Shown here piece by piece: positions 1 through 64,000 of a DNA stretch of 64,000 nucleotides. The stretch lies in the IMG/VR virus record IMGVR_UViG_3300045988_149609, one strand, 5' to 3'. Both the position numbers and the translations under genes were made by a program. The notes beneath the pieces were generated by a model. That model did no database searches, had not been told where the DNA came from, and was given only the letters and a program-made list of their open reading frames with translations. The stretch is from a virus. Positions within the stretch are counted from its first letter, which is position 1. Each line of letters begins with the position of its first letter.

Positions 1-912
1 ATAAAATTCTGCTTCTTCAGGTTTAAAGTTTAATATAGTTTTAACTTCTTTTGCTGCTTCAAGAATAGCTTTTCTATCTCCATTTTCTTTTCCCCATTCC
101 ATTATTTTACCTGAAGTAACAGAAATAATTTGATCTCTATTATTTACAACATAAGAACTATTTTTATATTGTATTACTACAGCTCTTCCTTGTAATACTG
201 CAAGATTTGCAAAAATTTTATTTCTATCTTTACTATTCTTTGCAAATACTTCTTCCCCTTCTTTATTATAAATATGACTACCTTTTATAGTATAAGTTTG
301 TCTTGATTTACCAATAGGAGTATATTCAATTTTAAATTCTTCTGTTTGAGTATTAATTGGTGCTTTTTTTACAGCTTCATTATTAATATCTTCTTTTGTA
401 TATGGAGCTATTTCTTTTCTATAATTAATAAGTTTAGATTCAGCAATTTTTTTTGCTTCTTCTGAAGAATGATCATTAAATTCTTCTTCCATAACTTTCC
501 ATAATTCATATAAATAAGCATCTTGTGGAGTTTTAAATAAATCAGGATTCTGTTGTTTATTTTTCCAATTTATAAAATCAGAAGCATTTTTAAATTGTAA
601 AAGATAAAAATCTGCGAGTTCTCTATCATAAAAAACCAATTTTGAAAATTCATTTTGATAAATATAATTCTTTCCAGTGACATAACTAGAAATAGCATAT
701 CTTACTTGTTTAGCTTCTTCTTTTTTATTATCTAAAAAATCTTGTATTCGTTTAGCTCTTTCTTCAATTTTATCATCTGTTAATTGATCTTGAGTCATTG
801 TATTATTAGTAACAAAATAACTTTCTATGTTATTAACATAGTTAGCATTTAGTCCTAATTTTTTTGCTACTTCTTTTGTTGAAGGAGTAACATATTGACA
901 ATATATTTTCAT
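1..912 (-). CDS. hypothetical protein (5' part; ORF runs off window start)
   Basis: Reverse-strand ATG at 910-912 opens a frame I translated without stops to position 1; not in ORF track because it is truncated by the window edge. Confidence 0.5.
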   Translation of the reverse strand, partial: MKIYCQYVTPSTKEVAKKLGLNANYVNNIESYFVTNNTMTQDQLTDDKIEERAKRIQDFLDNKKEEAKQVRYAISSYVTGKNYIYQNEFSKLVFYDRELADFYLLQFKNASDFINWKNKQQNPDLFKTPQDAYLYELWKVMEEEFNDHSSEEAKKIAESKLINYRKEIAPYTKEDINNEAVKKAPINTQTEEFKIEYTPIGKSRQTYTIKGSHIYNKEGEEVFAKNSKDRNKIFANLAVLQGRAVVIQYKNSSYVVNNRDQIISVTSGKIMEWGKENGDRKAILEAAKEVKTILNFKPEEAEFY

Positions 913-1046
913 ATAAATATAATTAATAATTTATATGCAAAGGTACAATATTATTAATTAAAATAGAAAAAGCTAATAAAAAAAATAAGGCCATTGAAAT
1001 AATATCCAATGACCTTATATAATTAAATTGTTAAATCTTTATTTTG

Positions 1047-1229
1047 TTACTTTCTATAACTATCTAATTGTTCATTTAATGCATCCATTAGTGTTTGAAA
1101 TGCTTTCGATACTTTTGGATTAACTACACCTGCTTCAATAGTCATTGCACTATTATTATATGTCATTTTCATATCAGCAATAGGTTTTGCAAACTTCTTA
1201 TAAATAATATTAAATTTCTCTTTATTCAT
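1047..1229 (-). CDS. hypothetical small protein
   Basis: ORF track; same strand and tight spacing as neighbouring minus-strand genes. Confidence 0.4.
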   Translation of the reverse strand: MNKEKFNIIYKKFAKPIADMKMTYNNSAMTIEAGVVNPKVSKAFQTLMDALNEQLDSYRK

Positions 1230-1375
1230 ATTATAATTGATTTAATCATTTCTTTTTTAAAATAAGATAGCTGATCTGTAGTAAGATTATTTATCCATTC
1301 TGTTGCATATCTTCTATACTTAGGATGATTACTTTTATTGAATCTTATTAATAAATATTCATTTAAAATCATAAT

Positions 1376-1579
1376 TTATAGTTTATCTATTTTATTATAC
1401 AATATAACTACTATTTTATAAATTCCTATTAATATTAATGGATATGGTATTACTAAGTATAAAAGAGCAAATAATACATTATTTATATGCAATATTGGAA
1501 GTAAACCAGCACAAAGAATAAGAATTATTGCTATAACTGCCATTACAAAAATTAAATATTCTTTATATATTTGTTTCAT
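1376..1579 (-). CDS. small membrane protein (two hydrophobic segments)
   Basis: Translated ORF is almost entirely hydrophobic (LIFVMAVIAIILILCAGLLPIL...). Confidence 0.4.
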   Translation of the reverse strand: MKQIYKEYLIFVMAVIAIILILCAGLLPILHINNVLFALLYLVIPYPLILIGIYKIVVILYNKIDKL

Positions 1580-1584
1580 TTATC

Positions 1585-1923
1585 TTAAATATTAATTTCC
1601 AACTTCCACCTATAAACAGTATCACCACATTCATCACAAGTACCAAGACATTCTTCTGTTGTATTCTTATTATTTTGAACAACTTTTACAAAAGTATCTT
1701 GCGAACATAATGTTTCATAATTACCATCATAAAGACTACTAATTATCCATTCTGGTAAATCATATTGTTCTTTTACTTCATTAATTAAAGCTTCGCACAC
1801 ATCATCAAGAAATTCAATATTATAATGTCCAGATTCTTCACAAATATAATCTATCCATTCAATACCATTAATTAGATAAGAAAAGTTAGTACAACCTTCT
1901 GTTATTTCAATATTTACTTTCAT
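1585..1923 (-). CDS. hypothetical Cys-rich protein
   Basis: ORF track; multiple Cys pairs (CxxC-like CDECGD at C-terminus); 4-bp overlap with downstream ORF. Confidence 0.45.
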   Translation of the reverse strand: MKVNIEITEGCTNFSYLINGIEWIDYICEESGHYNIEFLDDVCEALINEVKEQYDLPEWIISSLYDGNYETLCSQDTFVKVVQNNKNTTEECLGTCDECGDTVYRWKLEINI

Positions 1924-2147
1924 GATTCTATTTTAATTTTAGTATTTTTAATTTCTGTTAATTCAAATATTTGTTTAAGCAATTCAAGTTCTTCTTTTTT
2001 ATTAAAGCCTTTACTAATTCTAAAATATACATCATACTTTAAATCTCCTGTATCTTCAATATATTTATCAATAGTCTTTTTCATATTTTTTACTAACTTA
2101 AACAAAGTAGTAACATCTTCTGGTTTAATTGTATATTCTACTTTCAT
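1920..2147 (-). CDS. hypothetical protein
   Basis: ORF track; start overlaps stop region of upstream gene (operon-like packing). Confidence 0.4.
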   Translation of the reverse strand: MKVEYTIKPEDVTTLFKLVKNMKKTIDKYIEDTGDLKYDVYFRISKGFNKKEELELLKQIFELTEIKNTKIKIES

Positions 2148-2354
2148 ACTTCTAATTTAATTTCAAGATCATTATGTTTTAGTAAATACGAAATTTGTTT
2201 AAATAAAATTCTATCCTCTGTACATAAATTGTTAATTACAGAATAAATATTTTTGTTACAGGATCTTTAGTAAATTTATCAATACCATATTCTAGAGCCT
2301 TTATTATACCAATCAGACTAATTACTTCATCTTTTGTAATTGTATATATTGCTT

Positions 2355-2753
2355 TCATTTTCTTAAATTTTCTAAATAAAATACAACTGTTTTATATATC
2401 ATGTCTAATAATTCATTAGAAGAATATTTATCAACAATTTCTAATTTATCATTAATATAATATTTGTCAGCATATACAAGATCTCCTCTATCATTAACAA
2501 TAAATATTGGTTTATCAAAAGTCCAATTAATTTGATATGATTTTTGTTCTTGATTAAACTGATAACATAACATTAATAAATCTTGCATAGTAAAAGTATA
2601 ATAACCTAAACCACATTTGATTAATTGTTCTGAATTTTTAGAATCATTATATTGCCCTTTTCCTAAATAGATTAGAGAAGCTTTAGTTATATCAACTCCT
2701 AACTTCTCTAATCTATCCATTTTAGATTTAGACAATGAAATATTAGTGTTCAT
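2355..2753 (-). CDS. hypothetical protein
   Basis: ORF track, 132 aa, coupled (ATGA overlap) with 2750..3028. Confidence 0.45.
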   Translation of the reverse strand: MNTNISLSKSKMDRLEKLGVDITKASLIYLGKGQYNDSKNSEQLIKCGLGYYTFTMQDLLMLCYQFNQEQKSYQINWTFDKPIFIVNDRGDLVYADKYYINDKLEIVDKYSSNELLDMIYKTVVFYLENLRK

Positions 2754-3028
2754 CTTCTTAATCTTCTTACAATATTTAATAAATCATATCTATTTAATTG
2801 TAATTCACTCAATTCTGTACCATAAGGTATTTCATCATCACAATCTACACAAACTGCACCTGTCTTAGGATTAATATAAATTATTTCAATAATCCTTGGG
2901 TTATTTGGATGAGAAAGTTCTTTATAATAAATTTCTTTAGCTTTAACAGGAATCTTAGATAATAATTCTTTAATCATAGGAATTACTAATTCATCTATTT
3001 CAGCATGAGTAAAATATTCTTCTTTCAT
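2750..3028 (-). CDS. hypothetical protein
   Basis: ORF track, 92 aa, CVDCDD motif. Confidence 0.45.
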   Translation of the reverse strand: MKEEYFTHAEIDELVIPMIKELLSKIPVKAKEIYYKELSHPNNPRIIEIIYINPKTGAVCVDCDDEIPYGTELSELQLNRYDLLNIVRRLRR

Positions 3029-3243
3029 ATGTCAATACTTATTGTTTTAGTTGAACTTCTAAGTGTATTAGTATCATTCTCTTTAATTATAGATATTACA
3101 TATCTGTATTTATTAGCATATTCTTCTGCTATTTTAACAACATCACTTATAGTTTCTCCTTCAACAGCTCTCCATGTAGATACTATTTTGTCGCCCTTAA
3201 ATTTAAACCCTACAAGATATGTTTTTGCTTCTATTAGTTTCAT
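3025..3243 (-). CDS. hypothetical protein
   Basis: ORF track, 72 aa; overlaps start of previous by 4 nt. Confidence 0.4.
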   Translation of the reverse strand: MKLIEAKTYLVGFKFKGDKIVSTWRAVEGETISDVVKIAEEYANKYRYVISIIKENDTNTLRSSTKTISIDI

Positions 3244-3258
3244 AGTTATTTTACATTA

Positions 3259-3684
3259 TTATGATGGATAAATAGTTTTCAATATATCATAAGATGTCAA
3301 AAATGTAAGAAATTTACTTCTAGAAAGAATAAATGTATATCTTTTTATGAGAACATAATTTTTCTCTATTAGTTCTTCTATATCCATTTCAACATACAAC
3401 ATTCTTTTATTATCACTATTATTACGAAATTTATTTTTATATCTTTCTGACAATAAATTATTTTTTCTGCACCAACCTAAACTCCATTCTGCTACTTTGT
3501 TGATTTTAACTTTTTCTTTTTCATACATTTCATTAAATTTACTTCCATTAATATCTCTTGAAAGATAATAAGATGAAAATAAATAGCTTTTGAGCATCCT
3601 TTCTAATACAGGAGGTATATAATTAAATTTTTGCACTAGTTCAAGTTGATCATCAAGCCAATATGCTTTATAAAATGAATACAT
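3259..3684 (-). CDS. hypothetical protein
   Basis: ORF track, 141 aa. Confidence 0.45.
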   Translation of the reverse strand: MYSFYKAYWLDDQLELVQKFNYIPPVLERMLKSYLFSSYYLSRDINGSKFNEMYEKEKVKINKVAEWSLGWCRKNNLLSERYKNKFRNNSDNKRMLYVEMDIEELIEKNYVLIKRYTFILSRSKFLTFLTSYDILKTIYPS

Positions 3685-3686
3685 AA

Positions 3687-4091
3687 TTAAGATATATAAT
3701 ATATTAGTTTATAACTTTCATCTTTATTTTCTAAATAGGATGGATTCATTGTTTGTAAAATATCTTGTAATACATTTACATAATTAAGAACTTTTTGTTG
3801 AGATTCTATATAATATTTCCATTCTAGAATTTCATCAATTATTTCAATATTACCATTAGCATGTTTTTCAAGTTCATTAAGACGTTTTTTTGTCTTTTCT
3901 ATTTCTTCTTTAGTGTCATTGTACACATGACTTAATTCAGTAGTTGTAAGTTCTGCAGCATTATTTGAACCATAAGGAACATTACAATTTTCATTAAATG
4001 CTGTATAAATATCAGAACTTCTACTCCAATCTCCTATAGTAATACGTTTATCGTTTTCTAAAGGAATACAAATATTAAGATAGCTACTCAT
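3687..4091 (-). CDS. hypothetical protein
   Basis: ORF track, 134 aa. Confidence 0.45.
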   Translation of the reverse strand: MSSYLNICIPLENDKRITIGDWSRSSDIYTAFNENCNVPYGSNNAAELTTTELSHVYNDTKEEIEKTKKRLNELEKHANGNIEIIDEILEWKYYIESQQKVLNYVNVLQDILQTMNPSYLENKDESYKLIYYIS

Positions 4092-4268
4092 TGTTATATT
4101 TTGTTTTAAATGAATGATATTCTTTAAATATATCTTCTAACATTTTTTGATAAAAATCTGTAGGATATAAATAAGGACTTTGTTTTACAATATTATATAT
4201 GGATTCACTTCCTTGTATAATACCCATTAAATAATTAACTAAACCTTCTTTATTCATAATAATTTGAC

Positions 4269-4646
4269 TTAATCAAGTTCATTAAGAAGTTTTGTATTTT
4301 CAATAAAATCAAATCTTTTATTTCGATTCACTTCCCATGCAAACTTTCCATTTAAAATAGATGCTTCAAAATCCATAATTGTTTGCATAACATTCAAATA
4401 ATATTCTTCATCATTTTTAATATTTTCTAATGTATTCTTTTCAGATGTCCAAACTAGATTTTCACCATCAGTACCTTTTATAAAAAGTGTCATTTCAAGT
4501 TTGAAGTTTGACTTATTTTGTATAATCTCTGCTGAAACAACACTATAACCCATTGGCTTAGCAAAGATTACAGTATTATCCTTTTTACCTAAACAACGAT
4601 AACCATAATTATGTAAGGCTTCAATAATTTCGTGTTTTATATTCAT
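4269..4646 (-). CDS. hypothetical protein
   Basis: ORF track, 125 aa. Confidence 0.45.
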   Translation of the reverse strand: MNIKHEIIEALHNYGYRCLGKKDNTVIFAKPMGYSVVSAEIIQNKSNFKLEMTLFIKGTDGENLVWTSEKNTLENIKNDEEYYLNVMQTIMDFEASILNGKFAWEVNRNKRFDFIENTKLLNELD

Positions 4647-5064
4647 TTTATATTTAATTAAAATTAGTAAATTTTAATTTACAATATTTACTATATCGCA
4701 TTATTCCATTTGGTGTCTTAACAAAGCATTTTGTTGCGAAATAAAGTGGATCATTTATACATTTAATATAATCCCAAATTCTTCCCTGATATTTATTTGT
4801 TTCTACGTTCATAAATTAAATTTATAACATTTTATAAATTAAGAATCCAATAATATTTCCAATTAATATTTCCAATGATACAACTTATAACAATTGGCCA
4901 TATTATAATAAATATAATGTTTTTAATGATTAATCATGGTATAAAAGCTATTATTACAACGACAATAATAATTAAAATAAGAAAAACAAAACTAATGCAC
5001 TCTAATAACGCTTGTTTTTTATTCATATTATTTTTTATTTAGTTCAATAATTATATTTTTTATT

Positions 5065-5685
5065 TTAACTAAAATCAGTAAACAATGCAAATCTCAATCC
5101 TTCTTTTGTAACAAAATCACTATGTTTTCTACTAATCATACCATTCATTGCATATTTAATAAATTTAGATATACTCCAGTTACAGGAATCAAAACTACCT
5201 GAGTGCATTTTATCATATGTTTCACTTGTACAATATTGATAATAAGGCAGATTTTTATCAAAGTAATTTTCTTTTATATACTTAATTCTATCATTATCAT
5301 AACCTGTTTCTTTAAGTTCATCAACTGTCATAATAGGTTTAATAGATGGATGCAAACAATGTTTTATTTCATCATTTATAAATTGATCCCAAGTAAATTC
5401 TTCACCATATTCATCTATGATTTTAGCATGATTATCATCAATGAACTTTTTAATACTTGCTAATGTTGGCTCATAATATTTAAGGTCATTTGCATCCCAA
5501 AGAAATGCCCAACCATAAGAACGTTTGCCAAGATGAACTTTATAACATTTCAAGTCTTGATGTATATCATACATTTCATCTTCAAGATTAATAAGTTGTT
5601 GAGTATCCAATTTGCTTGCAAGTTTACGAAGTTTATTTGTTGTATGTTTCTTCACAGGAAGAACAGCATAAAAATTAGTTCCCAT
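5065..5685 (-). CDS. hypothetical protein
   Basis: ORF track, 206 aa; antisense ORF 5203..5463 rejected. Confidence 0.5.
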   Translation of the reverse strand: MGTNFYAVLPVKKHTTNKLRKLASKLDTQQLINLEDEMYDIHQDLKCYKVHLGKRSYGWAFLWDANDLKYYEPTLASIKKFIDDNHAKIIDEYGEEFTWDQFINDEIKHCLHPSIKPIMTVDELKETGYDNDRIKYIKENYFDKNLPYYQYCTSETYDKMHSGSFDSCNWSISKFIKYAMNGMISRKHSDFVTKEGLRFALFTDFS

Positions 5686-5686
5686 A

Positions 5687-5989
5687 TTATGTATTTAATT
5701 TTTTAATAATATCTAAAATTAATTGAATAAATTCTTTACTATTAATTTTTAAACCTAAAAATTGAGCCGCTTTAGTACATTCGATAATATTATATTTATA
5801 TCCTTTTTTAAAAATAGTTATAATATGATTTTCTAAATTAGATTTTTTAGATTTATTATGTAGTATTGTATCTTTTTTTAATTTATGACAACCATAAATG
5901 TCCTCTATCCAACAATTTTTATTATACCAATCTTGGATAATTTCATTAAGATTTAAAGTAATTACAGAATGAAAATTATTTTGTTTCAT
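5687..5989 (-). CDS. hypothetical protein
   Basis: ORF track, 100 aa, 1-nt spacing to upstream gene. Confidence 0.45.
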   Translation of the reverse strand: MKQNNFHSVITLNLNEIIQDWYNKNCWIEDIYGCHKLKKDTILHNKSKKSNLENHIITIFKKGYKYNIIECTKAAQFLGLKINSKEFIQLILDIIKKLNT

Positions 5990-6016
5990 TAATAAGAATA
6001 TATTTCTTTTTCATAA

Positions 6017-6388
6017 TTATATTATTTGATTTTTATCAATAAAATTCTCTATTAATCGTTTAGTTTTATAAACATTTACAATTGATTCAAATGGTAGTTC
6101 AGATATTCTAGAATAAATAATATGTGGTGTATCAATTAAACTTTCTAATATATCTACTTCTTGTCCATCTATACAATATTTAATACCTCTATTTAATCTC
6201 TTTTTATGAATAAATTCAATTTTAGGATAAGGTAAATCAATACCATCTATAGAATCTACAATAATATCTACATCACGATAAGACTCAACTTCTCCATAAA
6301 AATATAATGCACAAGATCCTCCTATTCTAGGATTTGTTTTAGCAGGAAACAAATTAATTATTTCTTTTAATCTTTTTATACTAAACAT
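6017..6388 (-). CDS. minimal nucleotidyltransferase (MNT/Pol-beta superfamily)
   Basis: Translated motif IGGSCALYFYGEVESYRDVDIIVDS fits the hG[GS]-x9-13-Dh[DE]h signature of Pol-beta-type nucleotidyltransferases (MntA/kanamycin NTase-like). Confidence 0.55.
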   Translation of the reverse strand: MFSIKRLKEIINLFPAKTNPRIGGSCALYFYGEVESYRDVDIIVDSIDGIDLPYPKIEFIHKKRLNRGIKYCIDGQEVDILESLIDTPHIIYSRISELPFESIVNVYKTKRLIENFIDKNQII

Positions 6389-6409
6389 ATTATATTAAAA
6401 TATTATTTA

Positions 6410-7291
6410 TTACTTAGTAATATAATTTCTTTTAATAAATTCTTCTCGCAAACTACAAGTTAATTCTTTTGCCATAGGATGAGCAGCATTATCGCATCTT
6501 CTGTAGAAGAAATTAGACCAAGCATCTTCAAAACCACAGGAAATTAATTCAGATTTAACTGACAAAGGAAGTACATCTCTAGCTTGTTGAGGAGTATATC
6601 CACCCTTAAGTAATGATAGATAAGCATAATTTGCCTGTACTAAAGAGGCTAAATATCTTAAATTAGGATTTTCTATATCATATTGATTTGTAAGAAAACA
6701 CAACTCATTGATTGATGTTATTTCCTTATCAAGGATAATCCAAGATGGCTGAATGAAAGTAATTTGATTGTCAAATTTATCCTTTGAATAATTACAATAT
6801 CTAGTACTCTCAGCTAAATGACTTAATGTAACATGAGTTCTAAACTCATCCATTATAGCTCGATTAGAGATAAAATGTACAGTATGTCTTTTTGGATAAT
6901 ACTCATTATCTGATTCATCAAAGTAATTAGATACCCAAGGAAAATGTTTAATAATATCTAGATAATATCTGTAATTAGTTGTTATATAAATAACTTTTTC
7001 ATTAGAATTAGATTCAATCCATATATCATTATATATTCTTTTTACATATAATGCTAGCATAAATCCTTGAAATTCTGAATATTTTATTTTAAGATGCACA
7101 GTACCAAATTCAAGTGGACGTGAATGATCTCTTTTTACAAGCATATCTACAAATTTTTCATAAGATGTATCAGTAATTTTATCTTCAGATTTGTAACATA
7201 CTCTTCCACATCTTTCAATAAACTTTTTAATACCTACTAAAGAAAAATCAGTTTGATCAATTATTTCAAATGATTGATTTATTAACTTCAT
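6410..7291 (-). CDS. thyX: flavin-dependent thymidylate synthase ThyX-like
   Basis: Motifs HTVHFISNRAIMDEFRTHVTLSHLAESTRY (compare ThyX RHR...S....S.RY) and ARDVLPLSVKSELI...RRCDNAAHPMAKE (ThyX ARxVLPL...R.D..AQ.E). Confidence 0.65.
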   Translation of the reverse strand: MKLINQSFEIIDQTDFSLVGIKKFIERCGRVCYKSEDKITDTSYEKFVDMLVKRDHSRPLEFGTVHLKIKYSEFQGFMLALYVKRIYNDIWIESNSNEKVIYITTNYRYYLDIIKHFPWVSNYFDESDNEYYPKRHTVHFISNRAIMDEFRTHVTLSHLAESTRYCNYSKDKFDNQITFIQPSWIILDKEITSINELCFLTNQYDIENPNLRYLASLVQANYAYLSLLKGGYTPQQARDVLPLSVKSELISCGFEDAWSNFFYRRCDNAAHPMAKELTCSLREEFIKRNYITK

Positions 7292-7321
7292 TATTATAAT
7301 CTTATTTAATTTGAGTTAATA

Positions 7322-8185
7322 TTATTTATTTGTATTATTTTCTTCAAGTTCTTTACAAAGATCTTCATAACTTTTATTTGTTCCTATCAATTTTACAGTA
7401 ATCTTTGAAAGTGGAAGAAAATGTCCATAATGACAGCAATAACCATCACTATATACTGAACAAAAGATTGGTATACCATTATCATCTTTTCCACTACATA
7501 CTGATACTTTCCATTTGTCAGAAGAAAAATCCCTAACAATACATGACTGCCATTTTTGTGGTTCAAAATTAGAGTATTCACTATATTTTGGAATTTCAAT
7601 TAGAAGCTCATAGTCTGTTTCTTCATTAAGAAGATACATACCATTATTTCTAAATGTTAATACACCTTCGTCTCCATTTTCATCTCCAACTTTATATTGT
7701 ATAAGAGCAACTATATTTCTAAGTGGATCAAAAATATCTTTTCTTTCCTTTCTATTGAAGCAAATAATTCTTACTTTCAATCCATTTCTTGTCACAATAC
7801 TTCCTTTAACCTCTTTATTAGTTATCTTCTTGGCAAGTTCTATATTAAATGGAATCCTTTTATATTTTGTTTGTATCATATTATTCTTATCTTTTTTGGT
7901 TATTATATGTCCATGTTCCTCTAGTTTATCAACTTGATCATTTACTCTAAATTTATTCCAATCTCGTTGGTTTTTAGATGGAAAAAGTGTAGGTTCTGCA
8001 TCTAATGAATAACTTCTACCATCCTTTGTAAAACTTACTACGTTTCCATTCTTTATTATACGGCAATGTATGGGATAACAACGCTCGTCAAATGACTGAA
8101 CAATCTCTAAGCTTAATTCACCATATATTGGGCTGTAAAGCCTTGTACCACTTGGACAATCTTTTAATATTTCTGCTATGTTCAT
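7322..8185 (-). CDS. hypothetical protein
   Basis: ORF track, 287 aa; internal ORFs on both strands rejected. Confidence 0.5.
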   Translation of the reverse strand: MNIAEILKDCPSGTRLYSPIYGELSLEIVQSFDERCYPIHCRIIKNGNVVSFTKDGRSYSLDAEPTLFPSKNQRDWNKFRVNDQVDKLEEHGHIITKKDKNNMIQTKYKRIPFNIELAKKITNKEVKGSIVTRNGLKVRIICFNRKERKDIFDPLRNIVALIQYKVGDENGDEGVLTFRNNGMYLLNEETDYELLIEIPKYSEYSNFEPQKWQSCIVRDFSSDKWKVSVCSGKDDNGIPIFCSVYSDGYCCHYGHFLPLSKITVKLIGTNKSYEDLCKELEENNTNK

Positions 8186-8292
8186 TTTCTTATTATTTAT
8201 GTTTATTTCTTTCTTTTATTGCATCATATACACAATAAAAACATAATCCAATTATTGTACTCCAAAGAGCTATCCCTACTAATTCTTCCATA

Positions 8293-8547
8293 TTAATCAA
8301 TAATTAAAGATTCAGGTATATGTTTGAATAGACAACCATTTGGATATTCATCACAAGTATTTACTAAAATATCATAGCTAACATCTTCATTTTGTTCAAA
8401 TGTTCCATATTTGTCTATAATTACAATATTACCAGTTAATTGTTTATTATCTGATAGTTTAAAAGATACTTTATCTTCTAACTTATATTTTGGTTTTCCT
8501 AACATTTTATAAAAATTGAAAATGGGACTATAAAAATATAGTACCAT
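8293..8547 (-). CDS. hypothetical protein
   Basis: ORF track, 84 aa. Confidence 0.4.
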   Translation of the reverse strand: MVLYFYSPIFNFYKMLGKPKYKLEDKVSFKLSDNKQLTGNIVIIDKYGTFEQNEDVSYDILVNTCDEYPNGCLFKHIPESLIID

Positions 8548-8560
8548 TTAAATAAAATAT

Positions 8561-8758
8561 TTAATGTTTAACTCCAAAATCTTTTAGTCTTTCATCAAGA
8601 ACAACAAGATAGTTTATCATTGCTGGTAATTGCAATTGAAGTAAAGCCCATTGTGTTTCTCCTACTACAGATTCATTATTTTTATCATGGATAAACTTTT
8701 TAAGTCTACCTATTTTTTGTTCAAGATCTCTGTATTCTTTCAAAACTTTTTCTTTCAT
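8561..8758 (-). CDS. hypothetical protein
   Basis: ORF track, 65 aa. Confidence 0.35.
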   Translation of the reverse strand: MKEKVLKEYRDLEQKIGRLKKFIHDKNNESVVGETQWALLQLQLPAMINYLVVLDERLKDFGVKH

Positions 8759-8796
8759 AATGTTTAATTTTAATTATTAATTGTTTATTATTTATT

Positions 8797-9072
8797 TTAA
8801 GCAAATTCAATCATATAATCATACATATTATCATACTTAACAATGTCTGATACTTTTTTATTATCAATCATATCTCCTACAGTAATAGTAGGCCCTTCAT
8901 AACATATAATTGATTTAAAATGTTTAGGTTTTTCTTTATTAGCAGTAGTACGAACACCAAACACTTTAAGTAAAAATAGATTTTCAGTAAAATGTTTCAA
9001 TACAGTTGTACTACTTTTATTTACAATCTTAATGTCTTTTACTCTGTTTTGCTTTTTGTTTTTCTTTTCCAT
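8797..9072 (-). CDS. hypothetical protein
   Basis: ORF track, 91 aa, basic N-terminus. Confidence 0.4.
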   Translation of the reverse strand: MEKKNKKQNRVKDIKIVNKSSTTVLKHFTENLFLLKVFGVRTTANKEKPKHFKSIICYEGPTITVGDMIDNKKVSDIVKYDNMYDYMIEFA

Positions 9073-9104
9073 AAAAAGATAATATTAATAAATAAATTTA
9101 ATAA

Positions 9105-9413
9105 TTAATCGTTTGATTCAACATAATATTCTTCAACTTCCCAATCTTTCAATTCTTTCATATATTGTGGAAGTACATATTGATTTTCTACAGCAGATTT
9201 TAAATCACAATTACTATAATCTATTTCTTCATAATAATTACCATCTTCATCTTTACCTGAATCAGTAACTATATAATCATCAACTTTTACTTTTACTTTT
9301 CTACTCAAAGTTATAGTAACAGTAACTTCTATTTCTTTTTCAGGATTATCTATTTGATTCCAAGGAGCGTTAGAATTATCTACTCCTAATGGATAATTAT
9401 AATTATCATACAT
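9105..9413 (-). CDS. hypothetical acidic protein
   Basis: ORF track, 102 aa, D/E/Y-rich. Confidence 0.4.
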   Translation of the reverse strand: MYDNYNYPLGVDNSNAPWNQIDNPEKEIEVTVTITLSRKVKVKVDDYIVTDSGKDEDGNYYEEIDYSNCDLKSAVENQYVLPQYMKELKDWEVEEYYVESND

Positions 9414-9414
9414 A

Positions 9415-9687
9415 TTATTGTTCTAAATATTCATGTTTTATACAAAATTCACTACCATCTACAACAGGTTTCCCACATATAGGACATCGTTTTTTAGCAT
9501 TAAATCCTAATTCAATACTTGATTCTACTGAATTATGAACTACTTCTTTAATAATACTAAAAGCGATATTCAATTTCTGATTCTCAAGAGGTGTAAGTAT
9601 TCCTTCTTCAAATTGAAAACCTACCATTCCTTTTAATCTCCAAAGTATTCTATTCCTCTTTTGCCATTTCTGTTGCTTTTCTGTCAT
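9415..9687 (-). CDS. zinc-ribbon protein
   Basis: C-terminal CPICGKPVVDGSEFCIKHE four-ligand Zn-ribbon-like motif. Confidence 0.45.
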   Translation of the reverse strand: MTEKQQKWQKRNRILWRLKGMVGFQFEEGILTPLENQKLNIAFSIIKEVVHNSVESSIELGFNAKKRCPICGKPVVDGSEFCIKHEYLEQ

Positions 9688-9724
9688 TATTACTAAAGTT
9701 TTTATTTGAAATAAATTATAAATA

Positions 9725-10201
9725 TTATTTATTATTCTTATACCAAATAAGAGTCATTATACTATAATTAGCTAAATCAATTAATGTATCTTCAATAGAT
9801 TCATCTTTAACTAGGTTATCATTCTTAGTTAATGATTTAATTCTGTTGAATTTATCATTCATTCTAACTAATGCTGCAGTAATACCAAATTCATTACAAG
9901 ATTTATCAAAAGAATTACCATAATCAGCATTCTTCTTTTCATAAAGATTTGCCATTTGTGTAATAATTTCTTTAAACTGCTCAACATTTGACTTTTTATT
10001 TATGTCTTTATTTTGAAATTCTTCTTTAAAATACATATTCCAATGAGTTTTGAAATTTGTTGTTTTAACTTCTTTCTTATTCTCATCTAACAATATATCA
10101 GGTTTAATACATTTATATTGATGATCTTGAACAAAAGCGATTTTATTATTAATAATCACATCATGTATGCAAAGATACATTTTATTTCTTTTAAACTGCA
10201 T
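9725..10201 (-). CDS. hypothetical protein
   Basis: ORF track, 158 aa; conserved-looking ADYGNSF...GITAALVRMNDKFNRIKSL segment of unknown family. Confidence 0.45.
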   Translation of the reverse strand: MQFKRNKMYLCIHDVIINNKIAFVQDHQYKCIKPDILLDENKKEVKTTNFKTHWNMYFKEEFQNKDINKKSNVEQFKEIITQMANLYEKKNADYGNSFDKSCNEFGITAALVRMNDKFNRIKSLTKNDNLVKDESIEDTLIDLANYSIMTLIWYKNNK

Positions 10202-10211
10202 ATTATAACTA

Positions 10212-10490
10212 TTAAATTATTTTAAAAATATATTTTTCCAAATCATCTTCATCTTTAGGAATATCATTTAACTCAATAAGTTCAATATATCTTGGTATTT
10301 CTGTCAATAGCATTGTTTTATGTTTAGATGAAGTAAAACTATATTTTGTACAATTTATAATTATTTTATCATCATACCATTGAGCAATACAAGTAGTATA
10401 AGAAAATAATTTATTGTTTTCAAAAATGATATGCAAACTATGTCCTTCTTCTTTATTAACAAAAGCTCTAATTGTTTTTAAATTTGTCAT
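10212..10490 (-). CDS. hypothetical protein
   Basis: ORF track, 92 aa. Confidence 0.4.
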   Translation of the reverse strand: MTNLKTIRAFVNKEEGHSLHIIFENNKLFSYTTCIAQWYDDKIIINCTKYSFTSSKHKTMLLTEIPRYIELIELNDIPKDEDDLEKYIFKII

Positions 10491-10499
10491 TATATTAAA

Positions 10500-12389
10500 T
10501 TAAAACACATCAAACAAATTACCTTGTTGAATACAAAGTTGATTAATAATTTTATTAGCTTCCACAATATAATATCTATAATTTATATTAATAGGAAAAT
10601 CTTTAAATTCATCAAGATTATTACAAATAGTAACACCTGATGCTTTTAACATGTTTATATAACCATATCTTCCTCCATCTTTATTTGTTCTACATTTATA
10701 TAAATAAGGGCCATTAGTAGAACAATAATAACGATTGATTCTTTGAATTATTCTATTATTGTATTCTACTTTAAAATCTTTACTTACTTTTTGATAAGTA
10801 ATAAAATCATTTAAATTTGTACTATTTCTAATAGTTTCTTCTACAGGTGTACCATTAGCAAAATAAGCATTAACAGCTTTAGGTATAATCATAGCATTCA
10901 TACCTTTACCCAAAGTTACAGAATCAATAAATAATCCTTTTTTCTTTAATAATTTAGGATCTTTACTTTTTGAATAACCTTCAACAACACCTAAATAATC
11001 ATTAATTGCAAATTGATAAAATCGTTCAAATCTATCTTCTTCAAGTTCAAGTTTAGTAAGATTCTCCCACCATTTACAAACAGCCTTAAATTGTTCTTCA
11101 TCTTTTTTCTTTCTAAGAACAAATAAGCCATCTGTATTAGCTTGAATTATTTTACAACCTATTGCTATAAGTTTTTCAGCTAACATTAATAACAATAATT
11201 GTCCATTAATTCTAATTTGCATCACAGTTTTTGGAGAATAACAAAAACTAAATTCAGATTGTAAATTGCCACTTAAACCATTAATTGATAATTTTAATGT
11301 TAGATTTTTTAATTTATTACCATTATGTTTAGCTTCAATTCTTTCATCTTTTATTCTTTTATAAACTTCAAGAAAAACTTCACCTAAATGAGGAGGATAA
11401 AATTTATATTGAATTATAAGTGAAGGATATAGTGATGCAACATCCACGTCACTTATAATTTCATCTTCATTTGCTTTAAAAATTGATGGTTTATTAACTG
11501 AATGAATACCACCTACTCCTACTGAATATTCAAGATTATCCATTAAGAAATGTTTTTCATATCCTTTTCTACCTGGAGATACTACTTGTTGTTTCATTTC
11601 TTTTAATAAATCTTGTAATATAGGTGTATCATATTTAATAAAAGGAAGTATTACATCATTAAGTGCTATTTTATCACAAGGGCTTCTTAAATCTTTAATC
11701 TCCCACCAAGTTTTATGTGTTTTTTCTAAGTATTTATATTTAATAATTTCCATACCTAGATTAACACCATCTTTGTTTAAAGCTTTTATTCCATATTCTT
11801 TTTCAATGTTTAATCTTAATTTAATATCATTTTCACATTTATCTAATAATGTAGCAGTAGATTCTACATCATTAATATTATATTTAATCATTTCAGGAAT
11901 ATCTTCATCTTTAATTGGTTTATTAAAATCACCTTCATATTCCTGCACATTATGAAATTGCATTGTAACTTGCATTTCTTTAAGTCCAACTCTCAATTTC
12001 TGTGAAAATAACATTGTTAAAAGATCTAATGTTTTATATGTTGTTCCATATTTAAATTGTTTCCATTGTTCAATATTATCTGAATTAATAATAATATCAC
12101 TTAATTTATGAATACCTTCACATATAGAATACCATTTTAAATCTTTAATAAGATTTTCATAGGACATTAAAAGATTAATGATAGGATTATCATAATGTAT
12201 ATTATTATATCCACAAAATATAATATTTTTTGATTTAAATAATTGAATTAAATCTATTATATTATTTTTTCTATGTGAACACTCAAATAACATTATATTA
12301 TTTGTTTCTGTGTTTTTAAGACAACAATGAAAACAATTAGGAAATACTTCTATATCATAAACATATACTATTAAATTATTAATTATCAT
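10500..12389 (-). CDS. family B DNA polymerase, compact phi29-like layout
   Basis: Exo I YDIEVFPN, Exo II YNNIHYDNPI, Exo III YNINDVEST, motif A DVDVASLYPSLII, motif B KLSINGLSGNLQ, motif C IIQANTDGLFV, all in canonical order in a 629-aa ORF. Confidence 0.85.
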   Translation of the reverse strand: MIINNLIVYVYDIEVFPNCFHCCLKNTETNNIMLFECSHRKNNIIDLIQLFKSKNIIFCGYNNIHYDNPIINLLMSYENLIKDLKWYSICEGIHKLSDIIINSDNIEQWKQFKYGTTYKTLDLLTMLFSQKLRVGLKEMQVTMQFHNVQEYEGDFNKPIKDEDIPEMIKYNINDVESTATLLDKCENDIKLRLNIEKEYGIKALNKDGVNLGMEIIKYKYLEKTHKTWWEIKDLRSPCDKIALNDVILPFIKYDTPILQDLLKEMKQQVVSPGRKGYEKHFLMDNLEYSVGVGGIHSVNKPSIFKANEDEIISDVDVASLYPSLIIQYKFYPPHLGEVFLEVYKRIKDERIEAKHNGNKLKNLTLKLSINGLSGNLQSEFSFCYSPKTVMQIRINGQLLLLMLAEKLIAIGCKIIQANTDGLFVLRKKKDEEQFKAVCKWWENLTKLELEEDRFERFYQFAINDYLGVVEGYSKSKDPKLLKKKGLFIDSVTLGKGMNAMIIPKAVNAYFANGTPVEETIRNSTNLNDFITYQKVSKDFKVEYNNRIIQRINRYYCSTNGPYLYKCRTNKDGGRYGYINMLKASGVTICNNLDEFKDFPININYRYYIVEANKIINQLCIQQGNLFDVF

Positions 12390-12891
12390 TTTTATTAATC
12401 TTTTTAGGATAAGCTATCCTATTATAATAATCAAGAATATAACTATATTCTTTAAAGAATGTTGTTCCTAATAATCCATGCAATGTAACACCTGTATCTT
12501 TTTTCAATATATTAAATGGTCTACTCATATCTGTTACTTGAGTAGTAGTCTTAAATTCTTTTCCTTTATAATATAAACTTAAATTACTATAAGTTGCTGC
12601 AATTGAATCACCAGATGTTCCTATAATAAGACTATCACTTCCTTCAAGTGGTGTATGAATAAGATCACAATTTACATCAATAATATTATCCATTGTACCT
12701 GTATCTAATAGAAAATTATATTTCTTATTTCCTTGATAGAATGTTACAATAGGAAGATCTGCTAAGTCAATTCCTGCTTGAAAAGACATACTATAACATC
12801 GTTCTTTTTTATTTTGATAATAATTAATAATTTGATTTATAATAAGTCCTATATTTAATAGAATAAAAGCACAAAATATATATATTACCAT
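12379..12891 (-). CDS. membrane-anchored retropepsin-like (clan AA) aspartic protease
   Basis: N-terminal hydrophobic helix followed by FLLDTGTMDNII (D-T-G-T active-site motif) and GLLGTTFF (retropepsin flap/ILG-like motif); overlaps polymerase start by 11 nt. Confidence 0.55.
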   Translation of the reverse strand: MVIYIFCAFILLNIGLIINQIINYYQNKKERCYSMSFQAGIDLADLPIVTFYQGNKKYNFLLDTGTMDNIIDVNCDLIHTPLEGSDSLIIGTSGDSIAATYSNLSLYYKGKEFKTTTQVTDMSRPFNILKKDTGVTLHGLLGTTFFKEYSYILDYYNRIAYPKKINKNDN

Positions 12892-12938
12892 ATTAATATT
12901 TAAAATCTTTTTAAAATTATTTATAATTTATTACATAA

Positions 12939-12976
12939 AAATAGGTATATAAAAATAATATTTTATATACCTATTT
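12939..12976 (-). terminator. 16-bp perfect palindrome; terminator/attenuator or protein-binding site
   Basis: AAATAGGTATATAAAA-ataata-TTTTATATACCTATTT, 8 nt after dUTPase stop and upstream of protease-polymerase operon; U-rich tail on minus strand. Confidence 0.45.
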
Positions 12977-12983
12977 ATTTTAT

Positions 12984-13523
12984 TTAATCTCCAGTACTAC
13001 CAATACCTTTTCTATCTTTATTATTAAGAGAAGTTACTTGACAAATTTCAATTTTATTACTAAACAACCATTTGATTTTTTGCCACATAGTAGCTTTTTG
13101 ACTAAGTTGTATTCTAAATTGAGCAACTCTTGTACCTGCATTAATTTCAGTACTTCTTAAGGTTATTACAGGCAATCTCCATTCATCATTATCACCACAA
13201 TAACTATTATCAATAATACCATAAGCATTAGCTTGTATAATACCCCATTTTTTAGGTGTACTACTTCTAACTACTATTACTGCTTCAAAACCTTTAGGTA
13301 ATTCCATTGCTACTCCTAATGGAAGTAAAGTAACAGGAAGTTCTACATTTCTTACTCTTGTAATAACTCCATGTTCATTCTTTTTTTCTCTTAGAACACC
13401 ACTTTGAGGAGCAGATAAAATAACATCTTTAGCTAAAGATAAGTCAATCCAATCACCTTTTTCAATAATTTTAGGTAATGTGCAATAAGTGTTTTTTCCT
13501 AACAGCTTTACTTTAATTTTCAT
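12984..13523 (-). CDS. dut: dUTP diphosphatase
   Basis: dUTPase motif 3 GIIDNSYCGDNDEW and C-terminal motif 5 DRKGIGSTGD. Confidence 0.8.
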   Translation of the reverse strand: MKIKVKLLGKNTYCTLPKIIEKGDWIDLSLAKDVILSAPQSGVLREKKNEHGVITRVRNVELPVTLLPLGVAMELPKGFEAVIVVRSSTPKKWGIIQANAYGIIDNSYCGDNDEWRLPVITLRSTEINAGTRVAQFRIQLSQKATMWQKIKWLFSNKIEICQVTSLNNKDRKGIGSTGD

Positions 13524-13535
13524 ATTATATTTATA

Positions 13536-13781
13536 TTAAATGTTTTTAATTACTTTATTATTAACTTTTTTATAAGCATCAAGATACCACTCTTCTTTAT
13601 TTCCATTATATGTAAGTTCATAATACATACCATCCATTAATGTACTTGCTATAAGATATTTCCAATTTTGTAACACTTTACACTTCCATACAATATAGAG
13701 TTTGAAATTTGGAACTAAATCATCTTTACTAAGACAATCTATTATGTAATCTTTTACTAAATTTATTGCTATATTATCCAT
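13536..13781 (-). CDS. hypothetical protein
   Basis: ORF track, 81 aa. Confidence 0.4.
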   Translation of the reverse strand: MDNIAINLVKDYIIDCLSKDDLVPNFKLYIVWKCKVLQNWKYLIASTLMDGMYYELTYNGNKEEWYLDAYKKVNNKVIKNI

Positions 13782-14002
13782 AATATAATTTTAATATTGA
13801 GTTGAACTTCTAAAATTTAAATCTAATTCTTGATCTTCTGCAATCATATAATCACAAGTATCTAGATCATAATGTTTCTCAATCCAATCTTTTTCTGAAA
13901 TATTTTGTTCTTTAAAATCAATTATATCAACACTACAATCTTCATAATTTAATATTATTATTTTAGTAATTACTAAATCCTTTAATTATTACATTACTAG
14001 CG

Positions 14003-14188
14003 TTATATTTTTCCTAAATTTTCTCTAATTTTAGTTACTTTATTATACCATTCTTTATTTACAAGATATGTACTACTACCTATATCTAAATAGTCATTGG
14101 GATTAATAAGAGTAGCATTTTCTTCAAAATTAGGTTCATCCATTATATCTTGTATTTCAGGCCAATCTACTATTATATAATCTTCCAT
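14003..14188 (-). CDS. hypothetical small acidic protein
   Basis: ORF track, 61 aa. Confidence 0.3.
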   Translation of the reverse strand: MEDYIIVDWPEIQDIMDEPNFEENATLINPNDYLDIGSSTYLVNKEWYNKVTKIRENLGKI

Positions 14189-14223
14189 ATATTTTGAAAC
14201 TTTTTTGTTATATTTTTGGTTTA

Positions 14224-14766
14224 TTATTGCAAAATTACTACTTTCTTTTCTTTTAAAGATCTTTTTACATCAATAATTCTTTGATTTGAACTACCTTTCC
14301 AATAAAGATTCAAATCTTTTTTAGATTCTTCAAATTTACCATCAATAAGAACATCAATGTAATCAAGAACTTCAGGTTCTTTTTTTAATATATCCTCATA
14401 AAGATAACCAGTCCATAACCATACAGGTTTTCTTGAATTTTTACATATTAAAAACAATCTACGTAAATTGGCTATACTATCAGCTATAAAAGCATTTGGA
14501 TAGTCTAAATTATCATTCATTAGCCAATATAAAGGATCTCCTCCTAAAATAGAAATACCATCAATTTTAGGATTATTGATACATTTAATTATATTGTCAA
14601 CTACATTAATAAATTTAGGGCCTTCTATAGGATTCCAAGTTTGAGGAGACCAACAATTTTTACAATGATTATTACATCCTGCAAGCCAGATACTACATCT
14701 TATTCCAGGCCCATTAACTACATCGTATTGTTGAAATTTTATTATATGTAACATTAGAGTTAGCAT
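14224..14766 (-). CDS. nrdG: anaerobic ribonucleotide reductase activating protein (radical SAM)
   Basis: VVNGPGIRCSIWLAGCNNHCKNCWSPQTWN matches NrdG CxxxCxxC cluster-binding signature; immediately downstream of NrdD. Confidence 0.85.
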   Translation of the reverse strand: MLTLMLHIIKFQQYDVVNGPGIRCSIWLAGCNNHCKNCWSPQTWNPIEGPKFINVVDNIIKCINNPKIDGISILGGDPLYWLMNDNLDYPNAFIADSIANLRRLFLICKNSRKPVWLWTGYLYEDILKKEPEVLDYIDVLIDGKFEESKKDLNLYWKGSSNQRIIDVKRSLKEKKVVILQ

Positions 14767-15039
14767 TTATAGTTGTTCCATCAAATGTTTTACAATATCT
14801 TTTTTACTAAGAAAATATCTTCTTTGTAGTTCTACAATATCAACCGTTGTAATAAAGTTGTTTGATGAATTATATACATCATATTGTATAATAATAGTAG
14901 TACTATCTTTATCAATTTTTCCTTTAAAATTAATTTGACCTATATGATAAGTTTTTATCTCTCCGAGATTATTTATTGCATATAGTTTATCATTAACATC
15001 ATATTTTGTATCTATTCTATATTCCATAATTTCATACAT
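14767..15039 (-). CDS. hypothetical protein
   Basis: ORF track, 90 aa, abuts nrdG. Confidence 0.4.
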   Translation of the reverse strand: MYEIMEYRIDTKYDVNDKLYAINNLGEIKTYHIGQINFKGKIDKDSTTIIIQYDVYNSSNNFITTVDIVELQRRYFLSKKDIVKHLMEQL

Positions 15040-15074
15040 TAAAATAGTCAGTATTTCTACTGACTATTATTTTA

Positions 15075-17204
15075 TTAAAAATGTTTTACGCGATTATTTA
15101 TATCTGCTATTCTTCCTTTAGAAATACCATTTGAAACAACTCCTAAATAACCACATAATCTTAAAGTGTAATATAATTTTTTTTGATTAGTTTCACCACA
15201 ATTAGGGCAAGTCATTTTACCATTATTATCTAATTGTAGTTCTCCTTCATATCCACAACTATAACATACACCACAAGAAGTAGTATTTAACTCACAATAC
15301 ATCATGTTATCATATATACATTTTAAAACATTTAGTACTGCTTCTGGATTTTTACGTATATCTGGCATTTCTACATACGAAATTGCACCACCTGATGAAT
15401 ATTCTTGAAAAGGAGCTTCAAATTTTATTTTTGAATATCCATCAATCTTATATTCTACAGGTATATGATAACTATTAGTTATATAATCTCTATCATTTAC
15501 ATACTTTTCTATAGGAAATTGTTTTAATGCATTAGCAAATTTAGTAGTAGTATTTTCAGCAGGAGTACCATATAAAGATAAAGCTAAATTATATTTTTCT
15601 TTATTTATATTAGTTCTTTCATACATATGTTTTAGTATATCAAGACCTAATTTCTGTCCTTCTTTAGTACCATATTCTATTCCAAAATGATATACACATT
15701 CTGCAATACCCATGTAACCAATAGATGCTGAACAATATCTATCTTTTATTACTTCTTTAATTTTAGTACCTAATGGAACTCTACTAAATCCACCATAACA
15801 CCAAAGTAAAGGAGCAACATCAACTTTAGTTTCACCTATTGTTTGATAAACTTTATATTGTTCTGATGAAATCAAATCAATCATATCATCTAACTTACTT
15901 AAAAAATCATTATAATCTTTAGATTCTAATGCCAAGTAAGGTAGATTAATTGATATAACTCCAATGTTATTCCTACCCCAGAATTTATACTTGCCATCTT
16001 TGTCTTTCCAAGGATGAAGGAAGCTTCTGCAACCCATGCTTGGAAAAACGTTTCCTTCTTTATATTTCTTCATAATTTTAGCTGAAATATAATCAGGAAC
16101 CATTCTTTTACAAGTACATTCTGCTGCTAGTTTAGTTACATTATAATACTTAGTATTAGGTTCTATATTATCTTTATCAAGTACAAAAATTATCTTAGGA
16201 AATGCAGGATTAATATTATTACCATTAGGCCCTTCCATTCCTTTAATTCTTTGTTTAAGTAGTTCTTTAATTAAAACTACATTTTCTTCAAGATATTCTT
16301 CATTTTCATGAATATAACAAAAAATAGTAATAAAAGGACTTTGACCATTACTAGAATGCATACTATTAAGTTGATAAAGTAATGTTTGAATACTATCCTT
16401 TATTTCTTTATCTAACATTTCATTTAGCATTCTTTCTTTATCTTCTTTTGATACATAAGGAAAAGAACTAAGATAAGTTTTATAATGATTCTTACTAATT
16501 CTTACAAAAGGTGCTAAATGAGCAGTTGTAATACTAATTCCACCATATTGTAAACTACTTACACCTAAAATTATTTGTGTAGCAATAGTAACTGCAGTTC
16601 TTAATGAATGAGGTTTATTAATTCTTTTACCATTAAGCACTGTACCATTTTGTAACATATCATCTAATGCAAGAAGGCTACAATTTGTTTCACCTTTCAT
16701 TAATCTATAATCTAAATCATGAATGTGAATAACACCTTTATTATGTAATTCAAGTAAATAAGGTGACATCATAGTTTCCTTATATATTTTTTTACAAGTT
16801 TCACCTGCAATTAAATCTCTCATTACATTAAATTGAGTTGCATCTTTATTGCCGTTTTCAGTAGATATCTCATTAGGTATACCTGTAGCTAATTCTACAA
16901 TAGTATCATAATATTTACCATTAGTATTTGTATCTCTAATTTTAGTACGTTTAATTCTATATTGTTGATAAGAATTAGCAATAGATTGATTAATTTGAGA
17001 TAGAGATTTAATAATTAAATCTTGAATTTCTTCAACTGAAATTTCTTCTTTATCAAGAGATTGAATAGCACTACTAATAGATTGTATTATATTAATACTT
17101 AATTGTCTATTATTACAATCTAAACATTTATGAATAGCATTATCTATTTTATAAGAATTAAAATCTTCTTTTCTACCATCTCTTTTAATTACATATTTAA
17201 TCAT
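15075..17204 (-). CDS. nrdD: anaerobic ribonucleoside-triphosphate reductase
   Basis: N-terminal ATP-cone (VIKRDGRKEDF), C-terminal Zn-ribbon CGVCYSCGYEG...CPNCG and glycyl-radical motif TLRLCGYLG. Confidence 0.9.
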   Translation of the reverse strand: MIKYVIKRDGRKEDFNSYKIDNAIHKCLDCNNRQLSINIIQSISSAIQSLDKEEISVEEIQDLIIKSLSQINQSIANSYQQYRIKRTKIRDTNTNGKYYDTIVELATGIPNEISTENGNKDATQFNVMRDLIAGETCKKIYKETMMSPYLLELHNKGVIHIHDLDYRLMKGETNCSLLALDDMLQNGTVLNGKRINKPHSLRTAVTIATQIILGVSSLQYGGISITTAHLAPFVRISKNHYKTYLSSFPYVSKEDKERMLNEMLDKEIKDSIQTLLYQLNSMHSSNGQSPFITIFCYIHENEEYLEENVVLIKELLKQRIKGMEGPNGNNINPAFPKIIFVLDKDNIEPNTKYYNVTKLAAECTCKRMVPDYISAKIMKKYKEGNVFPSMGCRSFLHPWKDKDGKYKFWGRNNIGVISINLPYLALESKDYNDFLSKLDDMIDLISSEQYKVYQTIGETKVDVAPLLWCYGGFSRVPLGTKIKEVIKDRYCSASIGYMGIAECVYHFGIEYGTKEGQKLGLDILKHMYERTNINKEKYNLALSLYGTPAENTTTKFANALKQFPIEKYVNDRDYITNSYHIPVEYKIDGYSKIKFEAPFQEYSSGGAISYVEMPDIRKNPEAVLNVLKCIYDNMMYCELNTTSCGVCYSCGYEGELQLDNNGKMTCPNCGETNQKKLYYTLRLCGYLGVVSNGISKGRIADINNRVKHF

Positions 17205-17209
17205 TTATA

Positions 17210-18253
17210 TTATAATTTATTAATCCATTCTTCTACATCATTAGGTTCATTAATATTTATTCCTATTGGTACTTTAGACTGATTTTTCAAATAATAATCA
17301 AGTTCATCACCTATTTCTTCAGGATCTCTCATAATTATTTGTTGATCTCTACCCATATAAAGTGTACCTATTTCAAAAGTAAAAGGACACTTCCATACCA
17401 TAGGAGTAAGACTATCTTTACATACTACTATATCAAGATAAGGTAATATAATAAAGTCTTTAAAATAATCATCTTTTCTTATATTATCTGTTAAAATTCT
17501 TGCATATAATCTGTTTTGTATTTGATAAGACCATTCAACAAATGATTTATAAAAATCCCATTCATTTTTATGAGATGTTTTTAAATCTATTGGTTGAATA
17601 GTTTTATTAGCATAATCAACTAAAATTGTATCAAACATACAACGATAATCAATATCATTTAATGTAGCTTTAAATTTTAATTGATAGTATCTTTCAATAT
17701 TATCAAAAGGATTATTTTCAGCAAAATAATATTTTGTAGTTTCACTTTCTTTTAAAGCATTAACTGCATTTTGTACATTATTATAAGTATTTGTATCAAT
17801 AATAGTTTTATTACCTGCTAAATACAATAATTGATAATATTGTTCACCTTTTTCTTTAATTACTTTAGCTCTTGTTTCAGGTTTCCAGTTAAGTTGATAT
17901 TTATATGTTTCAGTAAGATTTATAATATCTTTATTTAAAATATCATTTAAGTTTTTAATAGTACTTCCATAAAGATGATAAAGTTCTTTTATTATTTGAA
18001 CAATATTATCTGATATAGAAGGAAATTCAGCTACAAAAAATCTATTATCAAATTCTTGTTGTCCTCCTGTAATAATAGCATCTACACAACTACCAAATGT
18101 AAGAGAAGGAGATGATACTTTATCAAATAAATGTGGAATACCATTAAATCCTGTTCTCTCATATTTAGCTAATATACTGTAAGAAAGAGCTTTATCTGCT
18201 CTATATTGTTCTTCAGTAACATTCCAACTAATATCACTTAACTTCTTCTGCAT
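17210..18253 (-). CDS. RecB-family PD-(D/E)xK exonuclease (lambda-exo/YqaJ-like)
   Basis: FDTILVD ... PIDLKTSH ... YQIQNRLY: D, D-x-K and QxxxY motifs in the order typical of RecB-family nucleases. Confidence 0.45.
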   Translation of the reverse strand: MQKKLSDISWNVTEEQYRADKALSYSILAKYERTGFNGIPHLFDKVSSPSLTFGSCVDAIITGGQQEFDNRFFVAEFPSISDNIVQIIKELYHLYGSTIKNLNDILNKDIINLTETYKYQLNWKPETRAKVIKEKGEQYYQLLYLAGNKTIIDTNTYNNVQNAVNALKESETTKYYFAENNPFDNIERYYQLKFKATLNDIDYRCMFDTILVDYANKTIQPIDLKTSHKNEWDFYKSFVEWSYQIQNRLYARILTDNIRKDDYFKDFIILPYLDIVVCKDSLTPMVWKCPFTFEIGTLYMGRDQQIIMRDPEEIGDELDYYLKNQSKVPIGININEPNDVEEWINKL

Positions 18254-18749
18254 AACATTTAAATATTTCTACTGCTTGTAATATTTGTTTCTTTGTATAT
18301 ATTTCAAAATATATAGAATGTGTTCCATTTTTAACAAATTGTTCATCAAGATATTTTCTAAAAAGTTTCTTTTTTAAATAAAATGTATCATTTTCTACTC
18401 CTTTACATTCAATATAAACATTTATGTTTTTATATTTTATGAAAAAGTCTGGTGTATATTTAATACCAATAATTTTATTCTTTTTAAGAATTAATTTTTT
18501 ACTTTTTATTTCTATATCTTTACCTAAAGATAATCTTTTTTCTTGTTGCTTTTTAGTTTCTTGATCATAAAATGGAATAATGGGTTCAAATGAAGGCCAT
18601 AACTGAAAAGTTATAGGTTCATAAAGAGGATTAAATCCCAATTGGGATAAAGTACTATAACATACTTTTTCCAATTGAGATTTAAATTTTATACCATTAC
18701 TTTCACAAGAAGTAGCATTTTTAATCTTTTTGTTTTCCTTGCTCTTCAT
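18234..18749 (-). CDS. PD-(D/E)xK nuclease-fold protein
   Basis: YTPDFFIKY...VYIECKG motif (D ... E-x-K) in 171-aa ORF; overlaps neighbours. Confidence 0.4.
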   Translation of the reverse strand: MKSKENKKIKNATSCESNGIKFKSQLEKVCYSTLSQLGFNPLYEPITFQLWPSFEPIIPFYDQETKKQQEKRLSLGKDIEIKSKKLILKKNKIIGIKYTPDFFIKYKNINVYIECKGVENDTFYLKKKLFRKYLDEQFVKNGTHSIYFEIYTKKQILQAVEIFKCYAEEVK

Positions 18750-19254
18750 TCAATGTTTTTATAATTCTATCAACAATACAAATAGCTAATTCAGCTTCTT
18801 CTTTAGTCTTAAAGAAAGCTTCGTTTTGCCATCTTACAATTGAACTTGTTGATATTTTTACAGCTTGATCTTTATTTGCACTAAGACAACCAATACCAAA
18901 TACTGATTTCAATTTACGTAAATCGCAATCTCTCCATTCAATACTAATTACGCGATAAAGACAATCTTTAAATGCTTTAGGATAAATAGACAACAATTCT
19001 GTAAAGTATTCCTTTGTTTGATGTAATGACCAATTCTTTCTTATTGCTATTTTTTCCAAATAAAAATCTACAAGTTCTTGATTATCATTAATAATTACTT
19101 CTTTTATGAAACCCAATTCATTTAAATACATAATGTTTTCTAAAGTAACATTACATTCAAAACACAATCTTGCATTTGCATTCATTTCTTCATATTTAAA
19201 CTTATCTCCTACTTTAACTTCTTTACCTGTTTTTGTATTAATGTATTTCTTCAT
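18721..19254 (-). CDS. hypothetical protein
   Basis: ORF track, 177 aa. Confidence 0.45.
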   Translation of the reverse strand: MKKYINTKTGKEVKVGDKFKYEEMNANARLCFECNVTLENIMYLNELGFIKEVIINDNQELVDFYLEKIAIRKNWSLHQTKEYFTELLSIYPKAFKDCLYRVISIEWRDCDLRKLKSVFGIGCLSANKDQAVKISTSSIVRWQNEAFFKTKEEAELAICIVDRIIKTLNEEQGKQKD

Positions 19255-19909
19255 ACCAATTAATTGTTTGATTATATTTAAGTTTTAATAATTTATTTAT
19301 TTCATAAAAAATCTTACTATGCATAGGTTTATTAATTCTAGCATAGTAAGAAGGATGTCGTTCAGTAAGAATTATATTAGTTCGTTTATCAATAAATTTA
19401 CTAAAATTCTTAGCTACATTACCAAATAAGACATAAATCAATCCAGGCTCATATTTTGATAAGGAATTAAAAAAGGCAATCATAAATTGATACCAAATCA
19501 TTATATGAGACATAGGTTTATTTATTTCTACAGTTAAAGCAGAATTAAGCATTAAACAACCTTGTTTAGCCCAACTCTCTAAACTGGGGTCAAAGATACA
19601 ACTATATTTTGGTCTTTCCAAATCAATAGCTGCATTTTTTATAATTTGTAATGAAGATGATAATTTATTATCTTCAGTACTTGTTTTATTGCCAAATAAT
19701 ACACCTGTAGCAACATTAGGTTGAAAATAAGGTTCTTGACCTACAAGAATTACTTTACAATCATGTAAACTACATAATCGAAAAGCTTTAAAAACTAATG
19801 ATTTATCAGGTGTATAATTTGATTTTTTATCTAAAACATTTAATACATTTTTAAGTAGCTTTATATCAATTACTTTTAACCAATCACCAAAATATTCTTC
19901 TATTGTCAT
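19238..19909 (-). CDS. ung: uracil-DNA glycosylase, family 1
   Basis: VILVGQEPYFQPNVATGVLFG (UNG water-activating loop GQDPYH...GLxFS) and C-terminal LTERHPSYY (HPSPLS motif). Confidence 0.8.
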   Translation of the reverse strand: MTIEEYFGDWLKVIDIKLLKNVLNVLDKKSNYTPDKSLVFKAFRLCSLHDCKVILVGQEPYFQPNVATGVLFGNKTSTEDNKLSSSLQIIKNAAIDLERPKYSCIFDPSLESWAKQGCLMLNSALTVEINKPMSHIMIWYQFMIAFFNSLSKYEPGLIYVLFGNVAKNFSKFIDKRTNIILTERHPSYYARINKPMHSKIFYEINKLLKLKYNQTINWYEEIH

Positions 19910-20868
19910 AATTGTTTATTAACAATACAATCTTTAGCTATTTCAAGTAATTTATCTTGAATACTTTCATTTACCAAACCTTTTATTTTTGGTATTTGTA
20001 TTTTATAAATTGAATCTTCTTCAGTACCCATTGTGCCTTCATAAATTACTTTAGTTACATAACTACAATCAAAACCATCTTCTACATTTATAGGAATTAC
20101 ATTGTTATTTTTATCATAATTAATAATTGCCATAGGAAGATATGCACAAGTTCTTAGTTTACCATATTCTGATCTTTTTGGTACAGCGACTACATCAGCA
20201 GGATTTACTAATACAGCAAGACCTGTATCACCAAAATAATTCTTTTTAAGCCAATTAACAGACGCACAATGTAATCCAGAAGAACATTCTACATTACTAT
20301 CACAGTCACATTTACTTCTATCCAAAGTTACCATTTCACCTATTTTAATTCTAGTTGAATGAGTGTGATGATCTGTATATACACCTTCTTCATTAGTACT
20401 ATCTACATTTCTATAAGCTACAAAGAATCCACATTTTGCTATTTTCAAACCATGTAGATGTAAAAACCAATATAGATTATTTCTACAATCTTCATCAGTA
20501 TTCAATGACATCAGAGTCCAAAAATTTTGATAAGCTGTAAGTTTTAATTCATCTTTATTTAACTCTGCATCAACAATAGATTCTGCTAAATCTTGAGGTA
20601 AAGAAAGATTTGAAACATTATCCCAATAAACAACATTATCTGCAATTCGTAAGATTTTTGACTTCCTTATTTTTTCAATAAAAGATAGTACTTCTTGCTT
20701 CTTATCTAATTCTTGTTTATATTGAGGATTTACAATAGCCAATGTTTCCTCATCAGAAGTAGATTTTAGTATTTTTTCAAAATCTTTATCAGAAATAATA
20801 CTTTCAATACAAGCTCCATTTTCTAGAAAAACTACTACTTTGTTGTCAACTTTAATTATTTTTTGCAT
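19906..20868 (-). CDS. hypothetical protein coupled to GHKL ATPase and UDG
   Basis: 320-aa ORF overlapping both neighbours (ATGA-type overlaps); Cys/His-rich segment HTHSTRI...CDCDSNVECSSGLHC. Confidence 0.5.
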   Translation of the reverse strand: MQKIIKVDNKVVVFLENGACIESIISDKDFEKILKSTSDEETLAIVNPQYKQELDKKQEVLSFIEKIRKSKILRIADNVVYWDNVSNLSLPQDLAESIVDAELNKDELKLTAYQNFWTLMSLNTDEDCRNNLYWFLHLHGLKIAKCGFFVAYRNVDSTNEEGVYTDHHTHSTRIKIGEMVTLDRSKCDCDSNVECSSGLHCASVNWLKKNYFGDTGLAVLVNPADVVAVPKRSEYGKLRTCAYLPMAIINYDKNNNVIPINVEDGFDCSYVTKVIYEGTMGTEEDSIYKIQIPKIKGLVNESIQDKLLEIAKDCIVNKQL

Positions 20869-23051
20869 AACATTTTTATTAAATTATTATTTTTTATTGC
20901 TTTATATCGTAGATAATCTACTCTATAAAGTTTACTTTTTATTATTGCCATTGTAATAAGATCTTCAAGAGATTCTGTAATTAAAGGATTATATTCAATA
21001 TGATTATTTTCACAAAAAGATCTATACAAAGTAACATAATGATTTAATTGATTACTCAAATTAATTGTATATTCATCAATACCTTTACAATTATCTAGTA
21101 TCAATTTTTTATAAAATATATTGCTATTATTTACTTTATTGTAAAATAAAATTAATTTATTAAATTTATCTCTTTGTGCATAAGGTATAGTTTTCAATAC
21201 AAATTTAAGCTCCCAATTTGAAGGAAAATTTTCAGATTTAGGAAATACTTGTAACATAGATTTATATTGAATGAATACTTTATCTTTAAATAAATCTTTT
21301 TTATTAATTATACACTTTAAATTAAGATTTCTAATAGCATCTACTATTTCTTTTCTTGCTCTAAGTAAAACATAGTTCTTTATACGAGCCATATAATAAA
21401 ACTCTGTACTATCCTTCATATTTAGAAGAACAACACCTTTTTTGAACTCTTTAATCCATTTAATACAGCTTTCAAGTGTAAGAAAACGAAATTCACTTTT
21501 ATAAGAACTACTACTTTGTTGATAAACAATGAAATCTACAATACGTTTTACAGGAGGTATTTTTTGAGCTTTACTTTCTGTTACATATTTTTGAAAAGAT
21601 GAATCTGTATTTAAATCTATTATTTTAGCGGTAGATTTTATATATTCATACATATCATCTACTAATGGATCTAATTCTGTTTGCGAAATATGCTTATATA
21701 TAGAACCATGTATATATTTAATAAACTCTTCTTTTGTAAAATCTGTAAGTATTATATACGAATTATAATTTTCTTGTAACCATTCTTTTACATACGTAGT
21801 AAATCTTACATCATTTTTTAAAATAAGAATTTTCTTAAAACTATTTAATAGACATTGTTCCGCTTTATATGGTATTTTTCCTTGATAAAATCTATTATTA
21901 AAGAAAACACCTTTAATATTAATAAGTCTTGAATGAAAAAACCATTTTATGTAATCATTTAAATTACTATTTATTTCTTTATTTTTAAATGTTATTTCAG
22001 AATAATCAAATTTAAATTCATATCCTGTATTTTCAATTCTAATATTGAACTTATGATAAGTGTTACTTAAAGGTTCATATTTATAAATAGAAGATATTAC
22101 TTCATAATAATCATATAAATTATTATAATTTTTTGGAAATTTCTTTTCAACTAAAGCATTTAATTCTTCATGAGCTGCTTTAATTTTATCATTTATTTTC
22201 TTTATTGTATCATTATCATAAATAATAGATTCTCTATTAGGTGTAACATTTAATTCACCAACATTGAATGAAATAACAATTCCAGATCTATAAATATTAT
22301 GTATAAAATCTTTATTTTCTACATTTACAAATTCATCATTACATGGATAAAGAACATTTCCAAGAAGAAACTTTGAATTTACTTCTATTGAAGCTGCTGC
22401 AAAATTATTAAATCTTTTTATTTTAACATCATTAATCTTAGTTTCTATTCCATCAATATAGACATTAGGAAAAAATATAAGACTTGAAAGAGCTTTCATA
22501 TAGGAATAAATTCCTTTTATGTTCTTTATTGTAACTTCGACACCATTTTTTTCAGTAGTTTCTTTTTGTAATATTAAATTATTAGTAATTGCGTTTCCAC
22601 TTTTTACCATAATATAATAATAAGCAATACCATTATAATATGAAGTTACATAGACAGTATTACTACAAGCTAATGCTGAAAATCTTCCTAAGCCAAATCC
22701 ACCTATATATTCATTACTATCTCTTTTAGTACTACTACCAATATTACAAAAAACATTTTTAAATCTTTCAGGACTTAGACCTGTACCAAAATCTCTAATA
22801 CTAATTTCCCAATCATTTTGTAAATGATTAAATTTGATAATAACAGGAATATTTGTAGTATTTGCTTCTACATGACTATCCCAAGCATTACTAACAATTT
22901 CTCTTATAAATGATTGTTCTGGATTTGAATATAAATTTGAAGATAATAAAGTTGTAATAATATTTAAGTTCTTTGGATCTATTGAAGTTTTAAATTCTTT
23001 AATATCACCTATTGTTTGAATATTGTTTTGTTGTATACTATCAATAATCAT
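20856..23051 (-). CDS. Hsp90/MORC-like GHKL ATPase domain protein
   Basis: N-terminal Bergerat-fold motifs EIVSNAWDSH (N-box), RDFGTGL (G1), IGGFGLGRFSALA (G2; compare Hsp90 GQFGVGFYSA); long C-terminal region of unknown fold. Confidence 0.6.
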   Translation of the reverse strand: MIIDSIQQNNIQTIGDIKEFKTSIDPKNLNIITTLLSSNLYSNPEQSFIREIVSNAWDSHVEANTTNIPVIIKFNHLQNDWEISIRDFGTGLSPERFKNVFCNIGSSTKRDSNEYIGGFGLGRFSALACSNTVYVTSYYNGIAYYYIMVKSGNAITNNLILQKETTEKNGVEVTIKNIKGIYSYMKALSSLIFFPNVYIDGIETKINDVKIKRFNNFAAASIEVNSKFLLGNVLYPCNDEFVNVENKDFIHNIYRSGIVISFNVGELNVTPNRESIIYDNDTIKKINDKIKAAHEELNALVEKKFPKNYNNLYDYYEVISSIYKYEPLSNTYHKFNIRIENTGYEFKFDYSEITFKNKEINSNLNDYIKWFFHSRLINIKGVFFNNRFYQGKIPYKAEQCLLNSFKKILILKNDVRFTTYVKEWLQENYNSYIILTDFTKEEFIKYIHGSIYKHISQTELDPLVDDMYEYIKSTAKIIDLNTDSSFQKYVTESKAQKIPPVKRIVDFIVYQQSSSSYKSEFRFLTLESCIKWIKEFKKGVVLLNMKDSTEFYYMARIKNYVLLRARKEIVDAIRNLNLKCIINKKDLFKDKVFIQYKSMLQVFPKSENFPSNWELKFVLKTIPYAQRDKFNKLILFYNKVNNSNIFYKKLILDNCKGIDEYTINLSNQLNHYVTLYRSFCENNHIEYNPLITESLEDLITMAIIKSKLYRVDYLRYKAIKNNNLIKMLCKK

Positions 23052-23081
23052 AGAGCAAATTATTTAGAACATAAAACGAAT

Positions 23082-23115
23082 AAAATAAGGAGATATAAAC
23101 ATACCTCCTTATTTT
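23082..23115 (-). terminator. hairpin terminator-like element
   Basis: AAAATAAGGAG...CTCCTTATTTT stem of 10-11 bp with a 12-nt loop, between the 104-aa ORF and the GHKL gene. Confidence 0.4.
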
Positions 23116-23125
23116 ATTTATTTAT

Positions 23126-23440
23126 TTACTTATTATAAATTTCTTGTATTTCAGAATTTAACAAAATATGTTTCTTTGCCAATAAAGAAATCAACTTATC
23201 AACTTTATCAGTAGTATTTTCTTTATTCTCATTATTAGAAGTAATTACATCCATTACTGCATAACTAACTTCTTTCTTCTGAGTATTTACAGTATGTTTA
23301 CGTTCATATTCATTAATTATATTTTCCAATTCATAATTAGGAACATTTGTATAAGGTTTACCATATTGATTTTTTACTTCATTTTGAAGGTTATACTTCT
23401 TAATCAAACCGAAAAGATTTTGTCTAGAAATAGTATTCAT
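23126..23440 (-). CDS. hypothetical protein
   Basis: ORF track, 104 aa. Confidence 0.45.
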   Translation of the reverse strand: MNTISRQNLFGLIKKYNLQNEVKNQYGKPYTNVPNYELENIINEYERKHTVNTQKKEVSYAVMDVITSNNENKENTTDKVDKLISLLAKKHILLNSEIQEIYNK

Positions 23441-23445
23441 AACTT

Positions 23446-24444
23446 TTAATTTTTAATTGTAAATAATGGTTTTATAAACTTTTTAAATTGTTCTTCTCCC
23501 ATGGTTTTTCTAGCATCACTTATATCTTTACCTCCTTTAAATTGAGGTAACGTTATATTAGTAAAACCTGTTTTTTCTGCTAATTTAATAGCATCTTCAA
23601 TACCTGCTTTATCATTATCATAGCAAATAAATATATGTTTATATCTTCTTTTTAATTCCTTAATTGCAGTTTTACTTAGATCGTAACCTTCACCTTGAGG
23701 AGCAATACAAGGAATATTTGTAGTAGACCACATACATAAAGCATCTTTTAATGAAGAACATATTATTAAATAATCACCAGTTTCAGGTATTTTACTCCAT
23801 AAGGATATAACTGATTTATCAAATTGAGAAGTCCATTTAAAACCTTTTTTATTTAATGGTTGATATATTTTAATTTTTAATTTATTTTCTTTATATTCAG
23901 TATAAACATAAGCAAGTTTATCAGCATTAAATGTATAAACTTTATTATGTTTATATATCATATAATGAGAAATAGGATGAACTCCTGCATATTTTAACCA
24001 TGCTAAAGAAATGCCATAAGCTTTCCAATAATTAATATCATCTTGATTCCATTCCCTAACTTTACATTTAAGGTTAATTTCTGATTTTTTAGCAATATGA
24101 ACATTATGTGTAGAACTCGAAAGAGAACTATGAATAGACGTATTATTTATTTTAAACTTAGATATGTCTTTATATATTTTGTTTATGACTTCTTGATAAC
24201 TACAATTCCAAAGTTTTATTAGTAAATCAAACAAATTACCTTTTTCTTTAGTAGCAAAATCAGTATAACAAACTTTTTTACCATCAGGAGAATATAAACC
24301 AAATGATGGATTTTTATCTTTTCTTAATGGTGAGGGGATTACACATGGTACTTGATTAATATTTAGGTAAAATGAGAGAATTTCTGATTCACTCACTTTA
24401 CCTAATATATTACTCAAGCATATACTTGAGTTACATTTAAACAT
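23446..24444 (-). CDS. DNA primase (DnaG-like, Zn-binding region + Toprim)
   Basis: N-terminal PSPLRKDKNPSFGLY...CYTD (DnaG zinc-binding region-like), Toprim IFICYDNDKAG and acidic DISD. Confidence 0.6.
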   Translation of the reverse strand: MFKCNSSICLSNILGKVSESEILSFYLNINQVPCVIPSPLRKDKNPSFGLYSPDGKKVCYTDFATKEKGNLFDLLIKLWNCSYQEVINKIYKDISKFKINNTSIHSSLSSSTHNVHIAKKSEINLKCKVREWNQDDINYWKAYGISLAWLKYAGVHPISHYMIYKHNKVYTFNADKLAYVYTEYKENKLKIKIYQPLNKKGFKWTSQFDKSVISLWSKIPETGDYLIICSSLKDALCMWSTTNIPCIAPQGEGYDLSKTAIKELKRRYKHIFICYDNDKAGIEDAIKLAEKTGFTNITLPQFKGGKDISDARKTMGEEQFKKFIKPLFTIKN

Positions 24445-25415
24445 TATTCTTTAAACCAAGGATTATTAGTTGATGCAGTAGGAGCAGGGAAAGGATTGTT
24501 AGTAGGTACTTCAAGATTAGTAGGAGTTACTGTATATTCATGAATGTATTCTCCATCATATTCTTGATTTGACAATCCACCATTAGATTTTCTTTCTGTA
24601 ATATCTTTAATAATATTATTAACATTACGAGAATTAGCTTTAGCCACAGTATTAGTATAAACAGTTTGATAAACTTTATCTTCTACTTTTCTTATACCAA
24701 ATACCATTTTCAAAGTATTTTCAGGCATCAATTTAGGAATATCTTTAATTTCATTAAAGTTACCAGTAAAGAAATTCTTAACTTCTACTTCACATTCACA
24801 ATCTTCAGGATTGTTTTTCTTATTAACAACCCATGCCTTATTCTCATATGTAATATATTCATCAATATTCAAATAAGTTTTAATAAATTCAATCAAAGCA
24901 ATCTCACCTGTATAGGCAGGGCGATAATCTGTTGAAATACGAAGATTATTTCCTGCTGTTGATTTCAATTGAGAATGATTTTTACATTCTTCTTGAGTTG
25001 CCCAACCACTATAACCATATTTATCAATTACTTGAACTTTAGTTTTATCACGATTATAACGATATGCATCTCTAATAAAGAATGTAGCATCTACAATAGG
25101 GCCTACAGGAGTACCATCCTCATACAAAGGTTGTACATAAAATGTAATTCTTGCATACTTTACACCTTCATTATCAGTACCTGTATATTCAGGAATCTTT
25201 TCACTAGTAATATCGAGAAGTTTATTACGTTCTTCCATTGTAGGATTAACTGCCAATACTTTTGTTTGTGCCCAACCAATATAATTCTTATACTCAGGAG
25301 CTGCTTCTACTTTGTTTGCTTTAAATGCCATAAATGCGAAATTATTTTTAATATTATTGTTTGACTTGTTGTTTACTGATTTGTTGCTGAAAATTGTTTT
25401 AATAAGATTAATCAT
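24444..25415 (-). CDS. hypothetical protein (possible ssDNA-binding protein by context)
   Basis: 323 aa between primase and ATPase genes; function inferred only from context. Confidence 0.3.
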   Translation of the reverse strand: MINLIKTIFSNKSVNNKSNNNIKNNFAFMAFKANKVEAAPEYKNYIGWAQTKVLAVNPTMEERNKLLDITSEKIPEYTGTDNEGVKYARITFYVQPLYEDGTPVGPIVDATFFIRDAYRYNRDKTKVQVIDKYGYSGWATQEECKNHSQLKSTAGNNLRISTDYRPAYTGEIALIEFIKTYLNIDEYITYENKAWVVNKKNNPEDCECEVEVKNFFTGNFNEIKDIPKLMPENTLKMVFGIRKVEDKVYQTVYTNTVAKANSRNVNNIIKDITERKSNGGLSNQEYDGEYIHEYTVTPTNLEVPTNNPFPAPTASTNNPWFKE

Positions 25416-25646
25416 AATGTTTAAAATTTTAATTAGTTTGTAATTTATAATAATTTAATAATAGTTGTATTAATTTTTAAGAATATTTAAGAAAAAAGAT
25501 TTGGAAGGTATTGCCGTTTCATATATATTATATATTATAAAAGAAATTCTTTTATTCTTTCTTTTTGCTTACTTTTTCTTTCTTCTTTTCTTAAAGTATT
25601 CTATTTTTCTTAATAAAATTGATTAATGTTCTATTTTTCCTATTAC

Positions 25647-26114
25647 TTATTCTTCAAAAGGAAGATCAGTAGTAGGATTTTTTGATTCTTCTACAATACG
25701 TTGTGTTTCATAATCTTCAAATACTTCTTTCAATTCATCAGTATTATTTACTTCTATTGAAGTATTTGATTGAGGAAATTCTACACCATTGTCTGAAGAA
25801 TCTTGTTCATTTTGAGTAGGAGGTACAATTGTATCTGGATATTTAAATACATATTTAAATGTTTTAATTACTTTACCATTTTTATCTGTATTTTCAACAG
25901 GTATTTTATCCATTAATTGTTCTGAAGAATAACCAAAACGATCTTTAATAGGAGCTTCCCATTTCATAATGGTATCAACAATATTGTCTAGCTCTTTATT
26001 AAGTTCTATAATTTTACTTTTTAGTTTATTCTTTTTATTAACAAGTGTATTTACTGTTTTAGCTGTGTTCTTAAGTGCAAGAAGTTCAAATGATTGGAAT
26101 TGAGAATTGTTCAT
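25647..26114 (-). CDS. hypothetical coiled-coil protein
   Basis: ORF track, 155 aa. Confidence 0.45.
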   Translation of the reverse strand: MNNSQFQSFELLALKNTAKTVNTLVNKKNKLKSKIIELNKELDNIVDTIMKWEAPIKDRFGYSSEQLMDKIPVENTDKNGKVIKTFKYVFKYPDTIVPPTQNEQDSSDNGVEFPQSNTSIEVNNTDELKEVFEDYETQRIVEESKNPTTDLPFEE

Positions 26115-26161
26115 AATGTTTTTATTTATAAGTTAAATTAATTATTGATTACAATTAAATG

Positions 26162-26458
26162 TTATTTATAATAAAGAATTACATTATTGTTTTTATCACA
26201 TAAAGTACATATTCCATATTTCTTAATATAATATTTAATTGCAACTAAAAGACAGTTATTTATATTTAATGGAAAAATGGTATTTTCTAAAAGTATTGCA
26301 TACAATTTTTTTAAATCATTTATATCATAAAAAGGTTTCTTTTCATGCATAAATGATAATAAAATTACTTCTATCAAATCTAAAGTTATTTCTTCCTTTT
26401 GATTTAGTTTTGTAATAATATTATTTGAAAACCATTCTTCATCCATTATAATATTCAT
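26162..26458 (-). CDS. hypothetical protein
   Basis: ORF track, 98 aa. Confidence 0.4.
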   Translation of the reverse strand: MNIIMDEEWFSNNIITKLNQKEEITLDLIEVILLSFMHEKKPFYDINDLKKLYAILLENTIFPLNINNCLLVAIKYYIKKYGICTLCDKNNNVILYYK

Positions 26459-27122
26459 TCATAATTTCTGTTACTTTACCTAAATCATTAGGTATAAAAT
26501 CTTTTTCAAACATATCTGCAGGTGTTTTAGCAGGTATTTCTACATTACCTTCCATACATCTATGTGTATAAAATCCATAAATAGGTTGTTTATTTTCATC
26601 ATATTTTACTGAAGCAAATAATAGCATAGGTACTACTTCAATAGGATTATAACTATTATCAATCAATTTACCTACAGTTGAAGGTTTATATCCTACTATT
26701 ACATTATCAGAAATAACTTCTTCACAATGCATAACAAAAAAGATATTTAAATTATCTCTCATATTTTCTGCAGTTTGAATAATACTTTGAAAATGAGCAG
26801 CCATATCTGTATATTTATTAAAACCAGTTTGTTTAGCAGTGCGAAAATATTCTTTTCTCATTACATAACTCATATCATCTATGACTATAGTTTTTATATA
26901 ATCAGCTCCTTTATCAATACCTTGAAGATAATTTATTATTTGACTATATTCATCAAGATTAAAGAGATTTTTGTTTTCTTCATTATATAGTTTATTACTA
27001 CCTTTAAAAGGTAATCTCTTTTTCAATACATTAAAAATTACTGTTGTTTTTGGATCAAGTGTTTTAATTGAAGTTGATTTACCACTACCACTTTTTCCCA
27101 TAATTAAACATACATTTGCCAT
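26439..27122 (-). CDS. P-loop ATPase (AAA_24/Sak4-like or helicase-loader-like)
   Basis: Walker A IMGKSGSGKSTSI, Walker B VIDDMS; about 227 aa. Confidence 0.5.
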   Translation of the reverse strand: MANVCLIMGKSGSGKSTSIKTLDPKTTVIFNVLKKRLPFKGSNKLYNEENKNLFNLDEYSQIINYLQGIDKGADYIKTIVIDDMSYVMRKEYFRTAKQTGFNKYTDMAAHFQSIIQTAENMRDNLNIFFVMHCEEVISDNVIVGYKPSTVGKLIDNSYNPIEVVPMLLFASVKYDENKQPIYGFYTHRCMEGNVEIPAKTPADMFEKDFIPNDLGKVTEIMNEYYNG

Positions 27123-27194
27123 TTTACTAAAAGTTTTAATTGTGTTTTATATTATTTATTACTAAAAAGGAGTGCAAAGATAGCTATTTAAAAA

Positions 27195-28385
27195 CTATTT
27201 TTGTACTCCTTTTGAAAATATTTTAGTTATAAAAGTCATGAAAGAGTGTTCATTATTAATTTTATTGTTATTGTTATTGTTATTTTCTCTAATTTGTTTA
27301 AGATGTTGATATATTTTAGCAATATTTGAAGTATCTGTAGGTAATGGAGCTTCTTTAAACCAATTAATTGCTCCATCAAATACTAATGGACATATTCCAT
27401 TACTTTGACCTCCTCTATTCAAAACAATTTCCATAATACGAAAATTACCTTTTAATTTAGTAATATCATATCCTAAATATTCAGGTAATTCAAAAAAGTA
27501 AGGATTTGTTATACCAATCATAACATCAACATCACGTGCAGTATACTTTGAATCACTAAGACCTGCAACAGTAGGTCTTATTTTATTAGCTTTAAATGCT
27601 TCTAATGATGAAGTTTCAGTTGATTGTTGTTGTATTAATACTGGAATATAATGATATCTATTACGTAATACTACCATATATTCACTAACTTTATTAATTG
27701 CTTCTCTTAATGAAAGTTTTAATTCAGTATCAATTAAACTAATATGATCTACTATTACAAAAACATATTCATTTTGATTATTTGGTTCATAATAATCAAA
27801 TGCATCAGCATCTCTTGTTACACCAAAATCATCAATATATTTACTCTTTTTTGTATGTACTGTCCCATTTGCTTCTGCATAAGATTTTGCATCTTTCCAA
27901 ATAGCTGTTGGATTTCTACCTGGTCTAAAATCAACTACTTTTTCATAATAACTAAGAATATCAGTATATTTTTTAGTATTCAATAACTCTAAAATATCAC
28001 TACTTACAGGTTTATCTTTATCTGTACTAGTTAAATCAGTAGGACTTATTCTAATATTATCAAAAGTATATAAAAGAAATGACATAAATCTAAGAGTAAT
28101 ATTTTCTTTAGTTTCTTCTAAAGCATAATAAAATATCTTAGGTTTAATAACACCTGGATGATAAAAAGAATATAATATTGTATTATAGATAAACAAATAA
28201 TTTGCTAATTGAGTTTTAGCTGATTTTGTTGTACCTGTAACTAAATAAAATTTACTTTGTTCTATACCAGGAAATTCTTGTTTAAATCTATAAAAAGGTA
28301 GTGGTATACAATTTATTTCACCTTCAAGAACTCTTTGTCTACGTTTTTGAAGATAATTAAAAATTCTATTTGTTAATTCACTCAT
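27195..28385 (-). CDS. DnaB-like helicase C-terminal (RecA-fold) domain protein
   Basis: LVTGTTKSAKTQLA (degenerate Walker A), FVIVDHISLID (DnaB H2-like IIIDYLQLM), ARDVDVMIGI (H4-like). Confidence 0.4.
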   Translation of the reverse strand: MSELTNRIFNYLQKRRQRVLEGEINCIPLPFYRFKQEFPGIEQSKFYLVTGTTKSAKTQLANYLFIYNTILYSFYHPGVIKPKIFYYALEETKENITLRFMSFLLYTFDNIRISPTDLTSTDKDKPVSSDILELLNTKKYTDILSYYEKVVDFRPGRNPTAIWKDAKSYAEANGTVHTKKSKYIDDFGVTRDADAFDYYEPNNQNEYVFVIVDHISLIDTELKLSLREAINKVSEYMVVLRNRYHYIPVLIQQQSTETSSLEAFKANKIRPTVAGLSDSKYTARDVDVMIGITNPYFFELPEYLGYDITKLKGNFRIMEIVLNRGGQSNGICPLVFDGAINWFKEAPLPTDTSNIAKIYQHLKQIRENNNNNNNKINNEHSFMTFITKIFSKGVQK

Positions 28386-28797
28386 TAGGATATTGTATTC
28401 TAATTATATTATTAATATAATCAACTTGATGCTTAATCATAGCTTCTGAAAAATCTATTGTATTAAGATCAAGTTGAAATGCTTTAATATCTGTTTTCAA
28501 ATAAGAAGGATCATTATTTTCTATATTATGAAACATATTAGTTAAGCATCTATTTCTCATTTCTTTATACATTTCAAGTTCAGCTTTAGCTCTTGCTAAA
28601 GTTTTACCAAATTCTATATTAAAATCGTTATCTACACAAATAGCTACTCCTAGTACTTTAAGAGAACCAAGGTGTTTATTACGATGTCTTATATTACCTT
28701 TAATAACACATTCTATTACTTTTTCCTTTTCATCTACTATGTATTTAATATCCATAGTAGTAACTACAATTCGCTTGTTTCTGTTAATCTTTTTCAT
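28378..28797 (-). CDS. hypothetical protein
   Basis: ORF track, 139 aa. Confidence 0.45.
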   Translation of the reverse strand: MKKINRNKRIVVTTMDIKYIVDEKEKVIECVIKGNIRHRNKHLGSLKVLGVAICVDNDFNIEFGKTLARAKAELEMYKEMRNRCLTNMFHNIENNDPSYLKTDIKAFQLDLNTIDFSEAMIKHQVDYINNIIRIQYPNE

Positions 28798-28824
28798 TGT
28801 TGTTTTGTTTTAAAAGTTAAGTTA

Positions 28825-29421
28825 TTATTTAAGTTCAGCAGTCCAATTATTATTATAATTATCTTGTCCTGCATTTTCAATATATGACATTAATTGTGAG
28901 TTCTCTACTATCTCTCCATTTTTTGCTTCCCTTTTACTAATAAAATACTTTAATAGTTGCATATATGTATAATTACCATTAAATGATTCTACATATCTTT
29001 TAGTTGCATCTATTGCTTGTTCATCAGTAAATTCACCATATTGTTTAGTAACTACTTTTAATTTGTTAGCAATTATTTTTATACTATCTTTCCAATAATA
29101 ATTAGTACCTTCTTTTTTACCACTGGGAAAAAGTTCTCTTAGTTTAATTGCTAATTCTTCATATCTGTCTTTTTTTCCTTTAGGTATTACTTCACAATCT
29201 GCAAAAAATGCTTCAAGTCTATCTGTACCTGTTTTATTAATAACAGCATAAGAATGTCCTGTTATAGGATTATACTCTTTTGTTATAAAATCTTTATTAT
29301 GACAAGAAACTATTGTTGAATCATTTATTTCAACATTAAAAGATAATGCTATTAAATATAAAAGTTCATCTAATGTTAAATCATGTTCAAGTAATTTGTC
29401 AGTATCAATTACATATTTCAT
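28825..29421 (-). CDS. hypothetical protein
   Basis: ORF track, 198 aa. Confidence 0.45.
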   Translation of the reverse strand: MKYVIDTDKLLEHDLTLDELLYLIALSFNVEINDSTIVSCHNKDFITKEYNPITGHSYAVINKTGTDRLEAFFADCEVIPKGKKDRYEELAIKLRELFPSGKKEGTNYYWKDSIKIIANKLKVVTKQYGEFTDEQAIDATKRYVESFNGNYTYMQLLKYFISKREAKNGEIVENSQLMSYIENAGQDNYNNNWTAELK

Positions 29422-30541
29422 TTTTTAATTGATTAATTGTTATTGTTTTTATTAAATCTTTATTATAATTCTCAAGCATTTTATTTACATTTCTTTCTTC
29501 TACTGTATTTATAAAATAAGGTATTATTAAAATTGGTGATTGATGTCTTAAAATTCTACCATTTTTTTGAGTTTGTATTAAATTAGAGCTATTCAACATA
29601 TTAAATATTCCAATTCTACAATCTGATAATGATATTCCTTCATTAAGCATTTGACATGCTGTAATATGTTTAATTTTTTTAAGATTAAACAACTCAATAT
29701 ACTCATTAACTTGTTTATTTTTACTATTAATACAATATTTACCTAATTTCTTAGTTTGTGCAATAGAACTACAAAAAGTTAGTGTTCTATAATTCTTTAG
29801 AATAGATAATATTTCTTTAGTAGATTGTTCTTTCTGTTCACTAAGCCATATTAGTCTATCCAAAGAAGCTCTTAACATTCTATTGTCCATATGTTTTTTC
29901 TTATACCAATCAATAAGACCTGACATATCATTATAGAATTGTAAAGGTGAAGCAACATAAGATGTCTTTTTATATCTATTATAAATAGTACATGATTTAT
30001 TGATATTATCTAATTCTAATGGCAAAAGTAATACTTTTGGATCAGGCAATATATCACTATTAATAGCATCTCTAAGTGAAACACTATAAATATAGAGATT
30101 ACTAAATGTTTCTTTTAATTCATATTTTTTAGTAATAGATACAGTAGCAGATAAACCTAATACTTTATTAAATGTATTATCACTATTTTGAATAGCATCT
30201 ATACATCTATCTGATAAATGATGTACTTCATCTAATATCCCCTCTGTCCATGATTGCTTAGCTATATGTTTGGGTAGAGATACATAAGTAGTAAATGTAA
30301 TATCTTTCAATAAATATTCACAATCCCATTTACCTATTTCCATTACCCAATTTTGTTTTAATACATTAGTAGGAACAGCAATAAGTATAGGAGTATTTTT
30401 TTTATGATATTTTTTAAGCCATTCAAGAGCTATTTTAGTTTTACCCATTGATGTAGGTAATTCAGCTAAAATATTATTATTTGATAACTCTAAAATATCT
30501 TTAGTGACTTGTTCTCTTGTTATTTCTTTAGTATCATTCAT
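29405..30541 (-). CDS. SF2 DExH-box helicase
   Basis: Motif I TSMGKTKIA, motif II ILDEVHHLS, motif III LGLSATV. Confidence 0.75.
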   Translation of the reverse strand: MNDTKEITREQVTKDILELSNNNILAELPTSMGKTKIALEWLKKYHKKNTPILIAVPTNVLKQNWVMEIGKWDCEYLLKDITFTTYVSLPKHIAKQSWTEGILDEVHHLSDRCIDAIQNSDNTFNKVLGLSATVSITKKYELKETFSNLYIYSVSLRDAINSDILPDPKVLLLPLELDNINKSCTIYNRYKKTSYVASPLQFYNDMSGLIDWYKKKHMDNRMLRASLDRLIWLSEQKEQSTKEILSILKNYRTLTFCSSIAQTKKLGKYCINSKNKQVNEYIELFNLKKIKHITACQMLNEGISLSDCRIGIFNMLNSSNLIQTQKNGRILRHQSPILIIPYFINTVEERNVNKMLENYNKDLIKTITINQLKNEICN

Positions 30542-30546
30542 TATTA

Positions 30547-30750
30547 TTATTCATTTTTATGTGATTCAAAAGTATTATTATATGGTTCTTGTTCTATAAT
30601 ATGACCATTTGAATCAAATTTTATATCTTCAGGTCTTTCATTAACCCATACTACAGGTTCATCTTTAGTTTCACAAGAAGTAAATAATGTAAGACTTAAA
30701 ATAGTACTATAAAATATAGTTTCAATATTTATTTTAGCTTTCTTAGTCAT
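30547..30750 (-). CDS. small lipoprotein
   Basis: Signal peptide ending in lipobox LFTSC. Confidence 0.45.
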   Translation of the reverse strand: MTKKAKINIETIFYSTILSLTLFTSCETKDEPVVWVNERPEDIKFDSNGHIIEQEPYNNTFESHKNE

Positions 30751-30751
30751 A

Positions 30752-31138
30752 TTATTTTAATATCTTTATTTTTACTTTATTTTTTCTTATTTTTTTAGCA
30801 TTTTTAGGATGAACAAGTATATCTATTTTACGCTTCCATCTTTTATGCATTTTATCTTTAACATGATAAATTCCAAATCCTTCAATATATATCCTTTTAT
30901 TAGTACATTTTGCAGGAAACATATTCCATATATCCCTACTAACAGCACACCATTTAATACGATCTTTTTTCAAATGATGAATATTTATTTTACTACCATC
31001 TGCAGTTAAACTATTATTTGTAGCATGATAATATGTAAGATCTACATTTAATGTTTGTGCTTGTGCTATACAAATAAAGGACAAAAAGAAGAGGAACAGG
31101 AGGGTCACTCGGTAATGATTACTTATATTTCTAGCCAT
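30752..31138 (-). CDS. secreted 3D-domain protein (MltA/YuiC-like cell-wall binding or lytic domain)
   Basis: Signal peptide then TYYHATNNSLTADGSKI...WCAVSRDI...GFGIYHVKDKM...RKIDILV pattern matching the three-Asp 3D domain. Confidence 0.55.
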   Translation of the reverse strand: MARNISNHYRVTLLFLFFLSFICIAQAQTLNVDLTYYHATNNSLTADGSKINIHHLKKDRIKWCAVSRDIWNMFPAKCTNKRIYIEGFGIYHVKDKMHKRWKRKIDILVHPKNAKKIRKNKVKIKILK

Positions 31139-31416
31139 AAAAAGTTATTATATTTTTTGATTAATTTATTCATTTGTTTACTAAATATTCCTGTATAATA
31201 ATATTCAATATGTGCATTACTTTTTGTAATAATAAAGAAGAATAAACATATTCCTACACAAATATTAAGATATGGAAATAAAAAGAAAGCAAAGAAATAA
31301 ATAATATTATAGATATGTACATTAAATACTTTTGTGTTATCTTTTAAATATAAATGTTCTGCAATATATAAATTAATTAATAGTAGAACTAAAGCAATAG
31401 GATAAGTGTAAAGCAT
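31123..31416 (-). CDS. small integral membrane protein
   Basis: 97-aa ORF, three hydrophobic segments. Confidence 0.4.
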   Translation of the reverse strand: MLYTYPIALVLLLINLYIAEHLYLKDNTKVFNVHIYNIIYFFAFFLFPYLNICVGICLFFFIITKSNAHIEYYYTGIFSKQMNKLIKKYNNFLWLEI

Positions 31417-31671
31417 AATATATTGTTTTATTAGTTATTTTATCAAATGAAATATAAATTATTATAGCTATTTTTAAATAAATGAACAATATCGTTCAAT
31501 TATCTAAAAATAACTATAATAACCCCAATTAATACAACAATTTAATCTTCTTGTGTGTCTTTCTTTATAGTATTATTTTTATTCTTTTTATTAGATTTTT
31601 TCTTAAATTTTTGATAAACAGGCATTATAATATTATCATACAAACTTAAATCATTAATATCCATTTTCATA

Positions 31672-32166
31672 TTATTCTGATATTTGTGAATTTTTATTTG
31701 ATACGTTTAATACTTTAGTAGATAGAGCTAAAAAACTATTTACATTTAAATGTGATATATTTGGTCTAATATTATTGTAATATTTTAATATAACTGTTTT
31801 TTTATTACGATTTAATACTTTTGCTACATATTCTAGTGCTTTTGTTATATTTGTAGGATAAGTATTTAATGTACAACATAGAAATTCTATTTCTTTCTCT
31901 GTCCAATCAGTTATATTTCTTGTATGTTTACTGTTATAATAGCTTATATCATCTAGCATTTGAGATAGATTATTAATATCTTCATTACATATTTTAGTTG
32001 ATAGAAGATTTAATATAGCTGTTTTTCTTAGTTGTTTAGGACACTTTTCTTTTACTGATTCAGTATAATATTTATTGTAAAGACCTATTAAAACAATATC
32101 TCTTATTGATAAAGAACTATTATTTAATATATCATTTATTTTTATTTGTATTTTGTTGACTTTCAT
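31672..32166 (-). CDS. hypothetical protein
   Basis: ORF track, 164 aa. Confidence 0.45.
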   Translation of the reverse strand: MKVNKIQIKINDILNNSSLSIRDIVLIGLYNKYYTESVKEKCPKQLRKTAILNLLSTKICNEDINNLSQMLDDISYYNSKHTRNITDWTEKEIEFLCCTLNTYPTNITKALEYVAKVLNRNKKTVILKYYNNIRPNISHLNVNSFLALSTKVLNVSNKNSQISE

Positions 32167-32181
32167 TTTTATGTGTTGTTA

Positions 32182-32424
32182 TTAGTTGTTTTTAATAAGT
32201 TTATAAATCTCTGCATTGTGTTTTTTAATTGTAAAGAAATAGCAATGACCTTTTCTTAAATGATACAATGCCATATTCAAACAATTTAAATAATTTCTTG
32301 TAGAGATAAGATACCATGTAGAACCATCAAGTTTATAAAACATAATTTTATATTTATGTTTTATAAAAAGAGGTTTATATAAATAGGTATTTATTAGATT
32401 ATTGATTTTTTCTTTTAGTTTCAT
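32182..32424 (-). CDS. hypothetical protein
   Basis: ORF track, 80 aa. Confidence 0.4.
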   Translation of the reverse strand: MKLKEKINNLINTYLYKPLFIKHKYKIMFYKLDGSTWYLISTRNYLNCLNMALYHLRKGHCYFFTIKKHNAEIYKLIKNN

Positions 32425-32650
32425 TTTTATTTATAATATAAAAAATATGCCTATTCTCACGAACCAGCATATCTTCATTAACTATAAATGTTAGCATCAA
32501 AATGTTATTTTCTTTTTCTTTATTTTACCACATTTCTTACATTGTAGAATATATGCTACACCTGCTATGTAATTTTTATAATCAGGATCTTCTAATTTAT
32601 ATTCTTTAATTGTTTCGTATTGATGGTTACAAAACAACATTGTAAAAAAC

Positions 32651-32974
32651 TTAATCATAATATTCTAAAGTAATATCTCCACAACTCATCAATTCTTCCT
32701 CCATTTCTTTAGCATAATCAAGATAAGAACCAATGAAATTAAAAACTTCTGAAAACTCTTCAATATCACCATCAAATTTATAAGGTGTTATTGATTCTAT
32801 GAAAGCTACTGTGTTTTTCATTTTATCAGTAACTTTCTTTTTATATGTTCTTGTTTTACTAATTATCCAATCAGGACGATTAGCAAGCATTTTGAAACCA
32901 AAAGCTTCATTATATGTTGTGAACTTTGAAATGAAGTTACCTTCTGTATCTAGTACTCTGTATAATTTATCCAT
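32651..32974 (-). CDS. hypothetical protein
   Basis: ORF track, 107 aa. Confidence 0.45.
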   Translation of the reverse strand: MDKLYRVLDTEGNFISKFTTYNEAFGFKMLANRPDWIISKTRTYKKKVTDKMKNTVAFIESITPYKFDGDIEEFSEVFNFIGSYLDYAKEMEEELMSCGDITLEYYD

Positions 32975-33017
32975 TGTTGTGTTTATTTTTTAGTTATTGA
33001 ATATATAATTTTAAGTG

Positions 33018-33500
33018 TTATTTATAAATAGTATCAAGAATCCCTCTAAAGTTAGGATTATCTCTTACTGCTTTAGCATCTTCTACTCTATTAAAAGCAG
33101 CTTCTATACCAAAGCTATAACATGGAGAAATTGAATTAACTGTATAATTTTGTGTTCTTTTATCATATAAAATTACATATGGTCTATCAATCATAGTATG
33201 TAATCTATTATAATATTCCACAATATTAAGAAGTTGGTTTAATGCTAACAATCTTTCAAGTTGTTTTCTATTTGTAGCATCGTTTTTAGTATCCATGACA
33301 CTACAAACACATAGATAGTTATCTATTCTTCCAAAATTTGTTATATAGAAACTATTTTTATTTTTGAAAAGGTATTCATATATATCTTTATATGTAATAT
33401 TTTTCTTTATAGGTTTGAACTTGACACACTCAAATGTCGAGTTTTCTTTATCAATTTCATAACCTTCTGGTATTTGTATCTTGAATTCTTTTGTTTCCAT
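33018..33500 (-). CDS. hypothetical protein
   Basis: ORF track, 160 aa. Confidence 0.45.
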   Translation of the reverse strand: METKEFKIQIPEGYEIDKENSTFECVKFKPIKKNITYKDIYEYLFKNKNSFYITNFGRIDNYLCVCSVMDTKNDATNRKQLERLLALNQLLNIVEYYNRLHTMIDRPYVILYDKRTQNYTVNSISPCYSFGIEAAFNRVEDAKAVRDNPNFRGILDTIYK

Positions 33501-33506
33501 GTTATT

Positions 33507-33881
33507 TTATTCTTTAATGCCAAATGGTGTTCCATCAGCAAATTTTAAATTAAAAACATTAATAAAATTTAAATAACGATTAGCTATACCATCATAAATG
33601 AAAATTCCAGTTTTTTGAATATTTATGATATTACAAATAGTTGAGGTGTCCTTTATCCACCCTAAAGGTTTATGTTTTTGCATTTCTTCCCAACATTCTT
33701 TTATATTAGCAAATGGCCTATATTTTGGTTCAGGCTTAATGCGATACTCATGTAATAAATCAAATTTTGGAGTAGTTGTTTCTATCCATTTGCTAATGGA
33801 ATTAGTTCTAAACTCTATTGTTTTACCTTCTGCAAATGCTTGTATGATAGGTAATAATTCTTTTGCTTCTTGTCTGTTCAT
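33507..33881 (-). CDS. hypothetical protein
   Basis: ORF track, 124 aa. Confidence 0.45.
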   Translation of the reverse strand: MNRQEAKELLPIIQAFAEGKTIEFRTNSISKWIETTTPKFDLLHEYRIKPEPKYRPFANIKECWEEMQKHKPLGWIKDTSTICNIINIQKTGIFIYDGIANRYLNFINVFNLKFADGTPFGIKE

Positions 33882-33884
33882 AAT

Positions 33885-34181
33885 TTATTCTATGTAATTA
33901 TCATAAATGATTATAGTAGAATCTGCAATAGATTCAATTTCTTCTGGTATATATAAATCTGAACTTGAACCTATAATAATAGATGATCCTACTAATTTTT
34001 GTAATTCTACTAATGAAAATATATTATTAATAGTAACTATAGTATACTCTACTTCTTTATTATATTCATTTATTTTGATAGTTTCTAACTTATACTTATC
34101 TTTTAATTTATCAATATACTTAGGAAAGATTTTATTTGCTCCATAAGTGTATTGACCAGTATCAACAATAACAAATTTCAT
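33885..34181 (-). CDS. hypothetical protein
   Basis: ORF track, 98 aa. Confidence 0.45.
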   Translation of the reverse strand: MKFVIVDTGQYTYGANKIFPKYIDKLKDKYKLETIKINEYNKEVEYTIVTINNIFSLVELQKLVGSSIIIGSSSDLYIPEEIESIADSTIIIYDNYIE

Positions 34182-34223
34182 AATATTCTAGTAATTATTA
34201 TAATATAAATGTATTAAAATGTA

Positions 34224-34253
34224 AAAGCAGAGAGCAATCTCGCTCCCTGCTTT
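34224..34253 (-). terminator. GC-rich hairpin closing the GC-elevated island (possibly bidirectional)
   Basis: AAAGCAGAGAGC-aatctc-GCTCCCTGCTTT, a 12-bp stem with one mismatch; T-rich on both flanks. Confidence 0.5.
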
Positions 34254-34579
34254 AATGTGTTTTTAATAGTAGATTTTAGCTATTGTTTCAATACCTTTGA
34301 GAACTAATGCATCTGTAGCTTCCTCAAATTCTGGATCTATTTGTTCATGTGTTATTTTAGCACAAAGTTTTTCAAAAGTATTGAAATGATAAATTTGTAA
34401 CACTTCATAATCTTTGAAAATAAAAATTGTATAATCTGACATAATTTAATTTGTTTTTTGAGTTTCTTTTAATAATGTTAATAGATTAGCTTTAAATTTA
34501 TCATCTTTTGTATCATAACAAGCTACAAAACGGTTAGTTGTGAATACCCACCAACCTGATCTAATATTTAATGGATTCA

Positions 34580-34810
34580 TTAGTAAGTGTAGATTTTGAA
34601 CCCTTCATACATGGAGAGTTCGGATTCTTGAATGTTAACTATCTTGCCAAAGACTTTAGTATAATATCTCTTTTTGACAATAATCGTCTTAGAGATTTCT
34701 ACTATTGTTTGGCTTTGATGGTTTCGTGCTAAATCATTATGATGAGCACGAATAGAGGATTCATAGCCCTCTGAGCTACAAATCCTCTGTGAGTTAAAAC
34801 GCTTTCTCAT
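34580..34810 (-). CDS. hypothetical protein (GC-elevated island)
   Basis: ORF track, 76 aa; lies in GC-elevated segment. Confidence 0.4.
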   Translation of the reverse strand: MRKRFNSQRICSSEGYESSIRAHHNDLARNHQSQTIVEISKTIIVKKRYYTKVFGKIVNIQESELSMYEGFKIYTY

Positions 34811-34813
34811 GGT

Positions 34814-35053
34814 TTACCAAGACTCAATTTTAATAATTACATCTAAATCATATTGAACCCATGCTTGATCTGAGTAAATAATGAGATCTTTATTTTCTAA
34901 TGAAAACTCAAAAGGGTATTCAAAAAAGTCATTATTTTCTAGCTCGGTAAAAATTTTAATATCGTGATGTAATTTTTGAGCCGATGTCATGGCTTGATAT
35001 ATATTATCTGCTGTCATTTTGTTTTGTTTTAGTCTATAAAGATTGTAGTACAA
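34814..35053 (-). CDS. hypothetical protein (GC-elevated island)
   Basis: ORF track, 79 aa. Confidence 0.4.
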   Translation of the reverse strand: MYYNLYRLKQNKMTADNIYQAMTSAQKLHHDIKIFTELENNDFFEYPFEFSLENKDLIIYSDQAWVQYDLDVIIKIESW

Positions 35054-35316
35054 GATTTGCCTTGATATTCTTCATATACATAATCACTCTCCTCTTCAAG
35101 GAGTTTCTCCATATGGAAAACATCTGACATATCATCTGTTTTACCATCTACATTACAGATAAACTCTGCAATTTCATGGAGAGTGAGCTTACCATAAAAA
35201 GTAAACTCTGTATAGAAAGTTTTATTGTGCATACATGCAAGTTTTGCTATTCTGCATACATCTAGTAGCCAAATGGCATAGTCAAAGTTTTTATTTTTCG
35301 TTACCATCTTCTTCAT
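35029..35316 (-). CDS. hypothetical protein (GC-elevated island)
   Basis: ORF track, 95 aa. Confidence 0.4.
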   Translation of the reverse strand: MKKMVTKNKNFDYAIWLLDVCRIAKLACMHNKTFYTEFTFYGKLTLHEIAEFICNVDGKTDDMSDVFHMEKLLEEESDYVYEEYQGKSCTTIFID

Positions 35317-35491
35317 CTAATTTAATGAATAAAACACCAGCAGCTAAGAATGCTGCAATAAAAATTATCATGTAGGTACCTGCAACATAGCAATCTCTTG
35401 CTATTATTGACGCGATACCTGAAACTGCTACTATGAGCAGTAAAAATATGATTAATATGTATGGTAGATAGAATTTCATTGTTGTTAGCAA
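35291..35491 (-). CDS. small two-helix membrane protein (GC-elevated island)
   Basis: 66-aa ORF with two hydrophobic helices and acidic C-terminus. Confidence 0.4.
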   Translation of the reverse strand: MLTTMKFYLPYILIIFLLLIVAVSGIASIIARDCYVAGTYMIIFIAAFLAAGVLFIKLDEEDGNEK

Positions 35492-35561
35492 TTTAAATAT
35501 TAAAAAAAATGCATCCTTTATTCTGTTGCCAAGAAAAGGATGTGAAAACTCCGAAACTTAT

Positions 35562-35933
35562 TCAATTTAAACCATATTTAGCACGTATGAGATCTTCTTT
35601 ATAGATCTCTGGATAGTATGTACGTAGAACATAGTCTATGTACAACTTTGTGTTATACGGTAATAATTGAAGTATTTCTTCTTTGTTATCCCAAACATAG
35701 CCACTATTGACCATGTTTGTTATAACGTTCTCCAAATGCTTCATGGTGTTTCCACCAAGCACTTGGAGAATGTCTAATGCTAAAGAAGCATTAGGTGTAA
35801 CAACATTGGACAATGCTTTATAAGCATCGTCAAAATTTGTATATGTTACATTCTCAATGAAATAATAAGTTGTCATGATAAACAAATGTTTTAGTTGTTT
35901 GGCAATATCACCATTATCCTCTGTATTTCTCAT
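35562..35933 (-). CDS. hypothetical protein (GC-elevated island)
   Basis: ORF track, 123 aa; chosen over antisense ORF 35875..36249. Confidence 0.45.
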   Translation of the reverse strand: MRNTEDNGDIAKQLKHLFIMTTYYFIENVTYTNFDDAYKALSNVVTPNASLALDILQVLGGNTMKHLENVITNMVNSGYVWDNKEEILQLLPYNTKLYIDYVLRTYYPEIYKEDLIRAKYGLN

Positions 35934-36032
35934 GCGGGCTTGGAACCGCCAAAGGCTACATTATAATGGAGTAGTAATATCTCTTGACATATCTCTTTCA
36001 AGATATGAAAGAAATAAGTCAAGAGATGGTAA

Positions 36033-36230
36033 TCATTTAATAATGAGTTTTGCATTCAATGAATCCATATCTATTCCATGGATTTCACCATATTTATCAG
36101 CTAAATCTCTAAGTGTCTCTACAGCTTCAAAATACTTACGTTTTTCTTCTGGTGTTGCAAGATTTGTGTTTAACAATTTATTTGCATATTTAGTATATAC
36201 TAATGCGCGCATACCTGTTATGTTTCTCAT
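36033..36230 (-). CDS. hypothetical protein (GC-elevated island)
   Basis: ORF track, 65 aa; begins MRNIT like the next gene (MRNTE). Confidence 0.4.
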   Translation of the reverse strand: MRNITGMRALVYTKYANKLLNTNLATPEEKRKYFEAVETLRDLADKYGEIHGIDMDSLNAKLIIK

Positions 36231-36342
36231 TTTTTTTTATTTTTTATAAGTTGTTATTAAAGTTCTCACTCTGAGTTCTAACCTCAGTACAATAGTTTTA
36301 TTTAAGTGAGAATGGGACTTTTTGCTAGTTGTTTAAAAGCCC

Positions 36343-36376
36343 CCAAAAAAAACCAACCAGCACTGTTGTGTGCTGG
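36343..36376 (-). terminator. intrinsic terminator of first minus-arm gene
   Basis: CCAGCAC-tgttgt-GTGCTGG perfect stem 13 nt after stop of 36389..36718, followed on minus strand by an 8-T run (A8 at 36345-36352 on plus). Confidence 0.7.
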
Positions 36377-36388
36377 CTGGTGTGGTGC

Positions 36389-36718
36389 TTACAGTTCGAT
36401 AGTAAGCACAGAAGTGCCTTTCGTACCTGTAACTTCGCCATTGCCTATGCAAAGAAGTGGCACCCAAGATGCGCCATTATCCTGCGAACATTCGCAGAAA
36501 TAGACTGCATCTTTTTTGCCATCTTGCAAGGCTGCTACTGCATCTTCTGTGCAATAGCAATGACTGACGATGTTTTCGTGATTGTCAAGGTCTTGCTTAT
36601 TAGCATAAAAGTAAGCACAGTGCTTGTTGTTGTCATTCTCACGAACATTGCACCATTTGATGCCCTGTTCACGAAGAGAAAGAAAACTCATGCTGTTGCG
36701 GAATTTAGCTGTTGCCAT
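36389..36718 (-). CDS. Cys-rich hypothetical protein, first gene of minus arm
   Basis: 109-aa ORF in roughly 50% GC DNA, 8 Cys (CAYFY, CYC, CEC, LLC); followed by a canonical intrinsic terminator; preferred over two overlapping plus-strand ORFs with junk-like hydrophobic translations. Confidence 0.5.
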   Translation of the reverse strand: MATAKFRNSMSFLSLREQGIKWCNVRENDNNKHCAYFYANKQDLDNHENIVSHCYCTEDAVAALQDGKKDAVYFCECSQDNGASWVPLLCIGNGEVTGTKGTSVLTIEL

Positions 36719-37008
36719 TTTTGTATTGTATTAAGAAGGAAGCCCCCTAATTGATTGTCAGCCAGTTGAGCGGGGGCATTAACCCAAACGGCCGAAGGCT
36801 GGGGGAGGTATTGGGTGGCTATCCCTCGCTCTCTTTAATATAACAATCTTCAAAAATTTTAGAAAAAAAATTATTTTTTACTTCTGTTTTAATAGAGTAA
36901 AATTATAATTTAAATACCATTCTAAAAGATAAGAAGAAAAGAAGTAGGGAAGTCATTGATTATCAGATAGTTATAACATTTTAATGTTGTGTATTACATA
37001 ACTAATTG

Positions 37009-37110
37009 TTGTCATATACTCAACTAATTATGGAGAAATACTCAACTTATACTAACTATTTTTGTCATGTTTATATCATTAATGTAATTATAACTTACAA
37101 TGTTTGTCAC
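37009..37110. repeat. iteron-like short repeats in the arm-switch intergenic region
   Basis: TTGTCA(T/C) at 37009, 37062 and 37104; ATACTCAACT twice (37016 and 37039); AACTAATT thrice. Confidence 0.4.
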
Positions 37111-37118
37111 TTTATTTA

Positions 37119-37126
37119 TATCTTTG
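37119..37126 (+). promoter_or_regulatory. Bacteroidota -7 promoter element TATCTTTG
   Basis: TAnnTTTG 26 nt upstream of ATG 37152. Confidence 0.35.
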
Positions 37127-37151
37127 CAATAAATTAAAATATAATGTATAT

Positions 37152-37586
37152 ATGTATCAAACTAAAGTCAATAAAGACTATTCTTTAATTCATAATGAAA
37201 CAGGAGAAATTATTGAATTTAAACAAACTAAAAAAGTAAAGCAAGAAGAGTTTATGCTTTTATTTTTAGCTGCTACTGAATTGCTTAATCAATTAGATGG
37301 AACTTCAATTAAAATTCTTATTTTTTGTTGGAAATATTCAACATTTAATAACAATGTAGAAAAGGAAGGAAACTTAGTTTATAATAATGTTTACTTTAAA
37401 GAAAAGCTTAGAGAAAGTGGATTAACTTATTCAGATAATACAATTAATATTTATATAGGTAGATTGTGTAAAAAAGAATTACTTATTAAAAAAGGTAGAG
37501 GCGTTTATATGTTAAATCCTAAATACTTCTTTAAAGGTACTTTGACGGATAGAAGTAAATTAAGAATGACTTTAGAAACAGAATAA
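37152..37586 (+). CDS. putative DNA-binding (winged-helix-like) protein, first gene of plus arm
   Basis: ORF track frame 37104..37586 begins with TTG; first ATG is 37152 (MYQTKVNKD...). C-terminal RGVYMLNPKYFF resembles wHTH regulators/initiators. The -7 motif TATCTTTG lies 26 nt upstream. Confidence 0.45.
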   Translation: MYQTKVNKDYSLIHNETGEIIEFKQTKKVKQEEFMLLFLAATELLNQLDGTSIKILIFCWKYSTFNNNVEKEGNLVYNNVYFKEKLRESGLTYSDNTINIYIGRLCKKELLIKKGRGVYMLNPKYFFKGTLTDRSKLRMTLETE

Positions 37587-37614
37587 TGTTATTTTATTTG
37601 TTTAAAATATTGTT

Positions 37615-37622
37615 TAATTTTG
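37615..37622 (+). promoter_or_regulatory. Bacteroidota -7 promoter element TAATTTTG
   Basis: TAnnTTTG 20 nt upstream of ATG 37643. Confidence 0.35.
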
Positions 37623-37642
37623 CAACTTAAAATATATAATAT

Positions 37643-38203
37643 ATGATAGGAACGCATGATAGTTTTACTTATTTAAAAGCAAAACATAAAATATATGAAT
37701 TGTTTTCATTTTTATGGAGAACACAAACTAAATCTCTAGAAGAACAAATAGAAAATGGAGTTACCTACTTTGATATAAGAGTACATAGAACTAAAGATAA
37801 TCAATGGGAATTGTGTCATGGATTAGTAAACTTTGATAAATCCTACCAATCTTTAGCTACTCTACTCAAAGAATTAGCTAGGTTTAATATTAGATTAATT
37901 TTAGAAAAAGGTACAAAACAAGATGAAATAGAGTTTGAAAAATTGATTTATGTACTTAAATACAGATATAATAATTTAGTTTTTTCAGCTATTAAAAAGA
38001 ATTGGAAAGTATTACATAATACACATTTAGCTATTATGGATTATACTTATATTCCTTTTTATTCAGATCTTTCATTTTGGCAAAATATTAAAAGGATGAA
38101 TTGGTTTAGTACTATTAAAAAATGGGCTAAAAAACATAATCCTGTTATTACACAAGATATGAAAAATGATATTAATGTTGTTTATTTTATAGATAGATTA
38201 TAA
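37643..38203 (+). CDS. PI-PLC X-domain-like phosphodiesterase
   Basis: MIGTHDSFTY (PI-PLC IPGTHDSGT), NGVTYFDIRV (ARIFDIRGR), QWELCHGLV (VLHHGP) in the correct order. Confidence 0.6.
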   Translation: MIGTHDSFTYLKAKHKIYELFSFLWRTQTKSLEEQIENGVTYFDIRVHRTKDNQWELCHGLVNFDKSYQSLATLLKELARFNIRLILEKGTKQDEIEFEKLIYVLKYRYNNLVFSAIKKNWKVLHNTHLAIMDYTYIPFYSDLSFWQNIKRMNWFSTIKKWAKKHNPVITQDMKNDINVVYFIDRL

Positions 38204-40503
38204 TGAGTAGAACAAAAGATAATAAAACAAATAAAAATCAAAATACTTCACAAGAACAAATAAAAGAACAGGAAATGACTTTTCCTTATTATGATTGGAT
38301 AAATGGATCTTATTATCATAATAAAGAAGAGTATGATGTTCATGCTCCTAATAATATTCTTTGGAAAGAAGTTTCTCAAAAAACTTTAAATGAAGTTAAT
38401 AAAAAATATAATTTAGGATATAAAGTAGATAAAAAAGGAAATGTTGTAAGAAATAAATATACGCATTCACCAATATATGCAGATGGTCGTGAGAATTACC
38501 CAGAAGGTGAAGAATATAATAAGTTGTATGAAAATAATGTTGAAACAAATAAAAGAAGATTAGAACTTGAAAAAACAGCAAAAATAAAAACAAAATCTTC
38601 TTCAACTGTAGATCCTGGAGGAGTAAAAATAGCTGGAATAATTCAACAAATAGGAGCTACAACTCCAAATAATAATCCACAAGCAGTAGCACAAAGAAAC
38701 GCACAAGCAAAACAAAGGCAAGTACAGCAACAAACAGAAAATAAAGATTATATAGAAAATCAAAAAAAATTAGGAGAATTATTTTTAAATTCTGCAGCAC
38801 TTGCTACTTCTATTGCAGCAATGGGGTCTCAAATAGGTAGTGCTGTATATAACAATAAAGCAAATAATTTATTATTTAGACAAGGATATGCTACAGGAAT
38901 AAATAATCCAAAATATATAAACTATACAAATATTGCTAATGATTTAGATCGTATATATAAAGTAGCAGATGCTATAAATTTACCCATAGATATTGCTCAA
39001 TTTGCAACAAGTTCTGGCCCAAAAGAACAAGTTTATAATGGAATACAATTAGGGCTATCAGGTATAAAATATGTACCTATAAATAATCCTGCTTTCGGTG
39101 TAGTTAAACCTGTTACTAGTTTTGTAGGTAATTTAATGGAACCTATTTCATTAGGTTTTAAAGAAGGAGGCCCACTTAAAAAATCATACAAAGATTTTTC
39201 TACTAGATTATCTAAAGCATGGGGTAATCAAGATTTAAGTCAAGATAATTATGATTATCAAAAGTATTATAATGATGATCCAGATAGAGCTTATAGGCAA
39301 CTAGAATCTATTGAAAAAGGAGGGCAAGGCCATTTTGATGATGAGGGAAAAAGTGGCACTTATAAAACACCTAATCATGCTACTTATCCTGATTTAGGTG
39401 CTAATTCTTGGCTTGATGATGGTAGAATATTTAATATATCTGCAAGACAAGCTAATCAAGGATTAGATAATATAAGAGATGAAATAAATACAGATAGAAT
39501 ATTAGACTATTTAGGACATGATTTGAATTATAATAATGGAGCTACTAAAGTAATATATGATGGGGCATATCAATTACCTTCAGTAACAGTTGTTTCTACT
39601 CCAAAAGGTAATTATGCAAGAACAGAACTTATCCCTAATGAATTAGGTACAGGTTGGATGTATAGAGATAGAGCTGGAAGGTTTGCTAATTTTAATTATG
39701 ATTATGTAAATCGTTATGACGGAAATCAAAAAGCATTAAGTGGTAATTTATTTAGAAATGGTTCTTGGATGCCTAATAAACAATGGCGAAATAGAATTTC
39801 TGCATGGGAAGGTTCTTCAATGTATAGACCTGCACCTGATACAGGTAGAGTTAATAGTTCTTTTCAAGCAGAAGCTAGTAGATTTTTATCTGTTTTACCA
39901 AAAAAAGCATTACAGAAATTACCTGAACAAGCAATAAATGCTTTATATAGTTATAGTTATAATGTAGGTGCAGGTAACTTTAAAAAGAGAGTTGTACCTG
40001 TATTAAATAAATATCTTGATGGAAAAGCTTCTTTACAACAAGTTACAAATAGTATGTATGCTACTAAAGATTCTCAATTAAGAGGTTTACAAAAAAGAAG
40101 AAGATATGAAAGAGGAGCTTTTGAAGCAGCTATTACAGGTAAAGATTTAACAGGTACTAATGCTTATCAGCAATATGATCCATTAACAAGTAATTATCAA
40201 TCAAGTAATTCACCTGCCACTAAAAGAAGAAATATTCAATGGACAGACACAATTAATTTAAATGATGGTAGTTTAATACAACCAAATCAACAAGCTCCTT
40301 CTTTAATGCAACAATTAGCACATTCTGAAGAAATTTTAGCTGAAGCAAACAAGAGAATAAATCAAGTTACAACAAGAATGATGCCTGATGCACAAAGTAA
40401 TGATCCTTATATTAATGCTGTTTATAATTCTTCTATTCAAGATAATAGAGAACTTTTAGCAAATGATTTAAAAACATATTTAGAAACAAGTTTAAATTAT
40501 TAA
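38203..40503 (+). CDS. large virion-associated protein with possible lysozyme-like C-terminal region
   Basis: 766-aa ORF; C-terminal AWEGSSMYRPAPDTGRVNSSF...ALYSYSYNVGAGNF loosely resembles the GH24 E-x8-D-x-T pattern; weak. Confidence 0.4.
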   Translation: MSRTKDNKTNKNQNTSQEQIKEQEMTFPYYDWINGSYYHNKEEYDVHAPNNILWKEVSQKTLNEVNKKYNLGYKVDKKGNVVRNKYTHSPIYADGRENYPEGEEYNKLYENNVETNKRRLELEKTAKIKTKSSSTVDPGGVKIAGIIQQIGATTPNNNPQAVAQRNAQAKQRQVQQQTENKDYIENQKKLGELFLNSAALATSIAAMGSQIGSAVYNNKANNLLFRQGYATGINNPKYINYTNIANDLDRIYKVADAINLPIDIAQFATSSGPKEQVYNGIQLGLSGIKYVPINNPAFGVVKPVTSFVGNLMEPISLGFKEGGPLKKSYKDFSTRLSKAWGNQDLSQDNYDYQKYYNDDPDRAYRQLESIEKGGQGHFDDEGKSGTYKTPNHATYPDLGANSWLDDGRIFNISARQANQGLDNIRDEINTDRILDYLGHDLNYNNGATKVIYDGAYQLPSVTVVSTPKGNYARTELIPNELGTGWMYRDRAGRFANFNYDYVNRYDGNQKALSGNLFRNGSWMPNKQWRNRISAWEGSSMYRPAPDTGRVNSSFQAEASRFLSVLPKKALQKLPEQAINALYSYSYNVGAGNFKKRVVPVLNKYLDGKASLQQVTNSMYATKDSQLRGLQKRRRYERGAFEAAITGKDLTGTNAYQQYDPLTSNYQSSNSPATKRRNIQWTDTINLNDGSLIQPNQQAPSLMQQLAHSEEILAEANKRINQVTTRMMPDAQSNDPYINAVYNSSIQDNRELLANDLKTYLETSLNY

Positions 40504-40628
40504 TTGAAATAAATAATTTTGAAGATTATGTTGCAGCAATTACTGCTAATGCTAATCAATATTCACCAACACTTCCAAATAATCTTCAAACAGGAATTAA
40601 TACTTATGATTCTGTAAATGAATTACCT

Positions 40629-41207
40629 TTGGATAATTATTATTTTTCAGATGTACCATTAGAACAACATCCAGAAATTAATAAAAGCATAGCTAATAGT
40701 TTAGCTAATTCAGTAGTTACACCAACTACACCAGTTACAACATTACCAGAAGCAACAGTAACTGCAAAAAGAAAAAATAGATTTGTAAATGTTAAATCTA
40801 CAAATTCTAAACCTACAAGAGAAGCTTTAATGAAAAAATTAAATTCAGGAAATATTACATTTATAGATAAAAATGGTAAACAAGTAAAAGCAACAAAAGA
40901 ACAAATAGAAAAAATGAAACGTTGGGTATCTGGGCCTATGACAGGTAATCCTCCTTTAACGATAAGGGGGTTTGCATATAATATGCTACGAATTGCAGGT
41001 GCTCGAATAGCACATAAATTACCAATGATTGGAAAAATAGGATCTACAATAAAATCTGGTCTTAAAAAAGTAGAAGATATGTTACCTAAAAGATATGATA
41101 ATCCAACCCCAACAAATGGAAGATATATAAGTGCTGGTAAAAAAGGACTTAAACGTCTTTCTTCTAGTAGTAAAGCTGCTACTAGAAATGCTTTATTAAA
41201 TCCTTAA
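40629..41207 (+). CDS. hypothetical protein
   Basis: ORF track, 192 aa, basic C-terminus. Confidence 0.45.
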   Translation: MDNYYFSDVPLEQHPEINKSIANSLANSVVTPTTPVTTLPEATVTAKRKNRFVNVKSTNSKPTREALMKKLNSGNITFIDKNGKQVKATKEQIEKMKRWVSGPMTGNPPLTIRGFAYNMLRIAGARIAHKLPMIGKIGSTIKSGLKKVEDMLPKRYDNPTPTNGRYISAGKKGLKRLSSSSKAATRNALLNP

Positions 41208-41231
41208 AAAATATTAAAATTTAATTAATTG

Positions 41232-41263
41232 TTTGGTTATAAATAAATAATTAACTATCTTTG
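41232..41263 (+). promoter_or_regulatory. Bacteroidota-type sigma-A promoter (-33 TTTG at 41232-41235, -7 TATCTTTG at 41256-41263)
   Basis: TTTG, a 20-nt gap, then TAnnTTTG directly upstream of the tRNA array. Confidence 0.5.
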
Positions 41264-41371
41264 CACTGCTTCTGTGAAGAAGTAATGCAAGTTAAATGGT
41301 TATTGGGGATAGTTTATATTATCTTGAAGGTTCTAGATATAAACTTTTATGTAAGATTAAACCTTCATATT

Positions 41372-41443
41372 TGGCTAATAGTTCAATGGTTAGAACAGTA
41401 GACTGTTAATCTATTAATCTAAGTTCGATTCTTAGTGTCCCAA
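41372..41443 (+). tRNA. tRNA-like, anticodon GTT (Asn) with non-complementary acceptor stem
   Basis: Canonical D arm (GTTC/AATGGTTA/GAAC), anticodon arm GTAGA-CTGTTAA-TCTAT and T arm CTAAG-TTCGATT-CTTAG were folded by hand, but the 5' TGGCTAA and 3' TGTCCCA do not pair; may be a pseudogene or my boundary is wrong. Confidence 0.35.
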
Positions 41444-41447
41444 CAAT

Positions 41448-41525
41448 ATTTCGGTAGCTCAGATGGTTAGAGTACCAGAGAGAGAGGAACTCTGGAGGTC
41501 ATTGGTTCAAATCCAATCTGAAGTA
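41448..41525 (+). tRNA. tRNA-like element with 9-nt purine-only anticodon loop
   Basis: Acceptor ATTTCGG/CTGAAGT (2 GU wobbles), D arm GCTC-AGATGGTTA-GAGT and T arm ATTGG-TTCAAAT-CCAAT are canonical; the anticodon stem CCAGAG/CTCTGG encloses AGAGAGGAA with no U33. Confidence 0.35.
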
Positions 41526-41544
41526 TTATTTTATGAAAGGCCCA

Positions 41545-41604
41545 TAGTCCCTGAATATAAATAACTTAGCTGCAGCAATATTGTTATTATTAATTCAAAC
41601 TATG
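41545..41604 (+). repeat. tRNA-leader repeat copy 1
   Basis: Shares tagtccctga, ataact(t)agc, atattgttat and ttcaaactat blocks with copy 2 at 41784-41839; ends 7 nt before tRNA-Thr. Confidence 0.55.
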
Positions 41605-41610
41605 GGATAT

Positions 41611-41683
41611 GCTTCTATAGCTCAGTTGATAGAGCAATGGTTTTGTACTCCATGTGTCATAGGTTTGAATCCTATTAGAAGCT
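41611..41683 (+). tRNA. tRNA-Thr (anticodon TGT)
   Basis: Hand fold: perfect acceptor GCTTCTA/TAGAAGC, D arm GCTC/GAGC, anticodon loop TTTGTAC, T arm ATAGG-TTTGAAT-CCTAT. Confidence 0.75.
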
Positions 41684-41688
41684 CAAAT

Positions 41689-41761
41689 GACGCTATCTTC
41701 TAAATGGTTAGAAAACAAGATTTTCAATCTTGTAATTTGGGTTCGATTCCCAATGGCGTTA
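41689..41761 (+). tRNA. tRNA-Glu (anticodon TTC)
   Basis: Acceptor GACGCTA/TGGCGTT (2 GU), D arm TTCT/AGAA, anticodon stem CAAGA/TCTTG with loop TTTTCAA, T arm TTGGG-TTCGATT-CCCAA. Confidence 0.6.
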
Positions 41762-41783
41762 CAATTTAATATTTAATTCCTTG

Positions 41784-41839
41784 TAGTCCCTGATGTAGGA
41801 TAACTAGCCATGGTGATATTGTTATCATTTCAAACTATA
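41784..41839 (+). repeat. tRNA-leader repeat copy 2
   Basis: See copy 1; ends 8 nt before tRNA-Arg. Confidence 0.55.
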
Positions 41840-41846
41840 AGGTTAA

Positions 41847-41920
41847 GCATCAGTAGCTCAACTGAATAGAGCAACGCCCTTCTAAGGCGTGGGTTGTGAG
41901 TTTGAGTCTCACCTGATGTA
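41847..41920 (+). tRNA. tRNA-Arg (anticodon TCT)
   Basis: Acceptor GCATCAG/CTGATGT, D arm GCTC/GAGC, anticodon stem ACGCC/GGCGT with loop CTTCTAA, T arm GTGAG-TTTGAGT-CTCAC. Confidence 0.8.
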
Positions 41921-41938
41921 CTATGAAAAATTTAAACT

Positions 41939-42064
41939 ATGAAAGATTTAGACACAAATAAAAAAGAAGATTTAAAATTTCATGAATATAAAATTGTTAT
42001 AGAAGATGGAATAAATTTAGATGAATTAATACGTTTTACAAAAGAATTATTTATTAAAAAATAA
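41939..42064 (+). CDS. possible 41-aa small protein inside tRNA array
   Basis: ATG..TAA frame MKDLDTNKKEDLKFHEYKIVIEDGINLDELIRFTKELFIKK between tRNA-Arg and tRNA-Lys; below ORF-track size cutoff. Confidence 0.2.
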   Translation: MKDLDTNKKEDLKFHEYKIVIEDGINLDELIRFTKELFIKK

Positions 42065-42109
42065 ATTAATAATTATTTTTAAAGTCAGTATTTTGAATAA
42101 TACTTATTA

Positions 42110-42182
42110 GAACTGTTAGCTCAATTGGTAGAGCATCACACTTTTAATGTGAGGGTTATGGAATCGTACTCCATACAGTTCA
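42110..42182 (+). tRNA. tRNA-Lys (anticodon TTT)
   Basis: Perfect acceptor GAACTGT/ACAGTTC, D arm GCTC/GAGC, anticodon stem TCACA/TGTGA with loop CTTTTAA, T arm ATGGA-ATCGTAC-TCCAT (atypical T loop). Confidence 0.75.
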
Positions 42183-42190
42183 CAAGAATA

Positions 42191-42265
42191 GGACTCTTAG
42201 CTCAGATGGTTAGTAGCAACAAACTCATAATTTGAAGGTCATAGGTTCAAATCCTATAGAGTCCA
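42191..42265 (+). tRNA. tRNA with CAT anticodon (elongator Met or Ile2)
   Basis: Perfect acceptor GGACTCT/AGAGTCC, anticodon loop CTCATAA, T arm ATAGG-TTCAAAT-CCTAT; anticodon stem lacks the three G-C pairs of initiator tRNA. Confidence 0.7.
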
Positions 42266-42267
42266 CT

Positions 42268-42534
42268 ATGTGTTATATAGGAAAATTAATTAAAAATAAT
42301 ACAGGAGTAAGTTCAAAGAATTTCTTCTTAGTAGTAGTAACTATAATTGGTTGTATATTACTTATCATACCTGCTATTATATTAGCTATTGAAGTATTTT
42401 ATAATCATACAATTGCTACAAATTTAGATGGAATGGCAGCATATATTGCATCAGTAGCAGCAATATTTACATCTGCAGGAATTACTAAAGCTTGGTCAGA
42501 AAGATATGAAAACAATAAAACAAAAGAGAATTAA
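42268..42534 (+). CDS. small two-helix membrane protein (holin-like topology)
   Basis: Track ORF 42232..42534 begins inside the tRNA; first ATG after the tRNA is 42268 (MCYIGKL...), with two hydrophobic helices. Confidence 0.45.
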   Translation: MCYIGKLIKNNTGVSSKNFFLVVVTIIGCILLIIPAIILAIEVFYNHTIATNLDGMAAYIASVAAIFTSAGITKAWSERYENNKTKEN

Positions 42535-42820
42535 AATATTTAATACTACATATACTATTAAATATATAGATAAAATTGAAAATAACGAAAATAAATTTGT
42601 GTTTGGTAGAACAAATGCTATAGATAAACATATTTATATTGCTACTAAAAATGATAATAACAAAAAGTTATCAAATGTTGAGATAAAAACAACTCTTTAT
42701 CATGAATTAATTCATGCTATTCTTTCTGAAGGAGCTTATGGAAAAGAATCAGATAATGAACCTTTAGTAGAATGGATAGCTAAATGTTTAGTACAACTAA
42801 ATACTAATAATATAATATAA
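42506..42820 (+). CDS. small HExxH zinc-metallopeptidase-like protein
   Basis: TLYHELIHAILSEGAYG contains an HExxH motif in a 104-aa ORF. Confidence 0.45.
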   Translation: MKTIKQKRIKIFNTTYTIKYIDKIENNENKFVFGRTNAIDKHIYIATKNDNNKKLSNVEIKTTLYHELIHAILSEGAYGKESDNEPLVEWIAKCLVQLNTNNII

Positions 42821-42831
42821 TAAAATAAAAT

Positions 42832-42917
42832 GGCTTCATGGTGAAAATGGTAGACACGAAGGACTTAAAATCCTTTGGGCAGAAATGTCCGTGCGAGTTC
42901 GAGTCTCGCTGAAGCTA
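42832..42917 (+). tRNA. tRNA-Leu (anticodon TAA), class II with long variable arm
   Basis: Acceptor GGCTTCA/TGAAGCT, 3-bp D stem, anticodon stem AAGGA/TCCTT with loop CTTAAAA, 17-nt variable arm, T arm GCGAG-TTCGAGT-CTCGC. Confidence 0.8.
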
Positions 42918-42936
42918 CTTAATTAAAATAAAAAAT

Positions 42937-43140
42937 ATGATAGGCAAAAAAGTAAAATCTATTAATACTATTGATCAACAATGGCAAGCAGAAAGTGATG
43001 CTAGAACTCTTGCTACATATCAAGAAATATTAGCTGATAAAAATAGAATGAATAGAGCTGTTAAAGAAGCAAATAAGCAAGCAGCAAATCTTACTAAAAG
43101 AGCAGCTTTAATGAAGAAAGCAGCTATTAAAAAGAAATAA
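42937..43140 (+). CDS. small basic helical protein
   Basis: ORF track, 67 aa, K/A-rich. Confidence 0.4.
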   Translation: MIGKKVKSINTIDQQWQAESDARTLATYQEILADKNRMNRAVKEANKQAANLTKRAALMKKAAIKKK

Positions 43141-43276
43141 TTATGATAAAAACATTACATGCTGATACAGCTAAACAATTAGCTGAAGCAATAAATAAAA
43201 GAAATATTACAAAGAACGAAATACTTAATATCATTAAGATGGAAGATCAATTTGTAGTATTTTATGAAAAAGAATA

Positions 43277-43510
43277 TTGAATATGAGTGAAAAAATAGTT
43301 TTAAAAAATCCCACTCATACAAAAGCAGAATATAATGAAGAAGAAGTATATTATTGTTTAAATTGTTTATCATTACGTGTAGTTAACATTAGTGATTTAG
43401 ACTACTGTGATAAATGTGGTTCTATTGATATAGGACATTGTAATATAAAAGAGTGGGAAGAAAAGTATATAAAAAAGTACGGACATAAATACATACAAAA
43501 TGGAAAATAA
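43277..43510 (+). CDS. zinc-ribbon protein
   Basis: CLNCLS...CDKCGS...GHC Cys pairs. Confidence 0.45.
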   Translation: MNMSEKIVLKNPTHTKAEYNEEEVYYCLNCLSLRVVNISDLDYCDKCGSIDIGHCNIKEWEEKYIKKYGHKYIQNGK

Positions 43511-43835
43511 ACAACGAATAAACACTGAAAAACTAAGTTATGAAGAATTGAGTAATGTATGTAATCAACTTGATACAAAGTGTAGACAACTTTCACAACA
43601 ATTGTATCAATTGCAACAATCACAAGCATTACTTAGACTTGAATTTCTTTTTAAGATTATAGATAAGAAAGATTCTTTTGATAAAGATTTTGTTAATAAT
43701 TGTGTTAATGAAATTAAAGAAATTATGACAATTAAAGAAGAATCTGAAGTTAAAGAAGAAATAAAAGAAAATAAAGAATCTGTTAATGAATCATCAAATG
43801 AAGTAGCAGGTTGTAAACGTTTTATAGCAGAATAA
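43500..43835 (+). CDS. hypothetical coiled-coil protein
   Basis: ORF track, 111 aa. Confidence 0.45.
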   Translation: MENKQRINTEKLSYEELSNVCNQLDTKCRQLSQQLYQLQQSQALLRLEFLFKIIDKKDSFDKDFVNNCVNEIKEIMTIKEESEVKEEIKENKESVNESSNEVAGCKRFIAE

Positions 43836-43836
43836 T

Positions 43837-44214
43837 ATGGAAAAGAAAGTTATTAGAATACCAACAAATTTAAATGATTTTTTTAAATGTTGGTTTATTT
43901 TCCTTTCTCCTTTACATAATCTTACTAATCGTGAATTAGATGTTGCTGCTGAATTTTTAAAGAAAAGATATGAATTAAGTAAGAGCATTATTAATAATGA
44001 TGATTTATTGGAAAGTACTCTTATGAATGAAGCAACTAAAAGAGAAATTAGAGAAAGTTGTAATCTTTCAGCTACTCATTTTCAAGTAATTATGGGTAAA
44101 CTTAGAAAAGCTAGAATTATAGAAAATAACAGAATTAATCCTAAATATATTCCTAATTTGAAAGAAGATAAAGGTGTTATTCAATTAGTTATTTTATTTG
44201 ATATAAATGAATGA
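43837..44214 (+). CDS. hypothetical protein
   Basis: ORF track, 125 aa. Confidence 0.45.
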   Translation: MEKKVIRIPTNLNDFFKCWFIFLSPLHNLTNRELDVAAEFLKKRYELSKSIINNDDLLESTLMNEATKREIRESCNLSATHFQVIMGKLRKARIIENNRINPKYIPNLKEDKGVIQLVILFDINE

Positions 44215-44458
44215 AATTTATAAACAAGTAGCTAATAAGTTAGGGTTATCCAAAAAAGATGTAGAATTAGTATATAAAATGTATTGTTCTCTTATAAGAG
44301 AGAAAATTGAAAAAGTTGATATTGATAATATAGATTATACTGATACTACTAAAGGAGAAGGTTCTTTAATGAGTTTTAATCTAACAAGATTAGGTAAAAT
44401 TTATTTGAATAAAAATAAAATAAAAAGGAAGAATGAAGTTAAACATAAAGAAAATTAA
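44207..44458 (+). CDS. hypothetical protein
   Basis: ORF track, 83 aa. Confidence 0.4.
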   Translation: MNEIYKQVANKLGLSKKDVELVYKMYCSLIREKIEKVDIDNIDYTDTTKGEGSLMSFNLTRLGKIYLNKNKIKRKNEVKHKEN

Positions 44459-44915
44459 ACCAATGAATAATGTCCTTATAACTACAAAAGATGTATATAA
44501 GGATGATATTAAAACAGGAAGTATTGTTACAAAGGCTTCAGGTACAATGAAAGAATATCAAAAGGTTATCGCAATAGGGCCTATGGTGAGAAACATTAGT
44601 GTAGGTGATATTGTTATGATAAATCCTTCAAGATATGCAGTTAGAAAGTATAATGAAAAACCTATGGAAAATTCTATTAAAAATGATATGGAATTGAATC
44701 CTGTAGTAGGTTATAGATTTAATACAATAATGCTTGATAACGTTGAGCATCTTGTACTTTATGATCAAGATATTTCGTATGTAATTGAGGATTATGAAGA
44801 AATTTCAGATGAAGATTCAAATGCTAAAAATATTATTGGTGCTAAACCTTCAAATTCTATCATCCTACCCAAACAAAGAAAGATAAAATCAAGCAATCTG
44901 ATTATTCCTAATTAA
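44433..44915 (+). CDS. GroES-like co-chaperonin (Hsp10 fold, T4 gp31-like role)
   Basis: IKPMNNVLITTKDVYKDDIKTGSIV / KVIAIGP / ISVGDIVMINPS align with GroES IRPLHDRVIVKR..ETKSAGGIV / EVLAVGNG / VKVGDIVIFN. Confidence 0.6.
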   Translation: MKLNIKKIKPMNNVLITTKDVYKDDIKTGSIVTKASGTMKEYQKVIAIGPMVRNISVGDIVMINPSRYAVRKYNEKPMENSIKNDMELNPVVGYRFNTIMLDNVEHLVLYDQDISYVIEDYEEISDEDSNAKNIIGAKPSNSIILPKQRKIKSSNLIIPN

Positions 44916-44939
44916 TAACATAAAAAATTTAATATACAG

Positions 44940-44967
44940 GGGAAAGTTTTTACTTTTCCCTTTATTT
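44940..44967 (+). terminator. intrinsic terminator-like hairpin plus T-run
   Basis: GGGAAAG-tttttac-TTTTCCC followed by TTTATTTGTTTG. Confidence 0.5.
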
Positions 44968-44976
44968 GTTTGTAAT

Positions 44977-45534
44977 ATGAAACTAGTAAAATTAGATAAT
45001 TATGAAATTAAAGTAGAAGATGAGCTTCTATTACTTAAACCTTTTAATATTGTATATAAAGCAGATAAAACGTCTAATAAGAGTAAATTTTATGACTTTA
45101 TGACAATATTATATTTCACTTATGATCCAAGAAGTGATTTTAATTATATAGCAAATGAAGAACTTAGACTAAAAGAAGTATGTGAATCTAATGGTTTTAA
45201 AGTTCCTAAATTTAATAATAATGAACAAGAATGTATTAAACTTTATCAAAAATTAACTGAAACTTCAGCAAGTATTCTTCTTGAAAGAACAAGAATAGCT
45301 GTAGATAAATTAGGTAAATTTCTTGAACAAATAGACCTTACTAAAGAAGATGATAAAGGTAAACCTAAATATACAGTTAATTCAGTAGTTACTGCAATTA
45401 AACAAGTACCTCAACTAGCTAAAGATGTAATGGAAGCAGAAAAAGCTGTAGCTAAAGAAATTGAAGAACAAGGTAGAGCTAGAGGTAGTCAAGGTACTAA
45501 AAAATTAATGGATGATGGTATTTTAACAATTTAA
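44977..45534 (+). CDS. hypothetical protein (terminase small subunit candidate by position)
   Basis: 185-aa ORF two genes upstream of terminase large subunit; no motif evidence. Confidence 0.4.
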   Translation: MKLVKLDNYEIKVEDELLLLKPFNIVYKADKTSNKSKFYDFMTILYFTYDPRSDFNYIANEELRLKEVCESNGFKVPKFNNNEQECIKLYQKLTETSASILLERTRIAVDKLGKFLEQIDLTKEDDKGKPKYTVNSVVTAIKQVPQLAKDVMEAEKAVAKEIEEQGRARGSQGTKKLMDDGILTI

Positions 45535-45536
45535 TT

Positions 45537-45788
45537 ATGATAATAGAAGATATTTTTAAGATAAAAGGAGAAGTAGATAAACAACATTATATTGTACATA
45601 AAACAATAACTCCAGATAAGCATTTTAAAGCAGTTAAAACATATAAAATTGATGTTTATATAACTCATGATAATATAGAACCTATTAAGAAATATAGTGT
45701 TCAAAAAATAACTAAACTAAACGATGAAGTTTGGAATGAATTAGAAAAAGAATTGCTAAAACAAATTTTTAATGAAAGAAGAGACTAA
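45537..45788 (+). CDS. hypothetical protein
   Basis: ORF track, 83 aa, overlaps TerL start. Confidence 0.4.
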   Translation: MIIEDIFKIKGEVDKQHYIVHKTITPDKHFKAVKTYKIDVYITHDNIEPIKKYSVQKITKLNDEVWNELEKELLKQIFNERRD

Positions 45789-48048
45789 TTTAAATAAACT
45801 TACAGAAGATACTATTATTCCTACAAATAAATATCAAACACCAATTACTAAACAATTATTAGAAAAATATCCACAAGAAGTACAAGAACAATTTTTAAAT
45901 TTTGTAAGAAATGTACCATATATTAAAAATTTAATATCTCCTACAAGACCTCATGCAAAAGATTGTAAAAGAGATAAAAATGGAAGAATTATTATTGATT
46001 TAACTAATCCAATATTACATGATAATATGGATTATTTTAGACCTACTGCTATTAATTATCAAAAATATGGTAAAATAAATAATCTTAGACCAAATCCTAA
46101 TCCCAATAGTGAATATGGAAAATGGATTAGAGAAGAAATAAGAAGATGTTATTATGGGTATACAAGAGAATCAGATGGTGATTTTGTTACAGGAGATATG
46201 TATTTCTTTTTAAATTATTGTCCAATTCTTTTATCTAAAATTGTAGATCAAAAGAAAGCTTTACGTGTTTGGGATTTTCCTGAATATTGGGAGGGACATA
46301 ATTTAAAATTTAATTATATAGAACAAGCTAGAAATCATGGACATCATGGTGCAGAATTAGCTTCAAGAGCAAAAGGTAAGTCATTTTCATTAGCTGCAAT
46401 GACAGCAAAAAGATTTATTTTAGGGGAATCTCCTAAAGTAAATAGAGAAGTTAAATGTTTAATTACTGCCTATCAAAAAGAATATTTAACAAAAGATGGA
46501 ATATTAAATAAGTTTCAATCATATATTGATTTTTGTGCGCAAAATACTGAATTTCCATCAAGAAGAATTAAATCTTCTTTAAATGAAATGGCATGGAAAA
46601 TGGGCTATGTTGACCTTGATACTAATACTCAAAAAGGAACTTTAAATGAAGTATTGGGTGTATCTTCAAAAGATGATGAATCAAAATTAAGAGGTAAACG
46701 TGGTGTCTTAATAGGAATTGAAGAATTTGGTTCATTTCCTAACTTATTAGGTTTATATGGTACGTTAAGACCCTCAGTAGAAGAAGGTGATCTTACTTAT
46801 GGATTAATATGGGCACAAGGTACAGCTGGTGATGATACTTCAGATTTTGCTGCAGCTCAAGAAATTATGTATAATCCTATTGGTTATAATATGGAACCTA
46901 TACCTAATGTTTATGATATTGAAGGACAAGGTAGAAAGTTTTTTACTTATTTTTTTCCTGGATATATAAACAGAAAAGGTTGTTATGATAAAGATGGAAA
47001 TAGTGATGTAGTAAAAGCACTTTTAGAAATACTTATGAATAGATATATGGTTAAGTATAATTCTACAGACATTAACGCTATTACTAAAACTATTTCTGAA
47101 ACACCTATAACTCCACAAGAAGCAATTATTAGAACAAAAGGTAATATATTTCCTGTTACTGAATTAAATAATAGATTGAATGAAATTGATAATAATCCTT
47201 CATTTTATGATCAAACTTATGTAGGAGATTTAGAATTAAATAATAAAGGAGAAGTAGAATTTGTAGCTACTAATGATAAACCTATTAGAGAATTTCCATT
47301 AAAAGATAATAATGCAAAAGGTGCTATTGAAATATTTGAAATGCCTGTTAAGATTAAAGATAAAGTACCAAATGAAAGATATATTTTATCTTTAGATAAC
47401 GTAGAAAATGATGTTGCTCAATCTATGTCATTAGGTAGTATATTAGTATTAGATCTGTGGACTGATAGAATAGTTGCTGAATATACAGGTAGACCTATGT
47501 TTGCTGATGATTTAAATGAAATAGCAAGAAAAATGTGTCTTTTTTATAATGGACGTATTATGGTAGAAAACAATAAGAAAAATACTTTTTCTTATTTCAG
47601 TAGAATGAATAGTTTACATTTAATGGCAGATTGTCCTGAATATCTTAAACAAAAGCAAATTATTAAATATAGCACATTCGGTAATAGTAGTAAAGGTATT
47701 ACAGGTACTCCAGCTATATTTAACTTTGCTTATACTTTAATTAGAGATTGGTTGCTAAAACCTATTACTATTACTAAAGAAGAAGGAGGAGAAACTATAG
47801 AATATACTGTACCAAATCTTCATTTTATTAATAATAGGGCATTACTTAAAGAGCTTGTTCTTTTTAATCCAGATATAAATGTAGATAGATTAAAATCATT
47901 GTGTCAATTAATGTTATACAGAGAAGAAAAGATGATTCTTTATCAAAACAATATAAGTAATGCTCAAAATAGAGATGATGATAAGGATTTAAGTAATGAT
48001 CCATTTTTTAAAGACAATTATGATAATAAAGAATCAATATGGGTATAA
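45772..48048 (+). CDS. terL: terminase large subunit
   Basis: Walker A-like ELASRAKGKSFSLAAM, Walker B-like VLIGIEEFG, large C-terminal nuclease-size domain; 758 aa immediately upstream of portal-size gene. Confidence 0.65.
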   Translation: MKEETNLNKLTEDTIIPTNKYQTPITKQLLEKYPQEVQEQFLNFVRNVPYIKNLISPTRPHAKDCKRDKNGRIIIDLTNPILHDNMDYFRPTAINYQKYGKINNLRPNPNPNSEYGKWIREEIRRCYYGYTRESDGDFVTGDMYFFLNYCPILLSKIVDQKKALRVWDFPEYWEGHNLKFNYIEQARNHGHHGAELASRAKGKSFSLAAMTAKRFILGESPKVNREVKCLITAYQKEYLTKDGILNKFQSYIDFCAQNTEFPSRRIKSSLNEMAWKMGYVDLDTNTQKGTLNEVLGVSSKDDESKLRGKRGVLIGIEEFGSFPNLLGLYGTLRPSVEEGDLTYGLIWAQGTAGDDTSDFAAAQEIMYNPIGYNMEPIPNVYDIEGQGRKFFTYFFPGYINRKGCYDKDGNSDVVKALLEILMNRYMVKYNSTDINAITKTISETPITPQEAIIRTKGNIFPVTELNNRLNEIDNNPSFYDQTYVGDLELNNKGEVEFVATNDKPIREFPLKDNNAKGAIEIFEMPVKIKDKVPNERYILSLDNVENDVAQSMSLGSILVLDLWTDRIVAEYTGRPMFADDLNEIARKMCLFYNGRIMVENNKKNTFSYFSRMNSLHLMADCPEYLKQKQIIKYSTFGNSSKGITGTPAIFNFAYTLIRDWLLKPITITKEEGGETIEYTVPNLHFINNRALLKELVLFNPDINVDRLKSLCQLMLYREEKMILYQNNISNAQNRDDDKDLSNDPFFKDNYDNKESIWV

Positions 48049-48068
48049 ATTAATAAAGTTATAATTTA

Positions 48069-48100
48069 TTTGTTTATATTGATAAAATGTTATAATTTTG
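48069..48100 (+). promoter_or_regulatory. Bacteroidota-type promoter (-33 TTTG at 48069-48072, -7 TAATTTTG at 48093-48100)
   Basis: TTTG, a 20-nt gap, then TAnnTTTG 21 nt upstream of the portal ATG. Confidence 0.5.
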
Positions 48101-48121
48101 CATCAAATAATTTAAAAAATT

Positions 48122-50536
48122 ATGAGTGAATTTGTACAATTTCCTCCACAGCAATTATCTTTTAATAAAAAGACTAAAGCTTGGAGAAAAACTGTATTAG
48201 ATTGGGCTGACACCAAATCATTTACTCATTATTCACCTGTAAGAAAAAGTGTATTGCATAAGAAAATCAATTATGATTTACTTAATGGTGTACTACATAT
48301 GAAAGATTTAGCTCAAATAATAAATCCTGAAGATTTAAAAGCTAAATATATTCCTGAAAAAATACAACATTTTCCTATTATAAATAGTAAATTAAATGTA
48401 TTAATAGGTGAAGAATTAGGAAGAGTTTTTGATTATAGAGTTGTAGTTACTAATCCAAATGCAGTATCAGAAATAGAGGAAAATAAGAAACAACAAGTTC
48501 TTCAACAAATACAACAAGAAATAGAAAATCAATCACAATCTCAAGAAGAATTTCAACAAAAGCTTGAGAAAATGAATGAATATTTTACATATGATTGGCA
48601 AGATATGAGAGAGCAAAGAGCTAATTATTTACTTAATCATTATGTAAAAGAATATAATATGCCACTTATATTTAATAAAGGCTTTATGGATGGTCTTGTT
48701 GTAGGTGAAGAAATTTATAGATGTGATATAAGAGGTGGAGAACCAATTATTGAAAGACTTAATCCAAACAAAGTATATGTATTTAAATCAGGTTATTCTA
48801 ATAAAATTGAAGATGCTGATGTAATAGTTATTGAAGATTATTTATCTCCTGGTCAAATTGTAGATAGATATTATGATTCTTTATCAGCAAAAGATAGAGA
48901 TTATATAGAAAAGTTACCTTATAATAATACTTCTACTCAAGGAGATGAGGAGGAACCAAGAAATGCTTGGATTTCTGCAGATTTAGTTGGAGATGATAGT
49001 AGAAATTTCTTTTCTAGTATGTTAGAATTTACTGATGGAAATACAACAGCCATTGATACTCCTTTTGATATGTATGGTAATATTAGAGTATTACAAGTAT
49101 ATTGGAAGTCAAGAAGAAAAATTAAAAAAGTAAAATCTTATAATCAAGAAACAGGTGCTGAAGAATTTAATTTTTATCCTGAAAATTATGTTTGTGATGA
49201 AGCTAAAGGTGAAGAAGAAACTACTTTTTGGATTAATGAAGCATGGGAAGGTACTAAAATAGGTAAAGATATTTATGTAAATATGAGACCTAGAGTTGTG
49301 CAATATAATAGATTGAGTAATCCTTCAAGATGTCATTTTGGTATTGTAGGTTCTATTTATAATCTTAATGAAGATAAGCCTTTCTCTTTAGTAGATGTGA
49401 TGAAACCTTTTAGTTATTTATATGATGCAATTCATGATAAACTAATAAGATTAATGTCAAGAGATTGGGGTATTCTTCTTCCTGTTGACTTAGCTAAAGT
49501 TCCTGAGCATTGGGATATAGATAAATGGCTTTATTTTGCTAAAGCAAATGGTATTTTTGTTACAGATAGTTTTAAAGAAGGTAATAAAGGTGCAGCTACA
49601 GGTAAACTTTCTGGAGCATTAAATAATGCATCAAGTGGTGCAATTAATGCAGAATTAGGTAATTCTATTCAAGCTTATATTAGTATGCTTGAATATATTA
49701 AAACTGAAATGTCTGATGTAGTTGGTATTAATAAACAACGTGAAGGACAAATTGCAAATAGAGAAACAGTAGGTGGTGTAGAAAGAGCTACTTTACAATC
49801 TTCTTATATTACTGAATATTTGTTTAATACACATGAAGATGTTAAAAGAAGAGCTATAGAATGTTTTTTAGAAACAACAAAAGCTGCTTTAAAAGGAACA
49901 AATAAAAAGTTTCAATATATATTACCTGATGGTGCTTCAAAGATATTAGATATAGATGGAGATGAATTTGCTGAAAATGATTATGGTTTAGTTGTAGATA
50001 ATAGTAAAGGTACACAAGAACTTAATCAGAAACTTGATACTCTTGCACAAGCTGCTTTACAAAATCAGTCATTAAATTTCTCTACTATTATGAAATTATA
50101 TAGTAGCGCTTCTATGGCTGAAAAAGAAAGAATGATTGCATTTAATGAACAACAATTACAACAAAGACAACAAGAGCAAATGCAACAACAGCAACAGATT
50201 CAACAACAACAGATTCAACAACAAGCTGAAACAGCTCAAGCTAAAATGGAACAAGATTATAAAATTGCACAAGAACGTAATGAAACTTCAATTGTTGTTG
50301 CTCAAATTAATGCTCAAGCTGAAGCACAACGTTATGCTTTATTAGATAATCAAAATGATGGTGTACAAGAACCTATTTTTAGTGAAGAAGCAAGAGCTAA
50401 ATTAAATGAATCTATTAGACAATTTGATGCTAAATTGAAATTAGATAAAGAGAAATTAGCATTAGATAAAACAAAAGCTAGTAGAGATTATGATATAAAA
50501 AAGAAACAATTAAAAAATAAAAATAGCAATTCATGA
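48122..50536 (+). CDS. portal protein (by size/position) with Gln-rich C-terminus
   Basis: 804-aa ORF directly after TerL; C-terminal QQQLQQRQQEQMQQQQQIQQQQIQQQ low-complexity coiled-coil. Confidence 0.55.
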   Translation: MSEFVQFPPQQLSFNKKTKAWRKTVLDWADTKSFTHYSPVRKSVLHKKINYDLLNGVLHMKDLAQIINPEDLKAKYIPEKIQHFPIINSKLNVLIGEELGRVFDYRVVVTNPNAVSEIEENKKQQVLQQIQQEIENQSQSQEEFQQKLEKMNEYFTYDWQDMREQRANYLLNHYVKEYNMPLIFNKGFMDGLVVGEEIYRCDIRGGEPIIERLNPNKVYVFKSGYSNKIEDADVIVIEDYLSPGQIVDRYYDSLSAKDRDYIEKLPYNNTSTQGDEEEPRNAWISADLVGDDSRNFFSSMLEFTDGNTTAIDTPFDMYGNIRVLQVYWKSRRKIKKVKSYNQETGAEEFNFYPENYVCDEAKGEEETTFWINEAWEGTKIGKDIYVNMRPRVVQYNRLSNPSRCHFGIVGSIYNLNEDKPFSLVDVMKPFSYLYDAIHDKLIRLMSRDWGILLPVDLAKVPEHWDIDKWLYFAKANGIFVTDSFKEGNKGAATGKLSGALNNASSGAINAELGNSIQAYISMLEYIKTEMSDVVGINKQREGQIANRETVGGVERATLQSSYITEYLFNTHEDVKRRAIECFLETTKAALKGTNKKFQYILPDGASKILDIDGDEFAENDYGLVVDNSKGTQELNQKLDTLAQAALQNQSLNFSTIMKLYSSASMAEKERMIAFNEQQLQQRQQEQMQQQQQIQQQQIQQQAETAQAKMEQDYKIAQERNETSIVVAQINAQAEAQRYALLDNQNDGVQEPIFSEEARAKLNESIRQFDAKLKLDKEKLALDKTKASRDYDIKKKQLKNKNSNS

Positions 50537-51543
50537 AAAAAATAAAAGATATAATATTATCTGATAAAACACCAATGGATAAAAACTCATTGTGGCTGAA
50601 AGATGGTAATTTGAAATATTTTGAAGGTGTATGGAAAAATATTGATACTTCAAAAATGTTAACTAATACTTCTGATATTATTTTAGATTTTGAAAAATGT
50701 TCAACGGAAAATAAAAATGATGATATCAAATATTTAAAAAATTTTATAGAACAAGGAGAAACTTGGGCTAAAAATAATGGTACATATGAATCAAATGCAA
50801 GTGAAGCTGTATTTAGTTTTCCTGTTTTAATGAAAGATCATTATATGTTGATACCAAGTGTTGCTTATTCATTAAATAATGAAACGGTAGTATTTACAAA
50901 ATCACAATATATATATTATCCTTATATCGATTCTATAGGAGAAAATGACATTTTTGTAAATCAAAGTTGTATTATTACAGGTAAGATTACGATTGATTTA
51001 AATAAATCTAATTATTTTGAAAATACACTTGATATGGATTCTGAAGACCTAACAGCCAGGTTATTAAAAATTTCATTTACTGATAATAATCAAACACAAC
51101 TTTCACGAGAAAGTTTATTAGCAATCCGAAAGGAACTTGACAATGGCCCATGTTCTTGTATTTTAAATGGAGTTGTTGTTTCTTGTAGACTGAGTGATGG
51201 TTTTAATGATGGTTTTAAGGATAATATTATTATTACATCATCTATAAAATATGGCAATCCTAAGGTTGATACTTCAGGTGGTAAGGCAGAAGAAAATATA
51301 TACAAAAATTATGATAGTATATTTAATCTTCTTATTGATTCTGAATCAGGGAGAGTATTAAGAAAGAATCAACAAGTAAATGGGCCTATTGCAGGTATGT
51401 CTGCAAGTCCAGGTATGGTTAAGCAAATGCCTAAGATTCCAGCTTTACCTCCATATGCAACATTAGCTACCGTAATTGATTCTTATAATACACTTTTAAC
51501 TAAATTACAAGATGCATATATGATGGCAAAAAAAGAAAATTAA
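50533..51543 (+). CDS. virion structural protein (hypothetical)
   Basis: 336 aa, ATGA overlap with portal stop. Confidence 0.45.
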   Translation: MKKIKDIILSDKTPMDKNSLWLKDGNLKYFEGVWKNIDTSKMLTNTSDIILDFEKCSTENKNDDIKYLKNFIEQGETWAKNNGTYESNASEAVFSFPVLMKDHYMLIPSVAYSLNNETVVFTKSQYIYYPYIDSIGENDIFVNQSCIITGKITIDLNKSNYFENTLDMDSEDLTARLLKISFTDNNQTQLSRESLLAIRKELDNGPCSCILNGVVVSCRLSDGFNDGFKDNIIITSSIKYGNPKVDTSGGKAEENIYKNYDSIFNLLIDSESGRVLRKNQQVNGPIAGMSASPGMVKQMPKIPALPPYATLATVIDSYNTLLTKLQDAYMMAKKEN

Positions 51544-51554
51544 AATGTTGAATT

Positions 51555-52685
51555 ATGATATTTACAAGAAGTGATTATGAAAAAATACAGCAATGGTTAC
51601 TATTAAATTCAAAGAAAGATAGCGAGTTTCAATATTTTAATTTTAATAATTTAAATAATAATTATAATTTAGAGTTTTCTGGAATTAGTCAAAACTTAGA
51701 AACTACAAATTATGATAATTATAGAATTAAATTTGAAGATCTTAGGTCTTATTTAAAGCAGTCTTATTCAAATGAATTTCTTACTAGAGATTATACATAT
51801 GCTTCATATGTAAAACCTTTTGATGTTTATTTTGATAAAAGTCAAAATAGTTTCTTTAAAAATTGGTTTAAACTAACATTAGGTAAAGAACCAGTTTTAG
51901 GAATAGAAAGAAAGAGAGATACTGAAGATTATGTTTCATTAGTTAGAATTTCAGAACACCCTACTACAGAACTTAATCCTAATGAAGATCATTGTTCTTA
52001 TGGAGGTGAAATTAAGATTTTAGGTTATGATGATTATACAAAATCATTTGAAGAAGATCCTAAATATGTTAATTTAAATAGACATAATTCTTTTGAAATA
52101 AGAATAGGAACAAGAGCAGAACTTGGTGTAGGTGTTTATCCTTCAAATTATATTGAAGAAGATAGAGGTGAAATACCTAAAGATTTCAAAGGACTTTATA
52201 TAAACAATGAAGATAATTATACACCACATAAAACTACAAATGCAGGTGTTTATATTAGAGGAGCTAAAGAAAATGAAATTCTTACAGCACAAGGTTCTAA
52301 AACTATAAATCCTGTACTATATTTAGGTGATTTAAATTTATCATTGGAGGAAATTGATGAAAAATATCTGATTAATCCTAAAATATGTTTTAATAAAGAG
52401 ATATCTACTATTACTTTTATAAATACTATAAAAAATAATAAAACTAAAGCATTAAGTACGGTATTTCAAGTTAATAGTGAATTAAATGCTGATGGGCATA
52501 ATATAAAAGGGGTTACTCAATATTTATTTATAAATAGTCAAATAATAAAATGTAGAACTTTTTCAATGATAGACAATATATTATATAAAAGTAACTGGAA
52601 AATTTTAAGTAATATAATAACAAGAAATGGTACTTATTCTTTATTTAATAATACAGATATTGATACAAGAATAATTGCTGAATAA
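51555..52685 (+). CDS. virion structural protein (hypothetical)
   Basis: ORF track, 376 aa. Confidence 0.45.
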   Translation: MIFTRSDYEKIQQWLLLNSKKDSEFQYFNFNNLNNNYNLEFSGISQNLETTNYDNYRIKFEDLRSYLKQSYSNEFLTRDYTYASYVKPFDVYFDKSQNSFFKNWFKLTLGKEPVLGIERKRDTEDYVSLVRISEHPTTELNPNEDHCSYGGEIKILGYDDYTKSFEEDPKYVNLNRHNSFEIRIGTRAELGVGVYPSNYIEEDRGEIPKDFKGLYINNEDNYTPHKTTNAGVYIRGAKENEILTAQGSKTINPVLYLGDLNLSLEEIDEKYLINPKICFNKEISTITFINTIKNNKTKALSTVFQVNSELNADGHNIKGVTQYLFINSQIIKCRTFSMIDNILYKSNWKILSNIITRNGTYSLFNNTDIDTRIIAE

Positions 52686-52703
52686 TATATAAAATAAATA
52701 AAA

Positions 52704-53828
52704 ATGGGAAAAATAAAAAATAAAGTTTTTGGTTTAGTTGTAAGTAAAAATGTAACTGATTCTTTAGCTGATAGTATAAAAGATAACAATCAAGCTAATT
52801 TTTATTTAGCTCAAGATAAGCTTCCTAATGGACAAGCTCTTGATGATGTTACAAGTCCAAATGAATTAACAGATAGAAATGTACTTATTATAAACGGTAA
52901 TAAAATTCAAGGTGTTAATCAAAAGGATCTTTCTAAATTAGATGCTATTACTGATGTAAGTAAGCTCTTTAAATATAAAGGTTCTGTTGCAACAGGAGAT
53001 GAACTTTTGAAAAAAGTTCCACCTGAAGCAGAAGTTGGAGATGTATGGAATGTGGAGCAAGAATGTGAAATTGATGAAGTTAAATATCCAGCTCATACTA
53101 ATTTTGTTTGTTCTTCTGCTAAAGCATCTATTGCTGGGAAACCTGCTTCTTCTACTTGGGACTCATTAGGCGGTACTATGCAAATGGGTACAGGAGCGGA
53201 GGCTCACAAAAATGATGAACATATACTTACATATTATACTTATGATCCGACAATACCAATAACTCAATTTTCTTTAATGTTGTCTGACAATGGAGGTTTA
53301 TATGTAAATTCACAGAATCGGTTAGACCTTAATCATAATAATGCAGATGAACAACGTATTATTGCTGTAAACAATCGTTCACAGCAATTGATTTATAAGA
53401 GAAAGCCAAATTCCATCATAGACAATATTTCAATTCGAGTAGGTACACCTTTATGCATAAGTACAAATAATGAAATAGAATTAAAAGTTGGTACTGGCTT
53501 AGCTGTTGACGATAGTTATACTGGTTCTGTTTATTTGAATTTAAAGTCAGATCCTAAAGTCACAGCCCTAGATCATAAATACGAAGGTAGTGGTCTTTCG
53601 TATGATTCTAATCAGGCATTATCTATTTCATTAGCTACTTCAGCAGTTTATTACAATGATATAATTCCTAACGGTTTAGGACTAGCAACTTATGCTGGTA
53701 CAGCAGCAGGTCACGCAACTGGAGGTCTTTACATATCTGAATCAGCAATTGTTGACTTTATTAAAAACGATATATCAATAAAAACATATATTAACTCCCT
53801 AATTAACGAAAAACTTAAAGCAAAATAA
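52704..53828 (+). CDS. virion structural protein (hypothetical)
   Basis: ORF track, 374 aa. Confidence 0.45.
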   Translation: MGKIKNKVFGLVVSKNVTDSLADSIKDNNQANFYLAQDKLPNGQALDDVTSPNELTDRNVLIINGNKIQGVNQKDLSKLDAITDVSKLFKYKGSVATGDELLKKVPPEAEVGDVWNVEQECEIDEVKYPAHTNFVCSSAKASIAGKPASSTWDSLGGTMQMGTGAEAHKNDEHILTYYTYDPTIPITQFSLMLSDNGGLYVNSQNRLDLNHNNADEQRIIAVNNRSQQLIYKRKPNSIIDNISIRVGTPLCISTNNEIELKVGTGLAVDDSYTGSVYLNLKSDPKVTALDHKYEGSGLSYDSNQALSISLATSAVYYNDIIPNGLGLATYAGTAAGHATGGLYISESAIVDFIKNDISIKTYINSLINEKLKAK

Positions 53829-53847
53829 TAAGTAAATTAAATATATA

Positions 53848-54726
53848 ATGGAAGAGAAGAATATTAAAGTAAGTGTTGTAATTACAGCATATAATGTAGA
53901 GAAGTATATTAAAAAAGCAATTAATTCAGTATTAAATCAAACATATAAGAACATAGAATTGATTATAGTAGAAGATTGTTCAACAGATAATACACTTAAA
54001 ATCATTAAAGATTTACAAAAATCTGATACAATATTCCCTATTAATCTTGTACAACATAAAGAAAATGTTGGTGCAGGATTGTCAAGGAGAGATGGCATTA
54101 AAGCTTCTACAGGTGATTTTATAATGTTACTTGATGCTGATGATTGGCTTAATAAAGATTATATTGAACATCTTGTTGATAAACAAAAAGAAACTGATGC
54201 AGATATAGTAGGAGGAGGAATGACTTATTGTTATGAAGATACTGACAAGTTTGAGACTAAAACTTTTGGTACAACTGTAAGTGAAGGATTTCAAAAGTTT
54301 ATGGATTATAATGATGGTAAGATTGTTTTCTTAAATAATAAGATTGTAAGAAGTACTATGTATGATACAGTTGAATATTGTGATAGAAGATATGTTGAAG
54401 ATACTCCTGTTATAATGAAACTTCTTTACAATGCAAATAAAGTAGCTTATGTAAATGAAGCTGGTTATAATTATTTACAAAGAAATGGTTCTCTTTGTCA
54501 TGATTCTTCTAGATGGAAACATAATTTATTCTGTGCTTTATGCTGTGCTGAATTAATTGAATGGTTTAAGGATAAGCCAGAACCTTACAAAACAATATTT
54601 GATTTAAGTCAATTTGTTGAGTATCTTAAAGCTATGAATGAAATACAAGTAACTAAAGAAGAAAAACAAACATATATTGAAGAATATGATCAATGTATGA
54701 AATATTTAATTAGTCATATTTCATAA
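53848..54726 (+). CDS. family 2 glycosyltransferase (GT-A fold)
   Basis: VSVVITAYNVEKYIKKAINSVLNQTYKNIELIIVEDCSTDNT plus DxD motif LLDADD. Confidence 0.8.
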   Translation: MEEKNIKVSVVITAYNVEKYIKKAINSVLNQTYKNIELIIVEDCSTDNTLKIIKDLQKSDTIFPINLVQHKENVGAGLSRRDGIKASTGDFIMLLDADDWLNKDYIEHLVDKQKETDADIVGGGMTYCYEDTDKFETKTFGTTVSEGFQKFMDYNDGKIVFLNNKIVRSTMYDTVEYCDRRYVEDTPVIMKLLYNANKVAYVNEAGYNYLQRNGSLCHDSSRWKHNLFCALCCAELIEWFKDKPEPYKTIFDLSQFVEYLKAMNEIQVTKEEKQTYIEEYDQCMKYLISHIS

Positions 54727-54735
54727 GTTAAAATA

Positions 54736-54778
54736 AAAAAACTCAATTATACTATTGTATAGTTGAGTTTTTTATTAT
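54736..54778 (+). terminator. intrinsic terminator
   Basis: CTCAATTATAC-tatt-GTATAGTTGAG (one GU) flanked by an A-run and TTTTTT. Confidence 0.6.
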
Positions 54779-54807
54779 ATTTTTGCAAAGAATTTAATGT
54801 AAATGAA

Positions 54808-55071
54808 ATGGATAATTACAATAAAATTATAAATAAAAATCATGCGCCTAATTCTTTACAAATTAGTTGTTTAAAAGATATAGTTGCAGGAAAAGATTTT
54901 GAATTACAAAGTGGATTCTTAATTAAGAATAATACAGATGAAGATTTACAAGTAACTATTATTCCTTTAGATGGTGAGGAAGAGATTACTACAACTATGT
55001 ATATAGGATGGAATCCTGAATTAGTAAAGAAAGTTATTAACGCTCCTTCGGGACTTCAATACGGATATTAA
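54808..55071 (+). CDS. hypothetical protein
   Basis: Track ORF starts at 54763 inside the terminator hairpin; the internal Met at 54808 is more plausible. Confidence 0.4.
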   Translation: MDNYNKIINKNHAPNSLQISCLKDIVAGKDFELQSGFLIKNNTDEDLQVTIIPLDGEEEITTTMYIGWNPELVKKVINAPSGLQYGY

Positions 55072-55072
55072 T

Positions 55073-55861
55073 ATGGGAACAGCTATTACGGGAACACAAA
55101 TGCGTACACCTAAAGCTTCTGTTGTAACAGAATTACCAGATAAAGGTGTAAGTAATAAAATATATTATGTACCTAATGGTACTACAGGTGATAATAAATA
55201 TGATGAATATATTTGGATAAAAGATGCTGAACATCCTAATGGATACTTTGAAAAAGTAGGTCAGAAAGATATTGATTTAGAACCTTATGCTTTAACAGAA
55301 GAAGTTGATAAAAAACTAAAAACTAAAGTTGATAAAGTTATAGGGAAAGAGCTTTCAACTAATGATTTTACTAATGAATTAAAGCAAACACTTGAAGATC
55401 TTAATTCATGGAATTATATAGGTATTTTATCTAGTTGGAATGGTATTGCTAAATTAACTACAGAATCTACTGAAGCTGATATATTAAATGCATTAACCAT
55501 AACTCCTTTAAGAGGAAATAAAATTAATACTAAAACTGAATTATTTAAAGTTTTAGATCAATGTGCTATTAATAAGAAATTCTTAAAAGAATCCAGTACT
55601 AATGCTCATGTATTTGTAGAACATATTGGTTCTTGCTATGTAATTCAAATATTAGGTAATAAGGCAGCTGTATTAAATGGCAATTTAGTAGGAACACCTG
55701 TTCTTAGACATATTACTATTTCTGCTAATTCAAATGAAACACTTACTGTACGTAAAAATCCATTTGAAATTAAATTAGAAGATATTAATAAAAAAGTAGC
55801 TAATTTAGAAACACAAGTAAAAGATTTAACTGATAGAATCACAGCACTTGAAACTAAATAA
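55073..55861 (+). CDS. structural protein with C-terminal coiled coil (fibre-like)
   Basis: 262 aa, ends KKVANLETQVKDLTDRITALETK. Confidence 0.45.
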   Translation: MGTAITGTQMRTPKASVVTELPDKGVSNKIYYVPNGTTGDNKYDEYIWIKDAEHPNGYFEKVGQKDIDLEPYALTEEVDKKLKTKVDKVIGKELSTNDFTNELKQTLEDLNSWNYIGILSSWNGIAKLTTESTEADILNALTITPLRGNKINTKTELFKVLDQCAINKKFLKESSTNAHVFVEHIGSCYVIQILGNKAAVLNGNLVGTPVLRHITISANSNETLTVRKNPFEIKLEDINKKVANLETQVKDLTDRITALETK

Positions 55862-56006
55862 TATTTAATTAAAAACTATAATAATATGGGAATTAAAATT
55901 AAAGGTAGACCAAAACCTATTACTCCAAAAGCAGGTATAACTCATGGTAAGTATGCAATGGGTGGTAAATTAAAGAAAGGTGGTAAGAAATCTAAAAAGT
56001 GTTAGT

Positions 56007-56411
56007 ATGTATAATAAAGTATGGTATAAAATATTTTTAATAATCTTGAAATATATTCCTGCTATTATTACAATATTTTATGTATTAAATACTTTTCTGT
56101 CTTTTGTAGGTATAGATACTTTCTGGATGAGTTATGTTTCAGGAATATCTATACTTACTTGGATATTTTTATATGTATCTAGTTTTGTTTTTAATTATTG
56201 TATTTATCATAGATTATTCTTATATTATATAGCTTTAAATGATATAATAACAATAATAGATTATCATTACAAAATACCTATTAAAAATGAAACTTTATTT
56301 ATGTTACATAGTATTTTATTAGGTATTTTTATTATATTAATTGTAATTAAATATGTTACAAATCATAAAAAGAATACTACTAAAAATAGTAGACAATATA
56401 GATTCAGGTAA
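56007..56411 (+). CDS. multi-pass membrane protein (holin candidate)
   Basis: About 4 hydrophobic helices; start taken as the Met after the small ORF ending at 56005 (track ORF begins 55980). Confidence 0.4.
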   Translation: MYNKVWYKIFLIILKYIPAIITIFYVLNTFLSFVGIDTFWMSYVSGISILTWIFLYVSSFVFNYCIYHRLFLYYIALNDIITIIDYHYKIPIKNETLFMLHSILLGIFIILIVIKYVTNHKKNTTKNSRQYRFR

Positions 56412-56679
56412 TTCTAATATGACTTCTTCAGATCAGTTGAAAATATTAGAAGTGCTAAAAGAATATACAGATAAAGAAGTAAGACTTAGTAAATATCAAG
56501 CTTGTAAATATATAGGATTAAGTAGAGCTTTTTTTGATAATTATGCTAGATTTGGTTCTTTACCTAAAGGTATAAAACAACAAGGATTTAAAGAATTATT
56601 TTGGACAAAGAAATCTTTAGATAAATTTCTAAAGGAAAGAGAAAAGAAAGAGAAGAAAAAAGAAAAGAATAACGTATGA
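56353..56679 (+). CDS. HTH DNA-binding protein with Lys/Glu-rich tail
   Basis: LSKYQACKYIGLSRAFFDNYARFG helix-turn-helix-like segment, C-terminal KEREKKEKKKEK. Confidence 0.4.
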   Translation: MLQIIKRILLKIVDNIDSGNSNMTSSDQLKILEVLKEYTDKEVRLSKYQACKYIGLSRAFFDNYARFGSLPKGIKQQGFKELFWTKKSLDKFLKEREKKEKKKEKNNV

Positions 56680-57068
56680 AATATTTTTATGTATTCATAG
56701 TTTTACTTTTATGTATTAGTTGTAAAACTAAATATCAATGTGTAGAAGTACCAAAGGAAATAATAAAAGTTGAGTATAAAGATAAATTGATACATGATAG
56801 TATTTATAATATAGATAGTATTTATATTAAAGAAAAGAATGATACAATTTATTATTTTAAAACTAAAATTCAATATAAATATAAATATATTAAAGATACT
56901 ATTTTTAATACAGATACTATTAAAACTACAACTATTAAACCAATAGAAGTTACAAAAGAAATAGTTACAAATAAAATTAAATGGCATCAAAAAATCTTTA
57001 TGTGGTTAGGAGGAGTATTTATGTTATTTATAATATATAAATTAACAAAATACATTAAGAGAGAATGA
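56676..57068 (+). CDS. lipoprotein with C-terminal membrane helix
   Basis: Signal/lipobox LLLCISC, C-terminal hydrophobic helix WLGGVFMLFIIY. Confidence 0.45.
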   Translation: MKYFYVFIVLLLCISCKTKYQCVEVPKEIIKVEYKDKLIHDSIYNIDSIYIKEKNDTIYYFKTKIQYKYKYIKDTIFNTDTIKTTTIKPIEVTKEIVTNKIKWHQKIFMWLGGVFMLFIIYKLTKYIKRE

Positions 57069-57385
57069 TTGATTTAGGTGTAATAATTACAGCTTTAGTA
57101 GGAATAATGACGAGTGGTGCTACAAGTTGGATTACTTGGTTTCTTACTAAAAAGAAATATAATGCAGAAGTTGATGGAGCATTGTTAGATAATATGAAAG
57201 AATCACTTAATTTTTATAAAGAATTAAGTGAAGATAATAAAAGAAGATTAGAAGATGTTTTGGATAGAAACAAACAATTAGAAAAGGAAGTTTCAGATCT
57301 TCGTAGACAAGTTACAGCAATGCTTAGTACAATATGTACAGATTTAACTTGTATGCATAGAATAAGTAAAAATTTAGAGGATTAA
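57065..57385 (+). CDS. N-terminal TM plus coiled-coil protein (i-spanin-like topology)
   Basis: Hydrophobic N-terminus VIITALVGIMTSGATSWITWFL followed by heptad-rich region. Confidence 0.4.
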   Translation: MIDLGVIITALVGIMTSGATSWITWFLTKKKYNAEVDGALLDNMKESLNFYKELSEDNKRRLEDVLDRNKQLEKEVSDLRRQVTAMLSTICTDLTCMHRISKNLED

Positions 57386-57389
57386 ATAA

Positions 57390-57869
57390 ATGAAAATTGT
57401 TGTAGATAGAAAATATAAAAAGTCAACATATACAATAAGTAATCTTACTATTGATGGTAAATGGTTTTGTAATGTTGTAGAAGATACAGATAGAAATTTA
57501 GATAATACAATGTCTGTTACTCACATACAAAAGGTTAAAGATGTTAATGGTAATGGTGTAAATGATGATGCAATTACTGCAATACCAAGAGGAACATATA
57601 AAGTTACACTTGATGTAGTTTCTCCTAAATTTAGTAAAAAGGATTATTATAAAAAGTTTTGTAATGGTAAAGTTCCTAGATTACTCAATGTACCAGGTTT
57701 TGATGGCGTTCTAATGCATTGTGGATCTACTGCTAAAAGTAGTGCTGGTTGTTTAATTTTAGGCTATAATAAAATTAAAGGTGGAGTTGTTGATTCACAA
57801 AAAGCTTTTGAAACAGTATATAAGGAATTATTAAAAGATAAAAATAATATCACAATTGAAATTAAATAA
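57390..57869 (+). CDS. possible L,D-transpeptidase-fold (YkuD-like) cell-wall enzyme / endolysin candidate
   Basis: GVLMHCGSTAKSSAGCLILG resembles YkuD H-G-T...S-x-G-C-[IV]-R-[ML] catalytic motif with shorter spacing; position after spanin-like genes. Confidence 0.3.
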   Translation: MKIVVDRKYKKSTYTISNLTIDGKWFCNVVEDTDRNLDNTMSVTHIQKVKDVNGNGVNDDAITAIPRGTYKVTLDVVSPKFSKKDYYKKFCNGKVPRLLNVPGFDGVLMHCGSTAKSSAGCLILGYNKIKGGVVDSQKAFETVYKELLKDKNNITIEIK

Positions 57870-57920
57870 TTAGCAGGTTCTTGCTAAATTGTTCTTAGTG
57901 TTTTCATGATGTTTATTTGA

Positions 57921-57952
57921 GGAGTAGTAACATTAGTTATTACTCCTTTTTA
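57921..57952 (+). terminator. intrinsic terminator
   Basis: GGAGTAGTAAC-atta-GTTATTACTCC followed by TTTTTAT. Confidence 0.6.
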
Positions 57953-58016
57953 TGTTTAATTTTGTGATGTAAGCTTACAAAAATATTGTTTATTAATCCT
58001 TTAAATAAATAAAATT

Positions 58017-58925
58017 ATGTCAGAAGAAGCAACTAAAACTTATGTATTTGGACAAGATAATAATAGTTTATTGTCTATGTTAGCTCCATTATGTCAACAA
58101 AGAGGTGTTGATCCAAATGTTCTTTTAGCAATGAAAGATAAAAATAGTTTTGGAGATGGTGGCTTTCTATGGGTTATCTTCCTCTTCTTCCTTATGGGAT
58201 GGGGTGGTTATGGTAATGGATTTGGCTTTGGTGGTAGAAATGGTGAAGGTCTTGCTAATCAAATTAATAATGATTATGGTAGAGACTTACTCCTTCAAGC
58301 TATTAATGGGAATGGTAATGCTATTAGTCAACTTTCCACTACTCTTAATTGTGATATTAATGCTGTGCAGAATGCAATAAATGCAGTAAATAATAATGTA
58401 AGTAGTGTAGGTAATCAAGTAGGTATGACTGGTCAGCAAATTGTTAATTCTATTCAAAGTGGTAATCAACAAATTGCTGCTCAATTAGCTCAATGCTGCT
58501 GCAATACACAGCAGTCTATTCTTAAAATGGGTTATGATAATCAAATAGCAACACTTAATCAAACAAATCAGTTAAGTGGTAAAGTTGATACAAATACCTC
58601 ACAAGTAACTAATGCTATTGCTAATCAAACTGCATTATTAAATGATAAATTCTGTCAACTTGAAATGAGAGATATGCAGTCTAAGATTAATCAGTTACAA
58701 GAAGAAAAGAGTACTTTGCAGAATCATATAAGTAATTCAAATCAAACTTCACAGATTCAAAGCTACATTGCAAGTGTAGTTAATCCAATTGCTCAAGAAG
58801 TTAATGCTATAAAATGCGCACAACCAAATACAGTTACTGTTCCTTATCAACCTTTTGTTACAGTTCCTAATTGTGCTGCTTATCAGTTAGGTTTAGTTAA
58901 TGGTAATCAAAATCTTTGGTTTTAA
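58017..58925 (+). CDS. Gly-rich membrane-anchored, N/Q-rich protein
   Basis: GGFLWVIFLFFLMGWGGYGNGFGFGGRNG hydrophobic Gly-rich segment, then Asn/Gln-rich repeats. Confidence 0.45.
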   Translation: MSEEATKTYVFGQDNNSLLSMLAPLCQQRGVDPNVLLAMKDKNSFGDGGFLWVIFLFFLMGWGGYGNGFGFGGRNGEGLANQINNDYGRDLLLQAINGNGNAISQLSTTLNCDINAVQNAINAVNNNVSSVGNQVGMTGQQIVNSIQSGNQQIAAQLAQCCCNTQQSILKMGYDNQIATLNQTNQLSGKVDTNTSQVTNAIANQTALLNDKFCQLEMRDMQSKINQLQEEKSTLQNHISNSNQTSQIQSYIASVVNPIAQEVNAIKCAQPNTVTVPYQPFVTVPNCAAYQLGLVNGNQNLWF

Positions 58926-59263
58926 GAAAGGAGGTGACTATGGCTATTAATATAAGATACCTTAGTAATATGAATGGTATTCCTAGATTAGAATCAAATA
59001 GTGTTGCAGTAAATACTGCAAATGTAGTATTTACCTTTACTAATCCTGGCCCTAGATTTAATAATGAGTATAATGGTTTAGTATTATTGAAATTTAATCA
59101 AATAATACCAACAGGTACAACAGGAACATTACCAATATTAATAAATAACCAAGCAATTACAACATATAATGGTGCAGCTTTAACTGTTACTGCTTTTAAA
59201 GGCACAGGTATTTATTTGGCTTATTATGATAGTGGTAGTAAAACTTTACAAATTATAGATTAA
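58916..59263 (+). CDS. hypothetical structural protein
   Basis: ORF track, 115 aa. Confidence 0.4.
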   Translation: MVLRKEVTMAINIRYLSNMNGIPRLESNSVAVNTANVVFTFTNPGPRFNNEYNGLVLLKFNQIIPTGTTGTLPILINNQAITTYNGAALTVTAFKGTGIYLAYYDSGSKTLQIID

Positions 59264-59280
59264 TATTAAAACTATAGAAT

Positions 59281-59805
59281 ATGTTTCAATCATTAAGACA
59301 AAATAGTCCAATTTATATATTTCATAAAATAGATAATCCTTATTTAGAAATAGGAACTATATCAACAATCAGTTTACCTAAACCTAAATATGCAGTTCCT
59401 GCTACTTTCAATAATACACAAGAAATGTGTGTAGATATTGTAGTTAAAATAAATAATAATGTTGTTAACTATAATAATTTACCTGCAACTCTTGATATTG
59501 CTGATAGTACTAGTAATGGAGATAACATTGTAATTGCTTCAAGTAAAGAAGCAATGAATGCTGAAATACTTAGTTTAAAACAAAAAAGTATTGATGAATT
59601 AAATAGGAAAGAATATAATGAAAATATAGTTAGAAATTGTGATAAAATATTGGCAGACTTAAATCCTGAATTTGCAGAGAAACAAGCACAAAAAGCTGAA
59701 ATAGATTCTTTAAAATTGCAAATGCAAGAAATGTCTAAAAATATGCAAAGTCTTATTGAATTAAATAAACAATTAATGAAACAAACTTCTAATAATAAAG
59801 AATAA
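59281..59805 (+). CDS. hypothetical coiled-coil protein
   Basis: ORF track, 174 aa. Confidence 0.45.
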   Translation: MFQSLRQNSPIYIFHKIDNPYLEIGTISTISLPKPKYAVPATFNNTQEMCVDIVVKINNNVVNYNNLPATLDIADSTSNGDNIVIASSKEAMNAEILSLKQKSIDELNRKEYNENIVRNCDKILADLNPEFAEKQAQKAEIDSLKLQMQEMSKNMQSLIELNKQLMKQTSNNKE

Positions 59806-59809
59806 AACT

Positions 59810-60013
59810 ATGAAACTTTGGGAATTAAGAGAAAACGCATCATCTAGAGATTCATATCCTAGAAGGAATAGAGAAGATGATTATGAATACCCTATGAAAA
59901 ATAGAGGTAGATATGAAGAAGATGAAGAATGTGATGATTATGAAGAAGGTTATAAAGCTGGTTATAAAGCAGCAAAAAGAAAATACTCTCACATGATAGA
60001 AGATAGATATTAA
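59810..60013 (+). CDS. small acidic protein
   Basis: 67 aa, D/E/Y-rich. Confidence 0.35.
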   Translation: MKLWELRENASSRDSYPRRNREDDYEYPMKNRGRYEEDEECDDYEEGYKAGYKAAKRKYSHMIEDRY

Positions 60014-60022
60014 TTATTAACT

Positions 60023-60050
60023 AAGGGAGTAGTAATACTCCCTTTTATTA
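60023..60050 (+). terminator. intrinsic terminator
   Basis: AAGGGAGTA-gtaa-TACTCCCTT followed by TTATTATTT. Confidence 0.6.
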
Positions 60051-60059
60051 TTTACAATT

Positions 60060-60467
60060 ATGAGATTAGATATATATGAAAAGTTACCATCTGGAATGAA
60101 AGAATATCTTACTTATTATGGATGGCATTTTAATAAAAAGATGTGTGAATTTGCTTGTAAAAATATGTATAAGACTGATAGTAATGGACATAAAGAATAT
60201 ATACAAATTTATACCAAAGAACAAATAGATGATTTACTTAAATCTTATAATATAAAACTACATGACAATACATATGATTATGTATATATAGGTAATATGT
60301 GTAGAGCAGATTTTTATGGTTCTTCAATAACAGATGAGCATAAATTATGTCTTTATATTAAAGATGTAGTTGAAGATAATGATGCTTATGAAGGTATGAT
60401 TTTTACAAGATTTTATGCTGATTGTATAGGTAGTGGTACACCAATTTATTGGGAAGATTTTATTTAA
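60060..60467 (+). CDS. hypothetical protein
   Basis: ORF track, 135 aa. Confidence 0.45.
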   Translation: MRLDIYEKLPSGMKEYLTYYGWHFNKKMCEFACKNMYKTDSNGHKEYIQIYTKEQIDDLLKSYNIKLHDNTYDYVYIGNMCRADFYGSSITDEHKLCLYIKDVVEDNDAYEGMIFTRFYADCIGSGTPIYWEDFI

Positions 60468-60535
60468 AAATAACAAGTTTTTAATGTATATATTATTAAT
60501 GTATTTAAAACGTATTCTTAAACTATAAATATACT

Positions 60536-60543
60536 TAATTTTG
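60536..60543 (+). promoter_or_regulatory. Bacteroidota -7 promoter element TAATTTTG
   Basis: TAnnTTTG 23 nt upstream of ATG 60567; -33 element degenerate. Confidence 0.35.
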
Positions 60544-60566
60544 CACTAAAATTTAAGGAGAAATTT

Positions 60567-61784
60567 ATGGAAGTAATTAATTTTAGCGCAGATAATATAA
60601 TACCAGAATCAGAAGTAGAACAACTTCTAAATGGTACAGAATCTGCTTCAGATAGTTCTTCAAATGATACTACATCTAGTGATGAATCTAATGAATCTAA
60701 TGTAAGTACATCAGCTGAAGAAGATAACAATGAAAACAAAACTGTTTCTGCCGAGGGTTTAACTTTTGATGATAAGTTAGAATTTCCAGAGAGCGTAGGT
60801 GGAGAAGAAGATAATGATATAAGTCAGAATCAAGATGATGGAGAAAACTCCTCTGAGCTAGAGGATAATATTTCTCCTAAACAAAACTTCTACTCTTCCA
60901 TTACAAATGCTCTTGCAGAAGATGGGGTTTTCTCTAATCTTGATGATGATGCTCTTTCTAATATAGAAACACCTGAAGATTTTTCAGCATTAATTGATGA
61001 AGAAATTAGTAGGAGAATGGATGAAAGACAGAGAAGAATTGAAATGGCATTAAATAATAATGTACCTTCTACTGAAATTCAAGCTTATGAACAAACACTT
61101 AATGGTTTGTCACAGATTACTAATGATGTATTAGATGCTGAAACAGAACAAGGAGAAACAATAAGAAAGAATTTAATATATCAAGATTATGTTAATAAAG
61201 GGTTTACACCTGAAAGAGCAACTAAAGAAGTACAGAAATCTTTAAATGCTGGTACTGATATTGAAGATGCAAAAGAATGTTTACAAAGCTGTATAGATTT
61301 TTACAATAATCAATATCAACAATTATTGACTAATGCTGAAAATGAAAAACAACAAGAGCAACAAGCCATTCAAAATAGAGCAAAAAATATAGAAACTTCT
61401 ATTATGAATGATAAAGATCTTTTAGGAGGTTTAGAAATTGATAATAATACTAGAAAAAGAACAATTTCTAATATTTCAAAAGCAGCATATAGAGATAATG
61501 AAACAGGTGAATATTTAACAGAACTTCAGAAGTATCAAAGAGAAAATGAAGATGCTTTTATTAAGAATGTTGGATTGATTTTTACTCTTACTAATGGTTT
61601 TAAAGACTTTGATAAATTTGTTCAAAGTAAAGTAAAAAAGGAAGTTAAGAAAGGTATTAGAAATCTTGAAAACGTAATTAATAGTACTTCTAGAGGTAGT
61701 GATGGTTTACTTAAATTTGCAGGACAATATGCAAAAGAAGATCCTAATTCATTTATTGGAAAAGGATGGAAATTAAATATTTAA
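60567..61784 (+). CDS. acidic Ser/Asp/Glu-rich protein, scaffold-like by position
   Basis: 405 aa, N-terminal SDSSSNDTTSSDESNESN tract, immediately upstream of capsid-size gene. Confidence 0.4.
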   Translation: MEVINFSADNIIPESEVEQLLNGTESASDSSSNDTTSSDESNESNVSTSAEEDNNENKTVSAEGLTFDDKLEFPESVGGEEDNDISQNQDDGENSSELEDNISPKQNFYSSITNALAEDGVFSNLDDDALSNIETPEDFSALIDEEISRRMDERQRRIEMALNNNVPSTEIQAYEQTLNGLSQITNDVLDAETEQGETIRKNLIYQDYVNKGFTPERATKEVQKSLNAGTDIEDAKECLQSCIDFYNNQYQQLLTNAENEKQQEQQAIQNRAKNIETSIMNDKDLLGGLEIDNNTRKRTISNISKAAYRDNETGEYLTELQKYQRENEDAFIKNVGLIFTLTNGFKDFDKFVQSKVKKEVKKGIRNLENVINSTSRGSDGLLKFAGQYAKEDPNSFIGKGWKLNI

Positions 61785-61843
61785 TTCTTTATTGATTTAT
61801 CTTGATTTATATATAATATGAATACTTTTAAATTTAATATATA

Positions 61844-63364
61844 ATGGCAGGTAAATTAGGTAAGTGGCAAGTAAAAGGCTTTACTTCATGGAAAGGTCTT
61901 ACTAATAGAAACCACTTGTTAGCTGCTTTTGGTGCAGCTCCTCAAAAGGCAAGCAATATCATGGTTAAGTTGCTTGCTTATCAATTTGGTAACTTGACCA
62001 GCTCAACTTTGGAACAGTTACCTGTTAAGTATTTCGATACTGATGAAGAATATACTTGGGATATTGTTGGTTCAAATCAACGTAATATTCCTTTGGTAGA
62101 AGCTAGAAATTATGCAGGTGAATCTCTTACTGGTACAAAAGATATTGTAGGTAAGAATGGTGAACCTTTCTATCTTGTATTTCCTGAAGATTGGTTCTTC
62201 AGAAATGAAGTTCTTTTTGGTGAACTTAATGAGCTTTATCCTATTAAAGTAATGGAGGAAGCTAAGATGGAAGGTACAAATGCTGTTTATAAATGCTATT
62301 TGTTTGGCCTTAATGAAGATGGTATTCCTGCTAAAAGACTTCAACCTGGTGAAAGATTCTCACATGAGTTTTCTCCTATTGAAAGAGAAATGTCACGTGA
62401 ACAAGGTGGTATTAGATATTCAACTCCTGTAGAAATGAGAAATGAATGGTCTAGTATCAGAAAGAAACTTAAGATTAATAATGCAGCCATGATGGATCAA
62501 AAACTTATGGTTGGTGTACCTGTGATTAAACCTCTTGCAAATGGTGGTTATCAAGAAGATACAGTACATTCTTGGTTGCTTTATTCAGATTATCTCTTTG
62601 AAGAAGAGTTCCGTGAAGAAAAGAATAGTGTGATGATGTTTGGTCGTTTAAATCGTGATGCTAATGGTATGTATCATGATGTAGGTGATTCAGGCTTTGT
62701 TATTAAACAAGGTAGTGGTCTTAGAGAGCAAATGGAATCAGCTAATACTATGTATTATAATACCTTTAGTTTGAAACTTATTGAAGATGCTCTTTATCAA
62801 TTGAGTGCTTCTAAGTTAGGTATGGGTGATAGAACATTTGTGATGAAAACAGGTGAAGTTGGTGCATTGCTTTTTCATAAAGCAGTATCAGATTTGACTT
62901 CTGGTTGGACTCAATTTATTATGGATAATAGTTCTATTGGTGCTATTAAGAAAACTAATTCTAATCTTCATACTAATTCTTTGAGTGCTGGTTTTCAGTT
63001 TACAGAGTTTAAAGCTCCTAATGGTGTTACACTTCAGGTAGAAGTTTCTCCTGAATATGATAATCCTGTTAGAAACAAGATGCTTGATGCTAATGGTAGA
63101 CCTCTTGAAAGTGGTAGATTTGATATTTTGAAGATTGGTTCTATGGATCAACAAAATATCTTCAAATGTGAAATTAAGAATCGTCCTGAAGTTAGAGGTT
63201 ATCAGCCTGGTTTGAGAGATCCTTTTACTGGTAAGCAAGTTAACTATATGAGTACTGATGAAGATTCATGCACTGTACATAAGATGGCAACATTTGGTGT
63301 ATGTGTACTTGATCCTACTCGTACAATGTCTATTATTCCTGCACAACTTAGTGGTGTAGAGTAA
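61844..63364 (+). CDS. major capsid protein (probable)
   Basis: 506-aa ORF with markedly different codon usage (GGT/CGT/GAA-rich, higher GC) suggesting high expression; follows scaffold-like gene. Confidence 0.5.
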   Translation: MAGKLGKWQVKGFTSWKGLTNRNHLLAAFGAAPQKASNIMVKLLAYQFGNLTSSTLEQLPVKYFDTDEEYTWDIVGSNQRNIPLVEARNYAGESLTGTKDIVGKNGEPFYLVFPEDWFFRNEVLFGELNELYPIKVMEEAKMEGTNAVYKCYLFGLNEDGIPAKRLQPGERFSHEFSPIEREMSREQGGIRYSTPVEMRNEWSSIRKKLKINNAAMMDQKLMVGVPVIKPLANGGYQEDTVHSWLLYSDYLFEEEFREEKNSVMMFGRLNRDANGMYHDVGDSGFVIKQGSGLREQMESANTMYYNTFSLKLIEDALYQLSASKLGMGDRTFVMKTGEVGALLFHKAVSDLTSGWTQFIMDNSSIGAIKKTNSNLHTNSLSAGFQFTEFKAPNGVTLQVEVSPEYDNPVRNKMLDANGRPLESGRFDILKIGSMDQQNIFKCEIKNRPEVRGYQPGLRDPFTGKQVNYMSTDEDSCTVHKMATFGVCVLDPTRTMSIIPAQLSGVE

Positions 63365-63422
63365 TAACATATAAGGTAATAGAGATTGGGTTCTCTATTA
63401 CCTACTATTAATTTTATTTATA

Positions 63423-64000
63423 TGGAAGAGTTACTTAATGAAATGAATGTAGATTTATCTTCAATTCCTATGAAAGAAGTATTAAAAGGAAATAAATCTA
63501 CAACAAAGAAAAAAGAAAAAACAATAACTACTAAAAAAGTAGTAGAAGATACTGATGATGATCAATTAATTAATTGTCTTAGAAACGAAAGAGTTGTTGT
63601 AAGACATATTAATAAAAACAGAATGGGTATTACAAATCCTAAACATATAATGTATGGAGGTATGTTGGAAAATGCTACTAAAGTATATACAGTACCTAAA
63701 CTTAAATCAGGTGGATTTGTGAATGTTCTTACTAATGAAGAAAAAGATTTTCTTGAAGATGTTATGGGATTAGAACATAATGCTTTATCTGTTTATAAAA
63801 GAGAAAATAACTTTTGGAGTGATGCTAATGAAGAAGGTATTTCAAGAGTTTTTCTAAAAAAGTCTGATAATATACTTGATCTTTCTAAACCATCAGATTA
63901 TATTAAATATAAAATTCTATTGGCAAATAAAGACTTTATTTGTCCCGATTTGAAAACATTGAGAGAAGCTCCTTTAGTATCTTATGAATATGTAATTGTA
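63423..64000 (+). CDS. hypothetical protein (3' end beyond window)
   Basis: ATG at 63423 opens frame MEELLNEMNVDLSS... continuing to window end. Confidence 0.45.

Follow-up and report, generated by a model that had tools for sequence, protein, structure and literature searches.

The gene layout of the locus

Three overlapping genes on the minus strand of the window (the whole 64,000-nucleotide stretch of viral DNA that was analyzed) raise the question of whether an ATPase, a partner protein and a uracil-DNA glycosylase (UDG) make up one functional system, or whether an already known pair of genes lies beside a separate repair enzyme. The window is from a crAss-like phage, Steigviridae/Asinivirinae-like, of ~101.6 kb. 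In agreement with the initial annotation, overlapping ORFs of 731 aa (20856-23051), 320 aa (19906-20868) and 223 aa (19238-19909) together cover positions 19238-23051, all on the minus strand. Read directly in the sequence, the stop of the first overlaps the start of the second by 13 nt (ATGCAAAAAATAA, 20856-20868, minus strand) and the stop of the second overlaps the start of the third as ATGA (19906-19909, minus strand). The geometry of the 13-nt overlap was identical in 15/15 IMG/VR relatives, and the ATGA overlap is also kept in relatives. The 13-nt overlap suggests that the first two proteins are probably made together from one message, and the overlaps point to possible translational coupling of the genes in the locus. 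A consensus scan only placed a terminator-like hairpin, an 18-bp stem followed by a T-run (23079-23118, minus strand), within the 74-nt gap upstream of the 731-aa ORF, behind which a new transcription unit may begin.

The two upstream genes belong to the rIIA and rIIB families

Judged by their sequences, the 731-aa and 320-aa ORFs are the classic phage rIIA/rIIB pair. The 731-aa protein matched the PHROG family 'RIIA lysis inhibitor' (phrog_612) at 1.9e-58, with residues 1-678 aligned to positions 1-672 of the 725-position profile, and five other RIIA PHROGs also matched. BLASTP with T4 rIIA gave 3e-21 (26% identity over 349 aa), with the identity confined to the N-terminal half of rIIA. The 320-aa protein had been called unknown, but it matched the 'RIIB lysis inhibitor' PHROGs phrog_609 (1.4e-32) and phrog_2886 (1.7e-23) and three further RIIB PHROGs, T4 rIIB aligned with it over residues 73-243 (BLASTP, 7e-16), and the Pfam family PF26926 (Phage_T4_rIIB) is precomputed for exactly this protein. 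rIIA lies directly upstream of rIIB on the same strand, an arrangement that T4 and N4-like KP8 share.

Phage-encoded Hsp90-like or MORC-like ATPases had been regarded as uncommon. This view was not borne out, as tblastn found rIIA homologues in 2,581 and rIIB homologues in 2,553 of 50,697 GenBank phage records, nearly all annotated as rIIA or rIIB, and at E<=1e-3 the rIIB homologues comprised 6,802 clusters at 50% identity. The pair is thus already known from thousands of phages and is annotated in relatives of this phage: cr116_1 has 'rIIA-like protein', 'protector from prophage-induced early lysis' and UDG, and IAS virus has two genes named 'protector from prophage-induced early lysis' followed by UDG, in the same order as in the window. 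The initial annotation was right about a GHKL ATPase, its closeness to Hsp90 and a UNG-type glycosylase, but did not recognize the pair as rIIA/rIIB.

rIIA carries an intact Hsp90-like ATPase domain

The N-terminus of the rIIA homologue is a GHKL (Hsp90-like) ATPase, and the C-terminal region behind it is alpha/beta and helical. All three Bergerat-fold motifs were found in order, as first noticed, with NAWD at residue 55 (together with E51), DFGTGL at 87 and GGFGLGRFSA at 117. In the translation, motif I (N box, E51-IVS-N55-AWD58; 22878-22901) aligns with 'ELISNASDA' of Hsp90, motif II (G1 box, D87-F-G-T-G-L92; 22776-22793) with 'D.G.GM', and motif III (G2 box or ATP lid, G117-GFGLGRFSA126; 22674-22703) with 'GQFGVGFYSA', all on the minus strand. 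Residues E51, N55, D58, D87, G89, G91, G117, F119, G120 and G122 were invariant in 33 clade homologues (43-62% identity), and the Pfam family HATPase_c_3 matched above its cut-off (7.8e-12), so that the motifs are not fortuitous. In relatives, intron-like insertions are located exactly at the G2 box site of rIIA.

Further downstream, T270-P-N-R273-E274 (22230-22244, minus strand) is a candidate for the arginine loop of the Hsp90 middle domain. 'TPNRE' was invariant in the clade alignment, the aligned position in T4 rIIA is 'APSRE', and the E. coli HtpG counterpart is 'LNVSRE' with R336. R273 is therefore a candidate equivalent of the Hsp90 catalytic-loop arginine, a suggestion drawn from the motif resemblance and from Foldseek matches over the Hsp90 N and M domains.

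These likenesses also bear on a reading in which rIIA would serve the phage as its own Hsp90-type chaperone and fold phage proteins, rIIB acting as its co-chaperone or client adaptor. The AF2 model of rIIA (mean pLDDT 81.8) found its best structural matches in full-length Hsp90, TRAP1, GRP94 and HtpG (Foldseek, 5e-13), the sole PDB sequence relatives were the N-domains of Hsp90, TRAP1 and GRP94, and the 'NRE' loop is like the catalytic 'SRE' loop of Hsp90. Together with HATPase_c_3 as the Pfam family, this agrees with the initial placement of the protein closest to Hsp90. However, global TM-scores against the Hsp90s were only ~0.3 and the best match to an N+M fragment reached 0.49, the NCBIfam HSP90 model scored 50 bits against a cut-off of 455, and hhalign with HtpG aligned the N-domain only (residues 31-133). 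Moreover, five diverse phages can do without rII in hosts that lack Rex (PMC11879866), which makes a general chaperone role unlikely, and we regard the dedicated-chaperone proposal as very improbable.

Other assignments of rIIA were also considered. As a GyrB or type II topoisomerase subunit it was rejected, in agreement with the first reading, since no topoisomerase, GyrB or Toprim match was found in Pfam, PHROGs or NCBIfam and the top PDB matches listed were all of the Hsp90 type. A MORC- or MutL-type assignment was likewise rejected, since only the generic HATPase_c_3 and HATPase_c domains matched in Pfam and the top 50 Foldseek PDB matches held no MutL or MORC, all being Hsp90 paralogues. 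Membership of the Hsp90 family proper was rejected on the low NCBIfam score, which came from the N-domain only.

rIIB has a conserved core

The AF2 model of rIIB had a pLDDT of 87.6 and a pTM of 0.82. Residues 147-245 (20134-20430, minus strand) make up a conserved core, in which C195, H200, K237, R239 and C241 are invariant and for which no solved relative was found. The description of the protein as Cys/His-rich holds only mildly, with 3.1% Cys and 1.9% His as compared to 1.5% and 1.3% in the other ORFs of the window. A speculative reading, to which we give little credence, is that this core (~147-245, with an R153-like residue, C195, H200, K237, R239 and C241) could be a strongly diverged domain of the ADP-ribosyltransferase-like, NAD+- or nucleotide-binding kind, and that rIIA could be a genuine Hsp90-type ATPase clamp of two domains, with 'NRE' as its arginine finger. 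If so, the rII module would inactivate Rex-type defences as an ATP-gated enzyme or modifier and would not be a passive 'membrane protector', and this would apply to all rII systems, beyond the phage studied here.

The UDG is a divergent family-1 enzyme next to the rII pair

The 223-aa product had been called an unambiguous UDG. It is a clear family-1 UNG homologue, as the Pfam UDG family matched above its cut-off (5.6e-10) and PDB UNGs aligned over residues 31-218 at 3e-23, its 'LMLNSALTVE' pairing with 'LLLNAALTVE' of UNG and its 'HPS' with 'HPS'. However, its motifs are divergent, and the NCBIfam ung models, at 3.6e-42, stayed below their equivalog cut-offs (best score 144.7 bits vs. 162; TIGR00628, 125.9 vs. 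185.75). Motif A (19727-19741, minus strand) reads GQEPY where UNG has GQDPY, so that E59 takes the place of the water-activating Asp, and motif B (19340-19357, minus strand) reads HPSYYA where UNG has HPSPLS. GQEPY was also present in two independent close relatives and was found in this lineage only; GQDPY was found in cr116_1 and in the ten other, more distant relatives that were aligned.

According to the initial annotation, the GHKL ATPase, its partner and the UDG could form one three-component DNA-processing or anti-defence system. The order rIIA-rIIB-UDG with identical stop/start overlaps was indeed conserved in 15/15 IMG/VR relatives, and the order recurs in cr116_1, IAS virus and three metagenomic contigs. 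This conservation is not specific to the trio, however, as the whole stretch from the primase to a Holliday-junction-resolvase-like gene was syntenic in the same 15/15 relatives, and the flanks (primase, orf104, the resolvase-like gene, exonuclease and NrdD) were kept equally well. The overlaps continue beyond the UDG, at 17, 29 and 20 nt for the three genes that follow, so that a 'three-gene unit' would be an arbitrary cut in a longer chain. Outside the clade, the rII pairs sampled (T4 and N4-like KP8) had no adjacent UDG, and UDG is a frequent stand-alone gene of crAss-like replication modules. In the cr116_1 record the UDG is annotated from its likeness to that of phiCrAss001, whereas the rII genes take their names only from VOG families. 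The trio is thus kept only within a wholly syntenic module of one crAss-like clade, and a joint function of all three genes seems remote. We suggest that the UDG adjoins rIIB because of a clade-specific gene order, and that it would act as a separate DNA-hygiene enzyme in the same replication/nucleotide-metabolism module as the primase, the PD-(D/E)XK exonuclease and NrdD.

The rII pair as a probable accessory counter-defence module

Most likely, rIIA/rIIB serves as an accessory module by which the phage counters abortive infection of the Rex type, with the UDG as a separate neighbour. The rIIA protein would bind ATP through its Hsp90-like N-domain, in which N box, G1 box and G2 lid are all intact, followed by a domain in which the invariant R273 may act like the Hsp90 catalytic-loop arginine and by a C-terminal region that varies between lineages. 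rIIB, probably translated from the same message, is an alpha/beta protein with a conserved core. The pair would let the phage finish infection in cells with a Rex-type, membrane-depolarizing abortive-infection system and would otherwise be dispensable. From the overlaps, the fold and the homology we infer joint translation, ATP-driven clamp action and an anti-Rex-like function in a Bacteroidales host; the predicted fold is what the working mechanism is deduced from. We know of no Rex-type target in a Bacteroidales-type host. PADLOC gave no match at the locus, as expected for a phage gene, and was uninformative here.

The homologues in T4, T6, N4 and other phages make an anti-Rex function the most likely one. 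Knock-down of divergent rIIA/rIIB (<40% identity) in T4, MM02, EdH4, SUSP1 and N4 resulted in sensitivity to lambda RexAB, and the same knock-downs had no effect without Rex (PMC11879866). Transposon insertions in T4 rIIA/rIIB were depleted only when RexAB was present (bioRxiv 10.1101/2025.11.20.689424), and rIIB-null mutants of T6 become RexAB-sensitive (PMC10312443). The need for rII on Rex+ hosts is known only from T-even, N4-like and other coliphages (PMC11879866, PMC10312443), and identity of the proteins studied here to experimentally tested rII proteins is only 26-28%, which counts against the counter-defence explanation.

Another explanation, which we consider unlikely, gives the rII proteins their main role in the replication or recombination of phage DNA, for instance in organizing or anchoring the replisome. 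Rex would sense replication/recombination intermediates, and protection from it would in that case be a by-product. In the clade the rII pair is invariably flanked by the primase on one side and by the UDG, exonuclease and NrdD genes on the other, and in N4-like KP8 it is found among ThyX, dCTP deaminase, NTP pyrophosphohydrolase and helicase. In older T4 genetics, defects in gene 30 (ligase) were suppressed by rII mutations, which also speaks for a role in replication. On the other hand, rII knock-downs or insertions carried no fitness cost in Rex-free hosts in at least five diverse phages (PMC11879866; bioRxiv 10.1101/2025.11.20.689424), and domain searches including Pfam showed no DNA-binding or nuclease domain in rIIA or rIIB. 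Of the crAss-like genomes in GenBank, only IAS virus and cr116_1 showed close rIIB homologues, a spread typical of an accessory and not of a core replication gene. The location of the rII pair inside the replication module also fits a role in DNA metabolism.

Comparison with known systems

Compared to solved UNGs, the UDG of the window is homologous over its full length and keeps the uracil-pocket Tyr and Phe, the Asn of 'LNS/A.LTVE' and the catalytic His of motif B. It differs by the exchange of the catalytic Asp for Glu (GQEPY) and, in the whole clade, by a Leu-intercalation loop changed from HPSPLS to HP(S/A)Y(Y/F)A.

With the Hsp90 proteins HtpG, TRAP1 and GRP94, rIIA shares a Bergerat-fold N-domain with matching N, G1 and G2 motifs, a fold-level match that reaches into the middle domain and an 'LNV(S/T)..RE' loop resembling the catalytic loop. 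In contrast, it scores far below the family cut-offs, its C-terminal half differs, an Hsp90 C-terminal dimerization domain was not detectable and it has an obligate partner gene, rIIB. The rII phenotype would be one of accessory counter-defence and not of proteostasis.

IAS virus (NC_049978, Paundivirus) and cr116_1 (MT774389, Pamirivirus) carry orthologues (rIIB 62-65%, rIIA ~50% identical) in the order primase, small ORF, rIIA, rIIB, UDG and, further on, exonuclease and NrdD, as in the window. In both, an insertion with an endonuclease gene after the G2 box splits rIIA, which is intact in the window, and the cr116_1 UDG has GQDPY as compared to GQEPY here.

In T4, the phage of Benzer's rII locus, whose genes are named 'protector from prophage-induced early lysis' and act against RexAB, rIIA is likewise followed by rIIB, and the sizes are similar (731 aa in the window vs. 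725 aa in T4 for rIIA, and 320 vs. 312 aa for rIIB). The two rIIA proteins show the same motifs in an N-terminal GHKL domain, the C-terminal core of rIIB has 'CS.GLH', 'P.DVV..P' and 'K.RTC.Y' in common, the PHROG and Pfam families are shared and pairwise BLASTP is significant. The differences are the low identity, a C-terminal half of rIIA that does not align, and a short intergenic gap in T4 in place of the 13-nt overlap. The pair of the window also resides within a replication module, and the podovirus-like crAss phage that carries it has a host of the anaerobic, Bacteroidales type.

Identity of the GHKL ATPase and its partner

The three ORFs of the initial annotation are present exactly as claimed, all on the minus strand: a 731-aa GHKL ATPase (20856..23051, −), a 320-aa protein (19906..20868, −) and a 223-aa uracil-DNA glycosylase (UDG; 19238..19909, −). 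In the 731-aa protein the motifs E51..N55-A-W-D58, D87-FGTGL and G117-GFGLGRFSA occur in order. They are real GHKL motifs and not fortuitous, since the motif residues are invariant across 33 homologues of 43-62% identity and the Pfam families HATPase_c_3 (7.8e-12) and HATPase_c (2.5e-6) both match above their cut-offs. PHROGs assigned the protein as 'RIIA lysis inhibitor' (phrog_612, 1.9e-58, over residues 1-678 of 731), with matches to five further RIIA PHROGs, and against T4 rIIA BLASTP gave 26% identity (3e-21) across the 349 N-terminal residues, a stretch that contains all GHKL motifs. Profile searches gave no routine topoisomerase or gyrase B assignment; with no matching profile or fold in Pfam, PHROGs, NCBIfam or Foldseek, a GyrB, topoisomerase or MutL identity was rejected.

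The 320-aa protein was assigned by PHROGs as 'RIIB lysis inhibitor' (phrog_609, 1.4e-32; phrog_2886, 1.7e-23) and matched T4 rIIB by BLASTP over residues 73-243 (7e-16). Precomputed Pfam tables place PF26926 'Phage_T4_rIIB' on this exact protein; our own Pfam scan of it returned no match because the PF26926 model was absent from the copy scanned. The enrichment that had led to its description as Cys/His-rich is present but mild (Cys 3.1% and His 1.9%, where the other ORFs of the window have 1.5% and 1.3%). We consider the identity of the two genes as rIIA and rIIB close to certain.

Phage ATPases of this kind had been thought uncommon, which proved wrong: among 50,697 GenBank phage records tblastn found homologues of rIIA in 2,581 and of rIIB in 2,553, nearly all annotated as rIIA or rIIB, and an exhaustive HMMER scan gave 6,802 rIIB clusters (50% identity) at E<=1e-3.

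Structure predictions of rIIA and rIIB

An AF2 model of rIIA was built from a 33-sequence alignment (mean pLDDT 81.8). Its best PDB matches were full-length Hsp90 paralogues (TRAP1, Hsc82, GRP94 and Hsp90-beta; E ~5e-13), at a global TM of just ~0.3, rising to 0.49 on an N+M fragment of TRAP1. A sequence search of the PDB found no solved rIIA structure, the matches being limited to Hsp90 N-domains (E 5e-4 to 0.02). The clade-invariant rIIA loop 'ELNVTPNRESII' (R273) and its T4 counterpart 'SLDIAPSREALS' are similar to 'PLNVSREILQ', the catalytic loop of HtpG (R336); the invariant 'TPNRE' (window 22230-22244, rIIA residues 270-274) corresponds to 'APSRE' in T4 rIIA and resembles 'NVSRE' (R336) in E. 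coli HtpG. This likeness suggests that R273 may complete the ATPase site as an Hsp90-type arginine (arginine finger). That the middle domains are equivalent is inferred at the level of the motif, since in an hhalign comparison with E. coli HtpG the rIIA alignment matched over the N-domain alone (93.5%).

The AF2 model of rIIB, from a 40-sequence alignment with identities down to 27%, was confident (pLDDT 87.6, pTM 0.82), and the conserved core contains the invariant residues T165, D166, C195, G198, H200, P223, P230, K237, R239 and C241. No solved rIIB relative was found by PDB sequence search, and Foldseek of the model against the PDB gave no significant match. When 40 diverse rIIB proteins were scanned against Pfam (E<=5), there were scattered single matches, with no ART family and no recurrent family, and a literature search on rII and ADP-ribosyltransferases found nothing relevant.

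The rII pair lies in a longer series of packed genes

The stop/start overlaps claimed initially are real, comprising 13 nt between rIIA and rIIB (ATGCAAAAAATAA) and ATGA between rIIB and the UDG gene. The chain of overlaps runs three genes beyond the UDG gene (17, 29 and 20 nt), and upstream of rIIA a terminator-like hairpin lies in a gap of 74 nt. The natural unit is therefore this longer series of tightly packed genes and not the trio. The hairpin (window 23079-23118, −), an 18-bp stem followed by a T-run, lies between rIIA and the small ORF downstream of the primase gene; it resembles an intrinsic terminator and possibly signals where a transcription unit opening with rIIA starts.

Gene order and overlaps were identical in 15/15 IMG/VR loci retrieved with rIIB and in three metagenomic contigs. 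In the crAss-like phages cr116_1 and IAS virus (RefSeq record) the order is primase, small ORF, rIIA, rIIB, UDG and, further on, PD-(D/E)XK exonuclease and NrdD. The trio is thus conserved in relatives as expected, but so equally are its flanking genes, and the conservation is not specific to the trio. Outside the clade, neither T4 nor the N4-like phage KP8 has a UDG gene beside its rII pair; in KP8 the two rII genes, with a 4-nt overlap, sit amid nucleotide-metabolism genes. Since the flanks are equally conserved and the pair stands without UDG in these two phages, we conclude that the UDG gene adjoins the rII module and does not belong to it. The proposal that GHKL ATPase, partner and UDG form one three-component system, to which the coupling of the genes had given rise, is contradicted by T4 and KP8 as well as by the non-specific synteny, and we regard it as very improbable.

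The UDG gene and interrupted genes in relatives

The product of the third gene had been called an unambiguous family-1 UDG. It is a UNG homologue, as solved family-1 UNGs were matched at 3e-23 and the Pfam UDG family above cut-off, but it falls below the NCBIfam equivalog cut-offs. In its motif GQEPY (19727-19741, residues 57-61) Glu59 stands where UNG has its catalytic Asp, the residue that activates water. Glu59 also occurs in two close relatives, which come from independent metagenomes (L023 4960-5631; L024 4960-5631), and ten more distant relatives in the clade retain GQDPY. The activity of the window's UDG may be reduced or altered. Furthermore, the UNG Leu-intercalation loop HPSPLS is changed to HP(S/A)Y(Y/F)A throughout the clade (window 19340-19357, UDG residues 185-190), placing an aromatic residue at the position of the intercalating Leu.

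Interruptions of rIIA, rIIB, UDG and primase at their most conserved motifs occur in many relatives; all four genes are intact in the window. The insertions, out of frame and ~260 nt or ~1.1 kb long, lie in rIIA after residue 120 (G2 box), in rIIB at ~residue 200 ('CS.GL|H'), in UDG at ~residue 59 (GQDPY) and in primase at ~residue 193. They were located in L005 (2064-3177), L010 (2041-3156 and 6143-7034), L011 (2892-3153), L015 (5613-6679 and 7228-8122) and L001 (7971-8996), and also in L016, L017 and L018. Free-standing ORFs for LAGLIDADG-type endonucleases are present in the insertions examined, namely that of rIIA in L005 and that of rIIB in L015. Rfam group I introns reached threshold solely in the UDG insertion and one other insertion of L010 (6771-7031 and 10364-10610); at E<=0.1 there was no group I intron call for the L011 rIIA insertion or the L015 rIIB insertion.

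Genome context

With a G+C content of 23-30%, the window encodes a family-A-like DNA polymerase, a DnaB-like helicase, thymidylate synthase and NrdD, together with the large terminase subunit, portal protein and major head protein. Its sole megablast match was cr116_1 (Steigviridae, Asinivirinae; 80% over 300 nt), and the exact rIIB protein is present on a metagenomic contig of 101,633 bp. The window thus belongs to an uncultured crAss-like phage, kin to IAS virus and cr116_1 but close to neither.

At ~34000-37000 GC skew and AT skew switch sign and gene orientation changes from minus to plus, a pattern that resembles a boundary of divergent transcription or a replication origin. The replication module lies on the minus-strand side, and terminase, portal and major head protein on the plus-strand side (45.7-63.4 kb). 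Eight tRNA genes are clustered between the two divergently oriented halves (41372-42917, +). A 766-aa ORF (38203-40503, +) has a weak endolysin-like PHROG match alone (residues ~563-680, E ~1e-6).

Probable function of the rII pair

For T4 and four divergent phages including N4, rIIA and rIIB are necessary only in hosts that express lambda RexAB (PMC11879866; bioRxiv 10.1101/2025.11.20.689424). T6 rIIB-null mutants are Rex-sensitive, and RIIB expressed alone is toxic and sets off a bacterial gasdermin/CARD-NLR system (PMC10312443). In a comparative study, rIIA was described as having its GHKL domain at the N-terminus and a C-terminus that varies, and as part of a 'poorly understood counter-defence system' (PMC7824862). 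Our literature searches found no biochemical mechanism for rII and nothing relevant on rII in crAss-like phages, and a PADLOC search for a known defence-system component gave no match.

The best-supported reading, drawn from homologues at 26-28% identity, is that rIIA, as an Hsp90-like, ATP-driven protein, and the rIIB produced along with it would together neutralise an abortive-infection system of the Rex type in the Bacteroidales host or its prophages. That rIIA is a dedicated chaperone agrees with the fold and disagrees with the genetics, and we give this idea very little credence. A primary role of rII in replication or recombination would suit the genomic position of the pair, but rII is dispensable in defence-free hosts and patchily distributed in crAss-like phages, which makes such a role unlikely, if less so than a chaperone. 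Close rIIB homologues among GenBank crAss-like genomes were found in IAS virus and cr116_1 alone, a distribution that fits an accessory module of one sub-clade.

The value of the counter-defence reading is modest and contextual, as it places rII-type modules in a sub-clade of the abundant human-gut crAss-like phages and implies that their Bacteroidales hosts, or resident prophages, would carry Rex-like abortive-infection systems. The confident AF2 models offer concrete mutational targets for the 70-year-old question of rII biochemistry, where the putative catalytic-loop Arg of rIIA and the rIIB core residues are leads generic to the family and not specific to the window. Such structural leads on the unsolved rII mechanism, along with the side observations, make up the remaining interest.

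Taken together, the locus is a textbook rII pair, a known module for which the nearest RefSeq relatives already have annotations, with the genes labelled 'rIIA-like protein' or 'protector from prophage-induced early lysis'. The window's rIIB is 62-65% identical to that of cr116_1 and IAS virus and its rIIA ~50%, and the rII architecture does not depart from the family beyond the usual divergence in the C-terminal half of rIIA.

Follow-up and report, generated by a model that had tools for sequence, protein, structure and literature searches.

CrAss-like phages are among the commonest viruses of the human gut, and their early gene expression is little understood. Tailed phages more generally have hypervariable early or accessory regions, such as first genes of the T7 gene 0.3 type and anti-defence islands. 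Stabiliser or operator structures at the 5′ end of an mRNA are also known, as exemplified by the T4 gene 32 leader pseudoknot and the ompA 5′ stem-loop. In phi14:2, the early genes are transcribed by a virion RNA polymerase with no recognisable promoter motif, and early non-coding RNAs are abundant (10.1101/2020.03.07.982082). Neither an early promoter motif nor a regulatory RNA is known to have been defined for that phage. Early and late phage genes also differ in codon usage (PMC5683454).

The locus described here shares features with each of these systems. Like the phi14:2 RNAs, it offers abundant or conserved RNA features in a crAss-like early region; those RNAs are long intergenic transcripts of a marine phage (10.1101/2020.03.07.982082), whereas the RNA described here is short and forms the leader of a coding gene. 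With T7 gene 0.3-type regions it has in common promoter-proximal small, mostly orphan ORFs, their mosaic presence and divergent alleles of the first gene, but this gene, o109, is embedded in near-invariant RNA elements and its codons lie ∼7 sd from those of the genome. The leader resembles the T4 gene 32 and ompA elements in being a structure at the 5′ end of one, probably highly expressed, mRNA that leaves the start codon free and is conserved together with its gene. It differs from them in sequence, in fold, in a long invariant C-rich internal loop and in a competing second helix found in one clade.

A GC-rich segment in a crAss-like phage

The window, by which we mean the whole 64,000-nt stretch analysed, comes from an AT-rich crAss-like gut phage. 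Its capsid, portal and terminase match crAss-type families, the nearest major capsid proteins being those of cr112_1, cr106_1 and IAS virus (58% identity), and the phage itself carries tRNA genes. An initial annotation had described an island of 40–50% GC at 34.26–36.85 kb against a background of 28–30%. The sliding-window analysis confirmed that a GC step exists and that the island is the richest 2.6-kb stretch (33.6%; mean of 2.6-kb windows 25.7%, sd 2.3), and the ten GC-richest 500-nt windows all lie within 36051–36501. The contrast was overstated: the whole window measures 25.8%, and the range given for the island applies only to 36343–36850 (45.1%), with 31.5% at 34500–36300. The count of 30 G/C among the 60 positions of 36361–36420 was exact. 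The GC island is thus largely real, at a lower amplitude than first described.

The island is best read as the part of the replication arm that lies nearest the promoter. Seven related loci reach far enough upstream to show o109 in first place on its arm, with a RepL-like gene running divergently from it; the remaining related contigs begin too near o109 to show it. The following features make up the promoter-proximal part:

36834–36870, minus strand: AT-rich conserved block (TTTTTTTTCTAAAATTTTTGAAG...TATTAA) upstream of the leader, presumed promoter region
36762–36837, minus strand: 5′ leader RNA core of ∼76 nt (R1 covariance model, 93.7 bits)
36742–36777, minus strand: covarying helix Pc, GCCCCC (36777–36772) with GGGGGC (36747–36742)
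36389–36718, minus strand: o109, gene for a 109-aa orphan protein (GC 43%, GC3 0.42, structured mRNA)
36343–36381, minus strand: intrinsic terminator, 12-bp stem followed by U8, top match of the terminator scan
36262–36344, minus strand: structured spacer 3′ of the terminator, conserved in relatives

The AT-rich block occurs once in the window. It is kept in the W-type relatives, and a related ATTG..TAT..ATGAG pattern is present in distant ones.

A conserved leader RNA upstream of o109

The leader core consists of helix P1 (36831–36823 with 36776–36768), which contains a conserved A.C mismatch or bulge, the junction J1/2 (AUARCC), helix P2 (36816–36811 with 36787–36782), an 11-nt C-rich loop (UACCUCCCCCA, 36810–36800) and the P3 hairpin GCC-UUC-GGC (36799–36791). 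The loop sequence ACCUCC copies the 16S anti-Shine–Dalgarno sequence.

Our R1 covariance model found a single copy apiece in 24 sources (66–97 bits) and none elsewhere in the window. This bears out the structured leader suspected from the sequence: its two proposed pairings, GCCCCC...GGGGGC and GCC-UUC-GGC, are both present, and the RNA is conserved with compensatory changes. The Rfam search matched it to no known family (Rfam 15; E ≤ 10 for the window, E ≤ 0.01 for 12 relatives). Leader cells were paired in 83.7% of cases, compared with at most 57% when the partners were slid, and the covariation score was matched by 6 of 500 shuffles, although the sequences are related and the overall statistics modest. 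Cognate P1 strands paired better than non-cognate ones (p = 0.02), with variants such as GAGCG/CGCUC, GAGGG/CCCUC, GCGUGG/CCAUGC and AUGA.AGGG/CCCU.UCAU; P1 is weak or register-shifted in L029–L032. Because P2 and P3 are invariant, they supply no covariation.

The changes within the helices are compensatory or to G.U, and the internal loops are invariant. Every wobble variant reads as G.U in the sense direction, which indicates that the structure is one of the sense RNA. The same variants bear on the possibility that the element acts as DNA, either as an N4-like hairpin promoter at which the virion RNA polymerase would start, or as part of a replication origin. It does lie at the point where the arms diverge, ∼150–270 nt from iteron-like repeats and the RepL-like gene, the virion polymerase of crAss-like phages favours single-stranded templates, and their early genes have no known promoter motif. 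However, on the template strand the G.U variants would be A.C mismatches, and the orientation and distance to the ORF are fixed in all lineages, including some in which no RepL-like gene is seen beside it. We therefore regard a DNA element as very unlikely.

The leader is 92–99% identical in relatives whose ORF is only 67–77% identical, and it always lies 5′ of a member of the o109 family, even where the proteins share only ∼30% identity. Seven IMG/VR contigs were retrieved by searching with the motif as a DNA pattern. All six of the recovered contigs examined in this way carried an o109 homologue 88–115 nt downstream, some of which the protein search had missed, and the seventh (L019) carries one ∼85 nt downstream. 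As judged from these alignments, the leader is an RNA motif listed in no database, present in a single copy and tied to one orphan protein family.

Motif and protein family co-occur strictly, with a single motif per genome, in all lineages recovered. This is what one would expect of an autoregulatory operator, through which the o109 protein would repress or stabilise its mRNA by binding to the 5′ UTR. T4 gp32, RegA and the ribosomal-protein leaders are operators of this kind. We consider this rather unlikely for o109, since an RNA–protein binding pair is expected to co-vary, whereas here the RNA core is near-invariant while the protein falls to ∼30% identity and alleles are swapped behind an identical leader. 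The leader would instead most likely be a cis-acting stability or translation element, and its partner would be something far more conserved than the o109 protein, such as the machinery of the host or the phage's RNA polymerase.

An alternative helix in the leader

Helix Pc and P1 use the same 5′ strand and are therefore mutually exclusive. Pc occurs in four covarying versions (GCCCCC/GGGGGC, UGCCCCUG/CAGGGGCA, GACCUCCC/GGGAGGUC and GUCCCCUG/CAGGGGAC), which argues that Pc is real, and it is specific to the clade of the window: the L019, L025 and L026 types have no Pc and yet keep the core. In the relatives, the 3′ side of Pc is not followed by a consistent U tract. The o109 AUG lies ∼24 nt beyond the helix and is not covered by it.

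Such an arrangement recalls a riboswitch or other conformational sensor, in which P1–P2–P3 would form the aptamer and the exchange of P1 for Pc would do the switching. As in riboswitches, a conserved aptamer-like core sits in the 5′ UTR, its internal loops are invariant, and alternative helices share a strand. P1 and Pc both covary, with P2 and P3 invariant and modest statistics throughout, and the two states are 2–7 kcal/mol apart, except in L017. The leader nonetheless belongs to no described class (Rfam matches none even at E ≤ 10) and has no recognisable expression platform: no terminator or start-codon mask competing with the aptamer was found in it, Pc having no consistent U tract and leaving the AUG free. 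Moreover, Pc is missing from three lineages that retain the core, and neither the gene nor its context hints at a ligand. The riboswitch or thermosensor of the initial annotation is accordingly not borne out, and a sensor of any kind appears improbable; we continue to favour a stability or translation element.

o109, an orphan gene with atypical codon usage

The 109-aa ORF noted earlier as Cys-rich exists and encodes seven Cys residues. Its homologues form 32 clusters in two subfamilies. Synonymous divergence is high (dS 1.0–1.6), dN/dS is 0.19–0.27 and indels are in frame, a signature from which we conclude that o109 codes for a protein. Searches for relatives by homology and structure left it an orphan with a foldable model (AF2, pLDDT 82) and without a matching family or fold: nothing significant was found in Pfam or PHROGs, the fold search with the model gave no informative match, and no homology to characterised anti-defence or host-takeover families was detected.

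Its composition is unusual for this genome. GC3 is 0.42, compared with 0.116 ± 0.043 for 55 long genes (∼7 sd off), and 0.28–0.57 in homologues; at related loci of 25–37% GC, the ORF has 39–49%. The codons are presumably host-like. The coding mRNA is also strongly folded (MFE z-score −4.6 to −5.05), as it is in eight of nine W-type alleles (−4.3 to −8.9), compared with −0.72 ± 1.33 for background genes. This folding is not universal in the family, since it is absent in L018, L019, L025 and L026, and no conserved common structure was found among the alleles compared.

The sharp step to 45% GC and the presence of a dedicated terminator had suggested a recently acquired foreign cassette, or moron. 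This is extremely unlikely. In all of the 20+ related contigs, leader and o109 occupy the same syntenic site with equally high GC, and they are conserved into distant crAss-like lineages, with alleles separated by dS ≥ 1. A search of 1.84 billion representatives gave no homologues outside the group of related phages, the leader-motif scan of bacterial genomes found none, GenBank phages yielded none either, and no donor came to light. Because the GC composition is the same in all relatives despite dS ≥ 1, it is maintained and is not decaying towards that of the genome. From these comparisons, the GC peak is best read as a conserved, vertically inherited cassette. Recoding held over saturating synonymous divergence makes o109 a clean natural case for studying phage codon choice, for which the possible reasons include the host tRNA pool available before phage tRNAs, mRNA stability and evasion of RNA-targeting defence.

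Terminator, 3′ spacer and exchange of alleles

A terminator scan of the window returned 11 terminator-like sites, with 1.3 expected. The textbook terminator reported after o109 is indeed there: a minus-strand hairpin at 36381–36352 with 12 pairs, then U8. It is kept in relatives, with compensatory changes in the stem. The spacer beyond it contains a hairpin (GGGGCUUUU-loop-AAAAGUCCC, ∼36344–36313), whose stem has A-U in place of G.U in L007, and a nested hairpin (UUCUCACU...AGUGAGAA, ∼36312–36262). From +1 to +85 past the o109 stop codon, relatives with ORFs 67–77% identical to o109 are 84–97% identical.

Across closer relatives, the non-coding flanks are 84–99% identical to the window. In L003, L005 and L013, flanks of 91–98% identity enclose ORFs of 67–76%, with dS of ∼1 or saturated. 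The alignments thus indicate that old o109 alleles (dS ≥ 1) have moved among backbones that are almost identical. Recent recombination, and not function, could account for the invariant flanks. Because old, diverged alleles are swapped between near-identical phages, the pattern points to frequency-dependent selection on the o109 protein, flags it as a likely arms-race factor and makes it a lead for anti-defence.

A proposed expression cassette

Taken together, we think it somewhat more probable than not that these elements form a high-output, stability-optimised and probably early expression cassette for an arms-race protein. Its parts would be the structured leader, the GC-recoded o109 with its base-paired coding region, and the strong terminator with the conserved 3′ hairpin. 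The mRNA would be protected at both ends and structured in its body, with the AUG left free in an unstructured A-rich stretch, such that few long-lived transcripts could give a high protein yield before phage tRNAs or other functions are available. The invariant flanks may serve as homology arms for the swapping of o109 alleles. The protein itself, at a guess, would be a host-takeover or anti-defence factor under frequency-dependent selection. An early module of this type had been suggested before, and the deeply diverged alleles between near-identical flanks make it plausible; the early timing is presumed.

We would go further only tentatively. It is doubtful, though worth considering, that the leader represents a new class of functional RNA engaging a highly conserved partner and that the cassette is an undescribed 'first-gene' device. 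If so, candidate partners would be the host ribosome (through Shine–Dalgarno-independent recruitment in Bacteroidota), the virion RNA polymerase or a small ligand, and leader, GC-recoded mRNA and terminator would together deliver a fast-evolving counter-defence protein. Apart from this reading, the leader motif offers a handle on early crAss-like infection.

A candidate twister ribozyme at the o123 start codon

Downstream of the cassette lies a mosaic of small accessory ORFs, one of which would start within a twister ribozyme. The biological roles of this class are still largely unknown. The features concerned are:

36033–36230, minus strand: o65, 65-aa accessory ORF, only in L003, L004 and L011
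35979–36027, minus strand: 21-bp hairpin with imperfect pairing, immediately 5′ of the twister
35913–35967, minus strand: candidate type P1 twister ribozyme without P3 (RF03160 match, 44.9 bits)
35562–35933, minus strand: o123, 123-aa ORF with homologues in L001, L003, L004, L010 and L011 (GC3 0.30)

The match to RF03160 (E = 5e-8 for the region, 1e-6 for the whole window) scores below the gathering score (44.9 versus 67.2 bits), a shortfall due to the missing P3 stem, which is optional. The pseudoknots T1 and T2 have been defined for this class, as has the optional nature of P3 (PMC6154101). Both cmscan and, independently, MFE folding placed the stems in canonical order (P1 AUUA/UAAU, P2 UGUA/UACA, P4 GCG/CGC). 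All conserved nucleotides are present (UAA, L2 GC, L4 GU.CCAAGCC, the AAA linker and L1 GAGG). T2 (L2–L4) complementarity is GC/GC, and T1 (L1–L4) has GGA/UCC for GGG/CCC, a compensatory change (L1 GAGGA for GAGGG, L4 GUUCC for GUCCC); the exact base pairs assigned to T1 and T2 are those we take to form them here. L003, L004 and L011 carry the same twister copy. Although sub-threshold, the match is convincing, and the RNA is a likely twister ribozyme.

Cleavage is predicted between U35963 and A35962, 29 nt upstream of ATG 35933. This start codon lies inside the P4–P2′ linker, and the 3′ half of the twister is formed by the first seven codons of o123. Like other RF03160 members, the element has P1, P2 and P4, the U-A site, the loop nucleotides and T1/T2 complementarity, and it shares a phage gene context with many small ribozymes; 78% of twisters have P3, whereas this copy has none, carries three extra nucleotides in the P4–P2′ linker, overlaps a start codon and scores below the gathering cut-off. 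Self-cleavage would cut the polycistronic RNA ahead of the o123 AUG and thereby uncouple the fates of the upstream and downstream mRNAs. A start-codon-overlapping twister in a phage operon would offer the class a concrete biological setting; our literature search found no paper on crAss-like phages together with twister ribozymes. The surrounding RNA (36050–35905) is predicted to fold at −48.1 kcal/mol (z −6.5). Spurious miRNA matches in the Rfam scan arose from the 21-bp hairpin.

Earlier searches of phage regions close to twister and hammerhead ribozymes have yielded new ribozyme classes, and the leader of o109, a compact RNA with invariant loops, lies ∼800 nt from this twister. That the leader is itself a new class of self-cleaving ribozyme is scarcely credible: most motif-bearing lineages have no nearby twister, its secondary structure is only a simple nested hairpin, and its sequence suggests no cleavage site. 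Ribozyme classes do cluster near phage genes (PMC4604425).

Small accessory ORFs and the end of the transcription unit

Eight small ORFs, not six as first listed, follow o109 before the second hairpin, and their set varies between relatives. Those beyond o123, with the closing element, are:

35291–35491, minus strand: o66, 66 aa with two hydrophobic helices, kept in most W-type relatives
35029–35316, minus strand: o95, 95-aa ORF, 71–98% in W-type relatives (GC3 0.30)
34814–35053, minus strand: o79, 79-aa accessory ORF, only in L001, L002 and L011
34580–34810, minus strand: o76, 76-aa ORF, 81–100% identical in all W-type relatives (GC3 0.38)
34263–34580, minus strand: o44 and o59, 44-aa and 59-aa accessory ORFs, patchy, with genome-like GC3 (0.11–0.13)
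34197–34253, minus strand: terminator-like hairpin (34253–34224, 13 bp) and promoter match

The two-helix membrane peptide described earlier corresponds to o66, which has two hydrophobic stretches. Two ORFs with MRN(T/I) starts had been called paralog-like; they are not paralogues, and the MRNT start (35933) lies inside the twister match. Among the island genes o76 is the best conserved, being kept even in L016 and L018.

The transcription unit would close at the hairpin at 34253–34224, which was found with 13 pairs where a strong terminator had been proposed; its U tract is weak. The best sigma-70-like promoter match of the region (TTTACA-17-TATAAT, 34225–34197, 11/12 positions) abuts this hairpin. 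On these sequence features, 34197–34253 is likely an operon boundary, and the same arrangement of hairpin and promoter is repeated in L002.

The GC peak and its genomic setting

Across its full length, the window has a GC content of 25.8%, not the 28–30% that the initial annotation took as background. Its two divergent arms meet at ∼36.85–37.1 kb. The plus arm carries RepL-like, lysozyme-like, terminase, portal and crAss-type major capsid protein genes as well as eight tRNAs, and the minus arm begins with small ORFs, followed by helicase, DNA polymerase, rIIA-like and NrdD genes. The closest deposited capsid proteins are only 58% identical; their sources are IAS virus and two uncultured crAss-like phages, cr112_1 and cr106_1.

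Features of the window
15075–17204, minus strand: NrdD-like anaerobic ribonucleotide reductase, replication arm
20856–23051, minus strand: rIIA-like protein, replication arm
34580–34810, minus strand: o76 (76 aa), the most conserved island gene (81–100% identical)
35967–35913, minus strand: type-P1 twister match, partly overlapping o123 (123 aa)
36262–36344, minus strand: two conserved hairpins between the terminator and the next ORF
36389–36718, minus strand: o109, the 109-aa ORF
36762–36837, minus strand: core of the leader RNA upstream of o109
36985–37028 and 37051–37109, plus strand: iteron-like direct repeats, within the 250 nt that separate the RepL-like gene from the leader
37104–37586, plus strand: RepL-like gene (RepL Pfam match made on homologues)
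41371–42918, plus strand: eight tRNA genes (Asn, Pro-AGG, Thr, Glu, Arg-TCT, Lys, Met, Leu-TAA)

The eight tRNA genes are consistent with the extreme AT-rich codon usage; a 'Plastid-ycf2' match within the cluster was rejected, being the antisense strand of tRNA-Met. The NrdD-like reductase is compatible with an anaerobic gut host. The iteron-like repeats consist of two 22-nt units in tandem (TGTTGT..ACTAAT) and two 17-nt units (..TTTGTCA), and they may mark a replication origin.

The island at 34224–36850 is indeed GC-elevated: at 33.6% GC it is the richest 2.6-kb stretch of the window, and all ten of the GC-richest 500-nt windows fall at 36051–36501. The earlier count of 30 G/C out of 60 nt at 36361–36420 was exact on recount, and the ORFs and pairings named at that stage are present in the sequence. 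The proposed 40–50% GC applies only to 36343–36850 (45.1%) and not to 34500–36300 (31.5%). Similarly, both hairpins described as strong terminators were recovered in a terminator scan, the one at 36381–36352 with its U8 tract being a textbook example, but the one at 34253–34224 having a weak U tract. Third-position GC (GC3) averaged 0.116 (sd 0.043) over 55 long genes of the window, with 0.195 for the capsid gene; it reached 0.42 in o109 and 0.28–0.57 in its homologues, and was intermediate in several ORFs after o109 (o76, 0.38; o123, 0.30; o95, 0.30).

Distribution and selection of o109

Homologues of o109 were confined to uncultured crAss-like contigs. The first search returned nine clusters, a profile search of 1.84 billion representatives four relatives, and a broader profile 32 clusters in two subfamilies with ∼30% identity between them. 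In the seven related loci that reach far enough upstream for comparison (on the remaining related contigs, too little sequence precedes the gene), the homologue is the first gene of its arm, divergent from a RepL-like gene. Every relative has an o109 homologue of 39–49% GC within a locus of 25–37% GC. The gene evolves as a protein, with a dN/dS of 0.19–0.27, in-frame indels and a dS of 1.0–1.6. A GC-rich composition that lasts through saturating synonymous change is thus kept by selection and is not the decaying trace of a transfer.

These data bear directly on the suggestion that the compositional discontinuity marks a horizontally acquired moron. This reading ranks lower, since the GC peak at o109 is present, with persistent composition, in every relative examined and no donor emerged from the search of protein representatives, from bacterial genomes scanned for the leader motif or from GenBank phages. 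For the latter, megablast of the island, tblastn of three o109 protein subfamilies and blastn of the motif all gave no match. An IMG/VR search with the exact leader pattern and with the profile of the protein type of the window's own clade (W-type) likewise gave no match, and Pfam and PHROGs yielded nothing significant for ten small ORFs. The GC peak is a conserved cassette and not a moron; the feature itself is real and more interesting than an ordinary one, and it was its interpretation that needed correction. The cassette holds an orphan protein gene and an RNA motif that may be new, with a likely twister ribozyme nearby.

A candidate structured RNA motif upstream of o109

The ∼95 nt upstream of o109 are 92–99% identical in relatives whose ORFs are 67–77% identical. 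A degenerate DNA pattern for the leader core retrieved seven IMG/VR contigs. All six that were examined carried a homologue of the small protein 88–115 nt downstream, some of which the protein-based search had missed; in the seventh, L019, the homologue lies ∼85 nt downstream. A covariance model of the leader, R1, matched each of 24 sources exactly once (66–97 bits), and the 64-kb window has no further copy. A separate scan of bacterial genomes for the leader motif yielded only chance matches, in high-GC genomes (L020–L022); L023 is likewise a chance match.

The leader is modelled with three helices. P1 has a conserved A mismatch or bulge and is joined by AUARCC (J1/2) and AUAAY (J2/1) to P2 (ACCCAA/UUGGGU); the 11-nt C-rich loop is UACCNYCCCYA, and P3 is GCC-UUC-GGC. 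Since P2 and P3 are almost invariant, they are uninformative on covariation. P1 covaries, occurring as GAGCG/CGCUC, GAGUG/CGCUC, GAGGG/CCCUC, GCGUGG/CCAUGC and AUGA.AGGG/CCCU.UCAU. In the model-fitted alignment 83.7% of cells pair, as against ≤57% with the partners slid, and the covariation score was reached by 6 of 500 shuffles. Cognate P1 strands paired better than non-cognate ones (p = 0.02), P1 being weak in four lineages. The L025 and L026 lineages speak against an alternative register of P2, in which CCCA/UGGG would involve the second C run. The C-rich loop could form a pseudoknot with the 3′ G run in the window, L010 and L016; in L018 this pairing is weak, and the L019 type cannot form it.

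Every wobble variant is a G.U on the sense strand, which favours an RNA structure over a DNA or antisense one; that the leader acts at the DNA level, as a promoter or origin element, therefore ranks lower. The upstream block was also rejected as a repeated promoter motif, as it occurs only once in the window. In L018, GATATTAAnATGAGTGA is present as a tandem duplication upstream of the leader (3830–3900); this segment comprises the promoter-proximal block plus the P1 5′ strand. Rfam gave no family match for the leader at gathering or permissive thresholds, its snoRNA and miRNA matches being rejected as chance or hairpin-caused, and among the papers searched we found no relevant one on non-coding RNAs in crAss-like phages. 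Judged from sequence, the leader is a candidate new single-copy structured RNA motif, and a new ribozyme ranks lower as an account of it.

Leaders of the window's clade have an alternative to P1, whose 3′ strand can pair with a downstream G run, forming the helix Pc (GCCCCC/GGGGGC). Pc occurs in four covarying versions, so both mutually exclusive helices are conserved. The G-run-paired state was 2–7 kcal/mol more stable than the P1 state in five of six folded leaders, and 8 kcal/mol more stable in L017. A riboswitch, as raised in the initial annotation, nevertheless ranks lower: no consistent U tract follows Pc, the AUG lies uncovered in an A-rich stretch ∼24 nt further on, and the L019, L025 and L026 lineages keep the leader core without Pc, which together disfavour a conventional expression platform.

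The leader is near-invariant whereas the protein changes fast, which suggests that the partner of the leader is something highly conserved. The 109-aa protein is an unlikely partner, and an autoregulatory operator ranks lower for the same reason.

The o109 coding region and its 3′ flank

The o109 coding region folds far better than shuffled controls, with z-scores of −4.6 to −5.05 in the window and −4.3 to −8.9 in eight of nine W-type alleles (background genes, −0.72 ± 1.33); such strong folding is absent in four lineages. RNAalifold found no shared structure (only −25 kcal/mol, with no covariation term), so the conserved property of the mRNA body is stability and not a particular fold. That the ORF is really a non-coding RNA was rejected, given the lack of a common structure and the dN/dS values.

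The two hairpins at 36262–36344 are ∼84–97% identical among relatives, even where the adjoining genes differ. They may represent another small RNA, or else an element for processing or a promoter element. In L016 and L017, the usual hairpin gives way to a GC-rich segment ∼70–150 nt past the stop codon of the homologue; it includes a tRNA-like T arm (GGTTCAAATCC), and ARAGORN made no tRNA call for it.

The most revealing pattern is that of three related loci, L003, L005 and L013. They are 91–98% identical to the window in their leader, in the upstream AT-rich DNA and, on contigs long enough to include it, in the sequence past the stop codon. Their ORFs are 67–76% identical to o109, with protein identity down to 49% and dS ∼1 or saturated. 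Near-identical flanks around old, diverged ORFs indicate that old alleles were exchanged between near-identical backbones, with the invariant RNA elements around o109 acting as homology arms.

A likely twister ribozyme and the downstream small ORFs

The gene content of the island is mosaic: o66, o95 and o76 are widespread, and o65, o79, o44, o59 and o98 patchy. In L016 and L018, o76 is still 90% identical, with o109 at only 28% and 54%, respectively; o76 had no family match.

A permissive Rfam scan of the whole window detected a type-P1 twister at 35967–35913 (44.9 bits, E = 1e-6), below the gathering score of 67.2. Helices P1, P2 and P4 are present in the match, as are the conserved loop bases and the UAA site; only P3, a stem that is optional in twisters (PMC6154101), is missing. 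Where the match departs from the consensus, with GAGGA and GUUCC, the two changes jointly keep pseudoknot T1. We therefore consider this element a likely twister ribozyme from its sequence. Its 3′ half forms the first seven codons of o123, which explains the 'MRNT' start of this ORF; the MRN(T/I) starts had earlier been taken as a paralogue signature. A 21-bp hairpin lies directly upstream, and the same twister copy accompanies the o123 gene in L003, L004 and L011 only. Small ribozymes have previously been found clustered in the vicinity of phage genes (PMC4604425); among the papers searched, we found none linking twisters with crAss-like phages. In L004, a deletion (∼1590–1625) has brought the twister immediately behind the end of the o65 homologue; AUUG, which can still pair, stands in place of the P1 5′ strand, and the base before the predicted cleavage site has become G.

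A proposed expression cassette

We propose that the GC peak is a cassette for high-output expression of the arm's first gene. The 5′ end of the mRNA would be structured and protected, its body base-paired and its 3′ end a hairpin, and its codons would be host-like in a phage that otherwise relies on AT-rich codons and its own tRNAs. The hairpin at 34253–34224 is directly followed by a sigma-70-like promoter match, TTTACA-17-TATAAT, the best one in the region, and this terminator-like hairpin and promoter arrangement recurs in a relative. In phi14:2 and crAss001, early operons of the virion polymerase lack a recognisable promoter motif, and early non-coding RNAs are abundant (phi14:2: 10.1101/2020.03.07.982082). 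This precedent, the position of the cassette and the terminator-plus-promoter boundary at 34.2 kb together suggest that expression is early.

In several IMG/VR contigs, the leader motif lies very near the upstream-side contig end (at 52 in L030, ∼580 nt from the end in L029 and ∼2 kb from it in L027 and L032). In 100-kb W-type contigs it is 5–8 kb from an end. These contig ends may be physical genome termini, which would place the leader at the end entering the cell first.

What the first reader, a model, noticed from the sequence alone, without database searches (positions are those of the whole stretch)
41372..41525. Two aberrant tRNA-like genes at the start of the tRNA array
Element 41448-41525 has a textbook acceptor stem, D arm and T arm. 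Its anticodon arm, however, is a 6-bp stem enclosing a 9-nt all-purine loop (AGAGAGGAA) with no U33.

Element 41372-41443 has canonical D, anticodon (GTT, Asn) and T arms, but its acceptor halves (TGGCTAA versus TGTCCCA) cannot pair.

These could be decaying pseudogenes, tRNA-derived regulatory RNAs or processing signals, substrates for editing, or (for the 9-nt loop) an expanded-anticodon-loop tRNA of the kind linked to frameshift suppression. I may also have mis-set the boundaries.
Basis: seen in the sequence. Interest (0 to 1): 0.55.

Follow-up and report, generated by a model that had tools for sequence, protein, structure and literature searches.

The report
Hybrid and anticodon-less phage tRNA genes
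Both odd tRNA genes are real. One is a recent fusion of two neighbouring tRNA genes left by a 199-base deletion, and the other is a tRNA-shaped gene without a usable anticodon loop, so they reflect gene turnover in a gut-phage tRNA cluster rather than a new way of decoding.

Summary
The window comes from a low-GC crAss-like gut phage with eight tRNA genes upstream of its terminase gene. Both flagged elements are real and correctly placed (Rfam tRNA scores 58 and 49.6 bits, threshold 29).

**Element 41372-41443** is a hybrid. It has the body of tRNA-Asn(GUU) joined to the 3' acceptor strand of tRNA-Gln(UUG).
- A 99.3-99.9% identical sister contig (L051) and every other related contig outside this lineage carry intact Asn and Gln genes.
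- In L051 their T arms form 22-nt identical direct repeats 199 nt apart. The window keeps one copy, at 41415-41436.
- Three acceptor pairs are mismatched, and the Asn discriminator G73 is replaced by A.

**Element 41448-41525** has an intact cloverleaf and all tertiary-contact bases, but its anticodon arm is a 6-bp stem with an all-purine loop.
- Relatives carry the same gene with a 7-nt loop (AAAGGAA). The window's 9-nt loop adds two bases within an (AG)5 run.
- One relative has a genuine tRNA-Thr(UGU) in this slot, and 23 of 31 related contigs lack the slot.
- With no U33 and a loop whose length varies, it is not a decoder. It is most likely a decaying redundant tRNA copy, though a non-decoding role is not excluded.

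Interest is modest.

The parts
41232..41263 (+). Match to the Bacteroidetes-type promoter pattern (TTTG-N20-TATCTTTG) in the conserved leader upstream of the array; the likely start of a polycistronic tRNA precursor.
   Evidence: Pattern match. The motif count across the window is not above chance (4 found against 2.8 expected). The leader is almost invariant in relatives. The consensus itself is taken from memory.
41372..41443 (+). Hybrid tRNA gene: tRNA-Asn(GUU) body plus the tRNA-Gln 3' acceptor strand and discriminator. Acceptor pairs 4-69, 5-68 and 6-67 are mismatched.
   Evidence: 58 bits, mismatches flagged; comparison with relatives; folding.
41372..41414 (+). Asn-derived part: 5' acceptor strand, D arm and anticodon arm with loop CTGTTAA.
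   Evidence: Identical to the intact tRNA-Asn of L051, L024 and L013.
41415..41436 (+). Recombination joint: the single remaining copy of the 22-nt repeat TAATCTAAGTTCGATTCTTAGT (variable loop, T arm and base 66). Intact relatives have it in both tRNA-Asn and tRNA-Gln.
   Evidence: Both BLAST blocks of L051 end or start on this segment. The two copies in L051 lie 199 nt apart.
41437..41443 (+). Gln-derived 3' acceptor strand (GTCCCA) and discriminator A.
   Evidence: Identical to the 3' end of tRNA-Gln(ttg) in relatives.
41448..41525 (+). tRNA-shaped gene with an intact acceptor stem (two G.U pairs), D arm, 5-nt variable loop and T arm, but a non-canonical anticodon arm. Not a decoder.
   Evidence: 49.6 bits; 11 nt where the model expects 7; alleles in relatives.
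41475..41495 (+). Anticodon arm: 6-bp stem CCAGAG/CTCTGG around the 9-nt all-purine loop AGAGAGGAA (41481-41489).
   Evidence: Sequence. It occurs once in the window. The 7-nt-loop allele AAAGGAA is in L022, L024 and L045.
41477..41486 (+). (AG)5 dinucleotide run spanning the 5' stem strand and the loop. It is the probable substrate for the 2-nt length change, and it lets the stem slide in register.
   Evidence: Read from the sequence. ARAGORN's alternative register uses it. Allele comparison.
41526..41610 (+). Trailer plus structured element E1 (closing stem CCCATAG 41541-41547 / CTATGGG 41600-41606). It always accompanies the slot tRNA as one insertion/deletion unit.
   Evidence: Co-occurrence; folding; no Rfam match.
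41611..41683 (+). Canonical tRNA-Thr(UGU), the copy that makes a Thr(UGU) gene in the upstream slot redundant.
   Evidence: 64.2 bits; present in all related arrays.

Best explanation
Both elements are by-products of rapid recombination and decay in a plastic phage tRNA array. Neither is a new kind of decoder.

**(i) 41372-41443 is a hybrid gene.** The ancestor had tRNA-Asn(GUU), a ~125-nt spacer and tRNA-Gln(UUG). The two are paralogues whose variable loop and T arm are identical over 22 nt. Recombination or replication slippage between these direct repeats removed 199 nt. This joined the Asn body to the Gln 3' acceptor strand (shown). The product has a 3x3 internal loop in its acceptor stem and A73 in place of the G73 of intact tRNA-Asn. 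It is therefore expected to be poorly processed, charged and delivered, so this lineage has in effect lost both tRNAs (inferred).

**(ii) 41448-41525 sits in an optional slot between Gln and Thr.**
- In one relative the slot holds a genuine tRNA-Thr(UGU), which duplicates the Thr(UGU) gene 85 nt downstream.
- In the window's allele the D loop and the whole anticodon arm are different: a 6-bp stem with a purine-only loop.
- The loop is 7 nt (AAAGGAA) in some relatives and 9 nt (AGAGAGGAA) here. The difference lies within an (AG)n run (shown), and slippage is the likely cause (inferred).
- With no U33, no pyrimidine and a variable loop length, it cannot present an anticodon.
- It is probably still transcribed with the array and cut out by RNase P and RNase Z, because the acceptor and T arms and the tertiary-contact bases are intact (inferred).
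- It is most likely a decaying redundant copy that takes no part in translation.
For: **Hybrid gene**
- Of 31 distinct related contigs that carry the Asn body, only the window lineage lacks the Asn 3' strand TTAGCCA and the Gln body. That lineage is the window (whose source contig was fetched again as L012/L046), L017 and L018.
- L051 comes from a sister sample and is 99.3% and 99.87% identical on the two sides. Its two BLAST blocks overlap on window 41415-41436. The 22-nt repeats lie 199 nt apart in L051.
- The cloverleaf energy falls from -15.0 to -5.6 kcal/mol, and the minimum-energy fold is no longer a cloverleaf.
- The Rfam score falls from 71.3 to 58 bits.
- The same junction appears in contigs named in three different styles, which suggests different assembly pipelines.
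- Intact tRNA-Asn is under structural selection: L062 has a compensatory T-stem change.

**Odd tRNA**
- Four alleles are listed: a 76-nt form with a 7-nt loop (L022, L024, L045), a 78-nt form with a 9-nt loop (L051), the same with C2>T (window lineage), and a true Thr(tgt) with the same acceptor and T arm (L013; 66.5 bits).
- The slot is absent from 23 of 31 contigs.
- Against L024, the odd tRNA shows 3 substitutions plus one indel in 78 nt, compared with 1 in 284 nt for the neighbouring tRNAs. Fisher p = 0.008.
- Relative to the Thr allele, the stem differences are all Watson-Crick to G.U: positions 6 and 25 in every odd allele, and position 2 in the window lineage.
- The complement of the loop is not enriched in the window.
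Against: - No expression, processing or charging data exist for either gene, so 'non-functional' is inferred.
- The odd tRNA keeps U8, A14, G18-G19, G15-C48, C13-G22-G46, U12-A23-A9, T54-A58, C56 and G53-C61, and a perfect 6-bp stem in both loop alleles.
- All its observed substitutions are structure-neutral. Random decay would be expected to break pairs sooner. This hints at continuing selection on the tRNA shape, although only 3 stem changes are available (p about 0.125 at best).
- Its higher divergence could reflect a mosaic history, since its 3' half matches the L013 haplotype, rather than relaxed constraint.
- The direction of change between the Thr allele and the odd allele is not proven.
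- The donor or mechanism that produced the purine-loop hairpin is unknown.
- The hybrid lineage was recovered from more than one sample, so the deletion is at least tolerated.
Confidence: 0.75

Rival explanations
1. The odd tRNA (41448-41525) is a functional non-decoding tRNA-like RNA. It could be a processing handle whose RNase P and RNase Z cleavages release the downstream structured element E1. It could instead be a decoy or binding partner, for example for a host tRNA-targeting nuclease or a phage RNA enzyme, with the purine loop (core AGGAA) as the recognition site.
For: The cloverleaf and all tertiary-contact bases are intact, and the 6-bp stem is perfect in both loop alleles. All substitutions among alleles are structure-neutral. 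The slot tRNA and E1 are always gained or lost together. The gene persists in at least four allelic or lineage contexts from different samples.
Against: The second copy of the element (E2) follows an ordinary tRNA-Glu, and in L013 E1 follows an ordinary tRNA-Thr, so no special tRNA is needed for processing. The module is absent from 23 of 31 related contigs. Loop length and sequence vary between near-identical relatives. No complementary target is enriched in the window. No homologue was found outside this small lineage.
Confidence: 0.2
2. The 9-nt loop makes element 2 an expanded-anticodon-loop tRNA that reads four- or five-base codons, or promotes frameshifting, during phage translation.
For: The loop is enlarged (9 nt) on an otherwise well-formed tRNA body. 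Natural tRNAs with 8-nt loops exist, for example yeast mitochondrial tRNA-Thr(UAG) (PMC7609411). Phage tRNAs with enlarged loops have been reported (my recollection of Pope et al. 2014, which could not be read here).
Against: There is no U33, no pyrimidine at position 32, and no pyrimidine anywhere in the loop. Close relatives have a 7-nt purine loop on the same 6-bp stem, so the enlargement is a recent repeat change and not a conserved feature. The arm is not a one-base insertion into a normal isoacceptor; it is entirely different from the Thr allele. ARAGORN obtains 'Pro(agg)' only by distorting the D and anticodon stems.
Confidence: 0.03
3. The mismatched acceptor stem of element 1 is an assembly artefact: the two tRNA genes were collapsed across their shared 22-nt repeat.
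For: The junction lies exactly in a repeat. A sister sample from the same cohort carries the undeleted form.
Against: A 22-nt repeat is far shorter than the k-mer value shown in the contig name of L018 (k127). The identical junction occurs in the 101.6-kb source scaffold, a 'NODE_'-style contig (L017) and a 'k127'-style contig (L018) from different accessions. The hybrid lineage also carries its own linked substitution at 41449.
Confidence: 0.03

Closest known systems
Hybrid or partial tRNA genes made by recombination between similar tRNA genes (tRNA gene fragments and chimeras in prokaryotic annotations, e.g. PMC9897764)
   Same: Two neighbouring paralogous tRNA genes recombined across an identical segment. 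The product still scores as a tRNA with standard tools, but its acceptor stem no longer pairs.
   Different: Both parents, the 22-nt crossover segment and the 199-nt deleted piece can be read directly from a 99%-identical sister genome. The event lies inside a phage tRNA array, not at an integration site.
tRNA pseudogenes and non-expressed members of tRNA arrays (for example, 3 of 26 genes in the Anabaena trn operon, PMC8421152)
   Same: A tRNA-shaped gene inside a co-transcribed array that lacks features needed for decoding. It duplicates another gene (Thr UGU) and is patchily present among relatives.
   Different: The body is unusually well preserved, and the whole anticodon arm is a clean 6-bp hairpin with a purine-only loop rather than scattered damage. 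Expression is untested.
tRNAs with 6-bp anticodon stems (tRNA-Pyl, tRNA-Sec, mitochondrial tRNA-Ser(UCN); PMC7609411)
   Same: A 6-bp anticodon stem on an L-shape-compatible body.
   Different: Those tRNAs have a 7-nt loop with U33 and a defined anticodon. They also have compensating changes: a 3-nt variable loop, a single connector base, a small D loop, or the long variable arm and acceptor stem of tRNA-Sec. The element here has a normal 2-nt connector, a 9-nt D loop, a 5-nt variable loop and no usable anticodon.
Expanded-anticodon-loop (frameshift-suppressor, quadruplet-decoding) tRNAs
   Same: A loop longer than 7 nt.
   Different: Those arise by adding a base to a normal loop and they keep U33 and purine 37. 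Here the loop is all purine, varies between 7 and 9 nt among close relatives, and sits on a lengthened stem.
tRNA-associated theta (minimal HDV-like) ribozymes of gut phages (PMC10879173)
   Same: Short structured elements immediately downstream of tRNAs in arrays of gut phages; here the host phylum (Bacteroidota) is inferred only from a promoter-pattern match.
   Different: The elements here (E1, E2) start 15-17 nt after the tRNA rather than within 5 nt. They are closed by one terminal stem, not a nested double pseudoknot. They match no HDV-like or other ribozyme family in Rfam even at E<=10.

Membership tests
Canonical elongator tRNA (Rfam RF00005) | Covariance-model score above the gathering threshold over the full model | tested here: met
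   58.0 bits (41372-41443) and 49.6 bits (41448-41525) against 29, model positions 1-71.
Canonical elongator tRNA (Rfam RF00005) | Seven-pair acceptor stem | tested here: not met
   Element 1 forms only 4 of 7 pairs; 4-69 C.C, 5-68 U.U and 6-67 A.G are mismatched. Its cloverleaf energy is -5.6 against -15.0 kcal/mol for the intact gene. Element 2 meets this feature with 7 pairs, two of them G.U.
Canonical elongator tRNA (Rfam RF00005) | 5-bp anticodon stem with a 7-nt loop carrying U33 and purine 37 | tested here: not met
   Element 2 has a 6-bp stem with the 9-nt loop AGAGAGGAA (7-nt AAAGGAA in relatives) and no pyrimidine. Element 1 meets this feature with loop CTGTTAA.
Canonical elongator tRNA (Rfam RF00005) | Bases for tertiary contacts (U8, A14, G18-G19, R15-Y48, T54-A58, C56, G53-C61) | tested here: met
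   Read directly from the sequence for both elements.
Deletion-generated hybrid of two tRNA genes | Both parental genes are intact and adjacent in close relatives | tested here: met
   28 of 31 related contigs carry intact Asn and Gln. L051 is 99.3-99.9% identical in the flanks.
Deletion-generated hybrid of two tRNA genes | The junction falls inside a sequence shared by the two parents, and the intervening DNA is missing | tested here: met
   The 22-nt repeat is retained once at 41415-41436, and 199 nt are absent relative to L051.
Deletion-generated hybrid of two tRNA genes | The junction is reproducible in independent data (not an assembly artefact) | tested here: met
   The same junction is in the source scaffold (L012/L046), L017 and L018, from different accessions and contig-naming styles. 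Read-level support could not be checked.
Expanded-anticodon-loop frameshift-suppressor tRNA | An enlarged loop that keeps U33 and a readable anticodon, derived from a normal isoacceptor by insertion | tested here: not met
   The loop is all purine. The whole arm differs from the Thr allele in the same slot.
Expanded-anticodon-loop frameshift-suppressor tRNA | The enlarged loop is conserved among relatives | tested here: not met
   7 nt in L022, L024 and L045; 9 nt in L051 and the window lineage.
Expanded-anticodon-loop frameshift-suppressor tRNA | Cognate frameshift or quadruplet sites in the genome and aminoacylation of the tRNA | not testable with these tools
   This needs proteomics, ribosome profiling and charging assays.
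tRNA-Pyl / mitochondrial tRNA-Ser(UCN) type (6-bp anticodon stem) | A 6-bp anticodon stem together with a 3-nt variable loop, a single connector base and a small D loop | tested here: not met
   The stem has 6 bp, but the variable loop is 5 nt (AGGTC), the connector is 2 nt (TA) and the D loop is 9 nt. Family features are taken from PMC7609411.
tRNA pseudogene | Loss of an essential decoding feature, redundancy, and patchy presence among relatives | tested here: met
   There is no usable anticodon loop. Thr(UGU) is also encoded 85 nt downstream. The slot is present in 8 of 31 contigs.
tRNA pseudogene | Faster sequence change than functional neighbours | tested here: inconclusive
   4 events in 78 nt against 1 in 284 nt, compared with L024 (p = 0.008). 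However, the region is mosaic and all changes are structure-neutral.
tRNA pseudogene | No mature, charged RNA product | not testable with these tools
   No transcript data are available.
Theta / HDV-like ribozyme (for the neighbouring element E1) | Cleavage site within 5 nt of the tRNA 3' end and a nested double-pseudoknot fold | tested here: not met
   The closing stem starts 15 nt after the tRNA. No HDV-like hit appears at E<=10. The predicted fold is a single closed stem-loop structure. The criteria come from PMC10879173.

The most novel reading that the evidence does not exclude
The tRNA-shaped gene at 41448-41525 may be a selected, non-decoding tRNA mimic of crAss-like phages. On this reading its intact L-shape recruits host tRNA-processing or tRNA-targeting factors, while the purine-only loop (core AGGAA) on a lengthened stem makes it invisible to the ribosome. 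It would act as a decoy or processing handle linked to the uncharacterised structured RNA that always follows it.
Probability: 0.2. Interest if true: 0.55.

Novelty: new member of a known kind. Interest (0 to 1): 0.3.

Why it matters
The locus gives a base-by-base view of how phage tRNA arrays change. Identical arms of paralogous tRNA genes act as deletion substrates. One event can remove two tRNAs and leave a hybrid that standard tools still annotate as a normal tRNA-Asn.

It also carries a warning for annotation. ARAGORN labels an anticodon-less tRNA-shaped gene 'tRNA-Pro(AGG)'. Anyone inferring codon-usage adaptation or recoding from phage tRNA lists would count two tRNAs here that probably do not decode.

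The biological stakes are otherwise small. That would change only if the tRNA-shaped gene, or the structured elements between the tRNAs, turn out to have a function of their own.

Tried and rejected
**Collection scans for the odd anticodon arm or the slot tRNA**
- IMG/VR found only a GC-rich chance match (L001) or nothing.
- GTDB genomes gave nothing.

**Other searches for relatives**
- The conserved leader is not in IMG/VR.
- IMG/VR relatives found through the terminase (L002-L009, 65-76% identical protein) have arrays in the same position but are too diverged. Only the L007 tRNA-Asn was informative, with a perfect acceptor stem.
- GenBank phages contain no close relative. The best matches to the odd tRNA are unrelated phage tRNA-Phe genes that share only generic tRNA features. 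The idea that it derives from tRNA-Phe was dropped.

**Tests of a function or family**
- The complement of the purine loop is not enriched in the window: 15 matches against 13.8 expected.
- The inter-tRNA elements match no Rfam family, ribozymes included.
- Hand-threading them onto hammerhead or HDV-like cores failed.
- An IMG/VR scan for their conserved core gave only chance hits in coding regions.

**Literature**
- Searches for phage tRNAs with enlarged or purine-only loops found no description of this gene.
- Pope et al. 2014 could not be read.

**Promoter and terminator scan**
- The sigma-70 promoter scan is uninformative for a Bacteroidetes-type host.

Full report
**Context**

The window has about 25% G+C. 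It encodes a 758-aa protein that I take to be the crAss-type large terminase (45772-48048); the assignment rests on recollection and on its position, not on a domain hit. The next gene (48122-50536) carries a weak P22-type portal domain hit.

An exact-protein look-up places the window on a 101.6-kb gut-metagenome scaffold, ENA ERZ28573143, BRIT16-1 SAMN02334023 scaffold_73.

Eight tRNA genes lie on the + strand at 41371-42918, in the order Asn, the odd gene, Thr, Glu, Arg, Lys, Met, Leu. A 164-nt leader precedes them. It is almost invariant among relatives, although the upstream protein gene is only 57-64% identical. The leader contains a match to the Bacteroidetes-type promoter pattern at 41232-41263. 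That motif is not enriched across the window, and I recalled the consensus from memory. None of the tRNAs encodes CCA.

**Check of the observation**

The second element is as described: a 6-bp stem CCAGAG/CTCTGG and the 9-nt loop AGAGAGGAA, with no pyrimidine.

For the first element, four acceptor pairs can form (1-72, 2-71, 3-70 and 7-66). The three central pairs are mismatched. The boundaries are right. ARAGORN fits both genes only by shifting a stem: the acceptor stem of element 1 by one base, and the D and anticodon stems of element 2.

**Finding relatives**

IMG/VR, GenBank phages and the GTDB genomes do not contain this lineage.

Relatives came from three sources:
- homologues of the two small ORFs that flank or sit inside the array
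- exact-protein look-ups in ENA and Logan assemblies
- one metagenome pattern scan

Together these give 31 distinct contigs that carry the same tRNA-Asn body.

**Element 1 (41372-41443) is an Asn/Gln hybrid left by a deletion**

In every relative outside the window's own lineage, tRNA-Asn(gtt) has a perfect acceptor stem, TGGCTAA/TTAGCCA, with discriminator G. It is followed by a spacer and then by tRNA-Gln(ttg), TGGGATA.../TGTCCCA plus A. The spacer is about 125 nt, or 7 nt in L022.

The two genes are paralogues. Their variable loop, T arm and base 66 are identical over 22 nt: TAATCTAAGTTCGATTCTTAGT.

The window has the Asn sequence up to this segment and the Gln sequence after it.

L051 comes from a sister sample of the same cohort and is 99.3% and 99.87% identical on the two sides. 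Its two alignment blocks overlap exactly on window 41415-41436. Its two repeat copies are 199 nt apart. The window therefore lacks 199 nt: the Asn 3' strand, the spacer and the first 50 nt of Gln.

Consequences for the RNA:
- The canonical cloverleaf is worth -5.6 kcal/mol, against -15.0 for the intact gene.
- The minimum-energy fold is not a cloverleaf.
- The Rfam score drops from 71.3 to 58 bits.
- The discriminator changes from G to A. In E. coli, G73 and the anticodon are the identity elements for asparaginyl-tRNA synthetase (my recollection of the identity-rule literature, not tested here).

I infer that the hybrid is poorly processed and charged, and that this lineage has in effect lost both tRNA-Asn and tRNA-Gln.

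The junction is not an assembly artefact:
- It recurs in three contigs with different accessions and naming styles.
- The repeat is much shorter than the k-mer value shown in the name of one of those contigs (k127).
- The lineage carries its own linked substitution at 41449.

Intact tRNA-Asn is under structural selection elsewhere. L062 has a compensatory U-A to A-U change in the T stem.

**Element 2 (41448-41525) is an anticodon-less allele of an optional tRNA slot**

The slot lies between tRNA-Gln and the canonical tRNA-Thr(UGU). It is always accompanied by an 85-nt trailer that contains a structured element, E1. The two are gained or lost together: 8 contigs have the module and 23 go straight from Gln to Thr.

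Four alleles exist:

| Allele | Contigs | Length | Distinguishing features |
|---|---|---|---|
| A | L022, L024 (= L050), L045 | 76 nt | acceptor ACTTCGG; arm CCAGAG-AAAGGAA-CTCTGG; variable loop AAGTC; T loop TTCAAGT |
| B | L051 | 78 nt | loop AGAGAGGAA; variable loop AGGTC; T loop TTCAAAT |
| C | window lineage | 78 nt | allele B plus C2>T |
| D | L013 | 71 nt | genuine tRNA-Thr(tgt), 66.5 bits; perfect acceptor ACTTCAG/CTGAAGT, same T arm and trailer; normal D loop and arm CGATA-TTTGTAA-TATCG |

What this shows:
- The unusual feature is a 6-bp stem with a purine-only loop. The 9-nt length is a secondary change within an (AG)n run at 41477-41486.
- The loop has no U33 or any other pyrimidine, and its length is not conserved. 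Decoding, including four- or five-base decoding, is therefore very unlikely.
- ARAGORN's 'Pro(agg)' call is a forced fit.

The acceptor stem goes from all Watson-Crick pairs (allele D) to one G.U pair (alleles A and B) to two (allele C), and G10-C25 becomes G10.U25. These three changes all weaken pairs and none is compensatory.

Against L024, the gene has 3 substitutions and an indel in 78 nt. The four neighbouring tRNAs together have 1 in 284 nt (Fisher p = 0.008).

A Thr(UGU) gene in this slot would duplicate the Thr(UGU) gene 85 nt downstream. All this fits a redundant copy that lost its anticodon arm and is drifting.

**What argues for caution**

The body of element 2 is very well kept. 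U8, A14, G18-G19, G15-C48, the 13-22-46 and 12-23-9 triples, T54-A58, C56 and G53-C61 are all present. The 6-bp stem is perfect in both loop alleles, and no observed substitution breaks a pair.

The arm differs from the Thr allele as a block, not by scattered mutations, and I could not find its source. Its 3' half and trailer match the L013 haplotype, so part of its apparent divergence may come from recombination.

A non-decoding role therefore stays open at roughly 20%. It could be a processing handle for E1, or a decoy or binding RNA.

Three points count against that role:
- E1 follows a normal tRNA in L013, and its paralogue E2 follows a normal tRNA-Glu.
- Most relatives lack the module.
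- No complementary target is enriched.

**Comparison with known kinds**

- Element 1 belongs with recombination-generated hybrid or partial tRNA genes that annotation tools still call as tRNAs (compare PMC9897764). All three defining features were tested and met.
- Element 2 fails the tests for a canonical decoder, for expanded-loop suppressor tRNAs, and for the 6-bp-stem families tRNA-Pyl and mitochondrial tRNA-Ser(UCN) (features from PMC7609411). It fits a tRNA pseudogene on three of five criteria. One criterion is inconclusive and one is untestable here.
- The neighbouring E1 and E2 elements are not theta (HDV-like) ribozymes by position, fold or Rfam search (PMC10879173).

**Verdict**

Of the interpretations offered, 'decaying pseudogenes' is closest to the evidence and 'expanded-anticodon-loop decoder' is not supported.

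Element 1 is explained with high confidence (about 0.95). Element 2 is explained as a non-decoder with good confidence (about 0.9) and as non-functional with moderate confidence (about 0.65).

Novelty is low: these are new examples of known kinds. Interest is 0.3. The value lies mainly in a clean illustration of tRNA-array turnover and in a caution against taking automated phage tRNA calls at face value.

Noticed in passing
window 41541-41606 (E1) and 41779-41842 (E2): Two paralogous ~65-nt structured elements lie between tRNAs. They share the core TAGTCCCTGA..ATAAC..TAGC, then a 6-nt palindrome (CTGCAG or CCATGG), then ATATTGTTAT..TTCAAACTAT. Each is closed by a 7-9 bp stem that differs between the copies by compensatory changes. 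No Rfam family matches even at E<=10, and the elements do not fit theta/HDV-like or hammerhead cores. They could be an undescribed small RNA or processing element.
   Followed up: partly
L013 9278-9362, L020 and L022 7213-7297 (the position of E2): Some relatives carry a different 106-nt insert in the E2 position, with the same closing stem (CCTTATAA.../...TTATAAGG). This suggests interchangeable cassettes between tRNA-Glu and tRNA-Arg.
   Followed up: no
L024 11762-11887, and the equivalent position in about 27 relatives; deleted in the window: A conserved ~125-nt spacer lies between tRNA-Asn and tRNA-Gln, with variable and conserved blocks. It is cut to 7 nt in L022. It matches no Rfam family, and the single-sequence fold is no better than shuffled sequence (z = -0.05).
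   Followed up: partly
window 41208-41371: The leader upstream of the array is almost 100% conserved among relatives whose adjacent 192-aa ORF is only 57-64% identical, so the region is mosaic. It contains two inverted-repeat (hairpin-like) segments and a match to the Bacteroidetes-type promoter pattern at 41232-41263.
   Followed up: partly
L013 ~9240-9260; L037 (Glu-Arg interval): There are further recombination scars in related arrays. tRNA-Glu is deleted in L013, leaving only its last 13 nt. A 28-nt deletion in L037 removes the Glu discriminator and the 5' strand of E2.
   Followed up: partly
window 41921-42109 and 42267-42831, compared with L013, L014, L020, L027, L036, L037, L045: Relatives carry HNH, GIY-YIG or sulfotransferase-like ORFs inserted between tRNA genes (Arg-Lys, or after the 104-aa ORF). 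The window lacks these, so the array is an insertion hotspot. A 41-42-aa ORF between Arg and Lys (window 41934-42062) is called in most relatives.
   Followed up: no
window 41712 (tRNA-Glu D stem): This is one of only two substitutions between the window and L051 in the 1486 nt downstream of the deletion joint. It is a G>A change that turns a U.G pair in the tRNA-Glu D stem into U-A. The other substitution, at 41449, turns C-G into U.G in the odd tRNA.
   Followed up: yes
window 38203-41207, compared with relatives: The lysozyme-like 766-aa gene, a LysM-domain gene and the 192-aa ORF are variously separate or fused in relatives, giving called products of 754, 967, 1353, 1447 and 1666 aa. The window has no LysM gene between them.
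   Followed up: no
L031 (the tRNA in the Met(cat) position): ARAGORN calls Ile(gat) where every other array has Met(cat). This may be an anticodon switch or a replaced gene.
   Followed up: no
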